From NCBI GenBank assembly GCA_036479435.1, contig JAZGFI010000170.1, positions 66,437-130,436 of the forward strand: a stretch of DNA of 64,000 bases, read 5' to 3'. Position 1 is the stretch's first letter. Every line of letters starts with the position of its first letter. Shown one piece after another: positions 1-64,000 of the stretch. The notes beneath the pieces were generated by a model. It had not been told where the DNA came from. It worked only from the letters and a program-made list of their open reading frames with translations, and ran no database searches. Both the position numbers and the translations under genes were made by a program. The stretch comes from Planctomycetota bacterium. Its GTDB lineage: Bacteria; Planctomycetota; GCA-002687715; DRQF01.

Positions 1-1
1 A

Positions 2-787
<786 letters not shown>

Positions 788-862
788 GCCGATAGCCTTG
801 ATGGCAACGGTGACTTTGCATTGACAATCAACTCATAAATGAACTCGGGAAACGATTTAGAA

Positions 863-2785
863 ATGAGCGCGGACTCCACAACCAGCAAGCACGAATTTCA
901 GGCCGAAGTAAAACAAGTCTTGGATATCGTTATCAACTCTCTCTATAGTCATCGCGAGATCTTTTTGCGTGAGTTGATCTCAAACGCAGCGGACGCCATG
1001 GACAAGCTGAGATTCCAGGCGGTCACCGATCACAGCCTGATGGACGGCGACGAAACGCTCGAAATCAAGATCTTGCCCGACCCAGACAACAAGTGCCTCA
1101 CTATCGTCGACAATGGCATCGGCATGACGAAGGACGAGCTCGTTCAACACTTGGGTACCATTGCCCATTCGGGTTCCAAGTCCTTTGTTGATGCGCTGAA
1201 ACAAAAGGGAGACGGCGACGAAGTCGATCTCATCGGCCGCTTCGGCGTCGGATTCTACAGCGCGTTCTTAGTCGCCGACGAAGTCGAAGTTGTGTCACGA
1301 GCGGCCGGCCAAGACGAGGCCTGGTCTTGGCGTTCCAAAGCCGACGGTACCTTCGAAATCACCGAGGCCAAGCGGAGTGAACGCGGCACCGAGATCCACC
1401 TTTACCTCGGCGATGATCACCAAGAGTTCTTGGACGAGTGGCGGCTTAAGACTCTTGTCAAACGCTACTCCGACTACATCGGTCATCCCATCAAACTCGC
1501 GGTGACGCGTAGTGAAGGCGAGGGCGACGATGCGACCGAAAAGACCGAACTCGAGGTCGTGAACGAAGGGCAAGCGCTTTGGCGACGCCCCAAGAGCGAG
1601 ATCAAAGACGAACAGTACGAAGAGTTCTACAAGCACCTCACGCACGACTTTGAACCGCCGGTGGCGCGCAACCATTTCAAGATCGAGGGAACCCAGGAAT
1701 TCATTGGCCTTTTGTTTCTGCCCAAAAATCCCCCCTTCGACATGTGGGACCGGGATCACCGTCGCGGCGTCCGTCTTTACGTCAAGCGCGTGTTCATCAT
1801 GGACGACTGCGAGGAGATCCTGCCGACCTGGTTGCGCTTCGTGCGAGGAATCGTCGATTCAGACGATCTGCCCCTGAACGTGTCGCGAGAGATGCTGCAA
1901 GAGGACCGGACGGTTCGCAACATCCGCAAGAACGTCATCAAAAAGGCACTCGATGCCATCGAAAGCCTCGCGAAGAGCGACGTCGGTGCCTACGTGGAGT
2001 TCTGGGGTCACTACGGCGCAGTTTTGAAAGAGGGACTCCACGACGACCCCGCCGCCAAGGACCAGCTTTCCCGGCTCGTCCGCTACATCTCGACCAAAGA
2101 AGAATTGACGTCGCTTGAGGACTACGTCAAGCGTATGCCCGAGGGCCAAGAGTCGATCTACTACGCCATGGGACCGACGCGCAACACGGTCGAGGGAAGT
2201 CCTCATTTGGAGAGCCTCGCCAAAAAAGGCTACGAAGTGTTGTTGATGATCGACCCCGTCGATGAGTGGGCGGTTAGGGGGCTCGGCGAATTTGACGGCA
2301 AAAAGCTCGTTTCCGCGATGCAAACTGACCTTGAACTCGGCGAGGAAAGCGAAGCCGACAAGACGAAGTCAGAAGCGGCGACGAAGGACCTCGGCGGGCT
2401 TTTGACCAAGATCAAAGAAACTCTGTCGGATCAGGTTGCGGAGGTTCGCATTTCGAAGCGCCTGACCGAATCCCCAACTTGCTTGGTCGTTCCAGATGGC
2501 GGCGCGCACGCGCACATCGAGCGGATGATCCGGGCCCAAGGGGGTGACGCTCCGCAAACCAAGCGCGTTTTCGAGCTCAACCCAGATCACCAAGTGATCA
2601 AAGGGCTCAGTCGTTTGCTCGGGCAAAAAGGCGAAGAAGCCGCGGTTAAGGAGTGGATCTACACTCTTTACGACCAAGCCCTCTTGGCCGAGGGCAGCCC
2701 CGTTGCCGACCCGGCGAGTTTCGCACGCCGGATGTCAAAACTCATGAGCCAAGCTCTTCCCAAAGAGGCTGGCGCGGAGTCCTAG
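863..2785 (+). CDS. htpG: Hsp90 chaperone HtpG
   Basis: FQAEVKQVLDIVINSLYS, ELISNA, DNGIGMT, IGRFGVGFYSAF, LPLNVSRE; start 863 or 839. Confidence 0.97.
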   Translation: MSADSTTSKHEFQAEVKQVLDIVINSLYSHREIFLRELISNAADAMDKLRFQAVTDHSLMDGDETLEIKILPDPDNKCLTIVDNGIGMTKDELVQHLGTIAHSGSKSFVDALKQKGDGDEVDLIGRFGVGFYSAFLVADEVEVVSRAAGQDEAWSWRSKADGTFEITEAKRSERGTEIHLYLGDDHQEFLDEWRLKTLVKRYSDYIGHPIKLAVTRSEGEGDDATEKTELEVVNEGQALWRRPKSEIKDEQYEEFYKHLTHDFEPPVARNHFKIEGTQEFIGLLFLPKNPPFDMWDRDHRRGVRLYVKRVFIMDDCEEILPTWLRFVRGIVDSDDLPLNVSREMLQEDRTVRNIRKNVIKKALDAIESLAKSDVGAYVEFWGHYGAVLKEGLHDDPAAKDQLSRLVRYISTKEELTSLEDYVKRMPEGQESIYYAMGPTRNTVEGSPHLESLAKKGYEVLLMIDPVDEWAVRGLGEFDGKKLVSAMQTDLELGEESEADKTKSEAATKDLGGLLTKIKETLSDQVAEVRISKRLTESPTCLVVPDGGAHAHIERMIRAQGGDAPQTKRVFELNPDHQVIKGLSRLLGQKGEEAAVKEWIYTLYDQALLAEGSPVADPASFARRMSKLMSQALPKEAGAES

Positions 2786-2799
2786 CCTTCAACCTGGGG

Positions 2800-5700
2800 T
2801 CAGGCCTCAAGGCGAGTCTGCGCGACTTCCTTGAGGCCCCTCAGATCGAGTTTTCCGCTGCCCAACAGTGGCAGCTCGTCGACCTGAAGGCAGTGGGCGG
2901 GCTTGGGCACAAAGAGATTGGGCAATCCCGCCGCCGTGGCCTTCTTGAGCATGGCGGCGAGGTCGGCCTCGTTCATGGTGTGAATCAACACAAGCCGCTC
3001 GCCCTTTTTTTCGTCGGCCAAGGCGGTGACCGCCAAGATGCGTTCCTCGGCCCCCGCGGCTTCGATAAGAGCCTCCTCGACGCGGCCATGGGGCACCATT
3101 TCGCCGCCGATTTTTGAGAACCTCGACATCCGATCGGTGATGAACAAAAAGCCGAGTTCGTCGCGGTGCCCAATGTCGCCGCTTCGGTACCAACGCGAAG
3201 CTGCACTTTGACCCCCACCGTCCACAAAGGCCTCTTCGCTAAGCTCTGCCTGGCCGATGTAACCACGCATCAAGTTGGGACCTTGCACGAGAACCAGGCC
3301 ATCGTCGCCGCGCTCAACCGTTTCAAGGGTTTCGGGATTGACGACCCTCAGGGCGACACCGGGGACTGGCTTGCCCGCCGAGCCCGTACGCCAACCGACT
3401 TGCAAGATGCCAGCGCCGCGCCAGTTGGGGGAGTTGACGCATATGACCGGCGAGCATTCGGTGGCACCGTAGCCCTCATAAACGGGTGTTCCGAACTTCT
3501 GCTCGAAGGCCACATTGAGTTTTTGCGGCAGTCGTTCTGCTCCGGCAACCACGAGGCGCAGCGAGCCGAAGGCCCCCGGCGGTACTCGCCGCAAATAGAT
3601 CTGCAGAAAAGTCGGTGTCGCCATGAGCAGCGTTAGTTTCTGCTCGACGACCGTGGCGGCGACGGCGCTGCCGTCAAGAGGATTCGGGGTAAAGGCCGTT
3701 GGCATCCCGTGGCTGCAAGCGAGCCAAAAACTCATGGTGCCGAAGGCGTGGAAGAAGGGCAGTGAGCCCAGCATTCGATCCTTGTCGCTCAGAGGAAGTG
3801 ATTGTGAGATAGACTCGAGGTTGGCGCCGATGTGACCGTGCTCAAGGAGTATGCCCTTGGGATCGCCCGAGCTGCCACTCGAAAAAAGAATCGCCGCGAG
3901 GTCGTTCGGCTTCACGCCACGATCGGCTCCCGCGGCTTTTTCTAACCAGGATGCCGGGAGAGCGAACACCGCAAGGATGGCCGTTAGTTTCTCGACCGCA
4001 GAGACCTCTTCAAAGAGCGCGGCGATGTCCACGGCTTCAACGTGACTCGGGAGCTCGACATTCAATTTTTCGAGCAGCATCGGGGTCGTGAGGACTTGGT
4101 CAACTTGGGCCTTTTTGAATGCGGAAGCGAGGGCTTTGGGGCCGACGGTGGGGTTGAGGTTGATGACGGCGCGTCCGCTGAGACTCGCCGCAAGATTCGC
4201 GATCCCCGCGGCGCGGGTGGCCGGAAGTAATAGGGCGAGTCGGTCGTGACGGTGAAGGCTTTTGCGCAACCGCCGCGCAAGAATGAAGGCAGCGGAGGCG
4301 TCGACGATTCGTTTCGAGAATGACTCGGTTCCGTCCGCAAAAGACTCCCCCAATGGGTGCCAGCGCGCGCGCCGAAAAAAGGGCCGGTGAAGCGCTTCCC
4401 GTTCATTATTACGCGCGATCCAGGCCGCGGATTCGAGCTCTTCGATCTTTTGACGAATCAGCGCAGGTGAGCTATTTGCAGCGAGGGCTTTACCGAAAGA
4501 AACCGTTTGCTTGCGACGCCATCCGGCGTGGTGGCGGCCGAGGGCTTTGCCGCGAGACGGGGCGAAGAATCCGCCCCAAAGGCGATCGAGGTGCGCGGGG
4601 ATAACGGGTACGTCCCGGCCTTTGAGCATGCGTTCAATGCCGCGCTGCAGAGGCTGCATCGTGCCCGTGCGGCAGATTTGGCCCTCGGCGAAGATGCAGA
4701 CCAGATCGCCATCATCCAACGCCTTCCCTGCCTCGCGCAGTGAACGCAACAGATCCGCTGGTCTGCCGCGCGCGTCAATCGGGATCGCTCCTTGCTCGTC
4801 GAGGCGTTTTTTGAACAGTTTGTTTTCGTAGAAGCTCTTGTCGATGATGTAGCGCACTGGGCGTTTTGCCGCGAGCCCGATGAGCCACCAATCTGCGTAG
4901 GAAAGGTGGTTTGAAACGATGAGAGCGCTGCCTTCCTCTGGGATGTTTTCAAAGCCGCGTGTTCGCACTTTGAAGAGCAAGGCGCCGAGGGCCACGAAGA
5001 ACATGCGGATGAAATCAGCCGGGATCTTGCGGCGCGAGACGGCAAAGGCCACTAAGGAAAGGACACCGGCGGCGGCGAACAGTCCCTGGCTGCTAAACTC
5101 AAACCAACGGGATAGACCCAGCGCCAGCAGCGAACCCACGAGGGTGGCCGTGAAGACCAAGACGTTTGACAGGGCGATGACCGCGCCCTTCGCGCTCTTC
5201 GGTGCTCGCGCTTGAATGAAGGCGTCGAGCGGCACGACGATCAACCCTCCGGCAAAGCCGAGCGCGGCCATGAGGATCAAAGTCAGAACCAACCCGGGTC
5301 CCAACAGACCTTGTGCAATGGCGGTAATACCCAGTAGGCCAAAACCGAGCGGCACCAAGCCGACCTCAATCCTCTCGCCAGAAACGCGACCTGCAAAAAA
5401 ACAACCGATGCCGATTCCAAGCCCGCAGGCGGCGATGGGAATACCGGTCAATCCGTCGTCGAGCCCCAGCTTGGTCTTGGCGTAGACCAAAACCGTCTGA
5501 CTTGCCAAACTCGCCAAGAGCCAGAAAAAAGCAGAGCCCAAAACCGCGCGCTGGAGCCGGATATCAGTGCGGAGCGATTGCCAGCCGGTTCGCATCGACG
5601 CAAAGGCGTCGCCATCACCGGAGGCCGCCGCAGCGGGTACCGGCGGGATGCCGAATGAGAAGAAAAAGCCCAAAAGACCGAGTGCGAACAACACAATTCC

Positions 5701-6243
5701 CGCGCGAAAGGGACCCGCGTCGCTGTCCCCAAGAAGAAGGCCTCCGGCCGCCGTGCCGAAGATGATGGCGAGGAAGGTTGTGAGTTCCAGGACACCGTTG
5801 GCACGAGACAGTCTCTCCTCCGGCAAGATCTCGGGCAAGATGCCGTACTTTGCGGGACTGAAGAGGGCGCTTTGCAATCCCATCGCCGCCAAGATGACCA
5901 GTGGCGTCGTGAAGTTCGTCGAACCGGATGCGAGCCAGCCGAGAGCCGCGCCCATGAGAAGAACTTCCATGAACTTCATCATGACCAAGATGCGCTTTTT
6001 GCTCAGCCGATCGGCAAGAAAGCCGGCAGGGATCGAGAAGAGAATGAGCGGTATCGTGAAGACGATGAAAGTCTGCGTCGTCCGATAAAAGAACGCCTCT
6101 TCAATCTCAGCTGCGCTCCCGAGTCCGACACTGACGCTGCGCATGGCGAGGATAGCGATGATGAGCTTCCAGGCGTTGTCGTTGAAGGCACCCAAGAACT
6201 GAGTGATCAACAATGAGCTCGGAAGGTTTTTCAGCTGCGACAA
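2800..6243 (-). CDS. aas: Trifunctional MFS (LplT-like) / PlsC acyltransferase / acyl-ACP synthetase
   Basis: QFLGAFNDN and FSPAKYGILPE (MFS), NHLSYAD and FAEG (PlsC), FSSGSSGDPKG, YEGYGATE, SRFSKIGGEMV (AMP-binding); start chosen at TTG 6243, uncertain. Confidence 0.9.
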   Translation of the reverse strand: MSQLKNLPSSLLITQFLGAFNDNAWKLIIAILAMRSVSVGLGSAAEIEEAFFYRTTQTFIVFTIPLILFSIPAGFLADRLSKKRILVMMKFMEVLLMGAALGWLASGSTNFTTPLVILAAMGLQSALFSPAKYGILPEILPEERLSRANGVLELTTFLAIIFGTAAGGLLLGDSDAGPFRAGIVLFALGLLGFFFSFGIPPVPAAAASGDGDAFASMRTGWQSLRTDIRLQRAVLGSAFFWLLASLASQTVLVYAKTKLGLDDGLTGIPIAACGLGIGIGCFFAGRVSGERIEVGLVPLGFGLLGITAIAQGLLGPGLVLTLILMAALGFAGGLIVVPLDAFIQARAPKSAKGAVIALSNVLVFTATLVGSLLALGLSRWFEFSSQGLFAAAGVLSLVAFAVSRRKIPADFIRMFFVALGALLFKVRTRGFENIPEEGSALIVSNHLSYADWWLIGLAAKRPVRYIIDKSFYENKLFKKRLDEQGAIPIDARGRPADLLRSLREAGKALDDGDLVCIFAEGQICRTGTMQPLQRGIERMLKGRDVPVIPAHLDRLWGGFFAPSRGKALGRHHAGWRRKQTVSFGKALAANSSPALIRQKIEELESAAWIARNNEREALHRPFFRRARWHPLGESFADGTESFSKRIVDASAAFILARRLRKSLHRHDRLALLLPATRAAGIANLAASLSGRAVINLNPTVGPKALASAFKKAQVDQVLTTPMLLEKLNVELPSHVEAVDIAALFEEVSAVEKLTAILAVFALPASWLEKAAGADRGVKPNDLAAILFSSGSSGDPKGILLEHGHIGANLESISQSLPLSDKDRMLGSLPFFHAFGTMSFWLACSHGMPTAFTPNPLDGSAVAATVVEQKLTLLMATPTFLQIYLRRVPPGAFGSLRLVVAGAERLPQKLNVAFEQKFGTPVYEGYGATECSPVICVNSPNWRGAGILQVGWRTGSAGKPVPGVALRVVNPETLETVERGDDGLVLVQGPNLMRGYIGQAELSEEAFVDGGGQSAASRWYRSGDIGHRDELGFLFITDRMSRFSKIGGEMVPHGRVEEALIEAAGAEERILAVTALADEKKGERLVLIHTMNEADLAAMLKKATAAGLPNLFVPKPAHCLQVDELPLLGSGKLDLRGLKEVAQTRLEA

Positions 6244-6418
6244 GGTTTGTTCCCATCGAAGGACCAAAGAGCGAAGAAGAGCAAGAGTCAAATTGTGACG
6301 CACAGAACCAAAAGCGCCGTGGGCGAATTCCGGCCTTTGAGGCCTGTGCTCTGGGAAGTATCGCCTGAAAACGCCACTACGTCGCGTCTTCTCTTTGATG
6401 AGGGTCAATAAGTCTTGC

Positions 6419-7315
6419 TTATTGAACGTCGGTCGCCCAGCTTGGGTCAATTTTGATCCGGAAGTGGTCCCCAGAGCCCCAGACTTCCCGGTGCCCGTTG
6501 GCGTATTCTATCTTGAGGTGGCCGCTTTCATCGAGGCCCAGAACGCGAACGACGACTTGTTTGTCGCCAGCGGTGGCCGCGATGTTTTTGCCGAACATAC
6601 GACTGGATTGGCGAAACTCGGTGCGAAGGTCACTGGAGGGGCGAAGGGCTTCGAATGAGTCGAGAATCGTCGCTATCAGCGCGCTGGGACTGGGCAGTGG
6701 GGAGGCGGTCTCGTTTTTTTTGGTCTGGTCGTGTGAACGTAACGAAATTCCCAGTCCCTCCAGGTCTTTGGGGAATCTTACTTGGTAGAGGTTGAGGCCC
6801 AGGCCAATCGCGGCGAGCGTGTGCCCCGAGGGATCGGTCCGGGTTTGGATGAGGCAACCCCCGAGTTTTGCCGCTCCGAGCAGGATGTCATTGGGCCACT
6901 TTAGGTGGACGTCGTAGCCGTGTTTGCGGAGAGCTCGCAAGGCGGCAAGGGCGGGCCAAAAGGCGAAGGGGCGTGGCGAGTCCAAAAGTGATTCGATCCG
7001 CGTCATCCAAAGTCCCGCCCCGGGCGGAGACCACCAGCTACGATCGCCGGTGCCGCGCCCGGCGTCTTGGGAATACGCAAGGTAGCAGTCCCCGACTTGC
7101 GCCGAGCCGGACCCAATGTCGCGCAGGGCTTGCGCATTGGTGGAGTCAATGGTCTCGTAGACCGAAAGCCGACTTTTGGTTTGCTCTCGAGAGAACAGGT
7201 CCTGCAGGGAAGCTGCGAAACTCGAAAAGTCCGGGGGGTAAAGCGAGGAAGTCAAAAAGAGGGGCGTCCGCGGGGTTACTCGAATGGAAGAGTGGCACCG
7301 GCGGATTGTGCCCAA
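6419..7315 (-). CDS. birA: Biotin--acetyl-CoA-carboxylase ligase without HTH; true start probably further downstream
   Basis: IDSTN, QDAGRG..RSWWSP, KWPND, KLGGCL, GLGLNL motifs. Confidence 0.88.
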   Translation of the reverse strand: MGTIRRCHSSIRVTPRTPLFLTSSLYPPDFSSFAASLQDLFSREQTKSRLSVYETIDSTNAQALRDIGSGSAQVGDCYLAYSQDAGRGTGDRSWWSPPGAGLWMTRIESLLDSPRPFAFWPALAALRALRKHGYDVHLKWPNDILLGAAKLGGCLIQTRTDPSGHTLAAIGLGLNLYQVRFPKDLEGLGISLRSHDQTKKNETASPLPSPSALIATILDSFEALRPSSDLRTEFRQSSRMFGKNIAATAGDKQVVVRVLGLDESGHLKIEYANGHREVWGSGDHFRIKIDPSWATDVQ

Positions 7316-7321
7316 TTGTGA

Positions 7322-7945
7322 TTAGAAACTGAAGTCTTTGAAGGCTCGCATCAGGTCGAGGCCGATTTTCGTTCCCAAAAGGGCAACGATGATGGCCAAC
7401 AGACGAACTTTCCAAACCGCGGCCCGCGACGTTTTGCGCGCGGTGACATCGACGTCATAGACCCTATCCCAATTCTCGGAATCGGAGTCGAGGACCTCGT
7501 AGGTCTCAAATTCCCCCTCGTCATCTTCGATGTCGGGCATGATGGCTTGTCCGGCGGCGGGGGTGAGCGGCAGCTTGTTGCTGAAGTTGAGGCGGATACG
7601 TGGCCCAAGGCGCCCCAATTGAATCTCGTCGCCGTCGTCGAGGCGGGCGCGCTCAACCGAAATACCGTTGAGAAAAGTCCCGTTCAGGCTCCCAAAATCA
7701 TAGAGGAAGATCCCGTCGTGCTCGCTGCGGATTCCCGCGTGTCGCGACGAAACGGAGCGGTCCTCGAAGAGGTCGAGCGCAATGTCGTTTCCGTGCCCGC
7801 GTCCAATCATCAGGAACTCGCGGAGAAAGGTCTCAGACTCACCTTCCCTGGTGCCGCTCAAGTAGGCGAGCTCCAAGGAGGGGCTGCGACTCGCGGGGGT
7901 TCGAGTGTGTCCTGCCTTTTTTAAGGCTTCATGAATTCGGCTCAT
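7322..7945 (-). CDS. FHA-domain protein with C-terminal TM helix
   Basis: IGRG..NDI, VSSRHA, DFGSLNGTFLNG, LDDGDEIQLG; acidic linker, then hydrophobic tail. Confidence 0.85.
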   Translation of the reverse strand: MSRIHEALKKAGHTRTPASRSPSLELAYLSGTREGESETFLREFLMIGRGHGNDIALDLFEDRSVSSRHAGIRSEHDGIFLYDFGSLNGTFLNGISVERARLDDGDEIQLGRLGPRIRLNFSNKLPLTPAAGQAIMPDIEDDEGEFETYEVLDSDSENWDRVYDVDVTARKTSRAAVWKVRLLAIIVALLGTKIGLDLMRAFKDFSF

Positions 7946-8185
7946 CTTGGCGATGTGCTCCGGCAACCAGTGAACTGTGCCTGGGGGTACGAGAAGCATG
8001 GAGCATTGGGAGGCTCGCCCAAAGTCCACCCGCTCTCCACCCCGAAAGGATAGGCGAAGACTTTTGTGGCGTCGATCCCCGCTGGCCCTTTGTTTCCAAT
8101 GACTTGTGTAGATTGTCCTGGGGCCTGGGATGCCCAGAAATCGACCTTGGAGCGGGTATTCTTCGAGCCAATCAGTGTAAAAGGG

Positions 8186-9466
8186 CTAGGCCCGGATGCT
8201 TCCCAATGGGGGTTCATGGGAGGGCAAGGCTGGGGACTCATTGGTCTGGGGGTCGCCGAGGAGACGGGCGATGGACGCGGTTGAATCAAATTGCTGCAAC
8301 ACGAGCTTGACGGTAACGGTGATGGGCGCGGCGAGAATCATGCCCGTGATACCCCAAAGCCAGCCCCAAAACGCCAAGGCCAAAAGGATGGCGACGGGGC
8401 TCAAGCCGAGGCCTTTGCCCTGGATGCGGGGTTCAACGAGGTTGCCAATGACCTGCTGCACTCCCGTGAGCGCGGAAACTAAGCCCAAGGTGCCCCAGGG
8501 GCTCGTGCCTTCTTGCAATAAGTAGACCACCGCCGGAATGATGGTGGCGACCAAAGAACCGATGTAGGGAATGAAGTTCAACAAGAACACCAAGATCGCG
8601 AAAGTCGTGATGTAGTGCACTCCGAAAATCCACATCACCAGGGCCGAGGCGAGTGCCGTAATGAGGCTGATGACGACCTTGAGTGCGACATAGCGTTGAA
8701 TGCTCTGGTCAATTTCGTCGATGACCCGAAGGATGTTTTTCGACCGTTGGCCGTCGTAGGCGCCACGGATGCGCTGCGGCAATTGATCGATCTCGACCAT
8801 CAAGAACAGCATGAAAATCAAGATGATGATGAGGTCGCTGATGAAACTCAAAAACGCCGACGTTCCGCTACCGGCGATGGCCATGAGGCGCCGGGGGTCG
8901 AACTCTCGCAGTAGCTCTCTAACGAGTCCCGAATTGTCATCCTTTTTTATCGCCGAAGAACCGGGCTCTGAGGGCGATTCCGAATCGGCAGTCGATGGTG
9001 TGGACTCGTCATCTTCGCTGGTAACCGGAGTCTCGCCCGACTCTGAAAACAGGCCGACGAAACGCTGAAAAGTCGGACGGAATCGACTGACGTAGTCGTT
9101 GAGCTTGGCCGCGTATTCGATGCGATGAGCATCGCTTGATTCATCAAACTGGGCGACGTCTCGAGCCGCCACCTGCCCGCCGAGGAAACACAATCCTCCG
9201 ACCATCGTCGCCGCGAGGACATAGCCTACGATGGTTGAGCCTGCGACCTTGACGCAAAACCCGGTCATCGGTCGCAGGGCGAAAGTCAAAAACACGGCGA
9301 CAAAGAAGGGGCGAAAAACGGACTCCGCCACCGACAACGCGAGAATTCCGATGGAGACAATGATCAGGGCCGCGGCCAAACGAAAGCTCAGGGGCCAGTC
9401 CGCTCCAGGAAGTGTGCTTTCTCCGGCGACGTCGTCATGATCGGCTGGCGGGCTGGACTTGCTCAT
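8186..9466 (-). CDS. AI-2E family transporter
   Basis: Multi-TM; LNFIPYIG, GNLVEPRIQG, LAFWGWLWGITGMILAAPIT. Confidence 0.9.
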   Translation of the reverse strand: MSKSSPPADHDDVAGESTLPGADWPLSFRLAAALIIVSIGILALSVAESVFRPFFVAVFLTFALRPMTGFCVKVAGSTIVGYVLAATMVGGLCFLGGQVAARDVAQFDESSDAHRIEYAAKLNDYVSRFRPTFQRFVGLFSESGETPVTSEDDESTPSTADSESPSEPGSSAIKKDDNSGLVRELLREFDPRRLMAIAGSGTSAFLSFISDLIIILIFMLFLMVEIDQLPQRIRGAYDGQRSKNILRVIDEIDQSIQRYVALKVVISLITALASALVMWIFGVHYITTFAILVFLLNFIPYIGSLVATIIPAVVYLLQEGTSPWGTLGLVSALTGVQQVIGNLVEPRIQGKGLGLSPVAILLALAFWGWLWGITGMILAAPITVTVKLVLQQFDSTASIARLLGDPQTNESPALPSHEPPLGSIRA

Positions 9467-9484
9467 GCGGTGACTCTCCGAAAT

Positions 9485-11449
9485 TCAAGGAAGCCTTTTG
9501 ATGACAAAAGACTCCCAGAGTTCGACAATTCCCCAATCCTCCTCCATCGCCACGAACCTTTCGCCGCGCGCAGGCTGACGCAACCACTGATTGCGATAGA
9601 AATCGTACTTGCGAAAGCCGGAGCCGTCGACTATCCCGATTTGCGAGGGGGTCCGCGGCGAGCCGACGTAGCAAAATACCGATTCTGGCAGAGCGACGCG
9701 GCTGCTCTCCTCTTGGCACAGGGCATTGTGGAGTACCGTGTCGACGCGACTCAATGGCAGCGGAGTGTCGGGTGGCGTCCAGGTCGAGCCGATGATCTTG
9801 GCCATGGTCTCATTTTGCTCGAAACTCAAAAATGTTCCATGCCCCAGGGAGCCGTCGTCAAAAAGTTCCTCGCCGTGATCGCCGATGACCAAGATGATGG
9901 TGTCGGCATCGAGATTTCGAGTGGCGAGGCCTCGCTGCAATTCAGCGAAAGCATTGTCGGCAACGCGCGCGGCGTTGAAGTAGGTTGTGAGCAAGTCGTC
10001 TTTTCGGTCCGCGCTGATCTTACCCCGGGGCAAGAGTTTTTTGACGAGCGGCGTCGGGATGCCGTCATAGGAGTACGGAAAATGCATTTCTTGCCAGTTT
10101 AGATAGGCGAAGAATCGGCTACCCGCTGAGATTTCGTCGACCCACTCGAAAAAGCGCTGGTTCATGAGTGTCGCCGGCATTTTTAGCGATGCGGGCGTCG
10201 TGGACGGATACATGCGAGCGTCAGCGTCTTCGGTGCTGGCGTCTCTAAAGCGATCCGCGCGATCCATCCCGGCAAACTTTGCCTTGCCGCCGAAGCCCTC
10301 GTGTTGCGCTGAGAACACGCCGGTCTTGTAGCCTCGGTCGGCAAAGCGATCGAACATAGAGATGCCTTTAGCCTCTTCCGACAAAGTGCCGGTCAAGATG
10401 GCTACGACCGAAGGCGAAGTGAACGCGACATGAGAAACGGCGCGAAATTCATGACCAGGCGCTGAACGCAGCACGGGCATCACCCATTTGTCGCCTACTT
10501 TGGCCTGAATAAGCTCTGCGCGCGCCGACTCTAAGACGACCAAGATCACGTTCTTGTTCGCGAAGTTGGCGGTCCAAGGACGGGGCGCCATGTCCCAGTT
10601 GGCGAGTTTGAGATCACCGGCGACGCCGTTTTCATCGATGCCGTTGCCTGGAATCTCTACGGCATAAGGATGACGCGAACCGTCGAAGGGCGCGTGATCG
10701 CGAGGACGGGTCATGAGGCTGTAGCCGTCCAAGTCAAAGTCCGTCGCGTAGGTCCAGGGCAAGGTGTAGGCGCGGTGGGCGAGCGAATGGCCCAAGGCCC
10801 GGTGAAGCGGGGCGAAGGCCAAGCAGGTCAAAATCGGAATCATCAAAGCGATGAGGTTGAGAACCAAGAGCCCACGGTTCGACACGAGCCGTTTCGCCCA
10901 ACTGGCTTCTTGCAGTCTTGCGTTGAGCCGTCCGCCGAATCGCCGCAAGACCCAGATGCCCGCAATGAAGGCTATCAGGGCGCCAATGATGAGCGGCAAG
11001 AGCCCCAGTAGTTCGTCTTTGACGTAGCCCAGAGAGGTGGCCAGGTCACCGCCGCCCAGCTTTTTGATGACGCGCAGTTCGACAGTGTCCTTGAAATACT
11101 GCAAGGCTCTAAACTGAAGCGTGATCGCAAGGAAATAACTAAGCGTGACGAACGCTGCCGCGACGGCAGCTCGTTTTCGCCAAGCCGCCCGGATTCGTGA
11201 GAAAAGCGCGTGAGCGAGGACCGAACAGGTCAACACCAAGACGGAAATTTCGAAGGGCAAAAAAATGAGGTAAAGCACCGACTCGATGGCCGACATGGGC
11301 TCGGCTAGCAAAAAGGCCTGTCGGCCCATGAGCACGGCGTATTTGCGTTCGATCAGAACGAAGTTGTAGACCAACAACAGCGGTAGGACCGCCATGATCG
11401 GCAAGACAAGGCCGAGCCGGGCACTGACTATTCGATCGGTCTTCATCAT
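9485..11449 (-). CDS. Membrane-anchored sulfatase/LTA-synthase-like hydrolase or transferase
   Basis: N-terminal TMs; NVILVVLESAR, HFPY, GDHGEE, HG alkaline-phosphatase-superfamily motifs; DFDLDG and EIPGNGIDENG acidic loops. Confidence 0.8.
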   Translation of the reverse strand: MMKTDRIVSARLGLVLPIMAVLPLLLVYNFVLIERKYAVLMGRQAFLLAEPMSAIESVLYLIFLPFEISVLVLTCSVLAHALFSRIRAAWRKRAAVAAAFVTLSYFLAITLQFRALQYFKDTVELRVIKKLGGGDLATSLGYVKDELLGLLPLIIGALIAFIAGIWVLRRFGGRLNARLQEASWAKRLVSNRGLLVLNLIALMIPILTCLAFAPLHRALGHSLAHRAYTLPWTYATDFDLDGYSLMTRPRDHAPFDGSRHPYAVEIPGNGIDENGVAGDLKLANWDMAPRPWTANFANKNVILVVLESARAELIQAKVGDKWVMPVLRSAPGHEFRAVSHVAFTSPSVVAILTGTLSEEAKGISMFDRFADRGYKTGVFSAQHEGFGGKAKFAGMDRADRFRDASTEDADARMYPSTTPASLKMPATLMNQRFFEWVDEISAGSRFFAYLNWQEMHFPYSYDGIPTPLVKKLLPRGKISADRKDDLLTTYFNAARVADNAFAELQRGLATRNLDADTIILVIGDHGEELFDDGSLGHGTFLSFEQNETMAKIIGSTWTPPDTPLPLSRVDTVLHNALCQEESSRVALPESVFCYVGSPRTPSQIGIVDGSGFRKYDFYRNQWLRQPARGERFVAMEEDWGIVELWESFVIKRLP

Positions 11450-11712
11450 GCCCTCGCAGATTTGAGTAGTTCTTGATCAGCCAGCACCGGCGAGATCATC
11501 ATGGGGGTCAGAGGATTCCACATCGCTGCGATATTGCGAATATCTATGCTCGGCGCAACCTATAAATCGGCATTCCGAGACTTCAGAAAGCGGGCAAAGT
11601 GGGTCTGGGACTCAAGTTTTGACGATTGGGTAGTCGAAGAGTGAGGGCTCGGACCCCTATTCTGGATAGGGTGGTCCAATTCGACGCCGCAGGACTTTGG
11701 AGGGATTTCGAT

Positions 11713-12843
11713 ATGGCACGCATTTGTGTCGTTGTGGCCATCTTGGCCGTTATGGCGGTGACGCCAATTTGTGCTCAGCAAGCTAACTCGGCTACCGGTT
11801 CTTTGGACATCAATGGTTCAAGCAGTTCCGGTAGCGCACCCTTTGCGGCTACCGTTGAATTGCCAGGTCCGGTCGTGGGGACGGTTACCGGCAACGCCAA
11901 CATGCCGTTCATTCTGCTGGTCGCCGACGATCTCGATGTCGGCAACACCGTTTTTGACATAGGCCTCCAAATCGACCTCGGCTTGAATCAGACGGTCTTG
12001 GTAAACGGCTTGGACGGTTCCTTCGGCTCCTACTTCGCGAATACCGGGACCACGGGTTCGCGCGTCTTTCAGCTGTCCGTTCCGGGAGGCACCACGACCG
12101 GAAGCGTGCTGAGCGCGTTCCAAGTCGTCGTGGTGGACTTCACTTTGGCATCACCTTTCGTCAGCCTTACGGCTGCCACGTCCTTGACTTTTGCCAGCAA
12201 CAGCGGAGGCAATCATGCTCCGGTGGCGGACGCCGGGCTCAACCGTTTTGCAAACAGCAACGTTTGCGTCACGCTCGACGGCTCTGGCAGCACAGACTCG
12301 GATTCCGATCCGCTGTCCTACGCCTGGCTTCAGGTTGGCGGTACCGCGGTTACTTTGGACACCACTGACCCCGAGCTTCCGACCTTTATCGCGCCCTCGA
12401 CGGCGTCGGTCCTGACTTTTCAACTCACGGTTAACGACGGCGCCACCACGAGTGCGATCGCAGAGACGATTGTTGCAGTGCAAGTCGTCGCGGCGACGGT
12501 TTCCTTTGCCAGCGATGTCTACCCGATCTTCGGAGTCGGCGGACAAGGCTGCGACGGATGCCACACTGGCGTCGGTGCCGGTGGTGGCATGGAATTGGAT
12601 GGCACGCCCGCGCAGGTTCTAGCCATGATTCAGATGCAGGTTGACGATTCGACCCTCATGACGGGTATCAGCGGCCCCAGGGCGAACCCCTGTGATCCTG
12701 CGAACAGCCCGATCTTGCTGAAGCCTCTCGACATCGCCACCGGCGGCGTGGCGCACAGTGGCGGAATCTTGTTCGCCAACACGAGCGATCCCGACTACAT
12801 CACGATCTTGACCTGGCTCCAAGAAGGCGCCCAGGACAACTGA
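11713..12843 (+). CDS. Secreted protein with PKD/Ig-like domain and C-terminal mono-heme cytochrome c domain
   Basis: Signal peptide; NHAPVADAG..VTLDGSGSTDSDSDPLSYAW (PKD-like); CDGCH heme motif followed by SPILLKP..HSGG..WLQEGA. Confidence 0.75.
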   Translation: MARICVVVAILAVMAVTPICAQQANSATGSLDINGSSSSGSAPFAATVELPGPVVGTVTGNANMPFILLVADDLDVGNTVFDIGLQIDLGLNQTVLVNGLDGSFGSYFANTGTTGSRVFQLSVPGGTTTGSVLSAFQVVVVDFTLASPFVSLTAATSLTFASNSGGNHAPVADAGLNRFANSNVCVTLDGSGSTDSDSDPLSYAWLQVGGTAVTLDTTDPELPTFIAPSTASVLTFQLTVNDGATTSAIAETIVAVQVVAATVSFASDVYPIFGVGGQGCDGCHTGVGAGGGMELDGTPAQVLAMIQMQVDDSTLMTGISGPRANPCDPANSPILLKPLDIATGGVAHSGGILFANTSDPDYITILTWLQEGAQDN

Positions 12844-12895
12844 TCGAGCGATTGTAAGCGAACGATCACCTTGGCGATTGTTTGCAACGAATGCT

Positions 12896-12943
12896 AAAGA
12901 CAAGAGCCCCGCGACACTGACGTCGCGGGGCTCTTGTCTTTTT
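12896..12943. terminator. Bidirectional intrinsic terminator
   Basis: 20-bp stem aaagacaagagccccgcgac / gtcgcggggctcttgtcttt with 6-nt loop between convergent genes. Confidence 0.85.
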
Positions 12944-12952
12944 GGCCCTTGC

Positions 12953-14440
12953 CTACCTATTTGGGGCGACGCGCCGCGCGATCCAATCGGCAATGATCTC
13001 TAAGGCTTGCGGAGCAAATGTCTCTTGGATCGAACCGTACTCCGACGGCGTTCCCTTCTTTGCAGTTTGAAAAAGGTGGTTGAGGCCAGGCAGTTTGACC
13101 ATGGACCAATCCGTTGTTGGGGCGGAGGCCAATGCCTTGGCGATCTCTGGGAGGTTTTGGGCGGGAACGACCTCGGAGTCCAAAGACCCGCACATGACCA
13201 GAATCGGGCAGGGGATTGTTCTCAGCGCCTCGCGTGGATCGTAAGTAAGGTAAAAGCGGAACCAGGGCTCTAACAGCTGCCTCACTCGACGGCGGGCCAC
13301 TTCGCTTCGTTCAGTGGCCGATAGCCTTTCGAAATAACGAGAGTTCTTCAAGAGCTTGGCCAACAGGGTCATCATCGTGACGACGCTCTTGGGCGTGACC
13401 TTGTTTCCAATGAGCGTGTCGAGCATCTCCGTTTGGATGTCGACTTCAAATTGCAGAGCTTGGTCGGGAATTCCCTCGAGTTTCATGATGACCACGAGTC
13501 GACGATCCAAGATTTGGCGACCGTTGACGCCGGGTCCAGCCAAGTGAACGACAAAGGCCAGGGGCACTTGATTAGCCACCATCGTTGCGATCGTAGCGCC
13601 CGAGCTGTGACCCATAATGCCCACTTTGTTCGATTGGATCTCGGGCCGATTCTTCAGGTACTCCCAGGCGATTTTCGCGTCCTCGGCGCGGTCGCGGCCC
13701 GTAGCTCCTTTTTCGGGCACGGTGGTCTTTCCCACATCGCGACCGTCGTATCGAAGGGATGCGATACCGCGGCGCGCGAGGTCGTCAGCCAAGACTAGAT
13801 AGGGCCGGTGACCAGCCATTTTGTAGTCGCGGTCTGTCGCTTCGTTTCCGGTGACGAGAAGGACGGCAGGAAATGGGCCCTTGCCTTCGGGAAGAACGAG
13901 GCTGCCGGCAATGCTAGCCGTTTTCTTGGTGTTGCCGACAGGACGGTCGATTGTGATTTCCACAGATCGATAGGGGAAGGGGCCGGTCGGCGTTTGCGGG
14001 CGATTAAGTTGTGAAGCTTTTTTGACCCGCTTGAGGGTCAAAGGCAGGCGGAGTCCCTGTTGCCAGGTACCGCTGATCTTGGTTTCGTCGGCATTCAAGG
14101 TACCAGTAAACTTGGCGACAATGATCGGAAGCGAGATTTCGAATTGGCCGTTTTTGAAGCTAGTCCGCTTCACGGGAATACCCATCGCACCTTGGTCGAC
14201 ACTATCGAGTGTCGATCTGAGGACTCCCTTTTCGAATTTGACGTTGAGTCCCAGGCGAAACTTCATGCCGCTTACGGAGAGTGTTCCCTCCCACAGACCC
14301 ACGACAGCTGGGACTTTATCGCTACTAGCCCCGGATTCTTCACTTGAGCTTGGAGTTTTGTCTTGGCCCCAAAGCTGTAATGAGAGAAAAATGAGCGCCA
14401 TGAAAGCGAGCGACGTTGTCTTTTGGAGTGGCGATCGCAT
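12953..14440 (-). CDS. Secreted alpha/beta hydrolase
   Basis: Signal peptide; GHSSG nucleophile elbow, GSLDSEV (Asp), GLNHLFQ (His). Confidence 0.85.
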   Translation of the reverse strand: MRSPLQKTTSLAFMALIFLSLQLWGQDKTPSSSEESGASSDKVPAVVGLWEGTLSVSGMKFRLGLNVKFEKGVLRSTLDSVDQGAMGIPVKRTSFKNGQFEISLPIIVAKFTGTLNADETKISGTWQQGLRLPLTLKRVKKASQLNRPQTPTGPFPYRSVEITIDRPVGNTKKTASIAGSLVLPEGKGPFPAVLLVTGNEATDRDYKMAGHRPYLVLADDLARRGIASLRYDGRDVGKTTVPEKGATGRDRAEDAKIAWEYLKNRPEIQSNKVGIMGHSSGATIATMVANQVPLAFVVHLAGPGVNGRQILDRRLVVIMKLEGIPDQALQFEVDIQTEMLDTLIGNKVTPKSVVTMMTLLAKLLKNSRYFERLSATERSEVARRRVRQLLEPWFRFYLTYDPREALRTIPCPILVMCGSLDSEVVPAQNLPEIAKALASAPTTDWSMVKLPGLNHLFQTAKKGTPSEYGSIQETFAPQALEIIADWIARRVAPNR

Positions 14441-14645
14441 GGCGTTGCTGTGGTCTCTGATGGGTCTACTGTCTCTGCTCCGCCTTTGGAGGCTGCGTGA
14501 CAATAAACGCGGATTCCCCGGTCTGCATAGAGTTGCTTCGGGGCTTTTTCTTCGAAATAGCTGGGGAATAGTCGCCCTGTGGTCTTGACTTGCACCCCAC
14601 ATCAGCGACCATCACAACGGCAAAGAAATTCAAAGGAAGATAAAC

Positions 14646-14903
14646 ATGGCTCAAAGTGACGTTGCGGGTAAGAAACTGGCGGCGGGCATCTGTGGAATCC
14701 TCATTGGTTCCTTGGGGATTCACAAGTTCGTGCTCGGTTACACCAAAGAGGGTCTCATCTTGCTGTTGGCTACGGTCTTGACCTGTGGCTTCGGTGGTAT
14801 GGTCACCTGGATCATCGGTCTCGTCGAAGGCATCATCTACCTGACGAAATCAGACGACGAATTCGAAGCAACCTATATCAAGGGCAGCAAGCCCTGGTTC
14901 TAA
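14646..14903 (+). CDS. TM2-domain protein
   Basis: KKLAAGICGILIGSLGIHKFVLGY...EGIIYLTKSDDEF. Confidence 0.92.
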   Translation: MAQSDVAGKKLAAGICGILIGSLGIHKFVLGYTKEGLILLLATVLTCGFGGMVTWIIGLVEGIIYLTKSDDEFEATYIKGSKPWF

Positions 14904-14917
14904 AGAACAAATGACCG

Positions 14918-14992
14918 TTTTGTGCCAGGCACCACGCCGTCACTATTTCGTGCCAGGCACGAAATAGTGACGGCGTGGTGCCTGGCACAAAA
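14918..14992. repeat. Perfect 75-bp palindrome containing three GTGCCWGGCAC units (REP-like)
   Basis: 37-bp arms 14918-14954 and 14956-14992 are exact reverse complements around a 1-nt centre. Confidence 0.9.
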
Positions 14993-15023
14993 TAAGCACG
15001 GTGCCGACCGGGCACCGCGGGGG

Positions 15024-15464
15024 TCAGATGATTTGGATGTTGCGTGGCTTGGCGGCCTCCGCTTTGGGCAGGGTAATCGTCAGGACTCCTCGGTCCATGC
15101 CCGCCTCTACTGCTTCGCCATTTAGCGGCGTTACGAAGCGCAGGCTCTCCTCAAAAGTCAGAGGTGGACGATCGCGCCGATACCAGCGCGTCTCGGCGGC
15201 GTCTGCTTGCTTGGGGTCCGACATCTGTTGCGCAGGCTTCACTTCGATCTTCAGCGTTTTTTCGTGTAGCGACAACTTGACGTCTTGCATGTCGACGCCG
15301 GGAAGGTCGATCACGACGCCGTAGGCATCGTCGGTTTCAAAAACGTCCATTGGAACAGAATGGGTCTGGCGCGGGGTTGCCGGCCGAAAGAGGCCACCAA
15401 AGAAGTCGTTGATTTCTTGATCGAGGGTCTTCGGGGCGCTGGGGTTGGCTTGATTTTGCGACAT
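15024..15464 (-). CDS. Small heat-shock protein, Hsp20/alpha-crystallin family
   Basis: PMDVFET..IDLPGV, GVLTITLPK, C-terminal IQI motif; AGGAG RBS. Confidence 0.92.
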   Translation of the reverse strand: MSQNQANPSAPKTLDQEINDFFGGLFRPATPRQTHSVPMDVFETDDAYGVVIDLPGVDMQDVKLSLHEKTLKIEVKPAQQMSDPKQADAAETRWYRRDRPPLTFEESLRFVTPLNGEAVEAGMDRGVLTITLPKAEAAKPRNIQII

Positions 15465-15502
15465 GGTCGTTCTCCTTTTTTGCGTTTCGACACTCTCCTT
15501 TC

Positions 15503-15517
15503 GCAGACGGGGTGCCA
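15503..15517 (-). promoter_or_regulatory. Putative sigma54 -24/-12 promoter of hsp20
   Basis: TGGCACCCCGTCTGC versus consensus TGGCAC-N5-TTGC, ~40 nt upstream of ATG. Confidence 0.65.
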
Positions 15518-15614
15518 AGGGCGGCAACTCTCACCTGAAGTTTCCATCCTTCGCTCCCGGCAGAGCTTAGGGCCGATGGGAGTTTTGGGGCCGTCAGGGC
15601 TCAGCCCTTGGTAT

Positions 15615-15650
15615 TGCCAAGCTGGCAGTCCTCGTTCTGACATCATTTCA
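15615..15650. promoter_or_regulatory. Two TGMCA-N3-TGKCA-like boxes (putative activator sites)
   Basis: TGCCA-AGC-TGGCA (15615-15627) and TGACA-TCA-TTTCA (15638-15650); same motif recurs upstream of groEL. Confidence 0.55.
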
Positions 15651-15712
15651 TGTGGCGTAGAGGATTAGAGCCAAGGCTTGATGAAATGGGAGGCGTGGGC
15701 GAGGATCTCGCG

Positions 15713-17173
15713 ATGGACAAATCCCAGGTCATCATCACTACGCTCATCGTCTACAAGATCGTTCTCATTGCGATTGGGTTCATTGCCGAGCGCCGCAACA
15801 AAGACGCTTCCGACTTCTTTTTGGGTGGTCGCGGCCTCGGGCCCGTGGTCGCCGCGATCTCGGCTTCGGCGAGTTCTTCCTCGGCTTGGACGCTTTTGGG
15901 CGCGACCGGATTCGCGTATTCCAAAGGCCTTGCCGCCTTGTGGTTATTCCCCGCTTGCGTCGGTGGCTTCGTGATCAACTGGTACTTGTTAGCGCCCGCC
16001 ATTCGAAAGTTCTCCGGGGCGCAAGATGCCGTAACGGTGACGGATGTCTTAGCGGGTCGTCCGGGAAGAGAGGGCTACACCTTAGTACGCCGCATCGCGG
16101 CGTTCATCGTCTTGGTGTTTTTCAGTTTTTACGTCGCCGCCCAGTTCAAGGCGGCGGGAACGGCTTTCGAGGGAGTGTTCGACACTTCCTTTACGGCAAG
16201 CGTCATCATCGGCGGGAGCATCGTGGTGTTCTACACCCTGATGGGTGGTTTTTGGGCGGTGAGTATCACGGACACTCTTCAGGGACTTTTGATGGCGATT
16301 ACCGCGATCGTTCTGCCGTGGATTGCCTTTTACAAACTGGGGTACTCAGGTCTGACAGAGGGGCTTCAGGCTGTTGGAGAAACGGGATTCCTCGATCTCA
16401 GCTCTGGATTTGAAGGCCCTGCTGCTTTCGGTTTTGTGTTGGGCTTATTGGGCATCGGCCTTGGATACCCGGGGCAACCGCACGTCGTCAATCGATTCTT
16501 GGCCCTCAAAAAAGGCGAGCAGCACTTGGCGCAGGCGCGGTGCATTGCCGTGGCCTGGTCGGCTGTCGTCTACGTCGGAGTGATCTTGCTCGGGCTTTGC
16601 GGCCGAGTGCTTTATCCTTCCCTTGGGAATGGTGAGACCATCTTTTTTGTCGCCGCCGACGGTCTCATGCACCCGATCTTGGCTGGGTTGATGGTGGCAG
16701 CGGTCCTCTCGGCCATCATGTCGACGGCGGACAGTCAGTTACTGGTAGCCGCAAGCGCCGTCACTCACGATCTTGAGTGCGGCGGAAACAACAATCGCAC
16801 GCGGCTGTTTCGGTCGCGCTTGACGATCGTGGTGATTTCCATGGTGGCGATGCTCATCGCGATGCAACGCGACTCCACGATCTTTGACAAGGTTTTGTTC
16901 GCCTGGTCTGCCATGGGGGCGGCTTTCGGCCCGCTGCTTTTGGTGTCGGTCTTGAAAGGCCCGGTGAAGGGTCGTCGAACTGCGTTGGCCATGCTGACCG
17001 GTTTTGGATTGGTTGTCTTGAACGAGCTGTTGAAAACTACCGACTTCTACTCGGGCAACACGGCCGGTTGGGCGGGATTCGGCGAACGCATCATTCCTTT
17101 CTTTACGGCTCTCGCGGTGGTTTTGGCTCCGGGCGGACAAGAGACTTCTGACTCTCGGTGGTCCAGCGGTTGA
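15713..17173 (+). CDS. putP: Sodium/proline symporter-like SSS transporter
   Basis: DFFLGGR, SAWTLLG, GGFWAVSITDTLQG, LGYPGQPH, SAIMSTADSQLL. Confidence 0.85.
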   Translation: MDKSQVIITTLIVYKIVLIAIGFIAERRNKDASDFFLGGRGLGPVVAAISASASSSSAWTLLGATGFAYSKGLAALWLFPACVGGFVINWYLLAPAIRKFSGAQDAVTVTDVLAGRPGREGYTLVRRIAAFIVLVFFSFYVAAQFKAAGTAFEGVFDTSFTASVIIGGSIVVFYTLMGGFWAVSITDTLQGLLMAITAIVLPWIAFYKLGYSGLTEGLQAVGETGFLDLSSGFEGPAAFGFVLGLLGIGLGYPGQPHVVNRFLALKKGEQHLAQARCIAVAWSAVVYVGVILLGLCGRVLYPSLGNGETIFFVAADGLMHPILAGLMVAAVLSAIMSTADSQLLVAASAVTHDLECGGNNNRTRLFRSRLTIVVISMVAMLIAMQRDSTIFDKVLFAWSAMGAAFGPLLLVSVLKGPVKGRRTALAMLTGFGLVVLNELLKTTDFYSGNTAGWAGFGERIIPFFTALAVVLAPGGQETSDSRWSSG

Positions 17174-17384
17174 AGAACGGGCTTTCCGTCGAGCACCGGT
17201 GACGAACTCCGCGCCGTGAAGCGCTACCTGCGGGAGCGCGACAGCAAGTTGCCGTGGCTAGCGCCATAACTCTTTTTGGGGACTGTAGTAGGCTAGCCGC
17301 CACGCGTAGACAGAAACCTCTTTTTGGCAAGAATGCTGATTTACTGTTATCTTGATAGTCGGTAATACAACCAAGGAGATTCCA

Positions 17385-17615
17385 ATGCAAGAACGCGTCA
17401 CCATCAACGACCGTGGCGTGGTCACCATCCCCGCCGCCATGCGCCGCGCCTTCGGCTTGAAGGCTGGCGCAGAACTCATCGCTGAAGAGACCCCGGAAGG
17501 TATCCTCCTGCGACCCTCCATCAGTGTGCCGATCGAGATTTATACCGAAGAGCGCATCGCTGAATTCGCCTCCGACGAGGATGAGATCGCCAAGCTTCTT
17601 CCAGAGATCAAGTGA
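17385..17615 (+). CDS. AbrB/MazE-family antitoxin
   Basis: INDRGVVTIPAAMRRAFGL..G..EGILLRP; acidic tail; AAGGAG RBS. Confidence 0.88.
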   Translation: MQERVTINDRGVVTIPAAMRRAFGLKAGAELIAEETPEGILLRPSISVPIEIYTEERIAEFASDEDEIAKLLPEIK

Positions 17616-18046
17616 TCTCGATGCGGGTCTTTCTTGATGCCAATGTTCTGTTTTCAGCAAGCCATCCTGACAGCGTTTTAGCTCAGTTGATTGCTGTGGC
17701 CATTCGGCATGCAGATGTTCTCACGAGCGATGTCGCGTGTGGAGAAGCGCGCCGAAACCTCTCGCTCAAGAGGCCCGCATGGGCCACGTCGTTCGAGCTT
17801 TTGGTTGAACAGCTTGAGATTGTCCCAACCGCCGTGTTTCAGCTTCCGGTGACGCTTTCCCAAAAAGACATACCACTCCTTTGTGCCGCGATCCGATCAG
17901 AGAGCCATTATTTCGTTACCGGCGATATCAAGGATTTCGGCCACCTCTTCGACATGATCGTCCATGGGACCACTGTCATTACGCCATTGAGATTGACTCA
18001 GATCCTGAGAGATAAATCACATCGAGAAGATCAGGAGAACGCATGA
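17612..18046 (+). CDS. PIN-domain toxin (VapC-like)
   Basis: VFLDANVLFS, EARRNL, KDIPLL, FVTGDIKDF; overlaps antitoxin stop. Confidence 0.88.
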   Translation: MISMRVFLDANVLFSASHPDSVLAQLIAVAIRHADVLTSDVACGEARRNLSLKRPAWATSFELLVEQLEIVPTAVFQLPVTLSQKDIPLLCAAIRSESHYFVTGDIKDFGHLFDMIVHGTTVITPLRLTQILRDKSHREDQENA

Positions 18047-18158
18047 AAGGTTTCGTTTGGCTGTTGTTGGCCTTGTAGTCGTCAGCAAATAGCCAATCGA
18101 AATGGGCCCTTCGGCGTGTTTTGGGAAGACCGCTTAGGTTGGGTCGCTGGATTCAGAA

Positions 18159-19049
18159 CTAATCCCTAGCGAAGTTCCGCGGCGACGTTTCAATCAGCGC
18201 ATCGAGAAGCGGATTCTCGGGAGTATCGCGGCGCCAAGCCATTTGAAGCGGGAAGGACCGGAAGGGCTTGGTCAGCGCTTTCGATAAGAGATCTCTCCCC
18301 TTGGGACCGCCCTTCAAGACCCAAGGGACTAGTGAATAGCCGAGACCGCTCTCCACAAAGCCAAGAATCGTCTCGGCCGAACCAGCGGTCACGGTGCGCG
18401 GTGGCTCAACCCCGTGGGCGCGCAAACCCTCCATTTGGATATCGAACAACTGCGAGTCGCGGTGATATCCCACGAAGGGCTCGTCGGCGAGATCCTTAAT
18501 GCTCAGGTTCTTCTTTTTGGCGGCGGGGTGCCTCGAAGGCAGCACCAAGTAGGGCAGTGCTTCCCCGACTTTTTCGGCCGCCAAGTCGTCCGGAAGATCG
18601 TCGAACCAAGCGACTAAGACATCGACTTCGCCGCGCTGCAACAAGCTGGGGTCGGGATGGAGGATCTCTTTTAGATCCAAGCGCGCATCGGGGCGCTTTT
18701 TTTGAAACCGACGAAGCCAAGCTGGCATGAGTTGGCGCAAGAGCAAGGCTTCCGAGCCGATGATGAGCTCGCCGCCGATTTCACCGGCGCGAATCTGCCG
18801 CAGGAGGGGCGGCATCTTTTCGTAGAAGGGGGCGCAGAAGTCAAAAAGCGCTTGCCCCGCGGGAGTCAATCCGAGCTGGTCTTTGCCCAGACGCTCAAAA
18901 AGGGCCATTCCGAGCTCGCCCTCGAGCTTTTTGACCTGTTGGTGCACGGCAGGCTGCGTGATGGGGTAGGGAAAGGCGCGCGCGGCTCGGGCGTAGCCAC
19001 GAGTCTTCGCAACCCAGTAGAATCCTTCCAGCCGGTGAACTTGAATCAT
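18159..19049 (-). CDS. LysR-family transcriptional regulator
   Basis: ITQPAVHQQVKKLEGELGMALFER HTH plus substrate-binding domain. Confidence 0.92.
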   Translation of the reverse strand: MIQVHRLEGFYWVAKTRGYARAARAFPYPITQPAVHQQVKKLEGELGMALFERLGKDQLGLTPAGQALFDFCAPFYEKMPPLLRQIRAGEIGGELIIGSEALLLRQLMPAWLRRFQKKRPDARLDLKEILHPDPSLLQRGEVDVLVAWFDDLPDDLAAEKVGEALPYLVLPSRHPAAKKKNLSIKDLADEPFVGYHRDSQLFDIQMEGLRAHGVEPPRTVTAGSAETILGFVESGLGYSLVPWVLKGGPKGRDLLSKALTKPFRSFPLQMAWRRDTPENPLLDALIETSPRNFARD

Positions 19050-19146
19050 GAGCCCCTCCCGTTCAGGTCACGGGCCGATCGTACCAGGGCCTTCCGAGGC
19101 TGTGGAGATGCCGAAGGACGAGATCGCTTAGGAAGAACACGCCAGG

Positions 19147-19857
19147 ATGAAGACCTTCGAAGCATTTGGACTCACGCATGCCAACGCCGTTGTCGTGGCT
19201 TTGCTGGCCTGGGCCTGGGTTCTATGGCGCTCCCGAGGATTGCAGGGTGAGCCCGAGGTTCGCTTTCGGCGGAGGTTGGCGATCTTTGTCATCGCCACGA
19301 ATCTTTCGATTCAGATCTACCGTCTTTTGCCTTCGATTTGGAATGTCGACGCGTCCTTGCCGCTTCACCTGTGTGACTTTGCCTGGATGGCCGCAATCTG
19401 GGCTTTGTGGACGCGCCAGCGCTTACCGCAAGCCCTGGTCTACTTTTGGGGTTTTGGATTGTCGTGGCAGGCCTTTTTGACGCCGACTTTGGACGACGGC
19501 CCGGCGCATCCCTACTTTTGGGCCTTTTGGTGCTTGCACTGGCAGATCGTGGCGACCGCACTGCTGGTAGTTTTACGCTATCAGTTTCGCCCCGACTGGC
19601 GTGACTTTGCGCGGACGGTTGGCGTGACGGCATTTCTTTTCTTCGGAGTCCTCGGCCTCAACCTTTGGCTCGACACTCCTTACTTCTTCAACGCCCCGGG
19701 GAACTCGGTCGACGGTACTCCCATCGCCTTACTTGGCGACTGGCCGCTGCGCTTGTTGTGGCTAGCGGTCATCGTGATTGGGCTTTTTGCGCTCATGACC
19801 CTGCCCTGGCGTTTTTTGGCGCGCCGCGCCCGCGTCGCCGAAAGTAGAACCCCGTAA
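19147..19857 (+). CDS. YwaF/TIGR02206-like integral membrane protein
   Basis: LPLHLCD, QAFLTP, FWCLH, LLGDWP motifs. Confidence 0.8.
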   Translation: MKTFEAFGLTHANAVVVALLAWAWVLWRSRGLQGEPEVRFRRRLAIFVIATNLSIQIYRLLPSIWNVDASLPLHLCDFAWMAAIWALWTRQRLPQALVYFWGFGLSWQAFLTPTLDDGPAHPYFWAFWCLHWQIVATALLVVLRYQFRPDWRDFARTVGVTAFLFFGVLGLNLWLDTPYFFNAPGNSVDGTPIALLGDWPLRLLWLAVIVIGLFALMTLPWRFLARRARVAESRTP

Positions 19858-21028
19858 GCGACAGCAATCCCACGACTACCGCAATGACAAAAAAGAGCTG
19901 GCGAAAACCGGCAAGGTTGAGCAAGTATCCGCCACTCACTGAGCCCAAAGCATGCGCCATCGCGAAGGCCATGAAGACAATCCCCATCGCCGCGCCGCGC
20001 TTGTCGCGCGGCGATTCTCGGCCCGCCATGGCGAACCCGGCGGGGAAGACCCCCGACAAAAAAGCCCCCGCCATCGCACGAAGAAAGAGCAATTGCCAGG
20101 GGCTCGTGGCCAGCCCCTGTAGGCCGTAGGCCACCGCGACCCCGAGCGCCGACAACACAAAGGTCCGCGACGGTCCCTCGCGATCGCTGAACCTCCCCCA
20201 GATCGGCATCATGATCAAGACCATGAGGGCTTGAACGCTCATGACAATGCCGGCGAATTGCTTGTCGCCACCCAACTCCACCACAAAGCGCGCGTAGCTC
20301 GGATCTACGGTGGAAACCAAAAATCGGACGATGATGAGCGCCATCAACAGCTTCATGAGGTTGGGCAAATGGAGGACGAAGATGGCGTTGTTCCAAATGC
20401 CTCGCATGATCTCGACCGGGCCGCGGGCCGCGCTGAGGGCGCCGTCTTCAGGCTCTTTGGTGAAAAAGAGCACCGCGAAAAAGGCCACCCCGGATAAGAC
20501 GGAACAGATCGGGAAGATCCAGCGGATGAGCCCCGCTTCGCTAAGAAAACCTCCGAGTAGATAGCCTCCCACCATGCCCGCGGGCATAGCGCTTTGCAGC
20601 CGGGCTGCCACCTGGCCTTGAACGGTCTGAGGAGCGATGACCGAAGCGAAGGTGATGGATGTCGGAATGTAGCCGGAAAAAGCTCCCTGCATCACGCGCA
20701 GTGCGAGCATCGTCCAGACCGAAGTGGCGAAACTCATCAAACCGACGAAGATCACGATGGCTCCCATGGCGCGCAAGACCATGACTTTGCGGCCGAAGCG
20801 ATCGCTGAGCCCACCCCAGATCGGACCCAGCAACGCGGCCACAATAGGCGCCGCGCCGACCAGCACCCCGGCCCAGAGGTTGCGGAGATGGGGTTCGTGA
20901 ATGCCGAGCTCTTCGACGAAAAAGGTCAAAAACGGCACCATCGCCATCATGCCGGTGGCGGTAGTGAGGTTCGCAAAAAACAGCACCCGAACTGTCTTTT
21001 CCCATTCGGGTTTGCTGCGGTGCGTCAT
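19793..21028 (-). CDS. MFS transporter (MdtG-like)
   Basis: PIWGGLSDRFGRKVMVLR motif A; 12-TM pattern. Confidence 0.9.
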   Translation of the reverse strand: MTHRSKPEWEKTVRVLFFANLTTATGMMAMVPFLTFFVEELGIHEPHLRNLWAGVLVGAAPIVAALLGPIWGGLSDRFGRKVMVLRAMGAIVIFVGLMSFATSVWTMLALRVMQGAFSGYIPTSITFASVIAPQTVQGQVAARLQSAMPAGMVGGYLLGGFLSEAGLIRWIFPICSVLSGVAFFAVLFFTKEPEDGALSAARGPVEIMRGIWNNAIFVLHLPNLMKLLMALIIVRFLVSTVDPSYARFVVELGGDKQFAGIVMSVQALMVLIMMPIWGRFSDREGPSRTFVLSALGVAVAYGLQGLATSPWQLLFLRAMAGAFLSGVFPAGFAMAGRESPRDKRGAAMGIVFMAFAMAHALGSVSGGYLLNLAGFRQLFFVIAVVVGLLSLTGFYFRRRGRGAPKNARAGS

Positions 21029-21086
21029 GCGGGATAGTAGCGAGCGAGTCTTGATTTGAAAGGAAGCCTCTTGACGAAAGCGGGCC

Positions 21087-23105
21087 TCAGGTCAGAAGCC
21101 GTTCACCAAGGCCGCTGCTGCGTTTCGAATCCCTTGACGCACCCTGTACCAAGACTTCCCATGATCCGTCGATCAAAAGACAACGCTTGGCTCGGGTCAG
21201 GGCTGTGTAAAGCAGTGATCTTTCCAAGCGGGCGTCGCCCTTGCCCTCGCCTTGGTCATGATCATAGTCCGGCAAGACGAAGAGGACGGTCTCGAACTCA
21301 GATCCTTGGCTTTTGTGAACGGTAGTTGCAAAAGAGGATTCGATGCGTCCGAGCAGAGTGTTCAGCGGGAAGTAAACGAGTCCTTCTAAGCGTTCGAAGA
21401 CGACATGGTGGTCACGGCCCTTGCTCATTGCCACCACCATGCCCTGGTCACCGTTGAAGAGTCCCTTTTGAGGATCGTTCCGGATGACCATGATCGGTTC
21501 GCCGGCCAAAAAACGCTCCGGTGTGGCATGGCCTTGCGTCATCCTGCGGGCCCAACCCTCACGGAGCGACGCATTGATGCGAAGCGTTCCCAGACGCGCC
21601 ACACGCGTGGTTGAAAGTACGCGGCACGAAGCATGACGGCGTAAGCCCTCACGAACTGAAATTTCGTCGAGTTCATGGGGCTGGAACGCGTTGAGGCTCC
21701 GCCAGATTTGGGACTCGCCACTCCAGCCGAGGGCCTCATCGAACCACGCGTCCCTCCAGTGCGCCGCTTCCCTTTTCCCCTTCGCGGCTAAGGCTAACCA
21801 CTCAATTCCCTGCCATTGCAGCATCGCCGGAGGCAGGGGTTTCAATCCCAAAAGATTGGCCTTAAGTCCTTCGCAATCTCCCTCGCGCACCAAGCCAGCG
21901 AGACGGATGAGATCACGTCCCGAGCTGTCACTCGCGTCCTGACGAAAATTCTCTTCGAGGCGTGCCACCGCCGGTGAGCCTTGGGAGTTGTCGCTTTCGG
22001 CCCGTCGCTCGCAGTGGCTGACCAGCTCCTCAAAGACTCGGCCCGACTCGACGGCGGGTAACTGTGCTGTATCGCCAAGAAGGATGAGGCGGGAGTCCGG
22101 CCGGAGCGCGTCCAGCAGGCGCTCCATGATTCTCAAGTCGATCATCGACGCCTCGTCGACGATCACCAGCTTGGCTTCGATGGGGTGTTGGCGGTGATGC
22201 CGAAAGCGATCTTGCCTAGGGTCGTAACCCAAAAGGCGGTGCAAGGTCTTCGCCTTGAAGGAAGGTGGCGCGTCGGCGGCCTTAGCGACGAGTTTTCCTA
22301 TCGACTCCTCAAGGCGATAAGCGGCTTTGCCGGTCGGGGCCGCCAGGGCGATCTCGTTTGCCTCGATTCCGACTTCTTGAGCTCTGTGCAAAAGCGCCGC
22401 GACTAAGGTCGTCTTGCCCGTACCAGGCCCACCGGAAATCGCAAACAAGGGCCGACGCAGGGCCGCCTCAATGGCGGTCTGCTGAGTGTCACTCAAGGCC
22501 ATTTCGACGGAAGGCAGGGCTTGCGCGTTGGCCGCGGGAGTCGAGACCATTAGGTCGTCAGCCGCTAGCCGTTCAACCATGAGCGAGGCCAAGGAAACCT
22601 CAAGTTGCTGATCGCTTTGGCGATAGAGATAGTCCCCTTCGCAAACAAGGGGCTTTGCGGCCAGATCCTTCGCGCCAATGCCGTCGCGGGCGCTCCCAAT
22701 GACTCGATCGAAGGTGCCGTCATCAAGCCGGATCGCAACATGATCGTAGTCGTCAAAGGCCTCAATCTTTGCCTCAGTGCTGGCGGCCGCTTCCAAATCC
22801 CGCCACAGCATCTGAAGGTCTGAACTCAATTCGGCGCTGCCGCCCCGCTGAACATCGCTGCGAAAACAAAGCCGTGTACTGCCGCGGCGCGTCACGGCGA
22901 GCAAGCTCAGGACCAAGACGAATAAGGCCCTTTGGTCGCGCGACTCGGGCAACGATGCCATGTCGACGATCTCAAGCACGAGTTGAACGAGGTCTTCGTC
23001 GAGATTACTAGCCGCGAAGCCGGGGCGAAGGCTCGCTAACCAGATCCGGTCCGAGTTCATCGCATCGGAACCGAGGAGCGTTTGCCAAGTGGAAGGGGCG
23101 GCCAT
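21087..23105 (-). CDS. recD: Exodeoxyribonuclease V alpha subunit
   Basis: GGPGTGKTT, APTGKAA, TLHRLLG, DEASM, TVHKSQGSEF, LYTALTRAK; start 23105 or 23060. Confidence 0.92.
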   Translation of the reverse strand: MAAPSTWQTLLGSDAMNSDRIWLASLRPGFAASNLDEDLVQLVLEIVDMASLPESRDQRALFVLVLSLLAVTRRGSTRLCFRSDVQRGGSAELSSDLQMLWRDLEAAASTEAKIEAFDDYDHVAIRLDDGTFDRVIGSARDGIGAKDLAAKPLVCEGDYLYRQSDQQLEVSLASLMVERLAADDLMVSTPAANAQALPSVEMALSDTQQTAIEAALRRPLFAISGGPGTGKTTLVAALLHRAQEVGIEANEIALAAPTGKAAYRLEESIGKLVAKAADAPPSFKAKTLHRLLGYDPRQDRFRHHRQHPIEAKLVIVDEASMIDLRIMERLLDALRPDSRLILLGDTAQLPAVESGRVFEELVSHCERRAESDNSQGSPAVARLEENFRQDASDSSGRDLIRLAGLVREGDCEGLKANLLGLKPLPPAMLQWQGIEWLALAAKGKREAAHWRDAWFDEALGWSGESQIWRSLNAFQPHELDEISVREGLRRHASCRVLSTTRVARLGTLRINASLREGWARRMTQGHATPERFLAGEPIMVIRNDPQKGLFNGDQGMVVAMSKGRDHHVVFERLEGLVYFPLNTLLGRIESSFATTVHKSQGSEFETVLFVLPDYDHDQGEGKGDARLERSLLYTALTRAKRCLLIDGSWEVLVQGASRDSKRSSGLGERLLT

Positions 23106-23106
23106 C

Positions 23107-26100
23107 TTAGATCGATTCCTTTCCACCGACCAAATTCTCGATGTCTTCGGCCCAGGAGGTGGCGGTTTCAAACGAGGGGCGATCAAACCAGATGCCAGAC
23201 TCGGGCGCGCCGGGATCGAGCCCCGCGCCGCGCAGAAAGACGTAGACCAGACCCCCGAACTTCTCCTCGTACTGACTTGCATTTTCAATCTTCAGCAATC
23301 GTAGGGTCGCATGGCCATAGATCTTGGCTTGGAGGGCATAGTTGTCGGCGATGACACGGTCGAGCGCCGGCGGGCTGTAGTCTTCAAGGTAATCACTTTT
23401 CCAGTCAACGATGAACCAACGACCCTCGTGCTCTAAGACGACGTCGATGTATCCCCGTAGAAAAGCCAAAGGCTCGGTCGAAGATTGGTCTCGCCGATCG
23501 AGCGTGAGGCTAAAGTCGAGTTCCTTAGCGACAACCTGCATGCCACCAATGAGGGGCGGGGAGTCAAAAGCGGCGGGATCGCCAACGGCAAGGGGGCAGT
23601 TCAAGACGCGATGAAGGAGCTCAATAGCGGGGGTCACGACGCTGGCATCCAAGGAGTACTGTCTTGCGCGTCGTTCGGCATGGCGGCGAAGAGCATCGTC
23701 GCTTTCTAGCTCAGCGGCGCTTGAGGCCGCGATGACATCGTCAAAACCCCAGTCTTCAAAAAGAGCGTGTAAGAACAATCCCGTGAGACGGCCGGGAGGA
23801 AGATCGATCTTTCTGCCATCCGGCTTCCTAACCAGGGGTCTCGGGGCTGGCGCGCCGGTCAATTCCGCCTGGCGTTTCAAGCTCGAATAAGATTCGAGCG
23901 CAAGGCTTTCATGGCGGCGTCGCAAGTTCGAGAAGCGTTGAGCAAGACCGGTGGCCGATTCCGCTTTTACCGTCGCTGGCGGCGTCCACTGCGACCAATC
24001 CGTGGGGGTGACCTGGTCCTCAATCCGCTCGTGCACATCGACCTCGGCGATTTCCCAAAGGTCAGGTTGGGATTTCGCCTTTGGGCCGAGCGCCATTGCA
24101 TCGAGGCGGTCGGCGACGTACTGGTAGTGACCCAGTTTCTTTGCGCTTTCTAGATCCTCCCACCACGGCAAGTAAAGACGGCACTGCGCTCGGGTGAGGC
24201 CAACGTAAAAAAGGCGCTCTGACTCTTGGCGTTCGCTCTCATCGAGGGCTAAAGCCTGCCGGCTCGACAAGTCTGAGCGCTTGCCGACGACGATGCGCCG
24301 CTTGCCGGCGAAGTCGAAGGTCTGGGCGGGGCTCTTGAAGCTCCCGGAAAACAAGTCAAAGAAAAACACGACAGGAGCTTCAAGGCCCTTACTTTTGTGC
24401 ATCGTCATGATGTTCACGGCGGAGGCTGCGACGGCATGGGGCTGGGTGTTGTCGACGCTTTCCACAGGATGTGCTTCGCCCTGCGTGAATCGGCGCAGCT
24501 GGTATAGAAGGGTCGCAGAATCCCAGTCGCCGTTGAGCGACTCCTTGGTCAAGACTTCGAAAACGCGGCGGTAGATGGAAAGCGAAGCCCCTTCGCGGCC
24601 TTCTAAGATCAGCCGAGGAAAAAGCGCGGAATCCTCCAAGATGGCGGCCACGAGCGCTGCGAATCCTCGCTCTTCATAACGCTGCGACCAGTGTGAAATG
24701 AGAGGCCAGGCGGAGCTTGTGCCGCCACCGGCTCGATGCCGGTCCAGATCTTCGATAGCACCGTTTAGGAATTCTCCGGTCGCCGCGCGCAGAAGCTTGG
24801 CCTCATCTTGCGGGGCAAAGATCGCCTCTAAAAGATCGAGGACTTCGAGGGCGTCGGGGCTTTCGAACAGGGCCTGGTCTGAGCTGATAACCCAAGGAAT
24901 CCCGGTCTCATCGAGGATCGCGGCCATCTGTTTGGCGCGCGCATTGGTGCGAACCAAGATCTGGATGTCGCCAGCAACGAGGTGGCGACCGCCCTCCGCT
25001 GGGTCTCCGATCGAAGCGGGGCTTTGGCGGCGGCTTGGTCCCAATAGCCCTGTGATTTCGCGACCAATGTAGTGGCCGAGGCAGTCGAGCGGGTCGAGCG
25101 TCGCGTCATCCATGCGGATCAAGCAACAGGCGCTCATGGTTTTGTCGTCTCGACAAAGGCTTTTGGTTCGCGCCGCCGATTCCAGGGCTTTCGGGTACTG
25201 GATGGCACCGCTAAAAAAGGGCTTCGCCACCCCTTGGTCAAAAATCGCGTTGAGCACCTCAACGAGCTGGGGCTGAGAACGAAAGTTTTGGCCGAGGCCC
25301 GCGACGGGGAAACCATCGCTGGAAAAAGTCTCACGCGCTTTGAGGTAGGTGGCGACGTCGGCGCCTCGAAAGCCGTAGATGGCTTGTTTGGGATCGCCCA
25401 CCGCGTGAAGAACGTGCGCTTTGTTTGAATCGTAGAAGATCGTTTTGAAGAGTCCCCATTGCGTCGCATCGGTGTCTTGGAATTCATCAATCAAGACCTG
25501 GCGGAAGCGCTGCCGAAGGGTTTTCACCAGGCTGCCATCGGGTTGAACGGCGACGATGTCGGCCACCGCCTGAATCATGTCGTCAAAATCATATTGGCCC
25601 CGGCTTCGCTTTTGATCGCGAAACTCGGCTTCGACCTCGAGCATGAGTTTTTCTGCGTCATAGGTTCGGGGAGGAACGAGCCAGTCTCGAAACTCAGCGA
25701 CGCGCCCCAAAAGATCGCTGAACTCCGTGTCTGATTTGTAGTTGGCGAGGTAGTTGAAGTTTTCGAATAACTCCAACGGTGCCGGCTTGCCAAGGTCAAT
25801 TCCGGCGTCGGCTTCACCACGCGACTTTTCCAACTCACTTTGAGCCCAGATCCCAATCGCGGCCCGTTTGCCGTCGAGGGTCTTGGCTTGCTTTTTTTTG
25901 TCGAAGGCGTCAACCAGGTCCGCCGTGTCGGCGGACAGCAACTGCGGACAGTCTTCGAGCAGAAATCGCTCTTTGATTTCAGCAAATTCAGTGGCGGCAA
26001 AACCATACTCACCGCGTTTGCCGCGGAGAGCTTCCAGAGTTTCCAGGAGGGTCGAAAGCGTGAGGTCGGCCTTGAGACCCCGCAAGGCATTTTCTAAGTC

Positions 26101-26595
26101 CTTGTCGATAGTGATGCGGCTTCGAAGTGCTTCGAGCGAGGCTTCAGCAAATGCGGCCGGGCCGTCCACGATCTCTTGTTCCAAAGGCCGGTCGCCGGAA
26201 AAGGCCAGTTCAGTGAGAACGCCCTGGCAAAAAGAGTGCATCGTCTTGATGTTGGCGGTTTCGAACTCACCAAGCGCATCGCGAATCCGAGCCCGCGCGG
26301 CGTTGTCGATGGTCCAAGCATCGGCGTCCGTGGGCGGCTCGGCGCTGGTTGAAACTCCGCTCAAGACTTCTTCAAGAAAGCTGCGGATCTCACTCTTCAT
26401 TTCCGCCGTCGCTTTTTCGGTAAAGGTGACGACGAGGATCTCAGAAATGCGGCAGCCCTTTTCTAGTAAAGCCGCCAAAAGAATGTGCTTCAGGGTGTAG
26501 GTCTTTCCCGTCCCCGCCGACGCTTCGATCATGCCGTGACGGTCCATTTGGAAGTCGGCGAAGACGCGCGGTTTTTTCAGGTAGCGAACCGTCAT
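23107..26595 (-). CDS. recB: Exodeoxyribonuclease V beta subunit
   Basis: EASAGTGKT, DEFQDTD, GDPKQAIYGFRGAD, TMHKSKGLE, nuclease motif GYIDVV...IVDWKSD. Confidence 0.93.
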   Translation of the reverse strand: MTVRYLKKPRVFADFQMDRHGMIEASAGTGKTYTLKHILLAALLEKGCRISEILVVTFTEKATAEMKSEIRSFLEEVLSGVSTSAEPPTDADAWTIDNAARARIRDALGEFETANIKTMHSFCQGVLTELAFSGDRPLEQEIVDGPAAFAEASLEALRSRITIDKDLENALRGLKADLTLSTLLETLEALRGKRGEYGFAATEFAEIKERFLLEDCPQLLSADTADLVDAFDKKKQAKTLDGKRAAIGIWAQSELEKSRGEADAGIDLGKPAPLELFENFNYLANYKSDTEFSDLLGRVAEFRDWLVPPRTYDAEKLMLEVEAEFRDQKRSRGQYDFDDMIQAVADIVAVQPDGSLVKTLRQRFRQVLIDEFQDTDATQWGLFKTIFYDSNKAHVLHAVGDPKQAIYGFRGADVATYLKARETFSSDGFPVAGLGQNFRSQPQLVEVLNAIFDQGVAKPFFSGAIQYPKALESAARTKSLCRDDKTMSACCLIRMDDATLDPLDCLGHYIGREITGLLGPSRRQSPASIGDPAEGGRHLVAGDIQILVRTNARAKQMAAILDETGIPWVISSDQALFESPDALEVLDLLEAIFAPQDEAKLLRAATGEFLNGAIEDLDRHRAGGGTSSAWPLISHWSQRYEERGFAALVAAILEDSALFPRLILEGREGASLSIYRRVFEVLTKESLNGDWDSATLLYQLRRFTQGEAHPVESVDNTQPHAVAASAVNIMTMHKSKGLEAPVVFFFDLFSGSFKSPAQTFDFAGKRRIVVGKRSDLSSRQALALDESERQESERLFYVGLTRAQCRLYLPWWEDLESAKKLGHYQYVADRLDAMALGPKAKSQPDLWEIAEVDVHERIEDQVTPTDWSQWTPPATVKAESATGLAQRFSNLRRRHESLALESYSSLKRQAELTGAPAPRPLVRKPDGRKIDLPPGRLTGLFLHALFEDWGFDDVIAASSAAELESDDALRRHAERRARQYSLDASVVTPAIELLHRVLNCPLAVGDPAAFDSPPLIGGMQVVAKELDFSLTLDRRDQSSTEPLAFLRGYIDVVLEHEGRWFIVDWKSDYLEDYSPPALDRVIADNYALQAKIYGHATLRLLKIENASQYEEKFGGLVYVFLRGAGLDPGAPESGIWFDRPSFETATSWAEDIENLVGGKESI

Positions 26596-29500
26596 TTCTT
26601 TTTCGCCTTCGTCTTTGCCTTTGCTTGGGGCTGGAGGCCATCAAAGCGTCGTTTCGCGATGCGTTCGAGGTAATCTATCGAGGGTAGGGGATAGGCTTCG
26701 GGATGACGGATCGCCCCGAAGCTGACCTGGTCGGCGTTCGCGGCGAGGTTGATTTCGACCTCTAAGGCCGATCTTAAGGACTCGATGTCCTCATCTTGTT
26801 TGCGCAGCAAAAAGGGCTTTCCGGGCGCGAAAACACAGTCTTCGTCGAACAGCAGGTCTTCGGTCCAGCGGCGGAGCTGCTCTCGGGCCGAATCGCGATC
26901 GAGCCGAATCGTCGCTCTGACTTTGGCCGACCTCGCCTTGCCTTGAAGACAAATAAGCTCGTACTCCATCGGCGGGAACAGATCGGAAGCGGCGAGAAGG
27001 TGTGCGTCGACAAATCCCCTAAGCAGGGGCCGGACGATGTTGTCACTCGCCGCCAAGACGACCACTTGCCCCTGGCTGGACAAAAAACAGGATGTTGTGC
27101 CGTGCAATCGAATTCGAATGGGAGCGGCCACCCCTTCGTCGAGCACCGGGGGAAGGGCGTCGAACTCGATGGCGTCCATGATTTGAACTTCGGATTCGCT
27201 TTCTTCGCCGCGCCCAAAACGGAGGCGTTGGAGTTGCGGTACGATCCCGGTCTTAGCTAGCTGCCGAGTCCATTCGCTCAAGACCTTCCGCTGCTTTTGC
27301 TGTTCGAACTCCTCGAACAGGCCGTGGGGCCATCGGGATTGAAGCCTCGCCAGCTCGACTTTCGATTTGTAGATCTGGTCAAGGTCGCCACTGTCTTTCA
27401 GGAGCCAGTCTTGAAAGCTCGCCCGCAAGATGACGCTTGATTCGAGACCACCCGCTTGGAAGGCCTCATCGACGACTTCTGCGGCCGATTCCGACTCGAC
27501 TCGTTCTAAGCCCAAGATGTACTCAGCTCGGGTCTGCAGCGGGTCGACGAGGAAGTTCGCAAGCTTCGAAGTAGAGAGTTCGAGATGCTCCGGCCAGGGG
27601 GTCGATGCGGACCCCTGCGGTGAAAAAAGCCGCGGCAACAGCAGTTGCGGCAAGTCACTTTCGCGCCCAAGGCCCAGGGCTTTTATGAGATCGTCTGCAC
27701 CAGGCAGTTCTTGGCCCGGTGCCAAGAACGCTTCCAGGCTCGCGCGCAGCTCTCGCGCGCGCTGTTCGCTACGGCGGGCTCTGGAGAAGGTCCAAGAGGC
27801 CCGCGATGATTCAAGTGGAGCCTTTGGCGAGGAAGAGTCTGGCTCTTCGGCCCTCAGGGAGCTGTTCCAAGCTTCAAGTTGGCGAATGACTAAGGACGCA
27901 GGCTGCGGGTCGCCGGTCCCAGCGTGTCGATTCGAAAAGGAAAACCGCAAGTAGTCCCGAGTTGAGAGCACAGCTTCGGCGAGACCGGCGAGGTCACGTT
28001 GGCGAGCATTGAGGTCGCGCTCTCTTCCGCTTAGTTGTAAAAGGTCCAAGGCGTCATGAGGGTCGCTATCTGGAAACCGGTTTGCGTCGAGCCCTAAGAT
28101 GGCGAGGTAACGAAAGGACCGACCTCGCACCGCTGACAAAGCGGACAAGGTGATGCCGCGTCGACGACCTGAATTGGTCGCGGTCGAATCCACGTTGCCG
28201 CTCAATGAATGCAGAGAAAACTGTAGTGCCTGCTGGTAGCTCAATCCATCGGCGGGGGCGGTCTCATCGAGTTGAGCCAGCTGACCGAGCGCCTCGACGA
28301 CACGCCCGAAGGCCTCCTCTTCGGCCTTAGTCTGAGCTTTGAGGAAAGCTCTCACGGCGAGTTGGAACTGGCAAGCCCATTCTGAAGGCGAGCGCCGGCG
28401 GCCTTGCCAGTCGCGGCCCATCTCAGCCAGCGATCGCACGAGGCGCAGCAAAAGGCCCGCCCGGTTTTGATCTTCGCCGCGGGTTTCCAAGGCCGCATAG
28501 CTTGCGAGCTCTCCCTCAAAAACTGGAGACACGCCCGAAACGGCGGCCGTCATGAAGGCGCCCAAAGCGAGCCGCTTCAAGCCTTGATCCCAATGAAAGC
28601 GCTCGACATCCAAGTAGGAATCTATCTGGTCTTTGGAGTCATAGCCTCGGGTGATGTCCAGGTCTTCGCAGAACTGGGTCCACAGTTTTGGGTCGGCTTC
28701 GGGAAACCGGGCTCGGAAGCAGGGCTCGCGAAATAGGGTCAAGACGCCGCGGCGATCCAAAGGAGCGGCGGCCATCTCGATCAAGCGGCTTGCGGCCCGC
28801 TGAACCGGCCCGGATGTCTGGGCCGTCGCTCTCGAGTAGGGCAGGGGTGGTGAGCCTCTACTCTCGAGAGCTTGAATGAGGGCGGCTTCGTAGGGCCCAG
28901 ATCCGGAGTTGGCCCACACCAGAGCGCAATCCGAAAATCGAACTGGACTGTCCGCAGCCTCTTGCCCCTCAAGGCAAGCAAAGAGTTCGTCGACCGCGCG
29001 TTCTGCTTCGGCGGCGACGTCAGTTTCAGAAAAGATCTCGAAAGAAGGCGGTCTCGCTTCCGCGTCGTCTTGAGCCAGATCGGTGTTCGCGGCATCAAAG
29101 GCCAGGCCGAGTCGCATCGCCGCCAAGGGGCCATCGTCATCGCGAAGATCGGGGAGATCTTCCAAAGTTGTCGTCGGCAATGCCAACAGCTCGGCGAGGC
29201 TCTCCGACTGCGAACGCGTCCACTCGGCCACCGGATTCAACGATTCAGAAGCCTCCGTCAATTCGGGGGCCAAAAGGTACAAGAACAAATGTTGCGATGA
29301 GGCGAGGGCGGTGAGGGCCCGGCGGTATCCCGGTCCCAGGTGCCCGATGCCAAAAAGGTGCCAAGGCAGCGTTGAGGCTTGGGCCGAAAAGCTCGCGTTG
29401 AACAACTCCGACAAAAAAAAGTTCCCCTGGCCCGCCGCCGCCAGGGCCCCCTCATCGCCCAGCAGCCGTGCAAACACTCGGGCTTGCCAGGCCTCAGTAT

Positions 29501-29984
29501 CATCTTGAGTCTCTCGTTTTCCCCGCCTCCAAACTTCCAGCATCTCCGGTCGCTGGAGGCTGTATTCTTCGAAGAGCCGCGCGAGCTTGCCGCCGAGTTG
29601 GAACGCGCGCGTTTCACGCTCTCGATCATCTGCTGCGCCTTCGAGATAACGTCGAGGAATCTCGAGCCCCGCCGCCTGCATCTTTGCCGCATCGCCAAGG
29701 AGGCTGATCGCCGCCATTTGCAAGTGGTTCATGTCGACGACGTCGTCCGACCTAACGTCGCCCCCAAGACGCTGCCTGAGACCGCGCTCAAACCAGGTCA
29801 TCTCCAGGCCCGCCAAGATCCCCAGCTTCTCGGCGAGAGCGGGGCGCAACCACTCTTCGACGGCGGCATTGGGAACCGAGATCTCGACGGCGGCGAGAGG
29901 GTCGTCCATCCGCGCCGCGCGCAAGTGAGCCGCCAAGGCTGCGAGCAATGACTGCGGATCGGCTGATCGGTAAATATTAAGCAA
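26592..29984 (-). CDS. recC: Exodeoxyribonuclease V gamma subunit
   Basis: DPLAAVEISVPN..WLR..LA..GI, LARLFEEY, WDQGLKRLALG, LANFLVDP; ATGA overlap with recB; TTG start inferred. Confidence 0.88.
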   Translation of the reverse strand: MLNIYRSADPQSLLAALAAHLRAARMDDPLAAVEISVPNAAVEEWLRPALAEKLGILAGLEMTWFERGLRQRLGGDVRSDDVVDMNHLQMAAISLLGDAAKMQAAGLEIPRRYLEGAADDRERETRAFQLGGKLARLFEEYSLQRPEMLEVWRRGKRETQDDTEAWQARVFARLLGDEGALAAAGQGNFFLSELFNASFSAQASTLPWHLFGIGHLGPGYRRALTALASSQHLFLYLLAPELTEASESLNPVAEWTRSQSESLAELLALPTTTLEDLPDLRDDDGPLAAMRLGLAFDAANTDLAQDDAEARPPSFEIFSETDVAAEAERAVDELFACLEGQEAADSPVRFSDCALVWANSGSGPYEAALIQALESRGSPPLPYSRATAQTSGPVQRAASRLIEMAAAPLDRRGVLTLFREPCFRARFPEADPKLWTQFCEDLDITRGYDSKDQIDSYLDVERFHWDQGLKRLALGAFMTAAVSGVSPVFEGELASYAALETRGEDQNRAGLLLRLVRSLAEMGRDWQGRRRSPSEWACQFQLAVRAFLKAQTKAEEEAFGRVVEALGQLAQLDETAPADGLSYQQALQFSLHSLSGNVDSTATNSGRRRGITLSALSAVRGRSFRYLAILGLDANRFPDSDPHDALDLLQLSGRERDLNARQRDLAGLAEAVLSTRDYLRFSFSNRHAGTGDPQPASLVIRQLEAWNSSLRAEEPDSSSPKAPLESSRASWTFSRARRSEQRARELRASLEAFLAPGQELPGADDLIKALGLGRESDLPQLLLPRLFSPQGSASTPWPEHLELSTSKLANFLVDPLQTRAEYILGLERVESESAAEVVDEAFQAGGLESSVILRASFQDWLLKDSGDLDQIYKSKVELARLQSRWPHGLFEEFEQQKQRKVLSEWTRQLAKTGIVPQLQRLRFGRGEESESEVQIMDAIEFDALPPVLDEGVAAPIRIRLHGTTSCFLSSQGQVVVLAASDNIVRPLLRGFVDAHLLAASDLFPPMEYELICLQGKARSAKVRATIRLDRDSAREQLRRWTEDLLFDEDCVFAPGKPFLLRKQDEDIESLRSALEVEINLAANADQVSFGAIRHPEAYPLPSIDYLERIAKRRFDGLQPQAKAKTKAKKK

Positions 29985-30133
29985 GACGCCTCGTCCTCTC
30001 AGAAACCAAACTCGGCCGCAGCACGAGGAAAGGCCGAGGAGATCGGCAACGACGACCTCCGTCAACGCTTAGCCGAGCGCAATCCGGGTGGCTGATGATA
30101 TCCAAGCGCCAGGACACATGCTAGACTGTGACC

Positions 30134-30829
30134 ATGTGCGGACGTTTCACTTTACAAAGCCCTTCGGATGCCTTAGCCGAGCTCTTCGAGTGGGGCCTCC
30201 CCGATGATCTAAGTCCCAGCTACAACGTGGCCCCAACGCAAGCGATCCCCGTCTTTCGCCAAAGCCCCCGCGACGCTTCGCCCGAAGTCATAAGGATGCG
30301 TTGGGGCCTGATCCCCTTTTTCGCCAAGGACTCCTGGGTCAGCAAGGGCGCGCCCATGATCAACGCCCGTTCAGAAACCGTCGCCGAAAAACCATTCTTC
30401 CGCCAGGCCTTCCGCCGCCGCCGTTGCCTCGTGCCAGCAGACGGATTTTTGGAATGGAAACGCATCGGCAAAACGAAGCAGCCCTACCACATCACCATGG
30501 CCGACGCGCGGCCCTTCGCGATGGCAGGCCTCTGGGAACAATGGCAAAGCCCCACCGGCGAACTCATCCAGTCCTGCACCATCTTGACGACGCCCGCCAA
30601 CGACTTGGTATCCCAAATCCACGACCGCATGCCCGCCATCCTTCACCCGCAAGACCACGAGTTATGGACGAACGTCAAAGTCCAAGATCGAAACCTCTTG
30701 CAACCCCTCCTCCAACCCTTCGACCCCGCCGCCATGACCATGCGACCCGTCTCAATGCGCGTCAACAACGCGCGCAACAACGTCCCCGAGTGCCTGGCTG
30801 ACCAAGCGCCACCAACGGTCGGCGGCTGA
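30134..30829 (+). CDS. SRAP/HMCES (YedK-like) abasic-site processing protein
   Basis: N-terminal MCGRF (catalytic Cys2), YNVAPTQ, INARSET, RCLVPADGFLEW, HDRMP. Confidence 0.95.
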   Translation: MCGRFTLQSPSDALAELFEWGLPDDLSPSYNVAPTQAIPVFRQSPRDASPEVIRMRWGLIPFFAKDSWVSKGAPMINARSETVAEKPFFRQAFRRRRCLVPADGFLEWKRIGKTKQPYHITMADARPFAMAGLWEQWQSPTGELIQSCTILTTPANDLVSQIHDRMPAILHPQDHELWTNVKVQDRNLLQPLLQPFDPAAMTMRPVSMRVNNARNNVPECLADQAPPTVGG

Positions 30830-31015
30830 CTGCGGTCATCCTCAGATGGTGCGGTGTCGATCGCAATAACAGTTCGCCGTGCAAACTCCCCTGACACGGC
30901 TGAAACGGCCAACTCATACGTGTTTATTGGTGAGAGCCGCTGCGGGCGAAGGAGAGAGCCATCCTCTTTCAGGTTGGCAGCGAAAGCTCTCTCCTGAGTC
31001 TTGCCGTGGAGCCAA

Positions 31016-31064
31016 GAGCGGGTGATGAGGCTCGAACTCACGACATTCAGCTTGGGAAGCTGAC
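31016..31064 (-). mobile_element. 3' fragment of tRNA-Gly(CCC), probable att site
   Basis: Minus strand: TCAGC-TTCCCAA-GCTGA anticodon arm, GTGAG-TTCGAGC-CTCAT T arm, CACCCGC acceptor 3' strand; D arm, 5' acceptor strand and CCA absent. Confidence 0.85.
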
Positions 31065-31187
31065 TCTGTTGATTGATGGCGTCGCGTTACTCATTACGAT
31101 GTCATTTGGATTACAACCCGACGTGGGCGTCGCGCAACTTCAGATCGGCGATGCGCTCTACAAATGGGTAATCGTGCCAAATCGTGC

Positions 31188-31718
31188 CTACTCAACGAGC
31201 CGATACCGACGAGCTCGCCCCTGTCCCAGGGGCTCAATTAGCTTCATCTCAACGAGTTGCGTCATGGTCCTCTTGAGGGTCCGGCTCGACACTTCGGCCG
31301 CAAGTTGCTCCTGGACCTCGCGCACAGCCAGTGAATCGCTACGCGAAAGGAGAGCCAAGGCTTCCCGTTGTAGTTCAGACAGGTTTTGCCCCACGCGCAA
31401 TGGTGGGCTGTAGCCCGCGGCAAAGAACGTCACGCAGACGAAACCGGCGGTTTCGGCGAAGTGAGGTTCTGGATGTCCGGCGGCAACACAAAGCTCGACA
31501 ATCTTTTGAGTACCTCGTCCCCATTTCTCGATGAGGCCAGCTCGGTAAAAAGTCTTCGCGATGAGGTCGTTTCGAGGCTTAGATAAGTGTTGCCTTTTCA
31601 AGTCCTGAACTCGAATTTCATCGGGTAGCGTTCCTGCGCTCCAGACCTCAAGGCGGTCGTCAAAAATAGCCACAGACACCGAACCGAAGTCTCCGTAATT
31701 CCGAGAGCACCGGGACCT
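31188..31718 (-). pseudogene. 5'-truncated HATPase_c_4 (RecG C-terminal-like) plus wHTH gene
   Basis: (C)SRNY..GSVSVAIFDDRLEV..G.LP, SKPRNDLIA, GLIEKWGRGT; N-terminal domains missing. Confidence 0.75.
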
Positions 31719-32216
31719 TCAATCTCGCCGTTCGCTGCTCTCAACGAGCACCTTGACGAACTCCTCGTACGCGGCGCGCTCTTCCGGGGACAGAGCGGCA
31801 TTTGGTTCGGATCGCGCCGCAAACCGAACTGCTGCCTGGCTGAGATAGTCATCTTGAGGTTGGGCGAGACCCGCCAGCTCCATGAGTTTTCCGGATGAAA
31901 GATTCAGGGCCAGGCCGAGTCGGTACACAGTTCTCGCCGAAGGGACCGGGCCCTCGTTCTGTTCGATGGCAACGAGCTCGCCCAGGTCGACGTCGGCCAC
32001 CTCCGCAAGGCGTTCCACAGAGAGTCCCTTCGCTCTTCGGGCGTACTCGATCAGCCTTCCGAATACGCGGGGAGCTTCAGGAAGCGCCTGTGATTCGAGT
32101 AACCCGACATCGTGCGCCATGCCTCCGACGGAAACTGACCCGCAACGATCTTCAGCTTCCGCCATTTTTAGCAGCCACTCATGGCTCGGTTTATCGTCAT
32201 GAGTTTGCTCGGTCAT
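31719..32216 (-). CDS. XRE-family HTH protein
   Basis: FGRLIEYARRAKGLSVERLAEVADV..IE; AAGGAGG RBS; ATGA overlap with upstream gene. Confidence 0.85.
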   Translation of the reverse strand: MTEQTHDDKPSHEWLLKMAEAEDRCGSVSVGGMAHDVGLLESQALPEAPRVFGRLIEYARRAKGLSVERLAEVADVDLGELVAIEQNEGPVPSARTVYRLGLALNLSSGKLMELAGLAQPQDDYLSQAAVRFAARSEPNAALSPEERAAYEEFVKVLVESSERRD

Positions 32217-32853
32217 GATGCACCTCCTTGATCCAGAAAGGACTTCGCCTGTTCGCTTGAGAATTCGAAGTAGAGCAAGTTCTGTTTTTCATCGTCCCGT
32301 CCGAGCGGCGTCATCCCACAGGTGTTTCGGTAGAAAACCTCTGCTTGAGGAAGCGAGTGAAGACCAACTCGTGCTCGAAACCCCTCCTCAAGACTCTGTC
32401 GAATTGCTGTTCGCATCAGCACGGCCCCGACCGCCATGAAGCGGCTTTTCTGGCCGAGAGATTCGATTCTCCAGTTCCAGGGCGCAACCTCGACATAGTC
32501 CACATACACGATGGGTTTCCCGGTGTCATCAGGAAGCCTCGCGGCGTGAGACGCGGTCTTAGTCATCAACACGCCCTGCCAATCCTCGTTGCACACGATC
32601 CCAAAGCCGCTTGCCTCGAGCAAACGAAGGTCCGCACGCTTCTTGCTCCAGTCCCAGTGCAGAGACTCCGGCCAATCCTCGCGCGGCGCTCCGCTCCGGA
32701 GTAGTCTCTCCAAGGTACGAAGGCGATAGGGGCTCCAACCGCGCTCGATCAGATCCAGGTCTGATGGACGAAGCCCATCGAGCAGTGTGGCATTGACCAC
32801 CTCATGGCCGTCGCCACTCCCTCGTCGGACGATTTCGACCGGCCCTCGCTCAC
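32213..32853 (-). CDS. GNAT-fold acetyltransferase, putative toxin; start ambiguous or frameshifted
   Basis: YVDYVEVAPWN, VGAVLM..AI..S...GF..RVGLHSLPQAEVFY; GTG at 32853 is out of frame, the next in-frame start is GTG 32800. Confidence 0.75.
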
Positions 32854-33059
32854 AGCACGACGACCTCAGCCTTCTTGGACTCCTTGTCCTCGAAGAACAG
32901 TTTTCCGCCGTCCGCAAGGCGTTCGTCCACGGCTTGATAGAGCCTGAGCGCTTGGCGGAGCACCGCCGTCTTGGACAGATCCTTGCGTTGAGCAAGGTCG
33001 CCGAGGACTTCCATCTCAGCTTTAGTCAGGTTCAGGGTCATCGTGCGTTTCTGAGCCAT
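32850..33059 (-). CDS. Ribbon-helix-helix (CopG-like) protein
   Basis: RTMTLNL beta strand plus EMEVLGDLAQRKDLSKTAVLRQALRLY; GAGG RBS. Confidence 0.85.
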   Translation of the reverse strand: MAQKRTMTLNLTKAEMEVLGDLAQRKDLSKTAVLRQALRLYQAVDERLADGGKLFFEDKESKKAEVVVL

Positions 33060-33108
33060 TTGTGCGTCCTCATTTGTAGGCCTCACTATACTCATCATCG
33101 GCCAAAAA

Positions 33109-33146
33109 TGCCATCTAAAATAGCTAAAATATAGCTATTTGTGGCA
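33109..33146. promoter_or_regulatory. AT-rich inverted repeat, putative RHH operator
   Basis: AAATAGCTA-N5-TAGCTATTT (33118-33140) flanked by TGCCA/TGGCA; TATAGT -10-like hexamer at 33090-33085. Confidence 0.6.
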
Positions 33147-33370
33147 GGGGGCGCGAGTTCAAACAGGGAGGCAGCGGGTCATGGCATCCGAAAACATCGT
33201 AGCCTGCAAAAAAGTCGCCCGACGTCGAACCGGCGTTCTGTTCCCTCTGCGACTTGCGCTTTTCGGGCTCTTAGATCGGTAAAGAGGCGGAGGGACTTCT
33301 TGTTCCAGCCTTTGGGCGGGAGTGCGGGCCCGCCGGAATGCTTCCCTAGTTCACCACGATGTTGTTTGAA

Positions 33371-35014
33371 TCACAGCCCGACGCGGGCGTCGCGGAGGTT
33401 TAGGTCGGCGAGGCGCTCCAAGAGCAGACCGCCGCGTTTGGAGATCTCGTAGGCGCCTTGGCCGGGGATGACGAGGATGAGGGTTTCGTGGTGGAGGCCC
33501 ATTCTTAGTTGGATGGGGGCTTGGTCTTTGTCGATGGGCATGCGGAAGAGTTCGCGGCCGGAGTGTTGAGTTGGGTCTTCGAAGGCGAGGATGCGGATGA
33601 AGCGTGACTCTTTTTCGTCGACCTCGCTGGTGAGGGTAAAGAGGGCTTGGCCATCGGTCACGGTGGAGCTGCGATTCACCTTTGCTGGGATTGGCAAACT
33701 TGTTGTTGCAGCTTGCTTGTCTTGGGCGCTGGCGCACCAAGTCATGGTCTTGCCGTCGCTTGGCGACTGCGCCCACCACCATCGGGCCTTAGTGAAGGTC
33801 GGCATGCCTAAGGTCTGGTCTTTGGAGAAGGGTGCGGGCCAGAGCTCGAGTTCTTTTTCTTCTGGGCGCAGGCGAAAGATCTGTCGGCGGTGCTGGAGTT
33901 TTTGAGCGTTGACGGTGGCGACGAGGCGCTCGAGGTAAATTTGGTCTCCCAGGCTTGAGACGCCGAGATCTTGGGGAAGGCCCGGGAGTTCGGGGTGGAT
34001 GATCTCATCTTTGGTGGAGCCACGGCGCCTGCGAACGAGCTTGCCGTCTTTGCTGCCGATGATGGAATCGTAGTGCCCAGCCCAGGTGGCTTGGGTGTAG
34101 CCACGTCCACCGAAGGGTAGCGTTGTTGCGCTCTCGGGTTGCCAGGTGCTGAGTTCACCTTCGCTTGAAACGAGCAACCAGGTGGCGGCAGATCGTTGCT
34201 GCATGCGCCGCACCCAAGTTTTTCGATCTCGGATTCCCGGTCCGGAACAACGGAGGAAACGGGTGATGCGGTCGACGATTTCGTCGTGTCGGGGGCGCAG
34301 CTCGGATTCTTTGAGGAGGGTTCTGATCGAGATGAGTTTTTGATCGTGGACGAACCAGGTCAGACAAAAAGTCAGAGGCTGGGGGCTGCCCGCTTCGTTT
34401 TCGTAGACGGTGTGGCGACCCGACCAACCCAATCCGGTGATGGGCCAAGCCCCAATGCGCCGCCAGTTTTTACCCTCTTTCTTTTCGATTTCGGCTAGCC
34501 TTAGTTCTTGCCATTCGGCGACGCGTCTAATGCTGCGGGCTCTGAGGTTGGCGGCGGGAAGGTCGAGGACGGTCCAGCTGAGATCTAAGGTCGTTGATGC
34601 AGGAAGTCCGCCAATGACAACACGTCCGCCTTCGGGCGTGGCGGCAAATTGAAAACCGGCGGGCAAGTACCAAGTCACCGAGGCGCGCGGGTCTCGCATG
34701 AGTTGGCCCCGAAAGGTCGGTGTCGAGGGGCCAGCTGGTGCTGCGGCGATCGCTTCAAGGAGGGTCTTGGTGGCGCCGAGTTTTTGGAAACCCGATCTTG
34801 CCATGGAATCGAGCGAGCTGGCGAAGCCGCGAGCCTGCAAGCTTTTGATGATGTCGGCTTCTTCGGCGCCGACGGCGAGCAGGGTGGCGATGTCGACGGC
34901 GCCTAGTGGCGTCTGATTCGCGTCTTGGTCTTTTTGTCCTTGTGCCGGCAAGAACGACCCCATGCAGAAAAACATGGCGCTGGCTAAGGCAAGAGAGGCG
35001 GCGCGATGGATCAT
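33371..35014 (-). CDS. Secreted hypothetical protein
   Basis: 547-aa ORF with signal peptide (..FLPAQG); ATGA overlap with upstream M28-like gene. Confidence 0.7.
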   Translation of the reverse strand: MIHRAASLALASAMFFCMGSFLPAQGQKDQDANQTPLGAVDIATLLAVGAEEADIIKSLQARGFASSLDSMARSGFQKLGATKTLLEAIAAAPAGPSTPTFRGQLMRDPRASVTWYLPAGFQFAATPEGGRVVIGGLPASTTLDLSWTVLDLPAANLRARSIRRVAEWQELRLAEIEKKEGKNWRRIGAWPITGLGWSGRHTVYENEAGSPQPLTFCLTWFVHDQKLISIRTLLKESELRPRHDEIVDRITRFLRCSGPGIRDRKTWVRRMQQRSAATWLLVSSEGELSTWQPESATTLPFGGRGYTQATWAGHYDSIIGSKDGKLVRRRRGSTKDEIIHPELPGLPQDLGVSSLGDQIYLERLVATVNAQKLQHRRQIFRLRPEEKELELWPAPFSKDQTLGMPTFTKARWWWAQSPSDGKTMTWCASAQDKQAATTSLPIPAKVNRSSTVTDGQALFTLTSEVDEKESRFIRILAFEDPTQHSGRELFRMPIDKDQAPIQLRMGLHHETLILVIPGQGAYEISKRGGLLLERLADLNLRDARVGL

Positions 35015-37200
35015 GAGTCGTCGCTCGACTTGGTGGGGGCCACAAGACCCTCGAAAGAAAGCGCCAGCGCTTCTAAGTGGGTGGCGAAACGGCGAAGTGC
35101 CGTGGTGATGCGAGTGGCCTCGCGTTGGGCGCCGTCTTGATCGGCCGCGCGCAGCGCGTCTTCCAAGCTGGGAAAAAGCTCTACGGCCGGGCTGCGATCG
35201 GGGTCGGGAGCGGTGAGCAGATGGCGGTACCAGGGGCGGAGGGGGTTGCCGCCCTCAAGTCCTAAGAGACGTTCGGCGGCGAGTAGCCTTTTGTTGAGCG
35301 CTCCCACGGTGTTGCTGGGGGGCAGCTTGAGGGCCGCTGTTCGCCGGGCGCGGTCTAAGCGCTGGCCCGCGGTTCGGATCTGCAGACTTAGTTCTGTAAA
35401 TTCACTGAGGTCCAACTCTGGTCGTCGCTTGGCGAGTTGGCGGGTGGCGACGGCGATCGCGGTGCCGCTGCGTCTAAAGTCGTAGGGTATCCAAGGAGCT
35501 AAAGCCAAGCGGGAAACGAGGGCCGCCGCAATGCGCGCTAGGGTGGCGCAGTTTTTGAAGCCGGGATCGACGAATCGCTCGGCGGCGCGAAAGGTGTCGT
35601 ACTTGGAACCGCGTAGCCCTTCGGAACCGCCAAACTCAAGGTTGAGGATCGGGATGCACAGGTGGCCTTGGAAGGCGAGTGCATCTGGCGACTGGGCTCC
35701 GTGAAACTCGAGGGTCGAGGAACTGAGCTTACCCAAAGACAAAGAGTTGATGACTTCGCCGAGTGCGGTTGCTAACGAAGGCGTGCCGCGTGAACGGAAG
35801 GTGTTGCCAAAGACACCGTTTCCAAGGTCGATGTAAGCGACTGCCTCGGCCATCAAAGTGGCGCGTTCTTGTTCGGCCCACTCGGCGGCGCCCAGTCCAC
35901 CAAAGGTTGAAGCGTCCCAACTGGCAAAAACCAAGGTGCGTTTCGGAGGTGATCCGGCGCGGGCACGCTCGGCGAGGACGCGGGCGACCTCCATCATGAC
36001 GGCGGTGCCGGTGCCGGCGGCGATGGCTCCGTGGCCCCAGGCGTCACGATGACTGCCGACCAAGACTCTTTCGTCCGACCGTTCAAGGCCCGGCCACAGT
36101 GCCACCACGTTCGTCACTTTGCGCAGTCGGTAGTCACACTTGACTTTGAGCGACAACAAGACTTCTTTGCCGCCGAGGTGGTAGGTGAGGGGGAGGGCGC
36201 CTTGCCAACCTGTTGGAACTGCCGGCCCCTTCATGCTCTCAAGAATGGGCTTCGCATCGGCCGCAGAGATTGAGAGGGAGGGGATTTGGCAAAGGGTTTC
36301 CATCTGGTCGTAGCTGAGGTGCTCGGCCCTGGCGCGGCTTGGTTGCTCAGGGGTTCCAGGGTCTCCGGCGCGGAGCGCCAAACGCAAAGTCGAACCTCGT
36401 GAGGCGCCGCCTTCGGGGCGGTATTTTCCGCGGGGGGCGACCTCGCCCCTTGGGAAACCATCCTCGGCTGGATCGGCGTAGACCACCATGCCGAGTGCGC
36501 CAGCACTCTCGGCGAGTCCACTTTTGGCCGCGGCGTCGATCACCCCGCGGCGCACGAGGACGATCTTGCCTTTGACCGAGATCCCCAGCTCTGAAAGCTC
36601 GCGGTAGTCTTCGATGCGACCATAGTTGGCGTAGATGACGGCGGCTTGGAACTCAGCGTCGGCGCCGTAGGCCAAAAAGGGCGGGTGGACGGCCGACTCG
36701 GTGGTGTCGAAGTCGCCAGAAAGGGCCGGTTCACGCAAAGCGGCGGCGAAGGCGAAGGGCTCGACCATTTCGAGCTCAGTTTCGACCGGATAGGGCAGCA
36801 GCACCTCGTAGTGCTGTTCTTCGACCTGGTAGCCGAGTTCCTGGAAAAGTTGGACCAAGTAGCGAGACAAACCGGCATTCGCAGCGCTTCCTGCCGGATG
36901 CGGAGCCGCAGAGATCTCTTTTAGGATATCGGCAATCCGGGCCGGACGGACGTCCTGAGCGAGGATCGCCGCGAATTCGGCGGCGGCCCGATCTTCTGGG
37001 CCCTGCGGCGGCTTCTCTTTGGTGGATAACGGCGGTTTACCGCCATCTGGGGTCTGAAGGGCGGCTTTTTGCTCAAGATCCCCAGCCCCTGCCTCGGGAT
37101 TGAGGCTGCCGTCGTCGCTTGAGCTACAAGCAACCTCGATCAACATCACTGCCACAAGAGCGAGGGCCAGCCCGTGTCGTCGCCAGGAGCTACAAGACAT
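35011..37200 (-). CDS. M28B (PSMA/transferrin-receptor-like) lipoprotein with PA and dimerisation domains, catalytic residues lost
   Basis: PHPAGS, YEVLLPYP, YANYGRIEDY, KGKIVLVR, GSHRDAW, RPWYRHLLTAP; lipobox-like EVAC. Confidence 0.88.
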   Translation of the reverse strand: MSCSSWRRHGLALALVAVMLIEVACSSSDDGSLNPEAGAGDLEQKAALQTPDGGKPPLSTKEKPPQGPEDRAAAEFAAILAQDVRPARIADILKEISAAPHPAGSAANAGLSRYLVQLFQELGYQVEEQHYEVLLPYPVETELEMVEPFAFAAALREPALSGDFDTTESAVHPPFLAYGADAEFQAAVIYANYGRIEDYRELSELGISVKGKIVLVRRGVIDAAAKSGLAESAGALGMVVYADPAEDGFPRGEVAPRGKYRPEGGASRGSTLRLALRAGDPGTPEQPSRARAEHLSYDQMETLCQIPSLSISAADAKPILESMKGPAVPTGWQGALPLTYHLGGKEVLLSLKVKCDYRLRKVTNVVALWPGLERSDERVLVGSHRDAWGHGAIAAGTGTAVMMEVARVLAERARAGSPPKRTLVFASWDASTFGGLGAAEWAEQERATLMAEAVAYIDLGNGVFGNTFRSRGTPSLATALGEVINSLSLGKLSSSTLEFHGAQSPDALAFQGHLCIPILNLEFGGSEGLRGSKYDTFRAAERFVDPGFKNCATLARIAAALVSRLALAPWIPYDFRRSGTAIAVATRQLAKRRPELDLSEFTELSLQIRTAGQRLDRARRTAALKLPPSNTVGALNKRLLAAERLLGLEGGNPLRPWYRHLLTAPDPDRSPAVELFPSLEDALRAADQDGAQREATRITTALRRFATHLEALALSFEGLVAPTKSSDDS

Positions 37201-37292
37201 AGTCAAAGGGATATCCCCCCCGAGGGAAAAAAGGACCGACCTGTGGTCCGTTTATCAGACGAGCGGAGGACGCTTTGTCTTCTTGCGTCGCC

Positions 37293-37336
37293 AAAAAAAG
37301 AAACCCCCGGGGGAACTGGCAAGCTTCCGGGGGTTT
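37293..37336 (-). terminator. Intrinsic terminator
   Basis: AAACCCCCGG / CCGGGGGTTT stem followed by CTTTTTTT on the minus strand. Confidence 0.85.
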
Positions 37337-37575
37337 ATCTCGGACGAGAAGAGGTTTACGGGACCATTCTCATTTGTCCAAAATCTGATTGTTACCGCTT
37401 GGTTACGGTATTGGCGACTTGCGCCGCATTCGCTCGCTCTGCCCTCCTGCGAGGGGGGCTTGGCTTCCCGTGATCGCTCTTCAAGCGAGTTTTCCACACG
37501 CTATCAACGTTTCTCACGATCTTATCTTCAGTCGAAGACTTAGAGTCGTTACGGGCGCAAGGTCGCGGTAGCCAC
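37293..37575 (-). ncRNA. Candidate structured ncRNA or cis-regulatory leader (~283 nt), family unknown
   Basis: Bounded by consensus promoter and intrinsic terminator; several complementary segments; no credible ORF. Confidence 0.65.
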
Positions 37576-37582
37576 GAGCGGG

Positions 37583-37611
37583 ATTATAGATCCCGTTTCA
37601 GGGCTGGTCAA
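37583..37611 (-). promoter_or_regulatory. Sigma70 promoter
   Basis: TTGACC-17 nt-TATAAT on the minus strand. Confidence 0.85.
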
Positions 37612-38016
37612 CAGCGTAGTTTATCGGCAGCTGGAGCCCAAGCGCTTGGTGAGATTCTGGGGGCTCATTTTAAGTCGTTATAATCAAATCGTTTAGGTCA
37701 GAAATTCTCGAAAGTCCACTTCCCGTGACCTGCGGCTCGACTCGTGACCTCCAAAGCACCGAGCCCCTTGGTCTCATGAGACTTGGGGCGTTTTTAGGCC
37801 CTCAAAATCCGGCCGTTTTGGGCCCCAAAAGGCCCGAAGATTTCTTCTTAACAAACACAATTTTCAAGATCTTGAGTTTGGGCTGGACTTTGGGGCCAGC
37901 CGTCGGTTTTTCACGAGCTTGTTGGTCGCAACGTCGGTGCGCATCTTCGGGAAACGTTACCCCGCGCGGACGTTTTTGAGTTTGCCCTTAATCTTGCGCG
38001 ATGGTGCGGGCGTGTT

Positions 38017-40236
38017 TTAGCGAACGCGAAAAACGCGGCCGACATCGGGGGCCAATGAGAGACTCCAACGACGCCGCGACTTTTGTTTTCCGTCGAGTGG
38101 GGCCGCGATCGGGACCACCGGAAGCCGCTCGCCTTTCAGTTCGATCAAGACGACGGGTCTTGGGAACGTCAAGCGAACTTCCGCGAGCTGAGTTGAGCGA
38201 GTCGACGTTGCCGCCGCGCGGTTTAGGTATTGCTGTCGATGTCGATTGGGCAACAAAGCCAACAACTCGCCCTCTTGGTCTTGGCGTTGAAAGAGCCGCA
38301 CCGGTAACTCGCTCGACCGGATGCGCACCTTTGGGCGGACACCTGCGCTTCGAAACAACCGGCGCAGGTGATTTCTCAGCGCATCCTGCTTATCGCGCCT
38401 TTCTTCGAGCAGATGGGCAAAGTTCAAGTTGAGATAGACGAACTTCCCGCCCTTCTCCTGGTCCCGTTCGATGATGATGGCCGCTTTGCCCACCCAAGCG
38501 CTGGCCCGGGCATCGGCGCTGAGTTTCAGGCGCTGATTCGCGGGCAGCAAAGCCTTGACCGCGCTCGCGTTCGGATTCGGCCTAAATCTCGAGCTCAAGC
38601 TCGAGCGCGAAATTGAAATGTCGGCGAGTTTGAGCAGGGGAGGTGGCTCCGCGATGCCAAACTCTTGATCCAATCGGCCCCGCGGGTGCGCCCGCAAATG
38701 TTCGTCGAAACGGGCGACGTGGTGGTCGGCGATGACCAGTTTATTGGCACCGAAGGCCCTGATTGTCGTGGCCGCAGCATCCGATAGAGCCAGGGTTTGG
38801 GGCAAGATCAGCACGTCGTACCCACTCAGACTACCGCTTCTAGCCAGTGCCCTCGCGTCGATGTGGCGGTATTCAAAGCCAAGATCTTCGAGGAGCCGTT
38901 GCCAGGCCTCGCGGGTCCGGTTCTGGCTGCCGTGAAGGGCTTCGTAAGAGCCAAAACGTCGCCACCAACTGCCGCCATCGGCGCGACTGTCCAACATCCA
39001 ATGGAGACGGTTGGAGGGCTGGGATTCGACGACGGCGATACGAGGAGATGGGGTTTGCGCGGCCATCCAGGCCCTGGCGGCGGGGCTTTTCATCGCGCGG
39101 AGCGTGGCAGCGAGGGCTTTCGCTTTCGGGCTCAGTCGCGTTGATGCGGATGATTCGAAGAAGGTCTCGGCGGACCAAATGATGGCCCCGCGGTCTCCTC
39201 GCAGCATCCCTGCCCACAGGCGCCATCGTAGTAACTCGATCGAATCGCGCTCTAAGAACAGAGTTTGCATGATGAGCGTTTTGGGCTTAGCGAAGGAACG
39301 CACCAGCTCCCTTGTTCCTGCGGAGTCATAGGGCTCGACAAAATCGACCTGCGGGAGCAAAAGCGCCCAGTCGACACCGCTGAAGGGTGATGGTGCCTCG
39401 CCACCGGTGAAACCGACCGGAAGGTGAGGGGCGAACTCTTTTACTTTTGCGGCGAGCGCGCGGACGAAGTCGGACAATTGGGTGTCCATGAACTCACGGT
39501 GATCAGACCAGGGCGCGAGGTTCCAGCGGGAGGGAGCCCTGGAAAACTCGCGCTGGCGGATTTCATCGGTGCCCATCGGGTGCACTTCGCCAAAGGACGA
39601 GAATCGAGTGTTCCATTTACGGTTGAGATCGTGATGGGTCGGATACTGAAGCTTGAGCCAACGGCGAAAGCGCTCCAGCGTTGCGGGAGAATGGCAGTAG
39701 TCCAAGGGCCGATTGCGCCGGGTCAATGAAATCTCATCATCGAGCGAAAGGGCTTGAGCGCCTTGGTAAGGGTTGGGGGTTGGCGTGTGACCGGGGCGCT
39801 TGGCTTTGAGAGAGGCCCGACGCCCGGAGTTCTTGGTTACCCCTTGGGCCCTCAGCACCTTTTGGATGCGCTCTTGGGCGCGTTGCATGACTTCGGGATC
39901 GGCTAAGCAATCTGGACGAGCCGGCAGTGGGCCCTCCCGGGTTTTTAGCCAGGACTCCAGCGACTCGGTCCATTTTTTCTCACTCAGAAAAAGGGGTCCC
40001 TTCCCCGCGACGTGATCGACGTAGAAGGGGAGTCTCAAAGAATGCTGCTGAGTTTTCGAAGCAGTGCCGGCGACGTTGGTCCCGTCGACGCCAGCCTCAG
40101 CTAAAGCCTTGGCGAAGGATGGATCCAGATCGGGACCACCTTTGAGCCAAAGAAAGGTGCGGAATTTGTCGAAAAACGCTGACGGAGATTCTCGCTGCTG
40201 GGCCGCCATGCCGGCGGCCATGACCAAAAGCAGCAC
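38017..40236 (-). CDS. GH42/beta-galactosidase-like protein with trimerisation (GATase-like) domain
   Basis: DDEIS, FRRWLKLQY...LNRKWNTRFSSF, WSDHREFMD, VEPY, YDVLILP; start uncertain. Confidence 0.7.
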   Translation of the reverse strand: MLLLVMAAGMAAQQRESPSAFFDKFRTFLWLKGGPDLDPSFAKALAEAGVDGTNVAGTASKTQQHSLRLPFYVDHVAGKGPLFLSEKKWTESLESWLKTREGPLPARPDCLADPEVMQRAQERIQKVLRAQGVTKNSGRRASLKAKRPGHTPTPNPYQGAQALSLDDEISLTRRNRPLDYCHSPATLERFRRWLKLQYPTHHDLNRKWNTRFSSFGEVHPMGTDEIRQREFSRAPSRWNLAPWSDHREFMDTQLSDFVRALAAKVKEFAPHLPVGFTGGEAPSPFSGVDWALLLPQVDFVEPYDSAGTRELVRSFAKPKTLIMQTLFLERDSIELLRWRLWAGMLRGDRGAIIWSAETFFESSASTRLSPKAKALAATLRAMKSPAARAWMAAQTPSPRIAVVESQPSNRLHWMLDSRADGGSWWRRFGSYEALHGSQNRTREAWQRLLEDLGFEYRHIDARALARSGSLSGYDVLILPQTLALSDAAATTIRAFGANKLVIADHHVARFDEHLRAHPRGRLDQEFGIAEPPPLLKLADISISRSSLSSRFRPNPNASAVKALLPANQRLKLSADARASAWVGKAAIIIERDQEKGGKFVYLNLNFAHLLEERRDKQDALRNHLRRLFRSAGVRPKVRIRSSELPVRLFQRQDQEGELLALLPNRHRQQYLNRAAATSTRSTQLAEVRLTFPRPVVLIELKGERLPVVPIAAPLDGKQKSRRRWSLSLAPDVGRVFRVR

Positions 40237-40467
40237 CAGGGCCCTCAGGGGCCCCGCCGTTCCGCGTAAGGGCAGGTTGCAGCAACGCCGTCGAATGAGT
40301 CCAATCTCCGCATTTTGGTCCCTCGGGGCTTATTTGGGGCCCCAATCGGGAATTCGTGGCCAAATTAGACGTCACATCTCTGCGAGGTCCTTTGATCTGA
40401 GCCCGCCGACCTTCTATTCTAACCCAAGTCGCAAGCCCTTTTGCCTTCGAAGACTCGAGACTAATCA

Positions 40468-42450
40468 ATGAACCGGGAAATCCTCCTCGTATCGTGCCTG
40501 TTCTTGCTCGCCCTCGCGGCCGGGGTGGCGCTCTTTTACGTCCTCGACGACGCGGGCGATGATGGCATTGTTCCCGATGAGCAAGGCATCAGCCAAGATG
40601 ACTTCGGCGTCAAGTCGAAAGACAAAGCCCGGCGCCAGGGCGATCGCGTGGCTTATACTTCAGCTGCCGCCGGTGGTGCCGACCGACCGAAACCCGGCAC
40701 GGCTGGCGAACCGCTGCAACTGGGCCGTGGCGAAACGACTCTTGAGGGCTATGTGATCGGAGGCGACGGCAAACCCGTGGCCGATGCGCTCGCAAGCGTC
40801 TTCGAAGATCGTTCGGACACCGCAAGTTTTACCCTGCAGGGCGTCCTTTTTGGCCAAGTGCTGACCGATGCTTCGGGGCGCTTTCGTTTCCAAGGGGCTC
40901 CGTCTGACGAGCCCCTATTGCTGAGGGTCGACCACGAAGAGTTCGCCACCTGGTCGCAAGGGGCTTTGACTTTGAGCGATGGCCAAACAAAGTCGCTGAA
41001 GATAAAGCTCCAGCGGGGGCTCTCACTGCAAGGTTCAGTTTTGGACTTGGCGGGCAACCCGTTGCCAGATGCCAGCATTATTGTCGTCGATCAAAACACC
41101 CGAGCCATCGATCCCACTCGAACCGTGGAGCGTATTGCGGTTAGCGACGCGCGGGGTGAGTTTTCCTTCAACAACCTCACGCGCGGCATCAAGAAAGTCA
41201 CCGCTTCGAAAGCGGGTTACGCCTCGGTGAGCCGAGTCTCTATCAACTTGGCACCGCGTCGTGACGTGGCGCCCTTAAGCTTCGTGTTGGAAACGGGAGC
41301 TGTGATCCGCGGCCGCGTCGTCGACCAAGACGGCATGCCCATCGCATCTGTAGTGATCTCGGCGGAGCCCATTCGACGCCGGACGAACAATGTGCCCGCT
41401 GGCAACTACCCCCCGGTAAAAAGCGACGAAAACGGTGAGTTCGTGATGGAGGGTTTGCTCGACGGGATGTACCGACTGGCCTGCTACAAAAAGGGCTTTG
41501 GGTCCTCACGTCGCCAGAACGCCAAGACCGGGGCCGAGGCCGTTCAGATCGAGATGAAACGCCGACCGGTCGTTCGCGGACGAATCGTTGACGCCGAGTC
41601 GGGGCAGCCCATCAAAAAATTCTCCGTGGTCTTGGGCCGCAGTGAGAATCTGATTTTCACCAGCAATCAAAGCACTCAAAGATTTGAGTCTGAGGACGGA
41701 AGCTTTGAATTCAGCGATCTGGTTCTGAAGGGCGAGTTTTACTTGTTTGCCGAGGCCCGCGGCTACGCTTGGTCTCGCTCGGATTTGATTCTAACTTCCG
41801 CCGAAGAGGACATCGATGGCATCCTGATCTCCTTGATCCGCGGCGCAAAAGTTCGCGGCCGGATCACGAACACCGCAGGCAAGCCGATTGCGGGAGCGCA
41901 AGTGGAGTTGATTCCCCGTCAGCAACAACAGTCCGGCGATGCGGGGATGTTCCTCGGTTTGATCCAAGCCAGTTTGCGCACCGCAAAACGGAGAGCCCGG
42001 ACGAACGACAAGGGTGAGTACGAATTTGAGAACGTTCACGCCGGCTCTTTTGTGACCAAAGCTCGGCACTCCAAGTTTGCAGCTGGCGAACACGAAGAGT
42101 TGATCTTCGTCGATGGCAAATCCGATGCCCGCATGCCCGATCTACAGCTGATGCAGGGCGGGACTCTGAAGGGCATCGTGTTGGAAAAAGACGGCAAGTC
42201 CGGAGCTGACTGTCTGATTCAGATTTCGCCCAAGGCGGGTTTCGGCGGCGGGGGCAAAGGAAGCTACTCGACGCGGAGTGACGCTCAGGGACGCTTCATC
42301 GTCAAGAGTATTCGCCCCGGTATCTACAACGTACAGGTGTCCGAACGCAATGGTGAGGTGGCGCAGATCTTCGAGCAAATGTTGCTGAGGAAAAAGCGTG
42401 AAGAGATCATCATCGGTGATGGTGAAACTCAAGAAATTCGGCTTCGATAG
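40468..42450 (+). CDS. Membrane-anchored protein with carboxypeptidase-regulatory-like repeats
   Basis: N-terminal TM; repeated G.V.D..G.P..(T/S)D..G.F units. Confidence 0.82.
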   Translation: MNREILLVSCLFLLALAAGVALFYVLDDAGDDGIVPDEQGISQDDFGVKSKDKARRQGDRVAYTSAAAGGADRPKPGTAGEPLQLGRGETTLEGYVIGGDGKPVADALASVFEDRSDTASFTLQGVLFGQVLTDASGRFRFQGAPSDEPLLLRVDHEEFATWSQGALTLSDGQTKSLKIKLQRGLSLQGSVLDLAGNPLPDASIIVVDQNTRAIDPTRTVERIAVSDARGEFSFNNLTRGIKKVTASKAGYASVSRVSINLAPRRDVAPLSFVLETGAVIRGRVVDQDGMPIASVVISAEPIRRRTNNVPAGNYPPVKSDENGEFVMEGLLDGMYRLACYKKGFGSSRRQNAKTGAEAVQIEMKRRPVVRGRIVDAESGQPIKKFSVVLGRSENLIFTSNQSTQRFESEDGSFEFSDLVLKGEFYLFAEARGYAWSRSDLILTSAEEDIDGILISLIRGAKVRGRITNTAGKPIAGAQVELIPRQQQQSGDAGMFLGLIQASLRTAKRRARTNDKGEYEFENVHAGSFVTKARHSKFAAGEHEELIFVDGKSDARMPDLQLMQGGTLKGIVLEKDGKSGADCLIQISPKAGFGGGGKGSYSTRSDAQGRFIVKSIRPGIYNVQVSERNGEVAQIFEQMLLRKKREEIIIGDGETQEIRLR

Positions 42451-42464
42451 GCAAAGTCTGCCCC

Positions 42465-44528
42465 GTGAATCGCGACTATTTATTGATCGGACTCATTGTC
42501 CTGGCCTTGGTGGTGGTCTCTGTCGACCTGTTTTGGAACGACTTTTTCGGGTCTGAGGATACCGAACTCAGTACTGAGAACGAGGCCGACGACCTCGGCG
42601 AAGAAGGGCGAAAAACTCGCAGAGGAGGGGGGATCAAACCCGAAGGCCCCGAGTTCCCCAAAGCCCTTTCTCAGCCTTCTCCAAGTCCGACCAAGGATGG
42701 AGTTGAATTGGACGCCTATGGCGTTCCCTACGCCAAAATTCAAGGCCGAGTCCTATCTCCGAGCGGCCAAGGTTTGCCTGGCGTAACCCTGAATTTGTGC
42801 CGCGACCTTTCTCCCGACGGCCGCGAAACGCTGCGCGGCCCCGTTCTCAAGAGCGAGACCAGCGGCGAAAACGGGTATTTTGAGATCGAGCAGGTCGAGG
42901 CCCATGATCTCTACGTCCTAAAGGCGACTCATCGCGACTTTGCGGCTCAAGAAATCAAAGACTTAAAGCTCCACGCTGGCGTCGCCAAGAATCTCGTGGT
43001 GCAGCTCCGGGCCGGGTTCTCCGTCGCGGGGACGGTCATCGAGGCGGGTTCCAAAGCCCCCGTGTCCGGAGCCGAAGTGGTTTTTTATGACTTGGTTGGT
43101 CGTGCCGACGATTTTGAAAGCACCATAGAGCGCACGACGATCAGCGATGCTGAAGGCCGTTACCGAGTGGATGGACTAGGCCGCGGATTCAAGCGCGCCG
43201 TTGCGCGTTGTGAGGGCTACGCTTCTGATACTTACTTTCAGATGAGAGTAGACCCAAACTCAACGCGGAGGCCCTTGAACTTCACCTTGGGAGTCAGTCA
43301 TTCCATTAGTGGAAAAGTGATGGACCATCAGCGCCAGCCCTTGGCCGGCGCGGCCGTTTCGATTTCGAGTGTTCCGATCAAAGCTGGCGCCAAAAAGGGC
43401 CACTTTCCCAATGTCGAGTCCAACGCGAACGGCGAGTATCGATTTGATGCGCTGCCGAAGGGCTTTTACACCGTGCGGGCGGCGAAAGTCGGCTATCGCC
43501 ATGGGACGTCGACCCGCCGCCACCGGCGCGGCGCAAAGGTCACCTTGGAGATGATTGGCCGCTCTGCGGTCAATGCTAATGCGGGTCAAAAAGGCGTCGA
43601 TCTCGTCTTGGAACGTGGTGCCGTCGCCAAGGGCATTGTTGTTGACGATGAGACGAGCTTGCCCCTGAAAGCCTTTGAGATCGTAGCTTGCCACAAAGAG
43701 GACGTTCTCGTTCGATCTTTGGACAACACCCGAAGGTTTCGCGACGAGGACGGCGAATTCACTTTCAGTGCGCCCTTGCTCGATTCTTTTCTCGAGCGCA
43801 TGACGATTTACGCAACGGCACCGGGATACGCCGGTGGCAGTGTTGAAATTGTTCGCGTTGATCCAGAGGCGACGGACGCCGCGAGCTACACCGGCCTGCT
43901 TATTCGAGTCAAGCGCGGTTCAAAGATCAAAGCGCGCGTCGTCGACACCAAGGGGAATCCGGTGGTCGGAGCCACGGTCACGGCGGTTGTGACCCCCAAA
44001 CCGAGCGCCTCTGAGGGTCGGCTCTTCGATATCTTCCTTCTGCACACGCCGCGTGGCGGAAAGATCGCTAAGACCGGCGCCGGCGGCCAGGTTGCGATCG
44101 ACGGTCTTTTGCCCGGGTACTATCGAATCCGCATCGATCATCCAAAGTACGCGACCAAGTTCGTCGAAGGTGGTTACGACATCGAAGACGTGGGTGAGCG
44201 AGACCTTGGTGACCTTGAGATTTACCGAGGAGCACGCGTCCAAGGTTCGGTCGTCGGCGCGAATGGGAAACCCATCGAGGGCTGCGAAGTACAACTGGCG
44301 CCTAACGACCGCAGGAACAAAATGCACTTGGCTCGCACCGGTATCTCGGGAGTCTTCGAGCTTCGCAACGTGCAACCCGGCAAGTATCGCCTGACGGTCG
44401 TTTCAGTGAGAGGAATGCGGCGCCAGATCACTGGTCGCATCAATTTTGGCCGCGGCGATGGTGGCGTCGAGTTGCTCTTGGCCGATGGCGACCGTGTCAC
44501 CAAGAAACTGAAGCTGCAAGACCAATAG
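42465..44528 (+). CDS. Paralogous membrane-anchored protein with carboxypeptidase-regulatory-like repeats
   Basis: Same architecture as 40468-42450 (MNRE/MNRD start, colinear repeats). Confidence 0.82.
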   Translation: MNRDYLLIGLIVLALVVVSVDLFWNDFFGSEDTELSTENEADDLGEEGRKTRRGGGIKPEGPEFPKALSQPSPSPTKDGVELDAYGVPYAKIQGRVLSPSGQGLPGVTLNLCRDLSPDGRETLRGPVLKSETSGENGYFEIEQVEAHDLYVLKATHRDFAAQEIKDLKLHAGVAKNLVVQLRAGFSVAGTVIEAGSKAPVSGAEVVFYDLVGRADDFESTIERTTISDAEGRYRVDGLGRGFKRAVARCEGYASDTYFQMRVDPNSTRRPLNFTLGVSHSISGKVMDHQRQPLAGAAVSISSVPIKAGAKKGHFPNVESNANGEYRFDALPKGFYTVRAAKVGYRHGTSTRRHRRGAKVTLEMIGRSAVNANAGQKGVDLVLERGAVAKGIVVDDETSLPLKAFEIVACHKEDVLVRSLDNTRRFRDEDGEFTFSAPLLDSFLERMTIYATAPGYAGGSVEIVRVDPEATDAASYTGLLIRVKRGSKIKARVVDTKGNPVVGATVTAVVTPKPSASEGRLFDIFLLHTPRGGKIAKTGAGGQVAIDGLLPGYYRIRIDHPKYATKFVEGGYDIEDVGERDLGDLEIYRGARVQGSVVGANGKPIEGCEVQLAPNDRRNKMHLARTGISGVFELRNVQPGKYRLTVVSVRGMRRQITGRINFGRGDGGVELLLADGDRVTKKLKLQDQ

Positions 44529-44557
44529 GTCACTAACGATAATGAATCAAGTTAGGC

Positions 44558-44731
44558 TTAGGACGGATCGTCTTCGAAAGTAGGACGGCTGATCCGGTAG
44601 TCTTCCGAAAACCACTTTCCCAAATCGGTCATCTTGCAGCGTTCACTGCAAAAAGGGAAAGCTGGATTCGCTTTCGAATCGGCAGCCTTGATTTTTTCGC
44701 CACAGTGGGGGCAGCTGTGGCCTTCACTCAC
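44558..44731 (-). CDS. yacG: DNA gyrase inhibitor YacG (57 aa, absent from ORF track)
   Basis: Hand translation MSEGHSCPHCGEKIKAADSKANPAFPFCSERCKMTDLGKWFSEDYRI..; GTGA overlap with upstream stop. Confidence 0.92.
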   Translation of the reverse strand: MSEGHSCPHCGEKIKAADSKANPAFPFCSERCKMTDLGKWFSEDYRISRPTFEDDPS

Positions 44732-45069
44732 GGTGATTTCTTCGACTTGTCAGGCTTAGTGGGGGATGAAGCCTTGGCGGCGTCCTTGGTTTTGGACTCG
44801 CTTTTTTCGCCCCCGCTCGAACTGGCGGGTTCGCTCACCTTTTTTTCGCTCTCCTGAGCGGCCTTGTGCCCAGCTTTGAAGGACTCGCTGCGGTAGTCGG
44901 TGGTGTAAAAACCACTGCCCTTGAAGATGATCGCTCCGCCACCACCGATAAGGCGCACTAACTTGAGGCGGCCGCACTCCGGGCATTTTTTCTTCTTGCT
45001 GTCGCCCATGGACTGCACGAGTTCAAACTCGTGGCTGCAAGCCGAGCATTCGTAGTCGTAAGTTGGCAT
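44728..45069 (-). CDS. FmdB-family zinc-ribbon protein
   Basis: MPTYDYECSAC...CPECG...FKGSGFYTTDY. Confidence 0.92.
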   Translation of the reverse strand: MPTYDYECSACSHEFELVQSMGDSKKKKCPECGRLKLVRLIGGGGAIIFKGSGFYTTDYRSESFKAGHKAAQESEKKVSEPASSSGGEKSESKTKDAAKASSPTKPDKSKKSP

Positions 45070-45696
45070 CTAATCGTCCTCGGTGCTCGGCGCTACCGCG
45101 ACGTTGACGCGGGCATGCCGTAGAACCATGTCTCCGAGGCGGTATCCGCCCTGAATCTCTAAGAGGATGGTGTTGGGGGCTGCCTCTTCGGTTTCCTCGC
45201 GTCCCACCGCCTCGTGGAGATCAGCGTCAAAAACCGAATCCGCGGTCCCGATGCGATTGATCTGATTGTCGCTAAGAAGCTTGCCCAACATCTCGTGGAT
45301 CATCTTGACTCCGATCAGAACGTTGTCGGCGTCTTGTCCCTGATCAAGGGCCTTCATCGCGGCATCGAAGTTATCGACGATCGGAAGGACCTGGAGGAAA
45401 ATGTCCTTGGTGATGAACTTGCGACTGTCGGCGATTCGGCGTTCGCTTTGGCGCCGAAAATTCTGCATTTCGGCGCGAACCCGGCGGACCTCGTCTTGAA
45501 GTTCTTCTAGTTGGCTCTCGAGGTCGCTTCCTTCGGCTTCAGCATCTTCAACTTCCTGGGCGATCTTATCATCGTGAGATTCTTGGTCGCCCTGGGCCTT
45601 TGATTCAATCTCAAGTTCGGCCGCTTCGCCTTCTTTGTTTTTTGGATCCATGGCTTCGTTCGAGTCGTCTTTGCGGTTTTCGGTGGAGGAGTCCAT
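45070..45696 (-). CDS. grpE: Nucleotide exchange factor GrpE
   Basis: AEMQNFRR, LPIVDNF, FDADLHEAV, GYRLGDMVLRHARV; TAATG overlap with dnaJ. Confidence 0.95.
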   Translation of the reverse strand: MDSSTENRKDDSNEAMDPKNKEGEAAELEIESKAQGDQESHDDKIAQEVEDAEAEGSDLESQLEELQDEVRRVRAEMQNFRRQSERRIADSRKFITKDIFLQVLPIVDNFDAAMKALDQGQDADNVLIGVKMIHEMLGKLLSDNQINRIGTADSVFDADLHEAVGREETEEAAPNTILLEIQGGYRLGDMVLRHARVNVAVAPSTEDD

Positions 45697-46799
45697 TAGA
45701 AGATGCCCCACTTTTTCTTGTCGCTCTCAGCGGCGACGCCGAGGCTGTCCGCGAGTTGTTTGAGGAGCTCTTTCTGCTCGGTACTTAGTTTCTTCGGGGT
45801 CTTGACCTGGACGGTGACGTAGAGATCACCTTTTCCTCGGCCGCGAAGGCGAGGCATACCCTGATCGCGCAATCGCAAGATCTCTCCGCTCTGAGTACCC
45901 GCGGGGATCTTCACTTCGACTTCATCTTGGAGGGTCCTGACGGTCATGGTCGTGCCGAGCGCAACTTGCGGAAAATCGATCGGCATCACCACGTAAAGGT
46001 CATCCCCACGGCGCTCGAAGCGGGCGTGGTTTTCGATTTCAATATCGCAATAAAGGTCACCGCGACCACCGCCGCTGAGCCCGGCTTCGCCCTCTCCTTG
46101 AACTCGAAGTCGTTGGCCGGAGTCCACGCCGGCCGGAATGTCGACTTTGATCTCGACCGATTCGTTAGAGAAGCCGGAACCGTGGCAAGCATCACAGGGG
46201 TCGGCGATCGTGACGCCCTCGCCTCGGCAGCTGGGGCAACCCGTCCGAATGCTAAAAAAGCCCTGAGATTGAACGACCTCGCCGGCACCACCACAGGTCT
46301 CACAGGTCGTGGGCGAGGTGCCCGGCTTGGCGCGGCTGCCGTCACAGGTATCGCAGATTTCTCGTCGGTTGAGCTGGACCCGCTTTTCAACGCCCGTTGC
46401 GGCTTCCTCCAGCGTGAGCTGAAGTCGTAGGCGCAAAGAATCGCCTCGTTTGGGTCCGCGCGATTGCTGCCGTCGCCCGCCGCGGCCGAACATCTCTCCA
46501 AACAGGTTGGAAAAGAGATCGTTGGGATCACTGAAGCCACCGTAGCCTGAAAAGCCACCTCCACCGCCGCCAGCACCAAGGCCTGCTTTGCCGAACTGGT
46601 CGTACTGCTCGCGGCGCTTGGAATCCGACAGGACTTCGTAGGCCTCGGCGGCCTCTTTGAACTTGGATTCGGCCTGGTCGTCGTCGGCGTTGCGATCGGG
46701 GTGGAACTTGAACGCAAGTTTGCGATAAGCTTTTTTGATGACGGCGTCGTCGGCGTCTTTTGGGACCCCCAGCACGTCGTAGTAGTTGCGTTCACTCAT
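45696..46799 (-). CDS. dnaJ: Chaperone DnaJ
   Basis: J domain with HPD, G/F region, four CxxCxGxG-type repeats. Confidence 0.97.
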
Positions 46800-46828
46800 C
46801 GAGGCTCAGCTCCGGTGGATGCTTACAA

Positions 46829-46860
46829 GGGGGCGGGGGAGCGTTGGCTCCCCCGCCTCC
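46829..46860 (-). other. GC-rich intercistronic hairpin after groEL
   Basis: GGAGGCGGGGGAGC-CAAC-GCTCCCCCGCCCCC without a U tract; possible mRNA stabiliser or partial terminator. Confidence 0.6.
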
Positions 46861-46864
46861 CAAC

Positions 46865-48478
46865 TCAGGTCGTCGCGCCGGCGATGGGTTCAGCTTTGTC
46901 TTCAAGGCCCGTGATCGCGGTGCTCGTCGTCAGCATTAAGCCTGAGACGCCTGCAGCGTTCTCAAGTGCAGAGCGTGTGACTTTGACCGGATCTACGATA
47001 CCCGCCTTGAAGAGGTCTCGATGCTCGCCCAGCGCAGCGTCGAATCCCCAGTTGCGGTTTTTGCTTTCGAGGGTCTCCTCGACGCAAACCTTACCGTCGA
47101 AACCGGCGTTCTCCGCGATCTGAATCGCGGGAGACGTGAGCGAAGCGGCTACGATTCGACCGCCGATTTTCTCGTCGCCCTTGAGCTTTGAGATCATGGC
47201 CTCGACGGTCTCGCGAGCACGCAGAAGGGCGGTGCCTCCACCGGCCACGATGCCTTCTTCGACCGCGGCGCGAGTTGCGTGCAGAGCATCCTCAACGCGG
47301 TCTTTCTTTTCGCTCATTTCCTTTTCGGTCACGGCGCCAACTCTGATCACGGCGATACCGCCCGCAAGCTTGCCCAAGCGCTCTTGGAGCTTCTCGCGAT
47401 CGTAGTCCGACGTGCTCTTCTCGATCTGCGTGCGGAGAGTGTCCACGCGCTCGTTGACGGCTTTCTTTTTGCCGCCACCTTCGACGATCAAAGTGTCGTC
47501 CTTGGTGATCTCGATACGCTTGGCGCTGCCGAGCACTTCGAGGCCAACATTTTCGAGGTTCTGGCCGAGGTCCTCGGTCACGCAGGTGCCACCGGTCAAT
47601 GTAGCGATGTCATCCAGCATTGCCTTACGGCGATCGCCGAAGCCAGGAGCCTTGACGGCGCAGACGTTCATGGTGCCGCGCAAACGGTTGATCACCAATG
47701 CAGAGAGTGCATCGGATTCGACGTCCTCGGCGATGATCAACAAGGGGCGGCCCTTTTGTGCCACCGATTCGAGAATCGGCAGTAGCTGGCGCAAATTCGA
47801 GAGCTTCTTTTCGTGAATGAGGATGTAGGCATCCTCGAGCACGGCGTTCATCTTCTCGGGGTTGGTGACAAAGTAGGGCGAAATGTAGCCCTTGTCGAAG
47901 TTCATGCCGTCGACGATGTCGAGCGTCGTCTCCATGCCCTTGGCCTCTTCGACGGTAATGACACCGTCTTCGCCGACGCGGCCAATGGCGTCCGCCAAAA
48001 GCTCGCCGACCGTCTCGTCGCCGTTCGCCGAGATCGTTCCGACCTGGGCGATAGTCTCACGACCGCGGACGGGTTTGGCCATGTCGTGCAGAGATTCCAC
48101 CGCGGCTTCGACGGCTTTGTCGATACCGCGTTTGACGATGACCTGGTTCGCGCCGCTCGTGAGAGCGCGCAGGCCTTCCCCGTAGATTGCTTCCGCAAGT
48201 ACGGTCGCCGTCGTGGTGCCGTCACCGGCGCGGTCGTTGGTTTTCGACGCGACTTCATTGACGAGTTTGGCGCCCATGTTTTCAAAGGGATCGGCGATCT
48301 CGATCTCTTTCGACACCGTGACCCCGTCTTTTGTGACCGTCGGGCCACCAAAGCTCTTTTGGTAAATCACGTTCTTGCCGCGTGGGCCGAGTGTGATCTT
48401 GACCGCTTTGGCGAGCTGGCGGACACCTTCGAGAATTTTGCGACGAGCTTCGTCGTCGAACATCATTTGCTTAGCCAT
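46865..48478 (-). CDS. groL: Chaperonin GroEL (copy without GGM tail)
   Basis: [34 protein letters not shown]. Confidence 0.97.
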
Positions 48479-48497
48479 GGATTCAGTCCTCCTCAGC

Positions 48498-48788
48498 TTA
48501 TTTGATGACTTTTGCGAGAACGTCTTGTTCGCGCATGATCTTGTATTCTTTACCGTCAACTTTGACTTCGGTTCCGGCGTACTTGCCGAAATAGACGATG
48601 TCACCTTTTTTCAAGGCGGGGCTGCGGTGACTCCCGTCGTCATTGACGGCACCAGGGCCAGCGGCAATGACTTTGCCTTGTTGTGGTTTTTCCTGGGCAC
48701 CGTCGGGAAGGAGAATGCCGCCGGCGCTTTTGGTCTCGGCGTTGAGTTGTTCGATGACCAAACGGTCACCAAGGGGCTTGAGTTTCAT
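48498..48788 (-). CDS. groS: Co-chaperonin GroES
   Basis: [23 protein letters not shown]. Confidence 0.97.
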
Positions 48789-48881
48789 GTCTTTATCCTC
48801 TGCGTTTTTGTTTTGCTGAGCTGTCGATTCGCTTCGCTCGACTAAGCCCGCGTGAATTTCACATTGCGACTGGAGAGGGCT

Positions 48882-50603
48882 TTAGAAGCCCATGCCGGGC
48901 ATTCCGCCCATGCCTCCCATGCCGCCCATTCCCGGCATGCCGCCGCCCATGCCACCCATTCCGGGCATTCCGCCCATGCCACCCATGTCGCCGCCGGGAT
49001 CACCGGCGGGAGCTTCATCTTTCGGGATGTCGGTCACCAGTGCGTTGGTGGACAACAAGATCGTGGCAACACTCGCGGCATTGATGACCGCAGACGTAGT
49101 AACTTTGGTCGGGTCGATGACGCCCGCTTCGAAGAGGTCTTCGTAGCAGTCGGTGAGGGCGTTGTAGCCCCAACCACCTTTGCCCGCGAGGACGTGCTTG
49201 CAAGCGATTGATCCGTTGCCGCCTGCGTTATCGGCGATCTGACGGAGCGGCGCGAGAATCGCTTCTTGCATCGCCCGCACACCAAAGGCTTCGTCGCCTT
49301 CGACGTCGCCTTCGAGTTTATCGAGGGCTTTGCGGCAGCGAGCCAAAGCCACACCACCACCCGGCAGGACACCGGTTTCGATCGCCGCCCGCGTCGCCGC
49401 GAGGGCGTCTTTGGCGCGCGCCTTCTTTTCTTTCATTTCGGTTTCAGTGCCCGCACCGATACTCATGACGGCGATGCCACCGGCGAGTCGGGCGAGTCGC
49501 TCTTGCAACTTCTCAGTATCGTAGTTGCTGTCTGTCGACTCGATTTCCTGACGAATCTGGGCGATCCGCTCTTGGAGTTTGGCTTTGGAACCCTTGCCTT
49601 GCACGATGGTGGTCGTGTCAGCCGTAGAAATGACTTTCTTGCAGGACCCAAGGTCCTTAAGCGTCAACGACTCCACATCAATCGCGAGGTCTTTAAAGAT
49701 GGGCTTGGCACCGGTCAGGATCGCGAGGTCTTGCAGCATGGCTTTGCGGCGGTCGCCGTAGCCCGGTGCTTTGACCGCAGCAACCTCGAAGGTCCCGCGG
49801 AGGCGGTTGACGACCAAGGTCGCCAGCGCTTCACCTTCGATGTCCTCGGCGATGATTAGCAGGGGGCGGTTGGCCTTGGCGACCTGCTCAAGGAGCGGAA
49901 TCAGCTTTTTGATGTTGCTGATCTTCTCCTCGTGAATCAGGACGTAGGGGTTGGCTTGCTCGCACTCGAGGGTCTTTTGGTCGGTGACGAAGTGGGGCGA
50001 AAGGTAGCCGCGGTCAAACTGCATCCCATCGACGATGTTGACCTCGGTTTCGGTGCCTTTGCCCTCTTCAACGTTGACGACGCCGTCCGCGCCGATTTTC
50101 AAGAAGGCCTCGACGAGCGGTTTGCCAATCGAAGCGTCGTTGTTGGAAGCGATGGAGGCGATTTCGACCAATTGGCCTTTATCGTCCAAAGAGATCTTTT
50201 TGGCCTGCTTGGCGAGGGTTTTGACGACGGCGTCTCTTGCTTTGGCGATTCCGCGTTGCACCGCGGTGGCATCGGCGCCAGCGGTCAGAGCCTTCAGGCC
50301 CTGAACAAAAATCGCCTCGGCGAGAACGGTCGAGGTCGTGGTTCCGTCACCGGCGACATCGTTAGTTTTGTCCGCCGCTTCCTTGAGCAGCTGGGCACCA
50401 AGGTTCTCGTAGGGATCACTGAGATCGATTTCGTCGGCGACGGTGTAGCCGTCTTTGGTGATGGTGGGTCCGCCGAAACCGCGGTCGATGACCACCGTGC
50501 GACCGCGGGGCCCCAAGGTGCTCTTCACGGCCTTGGCCAGCTTTTGAACTCCGCGCTTCAGCGCTTCCCGCGCCTCTGCTTCGAACATGAGCTGTTTTGA
50601 CAT
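48882..50603 (-). CDS. groL: Chaperonin GroEL (copy with GGM tail)
   Basis: [29 protein letters not shown]-terminal GGM repeats. Confidence 0.97.
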
Positions 50604-50678
50604 GGGTGTCATTCCTTTCCGTTTGCGAAATCTGGTCTGGCCCGATCGCGGAGCGCGCACGGGCGTGCATCGCCAGAC

Positions 50679-50693
50679 ACAAATTTCAGGCCA
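50679..50693 (-). promoter_or_regulatory. Putative sigma54 -24/-12 promoter of the groEL operon
   Basis: TGGCCTGAAATTTGT versus TGGCACGNNNNTTGC; spacing correct, -12 C is T. Confidence 0.5.
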
Positions 50694-50777
50694 GTTGTTC
50701 CCAGAAGGGAGTCAAACTTAAAGCCTTTCGAACCTGATACTTATGAATCAACCCAACGCAGTCTGTCGACCGGCGTA

Positions 50778-50833
50778 TGACAGGCTGTCAGCGGCGGCTT
50801 CTGCGGCTCCCGATTCGCCGTGACAATCTGGCA
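50778..50833. promoter_or_regulatory. Two TGMCA-N3-TGKCA boxes
   Basis: TGACA-GGC-TGTCA (50778-50790) and TGACA-ATC-TGGCA (50821-50833). Confidence 0.6.
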
Positions 50834-50890
50834 GGAAGCGGGGGTATTCGGGCGTTAGGATGGACGCGACCAAGGATCAAGGAGTCTTGA

Positions 50891-52180
50891 ATGCTGCAAA
50901 TCTCGCTGCCCCGGGCGCTCTTGAGCTCGAGCCACTGTCCTAGCCTCGCCGGATTGGGGAGCCTTTTGGTGGTTTTGCTGCTGTTGTCTTCAACCGGCTT
51001 CGGCCAGGTGAAAGTACGGACTTTGGACCAAAGTCCCTTCGAAGCTCGCGTCCTGGGGATCGACAGTTCGACGTTGAGCTACAAGTCGGGCGCAGCCAGT
51101 CCGCAATCCGTGGAGCTGTCGAGACTAGTCTCCTTGACCTTTGACGAGAAGCCCATTCGAATTCCGAGCTCACGCAGCGGTTTGTTGCAGTTCGACATCG
51201 CAGGTGGAGATCGTCTCTACGGCGAGATCATCGATTCGAACGATGACGAAGTCCGGGTCTCGACCCAGGCCTTGGGCCCGGTGAGCATTGCCTACGAGCA
51301 CCTGTCGCGAGTCTTAGTGTTGCGCAACCTGAGGGGCCGTGAGTCCCAACTGGTTGGCAGCGCGGATCAAGAACGAGACTTGTTGTTTGTTGAGTCTCGC
51401 GATTCCGTCGATCGCGTGGTCGGGGATCTCGGGCGATTCAAAAAAGGTGGTGTGGATTTTCAGTGGAACGAACAGGGCGAGTCACCCTTTGACTTTAAGG
51501 CCGACAAAGTCCTGGCGATTTGCCTCAGCGACGTCGAACCTCCAGCCCGTCCCAAGGGCGTCTATGCGGTGGCGTGGTTTCAGGATGGCAGCCGCTTGAC
51601 CGGGGCGATTCGCGTGGCGTCGAACGGTGCCTTTAGCATGCAGTTCGGCGTCGGCAAGAATCTCACTCTCAAGCCGGAGGCGCTCCAACAACTGTCATTT
51701 CGCGGCGGCGACTTCGTTTACCTCTCTGACCTAAAGTTGCCAATCGTCAAAGAGACGCCTTATCTCGAGGGTGGACTCACCTACGGATTGAGCCTTGACC
51801 GCGGTCTGGGTGGTGCGCCGGTAAGTGTCGGCCGTGTCTTTTTCGAAAAGGCCCTGGCGGTCCACAGTCGCACGCATCTGACTTATCGCGTCCCAAAGGG
51901 CTACGACTACTTCGCCTGTGCCGTGGGTATTGACGAGTCGGTGGCGAAGCGAAGTGTCAAAGGAGCGGTGACGTTCCGGGTACGAAAAGGCGGGGGCGGT
52001 GACGGTGTTCTCATTGGTAAAGCGGTGACGCGGCGAGCCGGTGAGCCCGCGGTTTGGCTAGAGAAAATCGCCGTCAAACCCGCCGAACTTCTTGTGCTTG
52101 AAGCGGACTTCGCCGACCGCGCTCACTTCAATGGTTGGGCGGTATGGGGTTCGCCAATGTTCTGGAAAACCCGGCGCTGA
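50891..52180 (+). CDS. Secreted NPCBM/NEW2-domain protein
   Basis: YLSDL, FEKALAVHSRT.LTY, F...VGID, AVWGSP; signal peptide. Confidence 0.8.
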   Translation: MLQISLPRALLSSSHCPSLAGLGSLLVVLLLLSSTGFGQVKVRTLDQSPFEARVLGIDSSTLSYKSGAASPQSVELSRLVSLTFDEKPIRIPSSRSGLLQFDIAGGDRLYGEIIDSNDDEVRVSTQALGPVSIAYEHLSRVLVLRNLRGRESQLVGSADQERDLLFVESRDSVDRVVGDLGRFKKGGVDFQWNEQGESPFDFKADKVLAICLSDVEPPARPKGVYAVAWFQDGSRLTGAIRVASNGAFSMQFGVGKNLTLKPEALQQLSFRGGDFVYLSDLKLPIVKETPYLEGGLTYGLSLDRGLGGAPVSVGRVFFEKALAVHSRTHLTYRVPKGYDYFACAVGIDESVAKRSVKGAVTFRVRKGGGGDGVLIGKAVTRRAGEPAVWLEKIAVKPAELLVLEADFADRAHFNGWAVWGSPMFWKTRR

Positions 52181-52201
52181 TTCGGCTCGCGTTGGACGCT
52201 C

Positions 52202-55078
52202 ATGAACCTCGAGGCACTTTCTAATCTTAGCGCGCCCTATTGGCTCGCCTTTGCGATCCCCGCCGCCGTGTTCGTCGTGGTGTTGGCCTTTGTCGGCATC
52301 CCGCGAACTCGTCCCATCGGCTGGGTCTTGCTAGCGATGGCGCGATTTACGCTTTTGGCTGGACTGCTAATCCTGCTCGCTCGCCCGACTTTTGTTGACA
52401 CCGAAGTGGTGCCGGGGAGGCTTGAAATTTACCTCGATGTTTCGCGGAGCATGGGAGCAAAAGGACGGGTGTTTTCGCGCGAAGTGGCGAGGCGTTTGAC
52501 CGAAGACCTCCGTGAGAAGTCACCGCGGGCCGAAGTGGCAATTTTCGGATTCGCCGGAGAATGGAATACGGTTTTCGATGGGCCCGCGGCTGACTTTGAA
52601 GCCCGCACATTAGAGGTTCTTGACGACCCGGATTGGCGGGAAAACCTAGATCCTTTGGCGAGCCGATTGTGGCCTGTCTTGGCGGCGCGCGCGAGCCGCC
52701 GGTTCCGCGGCGGCGACCTTCGTCGCTTGATCATTGGCGACGGCGGTTATGAGCTGCCACCGAGCCTGGATCCTGGCTTTGCGGGGACGACCCAAATCCT
52801 GACACCGCCCCTGCACGACGACCAAAACCTGCGCGCCCTCACTATCGAATTGCCCGAGTTCTTGCGCGAAGAAGAGGGGCTGACTTTTTCTCTCTACACG
52901 GAAAGCAGTGTCAAGCGTCGCGTACCTGCTCGGGTTCTGATCGACGGCCAAGAGACCAAACGAATCATCGTGACGGTAGAAAAGGGGGCTGGCGTTCTAC
53001 GCTTTGGCTCCGACGATCTGCGTTTGCGGCCGGGCATCAGGCGCGTTGCGATTCAGCTCGAAGCTCACGACGATGAAGCACTAGACGATACGGTTTGGGG
53101 CAGCGTACGCGTCGTTCCCAAGACAGATTTGTTGTACGTTCGGGGCCAAGATGCGGTCGGCGTCGAGGGCCGGGACCCGGCCCCGCTACGCGCGCTACGG
53201 GCACAGGATCGGCCTCTAATTGCAATTATAGCCCAGAAACTCGAACGCGACGCGAAGCGCTATTCACATCGTCGTGCCATCGTCTTGGATCGACTTGGCC
53301 CCGGCGAAGTTGATGCCGAACAAGCGGCGGCCCTCGTCGACTACGTCAAAGAAGGGGGCGGGATTCTGTTTTTGCCGCGCGGGGGACGAGAGGAGCTGTT
53401 GAGCTGGAACGACCATGCCCTTGCGTCGATCTTGCCCCTAAGGGGGAGGCCTGAGCCGCGACCCAAATCCAAGCCTCCAGAGGCCAAGATTCCCGACCCA
53501 CCCAAGGACGCGCCCAAGAAACTCGCCAAGGCCGACCCGAATCGCTTCGAAGAGAAAACCGTTGAGGCACCGACCCTCATCGTCATGCTCGTGATCGACA
53601 AGTCACCGAGCATGCGCAAAGGAGGTCGCCTCGCGAACGCGCGGCGTGGCGCCATTGCGACGGCGCGAAAGATGCACCCCGAAGATCGACTGGGAGTCGT
53701 GACCTACAACGAATCCGCGCACGAAGTCGTGCCCATTCAGGAGGTTGCCAACCTCGAAGCGATCGAGCGCGAAGTGATGCGTATCCGTTCGGGTGGACGC
53801 GGCACCGATATCGAAAAGGCACTGCTGCTCGCACAAGATTTACTTGGCCGCGAAGAAGCCGCGGTAAAAAGTGTGATCTTGTTGTCGGACGGATTCGCCA
53901 TCCCCTTCAATATTGAGGCGACCCTCGAGAGCATGGTCGATGACGGGATCTCGGTCTCGACGGTAGGCGTGGGATCGGAGTTTGGCTTCGAGACGCTCAC
54001 CAAGATCGCGGTATCCGGCCGTGGCACAGGGCCGATCCCGGCTCGCTCTGCGCGCGAGATTCCTTCGGTTTTGGTGGACCTGACTTCCGGCATCATCAAG
54101 CAACACAAAGCGCGCAGCCGCAAGGACGACAAGGGGCTCAAGAAGCCGAAGAGAGACAACATCTCCCGACCCGAGGTGCGCGTTCCGAATCCCGCTGCCG
54201 TCCAGGCCGCCGCACTTAAAGCCAAGGCGGAACAAAAAAAGAGGGAAGAAAAAGAGCGGTTGGCCAAAAAGATCAGCTTGGAGCTCGATCGCAAAGTCGT
54301 CTACACCGAAGGCTTGCCGTGGCCGACTTTGCCGCTGCTCGACAAAGTCCATACCACCGGCGAAAAAAGTGGCGCCTGGGTTTCCGTACGCACTCATGAG
54401 CGCCGCCCTTTCTTTGCCCATTGGCGAGTCGGTGAGGGCTTTGTCGCCATGTTGGCCGCCGAGCCGGAGGGCTCCGCGGTCGGCAATTTTCCCCTGTGGG
54501 ACGGCTACGGTGTTTTCATGGCTCAGGTTTGTAGGTTTTTGGAAAGCACTCCAGGGCGAGAGAGTTTCAAAGTCGCCGGTCTCGTCGACGGCAAACAGGT
54601 CTTGATTCAAGCGCTCGACCTCAGCGGGCGGCGAGCCCCGAGTGACTGGACCTTCGAGATTACCTCCGATACTAATGTTGGCGATCAAGATCAGCCCGCC
54701 TTGAGGATCGTGAATCGCCAGGCGCTCGACGACTCGCGATGGCTCGTTGAGTTGAATCGCGAACCGGGGCCGGGGCTGCTCAAGTTGCTGGCTAAACCCA
54801 ATGGCAAATCGCAGCGGGTGGCCAACACTCTTCTCGTCGCTCCGCCGCCAAGGGAAGTGAGGCGTCGCGGCTTGGACTTGGAAGGCCTCGAAGCCTGGAG
54901 CCGTTTTTTAGCCGCTCCCTTGGTGACAGAGTTCGACGCACAGGATAGCTTTGGCCCGATGCCTGGTGAACGCGCCCAGCGATTTGCCGCGCCAGCGGCT
55001 TGGTTGGGTTGGCTCGTCTTGTTGTTCATGGTTGAACTCGCTGCAAAGCGCTGGCTGAGGCGACGCGAAGCGACATGA
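52202..55078 (+). CDS. Membrane protein with two VWA domains and a GATase-like region
   Basis: MIDAS motifs DVSRSM and DKSPSM, LLSDG; N- and C-terminal TMs. Confidence 0.82.
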   Translation: MNLEALSNLSAPYWLAFAIPAAVFVVVLAFVGIPRTRPIGWVLLAMARFTLLAGLLILLARPTFVDTEVVPGRLEIYLDVSRSMGAKGRVFSREVARRLTEDLREKSPRAEVAIFGFAGEWNTVFDGPAADFEARTLEVLDDPDWRENLDPLASRLWPVLAARASRRFRGGDLRRLIIGDGGYELPPSLDPGFAGTTQILTPPLHDDQNLRALTIELPEFLREEEGLTFSLYTESSVKRRVPARVLIDGQETKRIIVTVEKGAGVLRFGSDDLRLRPGIRRVAIQLEAHDDEALDDTVWGSVRVVPKTDLLYVRGQDAVGVEGRDPAPLRALRAQDRPLIAIIAQKLERDAKRYSHRRAIVLDRLGPGEVDAEQAAALVDYVKEGGGILFLPRGGREELLSWNDHALASILPLRGRPEPRPKSKPPEAKIPDPPKDAPKKLAKADPNRFEEKTVEAPTLIVMLVIDKSPSMRKGGRLANARRGAIATARKMHPEDRLGVVTYNESAHEVVPIQEVANLEAIEREVMRIRSGGRGTDIEKALLLAQDLLGREEAAVKSVILLSDGFAIPFNIEATLESMVDDGISVSTVGVGSEFGFETLTKIAVSGRGTGPIPARSAREIPSVLVDLTSGIIKQHKARSRKDDKGLKKPKRDNISRPEVRVPNPAAVQAAALKAKAEQKKREEKERLAKKISLELDRKVVYTEGLPWPTLPLLDKVHTTGEKSGAWVSVRTHERRPFFAHWRVGEGFVAMLAAEPEGSAVGNFPLWDGYGVFMAQVCRFLESTPGRESFKVAGLVDGKQVLIQALDLSGRRAPSDWTFEITSDTNVGDQDQPALRIVNRQALDDSRWLVELNREPGPGLLKLLAKPNGKSQRVANTLLVAPPPREVRRRGLDLEGLEAWSRFLAAPLVTEFDAQDSFGPMPGERAQRFAAPAAWLGWLVLLFMVELAAKRWLRRREAT

Positions 55079-56031
55079 GACCACTCCGACAAAAAAGACC
55101 GCGGCTCGCGGTTTCCGCCGGTGATCCTCAGGGTATCGGACCCGAAGTGACCGCAGATGCCCTTGGCGCCCTCATGGCGAGCGACCAAGAGTTCGACGTC
55201 AGCCTTTTCGGCGATCGAACGATCTTGGAACGCGAGTTGAAGCGCGTCGGAGTCGATGACGGTGCCCGCGTGACGCTCGTCGATTGTCCCTTCCAAGATG
55301 CCGGCGAGCCTGGACCTTCGGCGGCGGGGGGCCTTGCGGCCCTGAAGGCGCTGAGTGCGGCCGCTGAGATGGTTGAAACCCATCGTGCCGACGCTCTCGT
55401 GACCGCGCCCTTGGCGAAGGAGGCGGTTTGCGTCCACGAGCCGGGGTTCGTCGGGCATACCGGATTTCTCGGTCACCGTAGCGGCGTGGTGCCGCTCATG
55501 ATGCTGGCCTCTGAACGCCTGCGCATCGCCCTGGTGACCGACCACTTGCCCTTGCGCGAAGTCGCTGATCATGTGGATAGACCGGCGCTCGAGTTTGCCC
55601 TAAGTCGCCTCAAGAGCGGGCTACAGGACGTGTTCGGCGTCGCGCGGCCGCACATTGCGGTTCTGGGGCTCAATCCTCACGCGGGCGAAGGGGGAAAGTT
55701 GGGGCGCGAGGAGTGCGATCTGATCGAACCCTGGCTGAAAGAGCACCCAGGGGTTGAGGGTCCCTTTGCGGCCGACGGTTTTTTTCGACCGGGCCAGTTC
55801 GAGCGCTTCGACGCCATCTTAGCGATGTATCACGACCAAGGTTTGATTCCGCTCAAGGCTCTTTCTGCGGGCGCCGCCCTCAACATCAGTCTGGGCTTGC
55901 CCTATCCGCGAACGTCGCCGGACCACGGAACGGCGTTTTTGTTGGCGGGGCAGGGGCGTGCAGATTCCTCGAGCATGTTCTACGCCATGCGTTGCGCCTT
56001 GCGACTTGGCCGCGGCGAAACTCTCCAATGA
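55075..56031 (+). CDS. pdxA: 4-hydroxythreonine-4-phosphate dehydrogenase
   Basis: GDPQGIGPE, GHTGFL, LNPHAGEGG, AMYHDQGLIP, RTSPDHGTAF. Confidence 0.95.
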   Translation: MRPLRQKRPRLAVSAGDPQGIGPEVTADALGALMASDQEFDVSLFGDRTILERELKRVGVDDGARVTLVDCPFQDAGEPGPSAAGGLAALKALSAAAEMVETHRADALVTAPLAKEAVCVHEPGFVGHTGFLGHRSGVVPLMMLASERLRIALVTDHLPLREVADHVDRPALEFALSRLKSGLQDVFGVARPHIAVLGLNPHAGEGGKLGREECDLIEPWLKEHPGVEGPFAADGFFRPGQFERFDAILAMYHDQGLIPLKALSAGAALNISLGLPYPRTSPDHGTAFLLAGQGRADSSSMFYAMRCALRLGRGETLQ

Positions 56032-56069
56032 TCTTGCTCGCGTGATCTCATGGATTTTGGGCATCTGCT

Positions 56070-56098
56070 TTGACACTTGTCCCCTCCATCACTACATT
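56070..56098 (+). promoter_or_regulatory. Sigma70 promoter
   Basis: TTGACA-17 nt-TACATT. Confidence 0.7.
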
Positions 56099-56104
56099 CT
56101 CAAC

Positions 56105-56257
56105 GGGGAAAGTTCGGTTTTGCAACTGAGCGTCGTATGTTCGAGCTAGGGTTTGATCACTATTCGGTAGGGGGCCTCTGGAGGAAGGGGCACCACTCGG
56201 GGGAGACTCCTTCGAGGTGACCGCAGCGATCAGCATTGGCGTCTGTCGTTACACGAG
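56105..56257 (+). ncRNA. Candidate structured leader or ncRNA
   Basis: 5' hairpin plus a long interrupted stem closing a three-way junction, between the promoter and ATG 56307. Confidence 0.4.
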
Positions 56258-56306
56258 GGGCATGTCGGCGCGAGGGTTGCGATTTGTGGATCGTGGGGTT
56301 GAGGGA

Positions 56307-56984
56307 ATGGCTAGACGTAAGAAGAGAATTCTCTTCGATGTGATGGGGACCGGGAGGTCATCGGCACCGGCGAGAAAATCACCGTCGGGACGACTTCCCG
56401 CGGCAAAACGCAGCAAGGCTTCGGCTAGCGGTACTAAGAAAAGTCGCCGCGAAAGCGCGGACCTTGACTACGGCGAATCGCGGATGCGAGGTCTCGGTTT
56501 TGGCGAAGGTGAGTTTCGCATCACCGTGAACCTGGCGGCCGCCATGGGCATGGCCTTCGTGGTTTTCATGGCGCTTTCGTACTACTTCGGCTATGTCCAA
56601 GGCTCGCGAAGCGAGTCCCCAGGCCGTGGTTCAGCGAACGAGTCCAGCGACCCATCCCTGTCGAAGAACAGGCCTGCCAGCACCTTTGGCACGATCTACT
56701 CGGTACGCGCCAATAAGACGCAGTTTAGCTCATTGACTCAATGGGCCATGGAAGAAGACATGAAGGCGCAGGCCAACTTCCTGGAGAAAGAGGGTTATGA
56801 GGACGTCGATCTTCGCCTCATTGAGGGCGCTGAGGACAACAATGGGCCTTACTACGCCCTGTGGGTAGGTGCCTCCCAAGACCGGGATTCTCTCGATGAC
56901 TTGGCGGAGGAACTACGAGGTCTGAAATATCGAAAGGGAGAGTATCCCTTTTACACCGCCTTTGTCTTGCCGAAGTTTCGCTAA
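56307..56984 (+). CDS. Bitopic membrane protein, possible SPOR-like C-terminal domain
   Basis: Basic N-terminus, one TM (..LSYYFGY), C-terminal A.FL..EGY..YYALWVG..LAEELR pattern. Confidence 0.6.
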   Translation: MARRKKRILFDVMGTGRSSAPARKSPSGRLPAAKRSKASASGTKKSRRESADLDYGESRMRGLGFGEGEFRITVNLAAAMGMAFVVFMALSYYFGYVQGSRSESPGRGSANESSDPSLSKNRPASTFGTIYSVRANKTQFSSLTQWAMEEDMKAQANFLEKEGYEDVDLRLIEGAEDNNGPYYALWVGASQDRDSLDDLAEELRGLKYRKGEYPFYTAFVLPKFR

Positions 56985-57171
56985 ACCATGACCTTGTGGT
57001 CACTCGGCCCAGTGGGAACGCGAGCCTCTTTTTTGCCTTGAGGCCGCAGCAAAGGCCTCCTCAAGCCTCTTTTCGTGGCCTTAGGCCGCCGATCTATGGA
57101 TTTATCCCGGCTGATTGCTACAAATCCAGCCACACAACGTGTCGGAACTGAGAATTCACAGGAGTTCAGCC

Positions 57172-57375
57172 GTGTCTTTGCATCGAAGCCTCGCGGGTAC
57201 TAGTAAACTTACGGGAACCCGCAACGTCCTGACGAGATCCGAACGTTTGGAGCGTCTCAAAGAAGATGGCCGCTACACTGAAGGCAGCGACGTCTACGGC
57301 TTGCCGAAGGTCCGCACAATCGTGGCCAAAATCGGCAAGAAGAAGAAAAAGAAGGACGAAGAGGAAGAGGCTTAG
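57172..57375 (+). CDS. PVC-superphylum small basic RNA-binding protein (TIGR04137-like)
   Basis: MSLHRSL...RNVLTRSERLERL..GR......YGLPKVR; AGGAG RBS before GTG. Confidence 0.9.
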   Translation: MSLHRSLAGTSKLTGTRNVLTRSERLERLKEDGRYTEGSDVYGLPKVRTIVAKIGKKKKKKDEEEEA

Positions 57376-57445
57376 TCTCTTTGGATGGGTCGCGGTGCCA
57401 GCCTTAGGAGGCTGATTCGCTCGATCCGAGTCGACAATCAACCCT

Positions 57446-57470
57446 AAGGCCAGGCATTGTCCTGGCCTTT
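57446..57470 (+). terminator. Probable terminator hairpin
   Basis: AAGGCCAGG-cattgt-CCTGGCCTTT; short U tract. Confidence 0.55.
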
Positions 57471-57543
57471 GGTCGTGGAAGTGCCCGAGACGGTACCTCG
57501 CTACCCCGGCAAACTCTAGACGCGACCGCGAAGGCGCAACATC

Positions 57544-58299
57544 ATGGCCTCAGATCTGATTGAAATCTTTTCGGCAATTCAGGGTGAAGGGCCCATTGTG
57601 GGGCGCCGACAGATCTTCCTCAGATTCGGCCACTGCGATGTCGCCTGCGATTACTGCGATACCCCCCTTTGTCACGTCGAGCTGGCCTGTTTTCGGGCAG
57701 AAACGCACCCTGGGTCACGCGAGTTTGAGAGTTTCAAGAATCCCGCTTCAAAAGACCAGATCGCTCAACTCGTGTCTCGATTGGATTCGCCCCCTGGACG
57801 CCACCACTCGGTGTCGTTGACCGGGGGCGAGCCGCTCCTTCATGCTGACACGATCCTCGCCTTGGGGCCTGTTTTTCGGGAGCGAGGCTTGCGCTGTTAC
57901 CTTGAGACCAATGGTCACTTGGTGGACGAGCTCAAACGAGTTCTAGCGGTCATCGACATCATTGGGATGGACATCAAGATTGCGTCGACGGCGGGATTTC
58001 CCCCTCGTCACGAAGAGAACCGCGCATTTCTGGCCCTATCCCACGCGGCGGGGCGAGAGGTATTCGTGAAGATTGTGGTCGGTGAGAAGACCACCAGGGA
58101 CGAACTGGAGGCAGCGCTTGCCGTGGTCCACGACGTCGATCCTGAATTAACGGTGGTCCTCCAGCCCGTGACGCCCTTTGGCGGCCGTGGCGTGCCCCCG
58201 ACGCCCGCGGCACTCTTGGAGTTGCAGGATGCCGCACTGGCGTCTTTGCCAAACACTTTGGTGATTCCTCAGACCCATAAGATGATCAAGCAAAAATGA
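57544..58299 (+). CDS. queE: 7-carboxy-7-deazaguanine synthase (radical SAM)
   Basis: EIFSAIQGEG, CDVACDYCDT, SLTGGEPLL, LETNG, IPQTHK. Confidence 0.92.
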   Translation: MASDLIEIFSAIQGEGPIVGRRQIFLRFGHCDVACDYCDTPLCHVELACFRAETHPGSREFESFKNPASKDQIAQLVSRLDSPPGRHHSVSLTGGEPLLHADTILALGPVFRERGLRCYLETNGHLVDELKRVLAVIDIIGMDIKIASTAGFPPRHEENRAFLALSHAAGREVFVKIVVGEKTTRDELEAALAVVHDVDPELTVVLQPVTPFGGRGVPPTPAALLELQDAALASLPNTLVIPQTHKMIKQK

Positions 58300-59624
58300 G
58301 CCTCGCTACCGTTGCCATCGTTGGACGACCGAACGTTGGAAAATCCTCTTATCTGAACGCCGTCATCGGTCGCCGTATCGCGATCGTTGAACCCACGCCA
58401 GGGGTCACACGGGACCGTCTCATCATCGATGTCAGAGTGGGCGACCGCAATATCCAGCTCATGGACACGGGCGGTATCGGCATCGTCGACGTCGCTCAGC
58501 TGGACGATGACATCGCCTACCAGATCGACATGGCGATCGAGCTTGCCGATGCCGTGATCTTCCTCGTTGACGGCAAGGACGGCATCACGGCCCTCGACCA
58601 ACAAGTGGCGGACACCCTTCGCCGCCTCAAAAAGCCGGTGATTTTAGGCGTCAATAAGATCGATCACCCCAAGCGCGATCCGCAAGCGGGTGAGTTCTGG
58701 GCCCTCGGCCTCGGCGAGCCACACCCACTATCGGCCTTGGAAAAACTCGGCGTGGACGCCTTACTGGACGACGTCGTCGCCATGCTTCCGGAGGACTTTT
58801 ACCCGGGGGAAAGTCCCAATGAGCTGCCTAAATTCGCCTTCGTCGGTAAGCGCAACGTGGGGAAATCGACTTTGCTCAACACGATGGCCGGAGAAGCTCG
58901 CGTGATCGTGAGCGAAATCGCCGGTACGACTCGGGATGCTGTCGACGTCGATCTTGAGTACGAAGGGTTGAAGTTCACCGCGATCGACACCGCCGGGGTC
59001 ATGAAAAAGGGCAAGGTGCCGTCGTCGATCGATTTCTACAGCCAAACTCGTACCGAGGCCGCGATTCGTCGCTGCGATGTGGTGCTGTTTTTGATCGACG
59101 CCACCGACGATATTTCGCAAGTCGACAAAAAGATCGCCATGCAGGTTCGTGACCAAGGCAAGCCATGTATTTTGGCGATCAACAAGTGGGATCTCGCTTC
59201 AGGGCGCATGGAGTCCAAAGACTACTTGGAGTACATCGGCGAGAAACTTCCGGGTTTCCACTTTGCTCCGGTCGTCTTCATTTCGGCGCTCGAAGAGTTC
59301 AACACTAAAGGCGTGCTCGAAGTTGCCTTTGACATCTACGGCCAGGCGAGTAAGCGCGTCGGAACGGGAGAGCTCAACCGGCTCTTGGAGCAGGCATTTG
59401 AGAAAAGAAAGCCGGGCGGAAAGCGCGGTTACAAAGCGCGCATCTACTACGGCGCGCAGGTCGAAACATCACCGCCGACTTTCGTGGTCTTCGTCAACGA
59501 TTTGCGGATGTTTCCCGAGAATTACCGTCGCTATCTTGAGAACCGATTGCGAGAGGCATTCGATTTCGCCGAAGTTCCACTGCAGGTTCGCTTTCGGAGA
59601 CGGACCTCGCTCTACCACGCTTGA
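58296..59624 (+). CDS. der: Ribosome biogenesis GTPase Der/EngA
   Basis: Two G domains (GRPNVGKS, GKRNVGKS, DTGG, DTAG, NKID, NKWD) plus KH-like tail. Confidence 0.97.
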   Translation: MSLATVAIVGRPNVGKSSYLNAVIGRRIAIVEPTPGVTRDRLIIDVRVGDRNIQLMDTGGIGIVDVAQLDDDIAYQIDMAIELADAVIFLVDGKDGITALDQQVADTLRRLKKPVILGVNKIDHPKRDPQAGEFWALGLGEPHPLSALEKLGVDALLDDVVAMLPEDFYPGESPNELPKFAFVGKRNVGKSTLLNTMAGEARVIVSEIAGTTRDAVDVDLEYEGLKFTAIDTAGVMKKGKVPSSIDFYSQTRTEAAIRRCDVVLFLIDATDDISQVDKKIAMQVRDQGKPCILAINKWDLASGRMESKDYLEYIGEKLPGFHFAPVVFISALEEFNTKGVLEVAFDIYGQASKRVGTGELNRLLEQAFEKRKPGGKRGYKARIYYGAQVETSPPTFVVFVNDLRMFPENYRRYLENRLREAFDFAEVPLQVRFRRRTSLYHA

Positions 59625-59661
59625 CGCTCATTCGCTTGGCAAACTTCATGGAGGCTTATGC

Positions 59662-60186
59662 ATGCTTTTTCGTCTTTCGATCGCTGCGATAATCTTGATT
59701 TCGGTGCCACTATTCACGAGCTGTGGATCGACCCCAAAACCGGAGGATGAAGACTGGGTCCAAGGCTACGAGCACGGCTTCGACTACTTGTGGGACGAGT
59801 CGCTCTCGGTTTTGAAACAACGCTACGAAATGGCGACGGCGGTACCCGCCAAACAAAAGATGACCACGGAATGGGACACTCAGCTCGCCTATTTCTCCGA
59901 GCAAGGCGAACGCGTCCGGCTCAGCGTTGAGTTTGAAGAGCGGCCCGTCGTGGGCTGGGTTATCACGACGACCGAAGAAAGACAGATCAATACGAATCAA
60001 CTCAACCCAACGGTCGGGTCGGAAGCAGACTGGGAAGACGCCGACCCGGACGGCTCAGCGACCTCTTTTTACCGTCTCGGTATGGCGGCACGGATGAGGC
60101 CGCGAGAGAGTTGGCGGAGCGATCGTGAACGCAGGCTCGAGTCGGAAAGCCAAGCGGCGACTCAGCCCTTGGGAGTCAATCCGTAG
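59662..60186 (+). CDS. Hypothetical lipoprotein
   Basis: GGAGG RBS; signal peptide ending FTSC. Confidence 0.75.
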   Translation: MLFRLSIAAIILISVPLFTSCGSTPKPEDEDWVQGYEHGFDYLWDESLSVLKQRYEMATAVPAKQKMTTEWDTQLAYFSEQGERVRLSVEFEERPVVGWVITTTEERQINTNQLNPTVGSEADWEDADPDGSATSFYRLGMAARMRPRESWRSDRERRLESESQAATQPLGVNP

Positions 60187-60875
60187 CGGAAAATGAGCCA
60201 GAGTATCTTCGAGCCGGCTCGGACTGTCCCCGAAAGCGTGCCCGAGATCTTCGACCGACCGATGCGCTGTGAGTAGCTGACATCAACCTCTCCGCAGCGT
60301 AGTTTTTGGCGCACAGCTTTGATTTGCATCTCGACTGTCCAGCCCATTCCGTCGTCGCACATTTGGAGCTGGCGGAGGCTTTTTGCGCGAATGGCCCGAA
60401 ATGGCCCTAGATCTGACCACTTTGCATTAAAAAAAATGCGCATCAAAATGGTCGCCAATCGATTGCCAAATCGCTGTTGAAAATTGAGTGCTCCGGGGAC
60501 GGCGAGGCGCACTCTTGAACCGACCACAAAATCTATGCGGCCGCTCAGTATTGGCTCCAGCAAAAGTCCGAGTTGCTGCGGGTCGTCGCTGTGATCGGCG
60601 TCAATGAAGGCGACGATTGTGCTGCGCGGAGACAAATTCGAAAGTGCTTTGAGGCAGGCCGCTCCATAACCACGTTTTGGCTCTGTGACGACTCGCGCGC
60701 CCTTTGAGGCCGCAATTGAGGCCGTCGCATCTTGGCTTCCATTGTCGCAAACAATGACTTCGCCAAGGAGACCACGGGGCAGTGCGTCCAGCACGGCGCC
60801 GATCGCTTTCTCTTCGTTGAGCGCGGGGATGATAAGTGAAACGAAGGTCTCAGTTGTGTCGGAGGCGTTGGTCAT
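60162..60875 (-). CDS. GT2-family glycosyltransferase
   Basis: IIPALNEE, DNGSQD, RGYGAAC, DADHSD, DLGPFRAI, GWTVEMQ. Confidence 0.92.
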   Translation of the reverse strand: MTNASDTTETFVSLIIPALNEEKAIGAVLDALPRGLLGEVIVCDNGSQDATASIAASKGARVVTEPKRGYGAACLKALSNLSPRSTIVAFIDADHSDDPQQLGLLLEPILSGRIDFVVGSRVRLAVPGALNFQQRFGNRLATILMRIFFNAKWSDLGPFRAIRAKSLRQLQMCDDGMGWTVEMQIKAVRQKLRCGEVDVSYSQRIGRSKISGTLSGTVRAGSKILWLIFRYGLTPKG

Positions 60876-61091
60876 AGTTGCGTCAAATGAGGTGCTTATC
60901 TTGGTGCCGAGATCAAAACTTGAGCCCGCTGTTTCGATTTTCACTGAAGGTTTTTTGCCGTGATGACGATTTTTTCTTGTTGAAGCCGTCAGTCGCGTGC
61001 TTTATTTTTTCTCGTGAGTGGTATGCATGCTCGTCGTCCACTCACACTTACGGGACCATAGACGAGCTTGACTCTCTTAAGGAGTTGGGAA

Positions 61092-61418
61092 TTGGCTAAG
61101 AAAACTACGAAGAAACGGGCGACCAAAAAAAAGGCCGTCCGCAAAACCACCAAGAAGAAGGCCGTGAAGAAAAAGGCCACGAAGAAAAAGGCCACTCGCA
61201 AGAAGGCCACTAAGAAGAAGGCCACTAAGAAGAAGGCCACTAAGAAGAAGGCCACCAAGAAGAAGGCCACTAAGAAGAAGGCCACTAAGAAGAAGGCCAC
61301 CAAGAAGAAGGCCACGAAGAAAAAGGCTACTCGCAAAAAAGCCACCAAGAAGAAGGCCACTCGCAAGAAGGCCACGAAGAAAAAGGCGACACGCAAAAAA
61401 GCTACGCGTCGCCGATAG
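61092..61418 (+). CDS. Histone-H1-like Lys/Ala/Thr-repeat nucleoid protein
   Basis: AAGGAG RBS then TTG; tandem KKKAT/RKKAT pentapeptides with synonymous third-position variation. Confidence 0.85.
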   Translation: MAKKTTKKRATKKKAVRKTTKKKAVKKKATKKKATRKKATKKKATKKKATKKKATKKKATKKKATKKKATKKKATKKKATRKKATKKKATRKKATKKKATRKKATRRR

Positions 61419-61424
61419 AACGGA

Positions 61425-61538
61425 AGCGACACTCCTTTACGGGTCTGTCGCTTTTGCTGATCTAAGCGAGCCTCTCCTTCGGGAAGGGCTCGCTTTTTTG
61501 TGCACGCCTCTCCTTCGGGAAGGGCTCGCTTTTTTGTG
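61425..61538 (+). terminator. Stacked terminators including a 33-bp direct duplication
   Basis: Hairpin 61425-61455, then gcctctccttcgggaagggctcgcttttttgtg at 61470-61502 and again at 61506-61538. Confidence 0.8.
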
Positions 61539-61695
61539 GGTGCAACTCACTCGGTGAGGGCTCGCTACTTATTCGAGCTTGGGGCGTCAGGAAAGCCCTG
61601 GGGCGACTCAATCCAAAGAAACTAGACGGTTCACCCAAAGCTTCGTATCCTGCCTGGGCTCGTGTGCGTTTTTATTCTGCGATTGGACTTCACTC

Positions 61696-63042
61696 ATGAT
61701 TCGAAAAATGTCATGGCATCTTGGTCGCTCGCACCGCGGTCGTGGGCTGAAGGTAGAGCTTTGGGTTGGCGTGCTTTTGTTCGCCCTGATTTCCACGGCC
61801 TCAAGCCAGGGGCGAGAAGCCGAAGACGTCTATGACTTTGGCGGCAAGCCGCGAGTAAAACGCAGCTACAAGCGCGACGGAAAGCTGATCGTCGACAACG
61901 ACTTTTATTGCAGCGCCTGTGCCAAAGAAAAACGCATCGCTCACAAACATCGCGATGACATGGCGCACATCTTGGAGTTCGACAAATCCTTCAATCCCAA
62001 GCGATCCGACGGCACAACGAAAGGGCACTTCGGAACCTTTCGCATGATGGAGCAAGAAGGGGAGAGCATGCTGTCCTTTTTGCGAACCCAGACGAAGTCA
62101 AAGAAAGGCGTCTTCATCGAAGACCGGAACTTCCGGGTCTATTCAGACCTGCCCTCAGTCCACACCAAAAAGAAGCCCTACCGCCGCCGTCTCGAAGAGC
62201 TCGAAGAACTCAACGAGGTCTTTCCGAAGGTCACGGATAAAACGATCGTCTTAAACTCTCATCAACGGGCCCATCAGTGTCTCGTTCGGGTGCGCCGCAT
62301 CCGTCGCGAGTTCCAGGCCTTGATGCGGTACAACCCGAAGAAGCAACCGTTTTCCTACTTGGGCCCGTGGATGGGGCTAGACCAAAAGTATGAGATATAC
62401 GTCTTCGCAAAGAAGAAGTCCTACTTCCTCTTCCTGCAGCGCTTTTTGGGCAAAGCATCCAAGGATTCCGATGGGATCACTTGGCACAACCTCAAAGACA
62501 AGTCGATGGTGGTGGCTCTTCACGCCGAAGGACTTTCCGACACGGACCTCAACAACGCTTTGACGCATCGCTTCGCCTACGCCTTGATCACCGGCTATTC
62601 GCAATACCGTTACGACTTGCCGGCTTGGTTGGCCTTGGGCTACGCCCATTTGATGGAGCGTCGCGAGCGCAGCGACTTCGACACCTTGATCTTCGGTGAA
62701 GGCAAGACCCCGAAATGGAACTGGCCGAGTAAGTGGAAACCCCATGTCCGGCGAAAGATCACGTCTCGCAAGGTTCCCTCGCTCTCTTCCTACGCCCAGA
62801 AAGACCGCGTCAACGACCTCGTGCCGAATAACCACCCATTGGCCTGGAGTCTGGTCTCTTTCCTCGTGCAGCACGATCAGAAGGCCTTCTCGCGCCTCGT
62901 GACGACGCTGAAGACGAAGAAAGACCGCGAAAGCACCCGAGACTTGGTCATTCGCGCCCTAAAAGTCGGTTACAAGATGTCGATTTTGCAGTTAGACGCT
63001 CGTTGGCAGGACTGGGTCAAAGAGACTTACCCCAAAAACTGA
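61696..63042 (+). CDS. Secreted basic protein resembling peptidase-MA/DUF1570 zincins, motif degenerate
   Basis: Signal peptide; CSAC; LTHRFAY and LPAWLALGYA; AWSLVSFL, WQDWV; start uncertain. Confidence 0.6.
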   Translation: MIRKMSWHLGRSHRGRGLKVELWVGVLLFALISTASSQGREAEDVYDFGGKPRVKRSYKRDGKLIVDNDFYCSACAKEKRIAHKHRDDMAHILEFDKSFNPKRSDGTTKGHFGTFRMMEQEGESMLSFLRTQTKSKKGVFIEDRNFRVYSDLPSVHTKKKPYRRRLEELEELNEVFPKVTDKTIVLNSHQRAHQCLVRVRRIRREFQALMRYNPKKQPFSYLGPWMGLDQKYEIYVFAKKKSYFLFLQRFLGKASKDSDGITWHNLKDKSMVVALHAEGLSDTDLNNALTHRFAYALITGYSQYRYDLPAWLALGYAHLMERRERSDFDTLIFGEGKTPKWNWPSKWKPHVRRKITSRKVPSLSSYAQKDRVNDLVPNNHPLAWSLVSFLVQHDQKAFSRLVTTLKTKKDRESTRDLVIRALKVGYKMSILQLDARWQDWVKETYPKN

Positions 63043-63944
63043 GAACCAGCCGGTCAGCTCGGAGTCTGCGAAGCCGACGAGGCATTGGAATTGGCGCTCG
63101 AAGAACTTTGGGAGCAAGGCTATCGGGCGACTTCGACGGCGGACCTTTTGGGCTGCATGGGGATTCAAAAAGGCAGTTTCTACGCGACTTTTGGCAGCAA
63201 GCACGAGATCTTTGTTGCCGACCTATGCCGCTACACCCTTCGTCGATTTCAGGATTTCGAATGCCGGCTCGAGGGTTTGTCGCCTCGGTCCGCCATCCTC
63301 GAGATGTTCAGCATCGTTGATGCGGAATGCCGGTCACGAGACGGAAAACGCGGCTGTTTTCTCGTCAACATGGCCTTGGCGTTTGCACGCGAGGGGGCCA
63401 AGGTCGCCATTGGGGCGCGCCGCGAGGCGGAAGGTCAAGATGTGGTGCGCGAAATCAAAGCCGCGGGTGGAGAGGCGATCTTCGTGAAGACCGACGTCAG
63501 CAAACCCGACGAGGTCGCGAATCTTGTTGATTCGACGATCAGCGCTTGGGGCCACTTGGAAATCGCGTTCAACAACGCCGGCACCGAAGGAGCAGGACTG
63601 GCGCCGATCGCTGAGGACTCATCGGAAAACGTCCAGATTGTCATGGATATCAACGTGATGGGCGTTTGGAATTCGATGCGGGCGGAGATCCCGCATCTGA
63701 GCGAGCGAGGCGGCGTCATCATCAATACCCCTCGGTGGTAGGCAACCGCGGCTTCGGCGCCTTTGCAGCCTATGCCGCATCGAAGTTCGCGGTTGAGGGG
63801 CTTTCGCGGTCGGCGGCGCAGGAACTCGCGCGTACCAAGATCCGAGTCAACACGGTGGCGCCCGGTCCGGTCGACTGTAAGCACCCACGCATCTTGAGGT
63901 CCCCAGCATCGCGCTATTTGAGGCCGCTGTTGGCCTTCAAGTAA
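63043..63944 (+). pseudogene. Chimeric TetR/SDR pseudogene
   Basis: TetR HTH to GCFLVN fused in frame to an SDR lacking GxxxGxG; frameshift near 63730 precedes YAASK and RVNTVAPG. Confidence 0.82.
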
Positions 63945-64000
63945 GTGAGGCCCACGCCGAGTTCCCTCGTCGTGAGCCTCTTAGCCCGAAGGCTTCCGAG

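Follow-up and report, generated by a model that had tools for sequence, protein, structure and literature searches.

The window, a 64,000-nt stretch of planctomycete DNA, carries on its minus strand a compact unit of promoter, hairpin and terminator that is very probably a real small regulatory RNA gene common to a whole class of uncultured planctomycetes, as judged by comparing its source genome (G000) with 22 other genomes of the class (G001–G022), nine genomes making up the window's own family. Its elements are as follows.

37583–37611, minus strand: sigma-70-type promoter TTGACC-17-TATAAT (motif match; a similar promoter lies upstream of all homologues)
37293–37576, minus strand: predicted small RNA of about 284 nt, its 5′ end placed from the −10 box
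37411–37576, minus strand: variable 5′ domain, the multi-hairpin part of the preliminary description, not conserved (family comparison, fold z)
37391–37410, minus strand: small hairpin or palindrome of GTTAC-N6-GTAAC type, in the window's family only, without compensatory change
37337–37384, minus strand: conserved core hairpin with a UCGGA/UCCGA outer stem (covariation on 20 sequences; covariance models R1 and R2)
37356–37367, minus strand: seed 1, the apical loop AUGGUCCCGUAA, complementary to target site 1
37293–37336, minus strand: intrinsic terminator, stem and U-run
37311–37323, minus strand: seed 2, the terminator loop CUUGCCAGUUCCC, complementary to the target's start-codon region

The preliminary description had read a TTGACC-17-TATAAT promoter and a terminator ending near 37293 on this strand, and both readings hold. 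The promoter, at 37611–37583, fits 11 of 12 consensus positions, with one such site found against 0.3 expected, and is the only match to TTGACN-N16–18-TATAAT in the 5.47-Mb genome. The terminator's stem and U-run are present at 37336–37293; a simple terminator scanner did not flag them, probably because of the long loop. The whole unit folds at a z of −3.66, and the predicted lengths of the homologous RNAs range from 174 to 359 nt, one further homologue spanning an assembly gap. No run recorded as RNA was found for the stretch; of three runs of one study, two have contigs that span it without differences and may be its source, and the third covers it patchily. No known RNA family had been recognised at the locus, and database models agree: neither the window nor any of 16 homologous loci reaches the gathering score of an Rfam model, the best match of an E-value scan (E 0.34) covered only the terminator, and ARAGORN found nothing in the window. 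The 6S model RF00013 (a long rod with a central bubble), which had been named as a possible match, did not match here; the best 6S candidate of the genome lies on another contig next to RNase P (G000:C271:8802-8988, L012), scores 35 bits, below the Rfam cut-off, and is convergent with the RNase P RNA gene. In the main texts of open-access papers and bioRxiv preprints we found no description of the RNA, and the part of PMC2864571 considered here lists only a different motif for Planctomycetes.

Homology is concentrated at the 3′ end. BLAST recovered the 3′ ~115 nt in all eight other family genomes, with the promoter aligning as well and the middle not, and at the level of covariance comparison across the class the conserved part is the 3′ ~95 nt only. 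Model R1, built from the nine family sequences, matched 20 of the 23 class genomes, and model R2, built from 20 sequences, matched all 23, with one strong copy each (43–92 bits; next matches at most 26.5 bits); the three genomes held out of R2 each have the promoter, a GGTCCCGTAA loop and the terminator. The promoter–hairpin–terminator unit is thus present in 23/23 genomes, the promoter being weakest in G017, and the hairpin loop GGUCCCGUAA in 22/23. The covariation check that the preliminary description had proposed came out positive on the 20-sequence alignment, where 88.5% of cells pair and double-change cells number 41 against 17.5 in shuffles (0/500 as high), and was not significant on the nine family sequences alone. 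Short ORFs preceded by a Shine-Dalgarno sequence (SD) occur in 8 of the 23 homologues, none shared beyond one sister pair, and no conserved small ORF was found within the RNA in the 23. Every homologue accordingly shows what is expected of a trans-encoded base-pairing sRNA, namely its own promoter and terminator and no conserved ORF, and the earlier suggestion of a new stable ncRNA gains support from this single-copy, covarying unit. Outside the class, R1 matched 3 of 144 and R2 8 of 141 sampled genomes of the phylum, all weakly and, on inspection, at the terminator only, so none of the genomes searched outside the class yielded the RNA. A genome-collection scan gave 16 matches, eight to family members and eight by chance; among the at least 120 matches listed in a metagenome scan two were real, both matching family members, and among the at least 120 listed in a viral scan with a loose pattern 11 had a partial flank motif and none resembled the element.

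Function had initially been placed in the multi-hairpin 5′ domain, a placement that the comparison does not sustain: only the 3′ ~115 nt align in relatives, the 5′ domain is lineage-specific, and two 3′ loops complementary to a target mRNA, described below, had been missed. By themselves the 5′ 167 nt fold at a z of −1.51, with 13 of 200 shuffles as good. The helices that had been named are all present in the sequence, but the ACGUU/AGCGU and UCGCU/AGCGA hairpins do not both occur in the predicted fold, and the GCGAC/GUCGC long-range helix is not conserved, its arms lying at the expected positions in one of nine family genomes. The GTTAC-N6-GTAAC element showed no compensatory change within the family. 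We rejected it as the operator of a regulon, because it is restricted to the family, G000 has just one other exact site, and this spacing is no commoner than others; we likewise rejected a Met-Val-Pro-stop leader peptide, because G001, G005 and the genomes outside the family lack its ATG. Repeated GTGGA/GCGGAAA words (37488–37496, minus strand, and family homologues) include a perfect DnaA box in 4/9 genomes; an oriC or datA role suggested by the TGTGGAAAA boxes, of which a perfect one is found in 4/9 family transcripts, was set aside because the 130-kb contig shows no GC-skew inversion. At 37544–37559 (minus strand), in G000 only, a second CCCGUAA preceded by CUUGC echoes both seeds. Roughly 60–110 nt upstream of the sRNA promoter in most homologues lies an AT-rich stretch (about 37660–37680, minus strand) resembling an IHF site, which might possibly link nucleoid state to sRNA transcription.

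Past the terminator, after 87 nt, starts the dead M28 ORF that had been placed about 90 nt away. It encodes an M28/PA/TFR-dimer lipoprotein (35011–37206, minus strand) without catalytic residues, the metal-binding and catalytic positions having changed from DPG to AAG, EE to ST, NID to DLG and YH to RG; the orthologues in G004 and G006, at 41% identity, keep them, and the protein of the window is by this comparison a lineage-specific pseudo-enzyme. A second small terminator-like hairpin stands between the sRNA and the M28 gene in G000 (37233–37249, minus strand). SRAP directly follows M28 in G004 and G006; in the window a block inserted between the SRAP gene and the operon (31006–33098) holds a truncated RecG-like/HTH gene, an XRE-type HTH gene and ORFs of 260 aa (unannotated) and 82 aa.

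The preliminary description had offered, as its other branch, a riboswitch or attenuator controlling this M28 gene, which we regard as the least probable of the explanations considered here. The downstream gene does lie on the same strand in all genomes inspected, and in G017 the 7-nt distance between the U-run and its start points to likely read-through. Across families, however, the RNA precedes three unrelated genes. The window's family has an M28 peptidase there (checked with Pfam in three genomes), two other families have an FHA protein (checked with Pfam in one genome and assigned in the others by similar N-termini), and a fourth has ClpS; the homologues thus do not always precede the same gene, which argues against a riboswitch for M28. 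In predicted folds the terminator forms with probability 1.0 in 23/23 and costs 12.7–28.9 kcal/mol to forbid, and the 23 homologues revealed neither a conserved antiterminator nor a consistent sequestration of the terminator's 5′ arm. Past the terminator there is also a separate −10-like box in 10 of 14 genomes outside the window's family, and a TGGACG-17-TATCNT promoter in 5 of 9 family genomes.

The 12-mer of seed 1 occurs five times in G000, and one complement falls in the 5′ leader of a 108-aa Lys-rich ORF that lies 23.7 kb from the sRNA gene, within the window. The features of this predicted target are:

60980–61008, plus strand: predicted target promoter TTGAAG-17-TATTTT, with an equivalent promoter in 21/21 leaders
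61048–61059, plus strand: target site 1, located in the 5′ leader and complementary to seed 1 over 12 bp without mismatch; a hairpin apex in most genomes
61070–61086, plus strand: hairpin hiding the target's SD, GGAG (predicted folds)
61087–61096, plus strand: target site 2, the spacer together with the UUG start codon; 10 bp to seed 2, one of them G-U
61092–61418, plus strand: target ORF, 108 aa, 51% Lys, KKAT repeats, histone-H1-tail-like

The leader was recovered in 21 of the 23 class genomes (G002 and G019 are missing from the leader counts). Of these 21, 19 carry site 1 exactly (TTACGGGACC); its centre lies 37–46 nt ahead of the start codon (TTG, ATG or GTG), and no other stretch of the untranslated leader is near-invariant in the alignment. 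Since 8% of shuffled 18-mers also match one or another G000 leader over 12 nt, the match in G000 carries little weight by itself and its replication across the class is the test. Cognate RNAs and leaders pair over 9–18 bp at this site, with a mean run of 14.3 bp against 11.4 bp for non-cognate partners (0/20,000 permutations, although such permutation p-values overstate significance because kin genomes are not independent); with one genome per genus the cognate mean is 15.1 bp against 12.5 bp for swapped pairs. Changes in the RNA are matched in the leader: an extra A goes with an extra U (G006, G008), GUAAGC with GCUUAC (G003, G011) and, between families, AUGG with CCAU as against AAGG with CCUU. 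The RNA of G020 is the only one without the CCCGUA seed, and this genome is also the only one whose target loop has changed by more than one base (ACGG to GUGC), its stem remaining intact. The co-loss of seed and site in G020 is, from the alignments, certain. Rewiring of the seed to the changed loop is possible, as the G020 RNA has a new 9-bp Watson-Crick match to that loop (13/5000 shuffles, or 0.12 when G-U is allowed), and is graded no higher because the match lies partly inside stems and two other RNAs reach 8 bp.

Several observations do not follow this pattern. Uncompensated changes at site 1 occur in G009/G018 (G to C), G010 (U to A), G013 (target U to A) and G021 (one bulge). By whole-duplex energy the cognate leader is the best partner for 6 of 21 RNAs, and for the G000 RNA it is the worst; in several genomes the net gain on cofolding falls inside the spread of values given by shuffled leaders. 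With these exceptions, the RNA presents a conserved accessible seed that is complementary to, and co-varies with, a distant mRNA. Among 60 other sites compared as secondary targets none was conserved beyond one sister-species pair, and seed complements were not enriched at gene starts, as a general anti-SD role would have them; a duplex scan limited to −40 to +20, a span that excludes site 1, gave nothing beyond shuffles. Further 10–15-nt matches to seed 1 lie at G000:C174:27658, C221:14205 and C99:44971, one of them on the coding strand of a methylmalonyl-CoA-mutase-like gene; conservation of these matches was not seen in the 60 sites compared. The segment G000:C90:18900-19420, which follows a LexA-like gene, possibly encodes another small RNA; it contains the 12-mer once more in exact form, along with three GAGGAGGGAGGT-type repeats in tandem whose other strand is rich in CCUCC.

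A second complementarity involves the terminator loop, which pairs over at least 8 bp at or next to the target start codon in 15 of the 21 genomes; G014 and G022 show weak, partial complementarity, and G011, G012, G013 and G016 lack it. The mean run is 8.2 bp for cognate and 6.7 bp for non-cognate pairs (p 0.00025 with one genome per genus), with a G-U wobble in G000 and G003 and matched variants in g6, g7 and G017. Here too the two partners change together, GCCAAAGC with GCUUUGGC in G009 and G018, UGAUUCCC with GGGAAUCA in G010, G015 and G020, and AAGUCCC with GGGACUU in G017. When the 4518 predicted genes of G000 are ranked, the target takes the top place both for site 1 and for the two sites summed, is 29th for site 2, and no other gene has both runs, in a ranking whose genes come from a simple in-house caller and whose search windows were chosen after the target was known.

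The target gene lies about 19–30 kb from the sRNA gene in most genomes (19–227 kb where both are on one contig, otherwise on separate contigs), and pattern and protein searches for it coincided across the class. Outside the class the leader pattern matched 94 of 378 genomes, similar by eye to a reversed-pattern control, and the 15 loci examined there held no Lys-rich ORF. The leader (64–100 nt) is predicted to fold into a 5′ hairpin, the target hairpin and an SD-hiding hairpin, with a mean SD unpaired probability of 0.25 over 21 leaders. The orthologous proteins measure 20–154 aa, some being cut by contig ends; in several genera (L370, L368, L385, L386, L387, L389, L445, L447, L448) the protein has 20–30 aa, a size that gene callers could miss. 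In Pfam the target protein matches no family at E 0.05, Hc1 included, NCBIfam gives weak sub-cut-off matches to hist_H1_lk_Burk and HC2 only, and its Atlas neighbours are unnamed, two of 30 falling in a cluster set of whose members 23% carry HC2. A histone-like, DNA-binding role for the protein is therefore inferred from composition and sub-threshold matches only.

Taken together, the two co-varying complementarities make it very likely that the sRNA pairs with the mRNA of the Lys-rich protein, and we give a probability of roughly 0.7 to the reading that it represses translation of this histone-H1-tail-like protein. The gene is, as the comparison shows, a free-standing promoter–hairpin–terminator unit, and probably a strongly transcribed one. 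Its core hairpin loop would pair with the mirror-image loop of the leader hairpin 37–46 nt upstream of the start codon, and the contact would zip into a duplex of 9–18 bp, as complementarity and co-variation suggest; the position of site 1 at the apex of a hairpin mirroring the RNA's own in most genomes points to loop–loop kissing followed by zippering. The terminator loop would, on the same kind of evidence, pair over 8–10 bp with the spacer and start codon. Loading of the 30S subunit might thereby be blocked on a ribosome-binding site already hidden in a hairpin, and the duplex may be offered to RNase III, which is present in G000; Hfq, CsrA, KhpA/B and Ro60 were not found in this genome (92% complete). 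By analogy with IhtA and HctA, a DNA-condensing and potentially growth-inhibiting protein would be kept scarce until less of the RNA is made or its target out-titrates it. Because the SD stays hidden when site 1 is occupied, activation is not expected; this and the position of site 2 on the initiation region make repression the likeliest sign. A standby-site model with a single-stranded site, as first framed, was rejected, site 1 being a hairpin apex.

The pairing could be real and its outcome something other than repression, with the RNA stabilising or processing the mRNA, or an abundant leader acting as a sponge for the RNA. Such an outcome would fit a site 1 that lies 37–46 nt upstream of the start, outside the ribosome footprint, and a site 2 that is weak or absent in 6 of 21 genomes; we consider it unlikely, given that site 2 sits on or adjoins the start codon in 15 of 21 and that occupancy of site 1 leaves the SD hidden (unpaired probability 0.25 to 0.24), so that no anti-antisense activation is predicted. 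Another explanation dispenses with RNA–RNA contact and makes both 10-mers one DNA-binding-protein site in opposite orientation. Both are imperfect palindromes, three further exact 12-mer copies occur in G000 against 0.13 expected under a Markov-5 model (shuffled 12-mers reach 0–4), and the mismatches at site 1 are symmetric, 13 being G-U and 15 A-C, so that the mismatch test does not favour RNA over DNA. Yet conservation peaks in the asymmetric centre and not in the arms, the 60 other sites are not shared beyond one sister-species pair, so that there is no regulon, and a protein site would leave aside the second, independently co-varying complementarity that covers the start codon; we hold this explanation to be very unlikely.

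Less probable again is a housekeeping RNA that binds a protein or the ribosome, such as a 6S/Ms1-like decoy, a CsrA sponge or a partner of 16S helix 14, with the leader match incidental. A single copy, class-wide occurrence and a strong promoter would suit such an RNA, and the loop contains a 7-mer complementary to 16S h14 in 11/11 assembled 16S genes. The h14 match, however, is a 7-mer found post hoc, and the two deviant genomes have no assembled 16S; the genome has its genes for a 6S-like RNA (35 bits, full length), RNase P, tmRNA and SRP at other loci, no CsrA was found in G000, and co-variation with the leader would go unexplained. A CsrB/RsmZ decoy had also been considered and was rejected, with GGA occurring five times against three for TCC in G000 and no CsrA found in this 92% complete genome.

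If the RNA is a repressor of the Lys-rich protein, the pair offers a named candidate for a nucleoid-condensing protein of planctomycetes, one easily missed by annotation; a 2012 paper on Gemmata, a different lineage, treated these proteins as unidentified (PMC3440768). It also offers a regulator with exact predicted base pairs that could be tested in E. coli, as IhtA/hctA was, and a rare case of an orphan bacterial ncRNA whose target is assigned purely from co-evolution, at two sites independently and with a joint loss as natural control. We speculate, while thinking it doubtful, that the two genes form a planctomycete chromatin-condensation module, in which an unannotated Lys-rich protein of 20–150 residues compacts the nucleoid or arrests growth and is held off by a two-loop clamp RNA without a known chaperone; together with IhtA/HctA this would represent a recurring, independently evolved, dedicated antisense brake on H1-like bacterial proteins.

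Among known systems, 6S, tmRNA, RNase P and SRP RNAs resemble the planctomycete RNA as single-copy, widely conserved structured RNAs with their own promoters, and differ in that none of their models matched it and the genome carries each of the four at another locus. A type I toxin–antitoxin pair was rejected, as the two genes are neither adjacent nor overlapping and lie 19–227 kb apart or on other contigs. This spacing also separates the system from IstR-1 and tisB, whose genes are adjacent. In both systems the mRNA has a 5′ hairpin and a structured ribosome-binding site, and the antisense pairing, here a predicted one, falls upstream of the latter (for tisB, PMC6690012); the pairing site in tisB is single-stranded and about 100 nt away, whereas here a hairpin apex lies about 40 nt away, and tisB encodes a membrane toxin, whereas the predicted product here is a soluble Lys-rich peptide. 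Two distant regions of S. aureus RNAIII pair with the coa mRNA, one masking the initiation region and the other by a loop–loop contact (PMC2837412), which resembles the predicted two-site pairing with one mRNA, and RNase III is available here as well; the loop–loop site in coa lies in the coding region and here upstream, and RNAIII is a multi-target virulence regulator, whereas we found one conserved target.

The closest parallel comes from Chlamydia, which belongs with the planctomycetes to the PVC group. There the 107-nt, three-stem RNA IhtA represses the histone-like protein HctA by means of a 7-nt loop over the start codon, without Hfq (PMC4355289; PMC3469542). Shared features are a trans-encoded RNA in a genome in which Hfq was not found, target proteins that begin Met-Ala, and a loop that faces the start codon of an mRNA for a small, basic, histone-like protein, here by predicted pairing of at least 8 bp at or next to that codon in 15 of 21 genomes. 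IhtA, though, uses one 7-nt loop, whereas the planctomycete RNA (174–359 nt) has two, the more conserved of which faces an upstream leader hairpin and the second of which is the terminator loop; and the planctomycete target, matching no Pfam family, Hc1 included, is not Hc1/HctA. Because of this target and the two-loop architecture, we do not file the RNA as IhtA but set it apart as one apparently like IhtA in its working; it is best read, by sequence comparison and this analogy, as a trans-acting, apparently Hfq-independent repressor that would act on its Lys-rich target much as IhtA acts on hctA.
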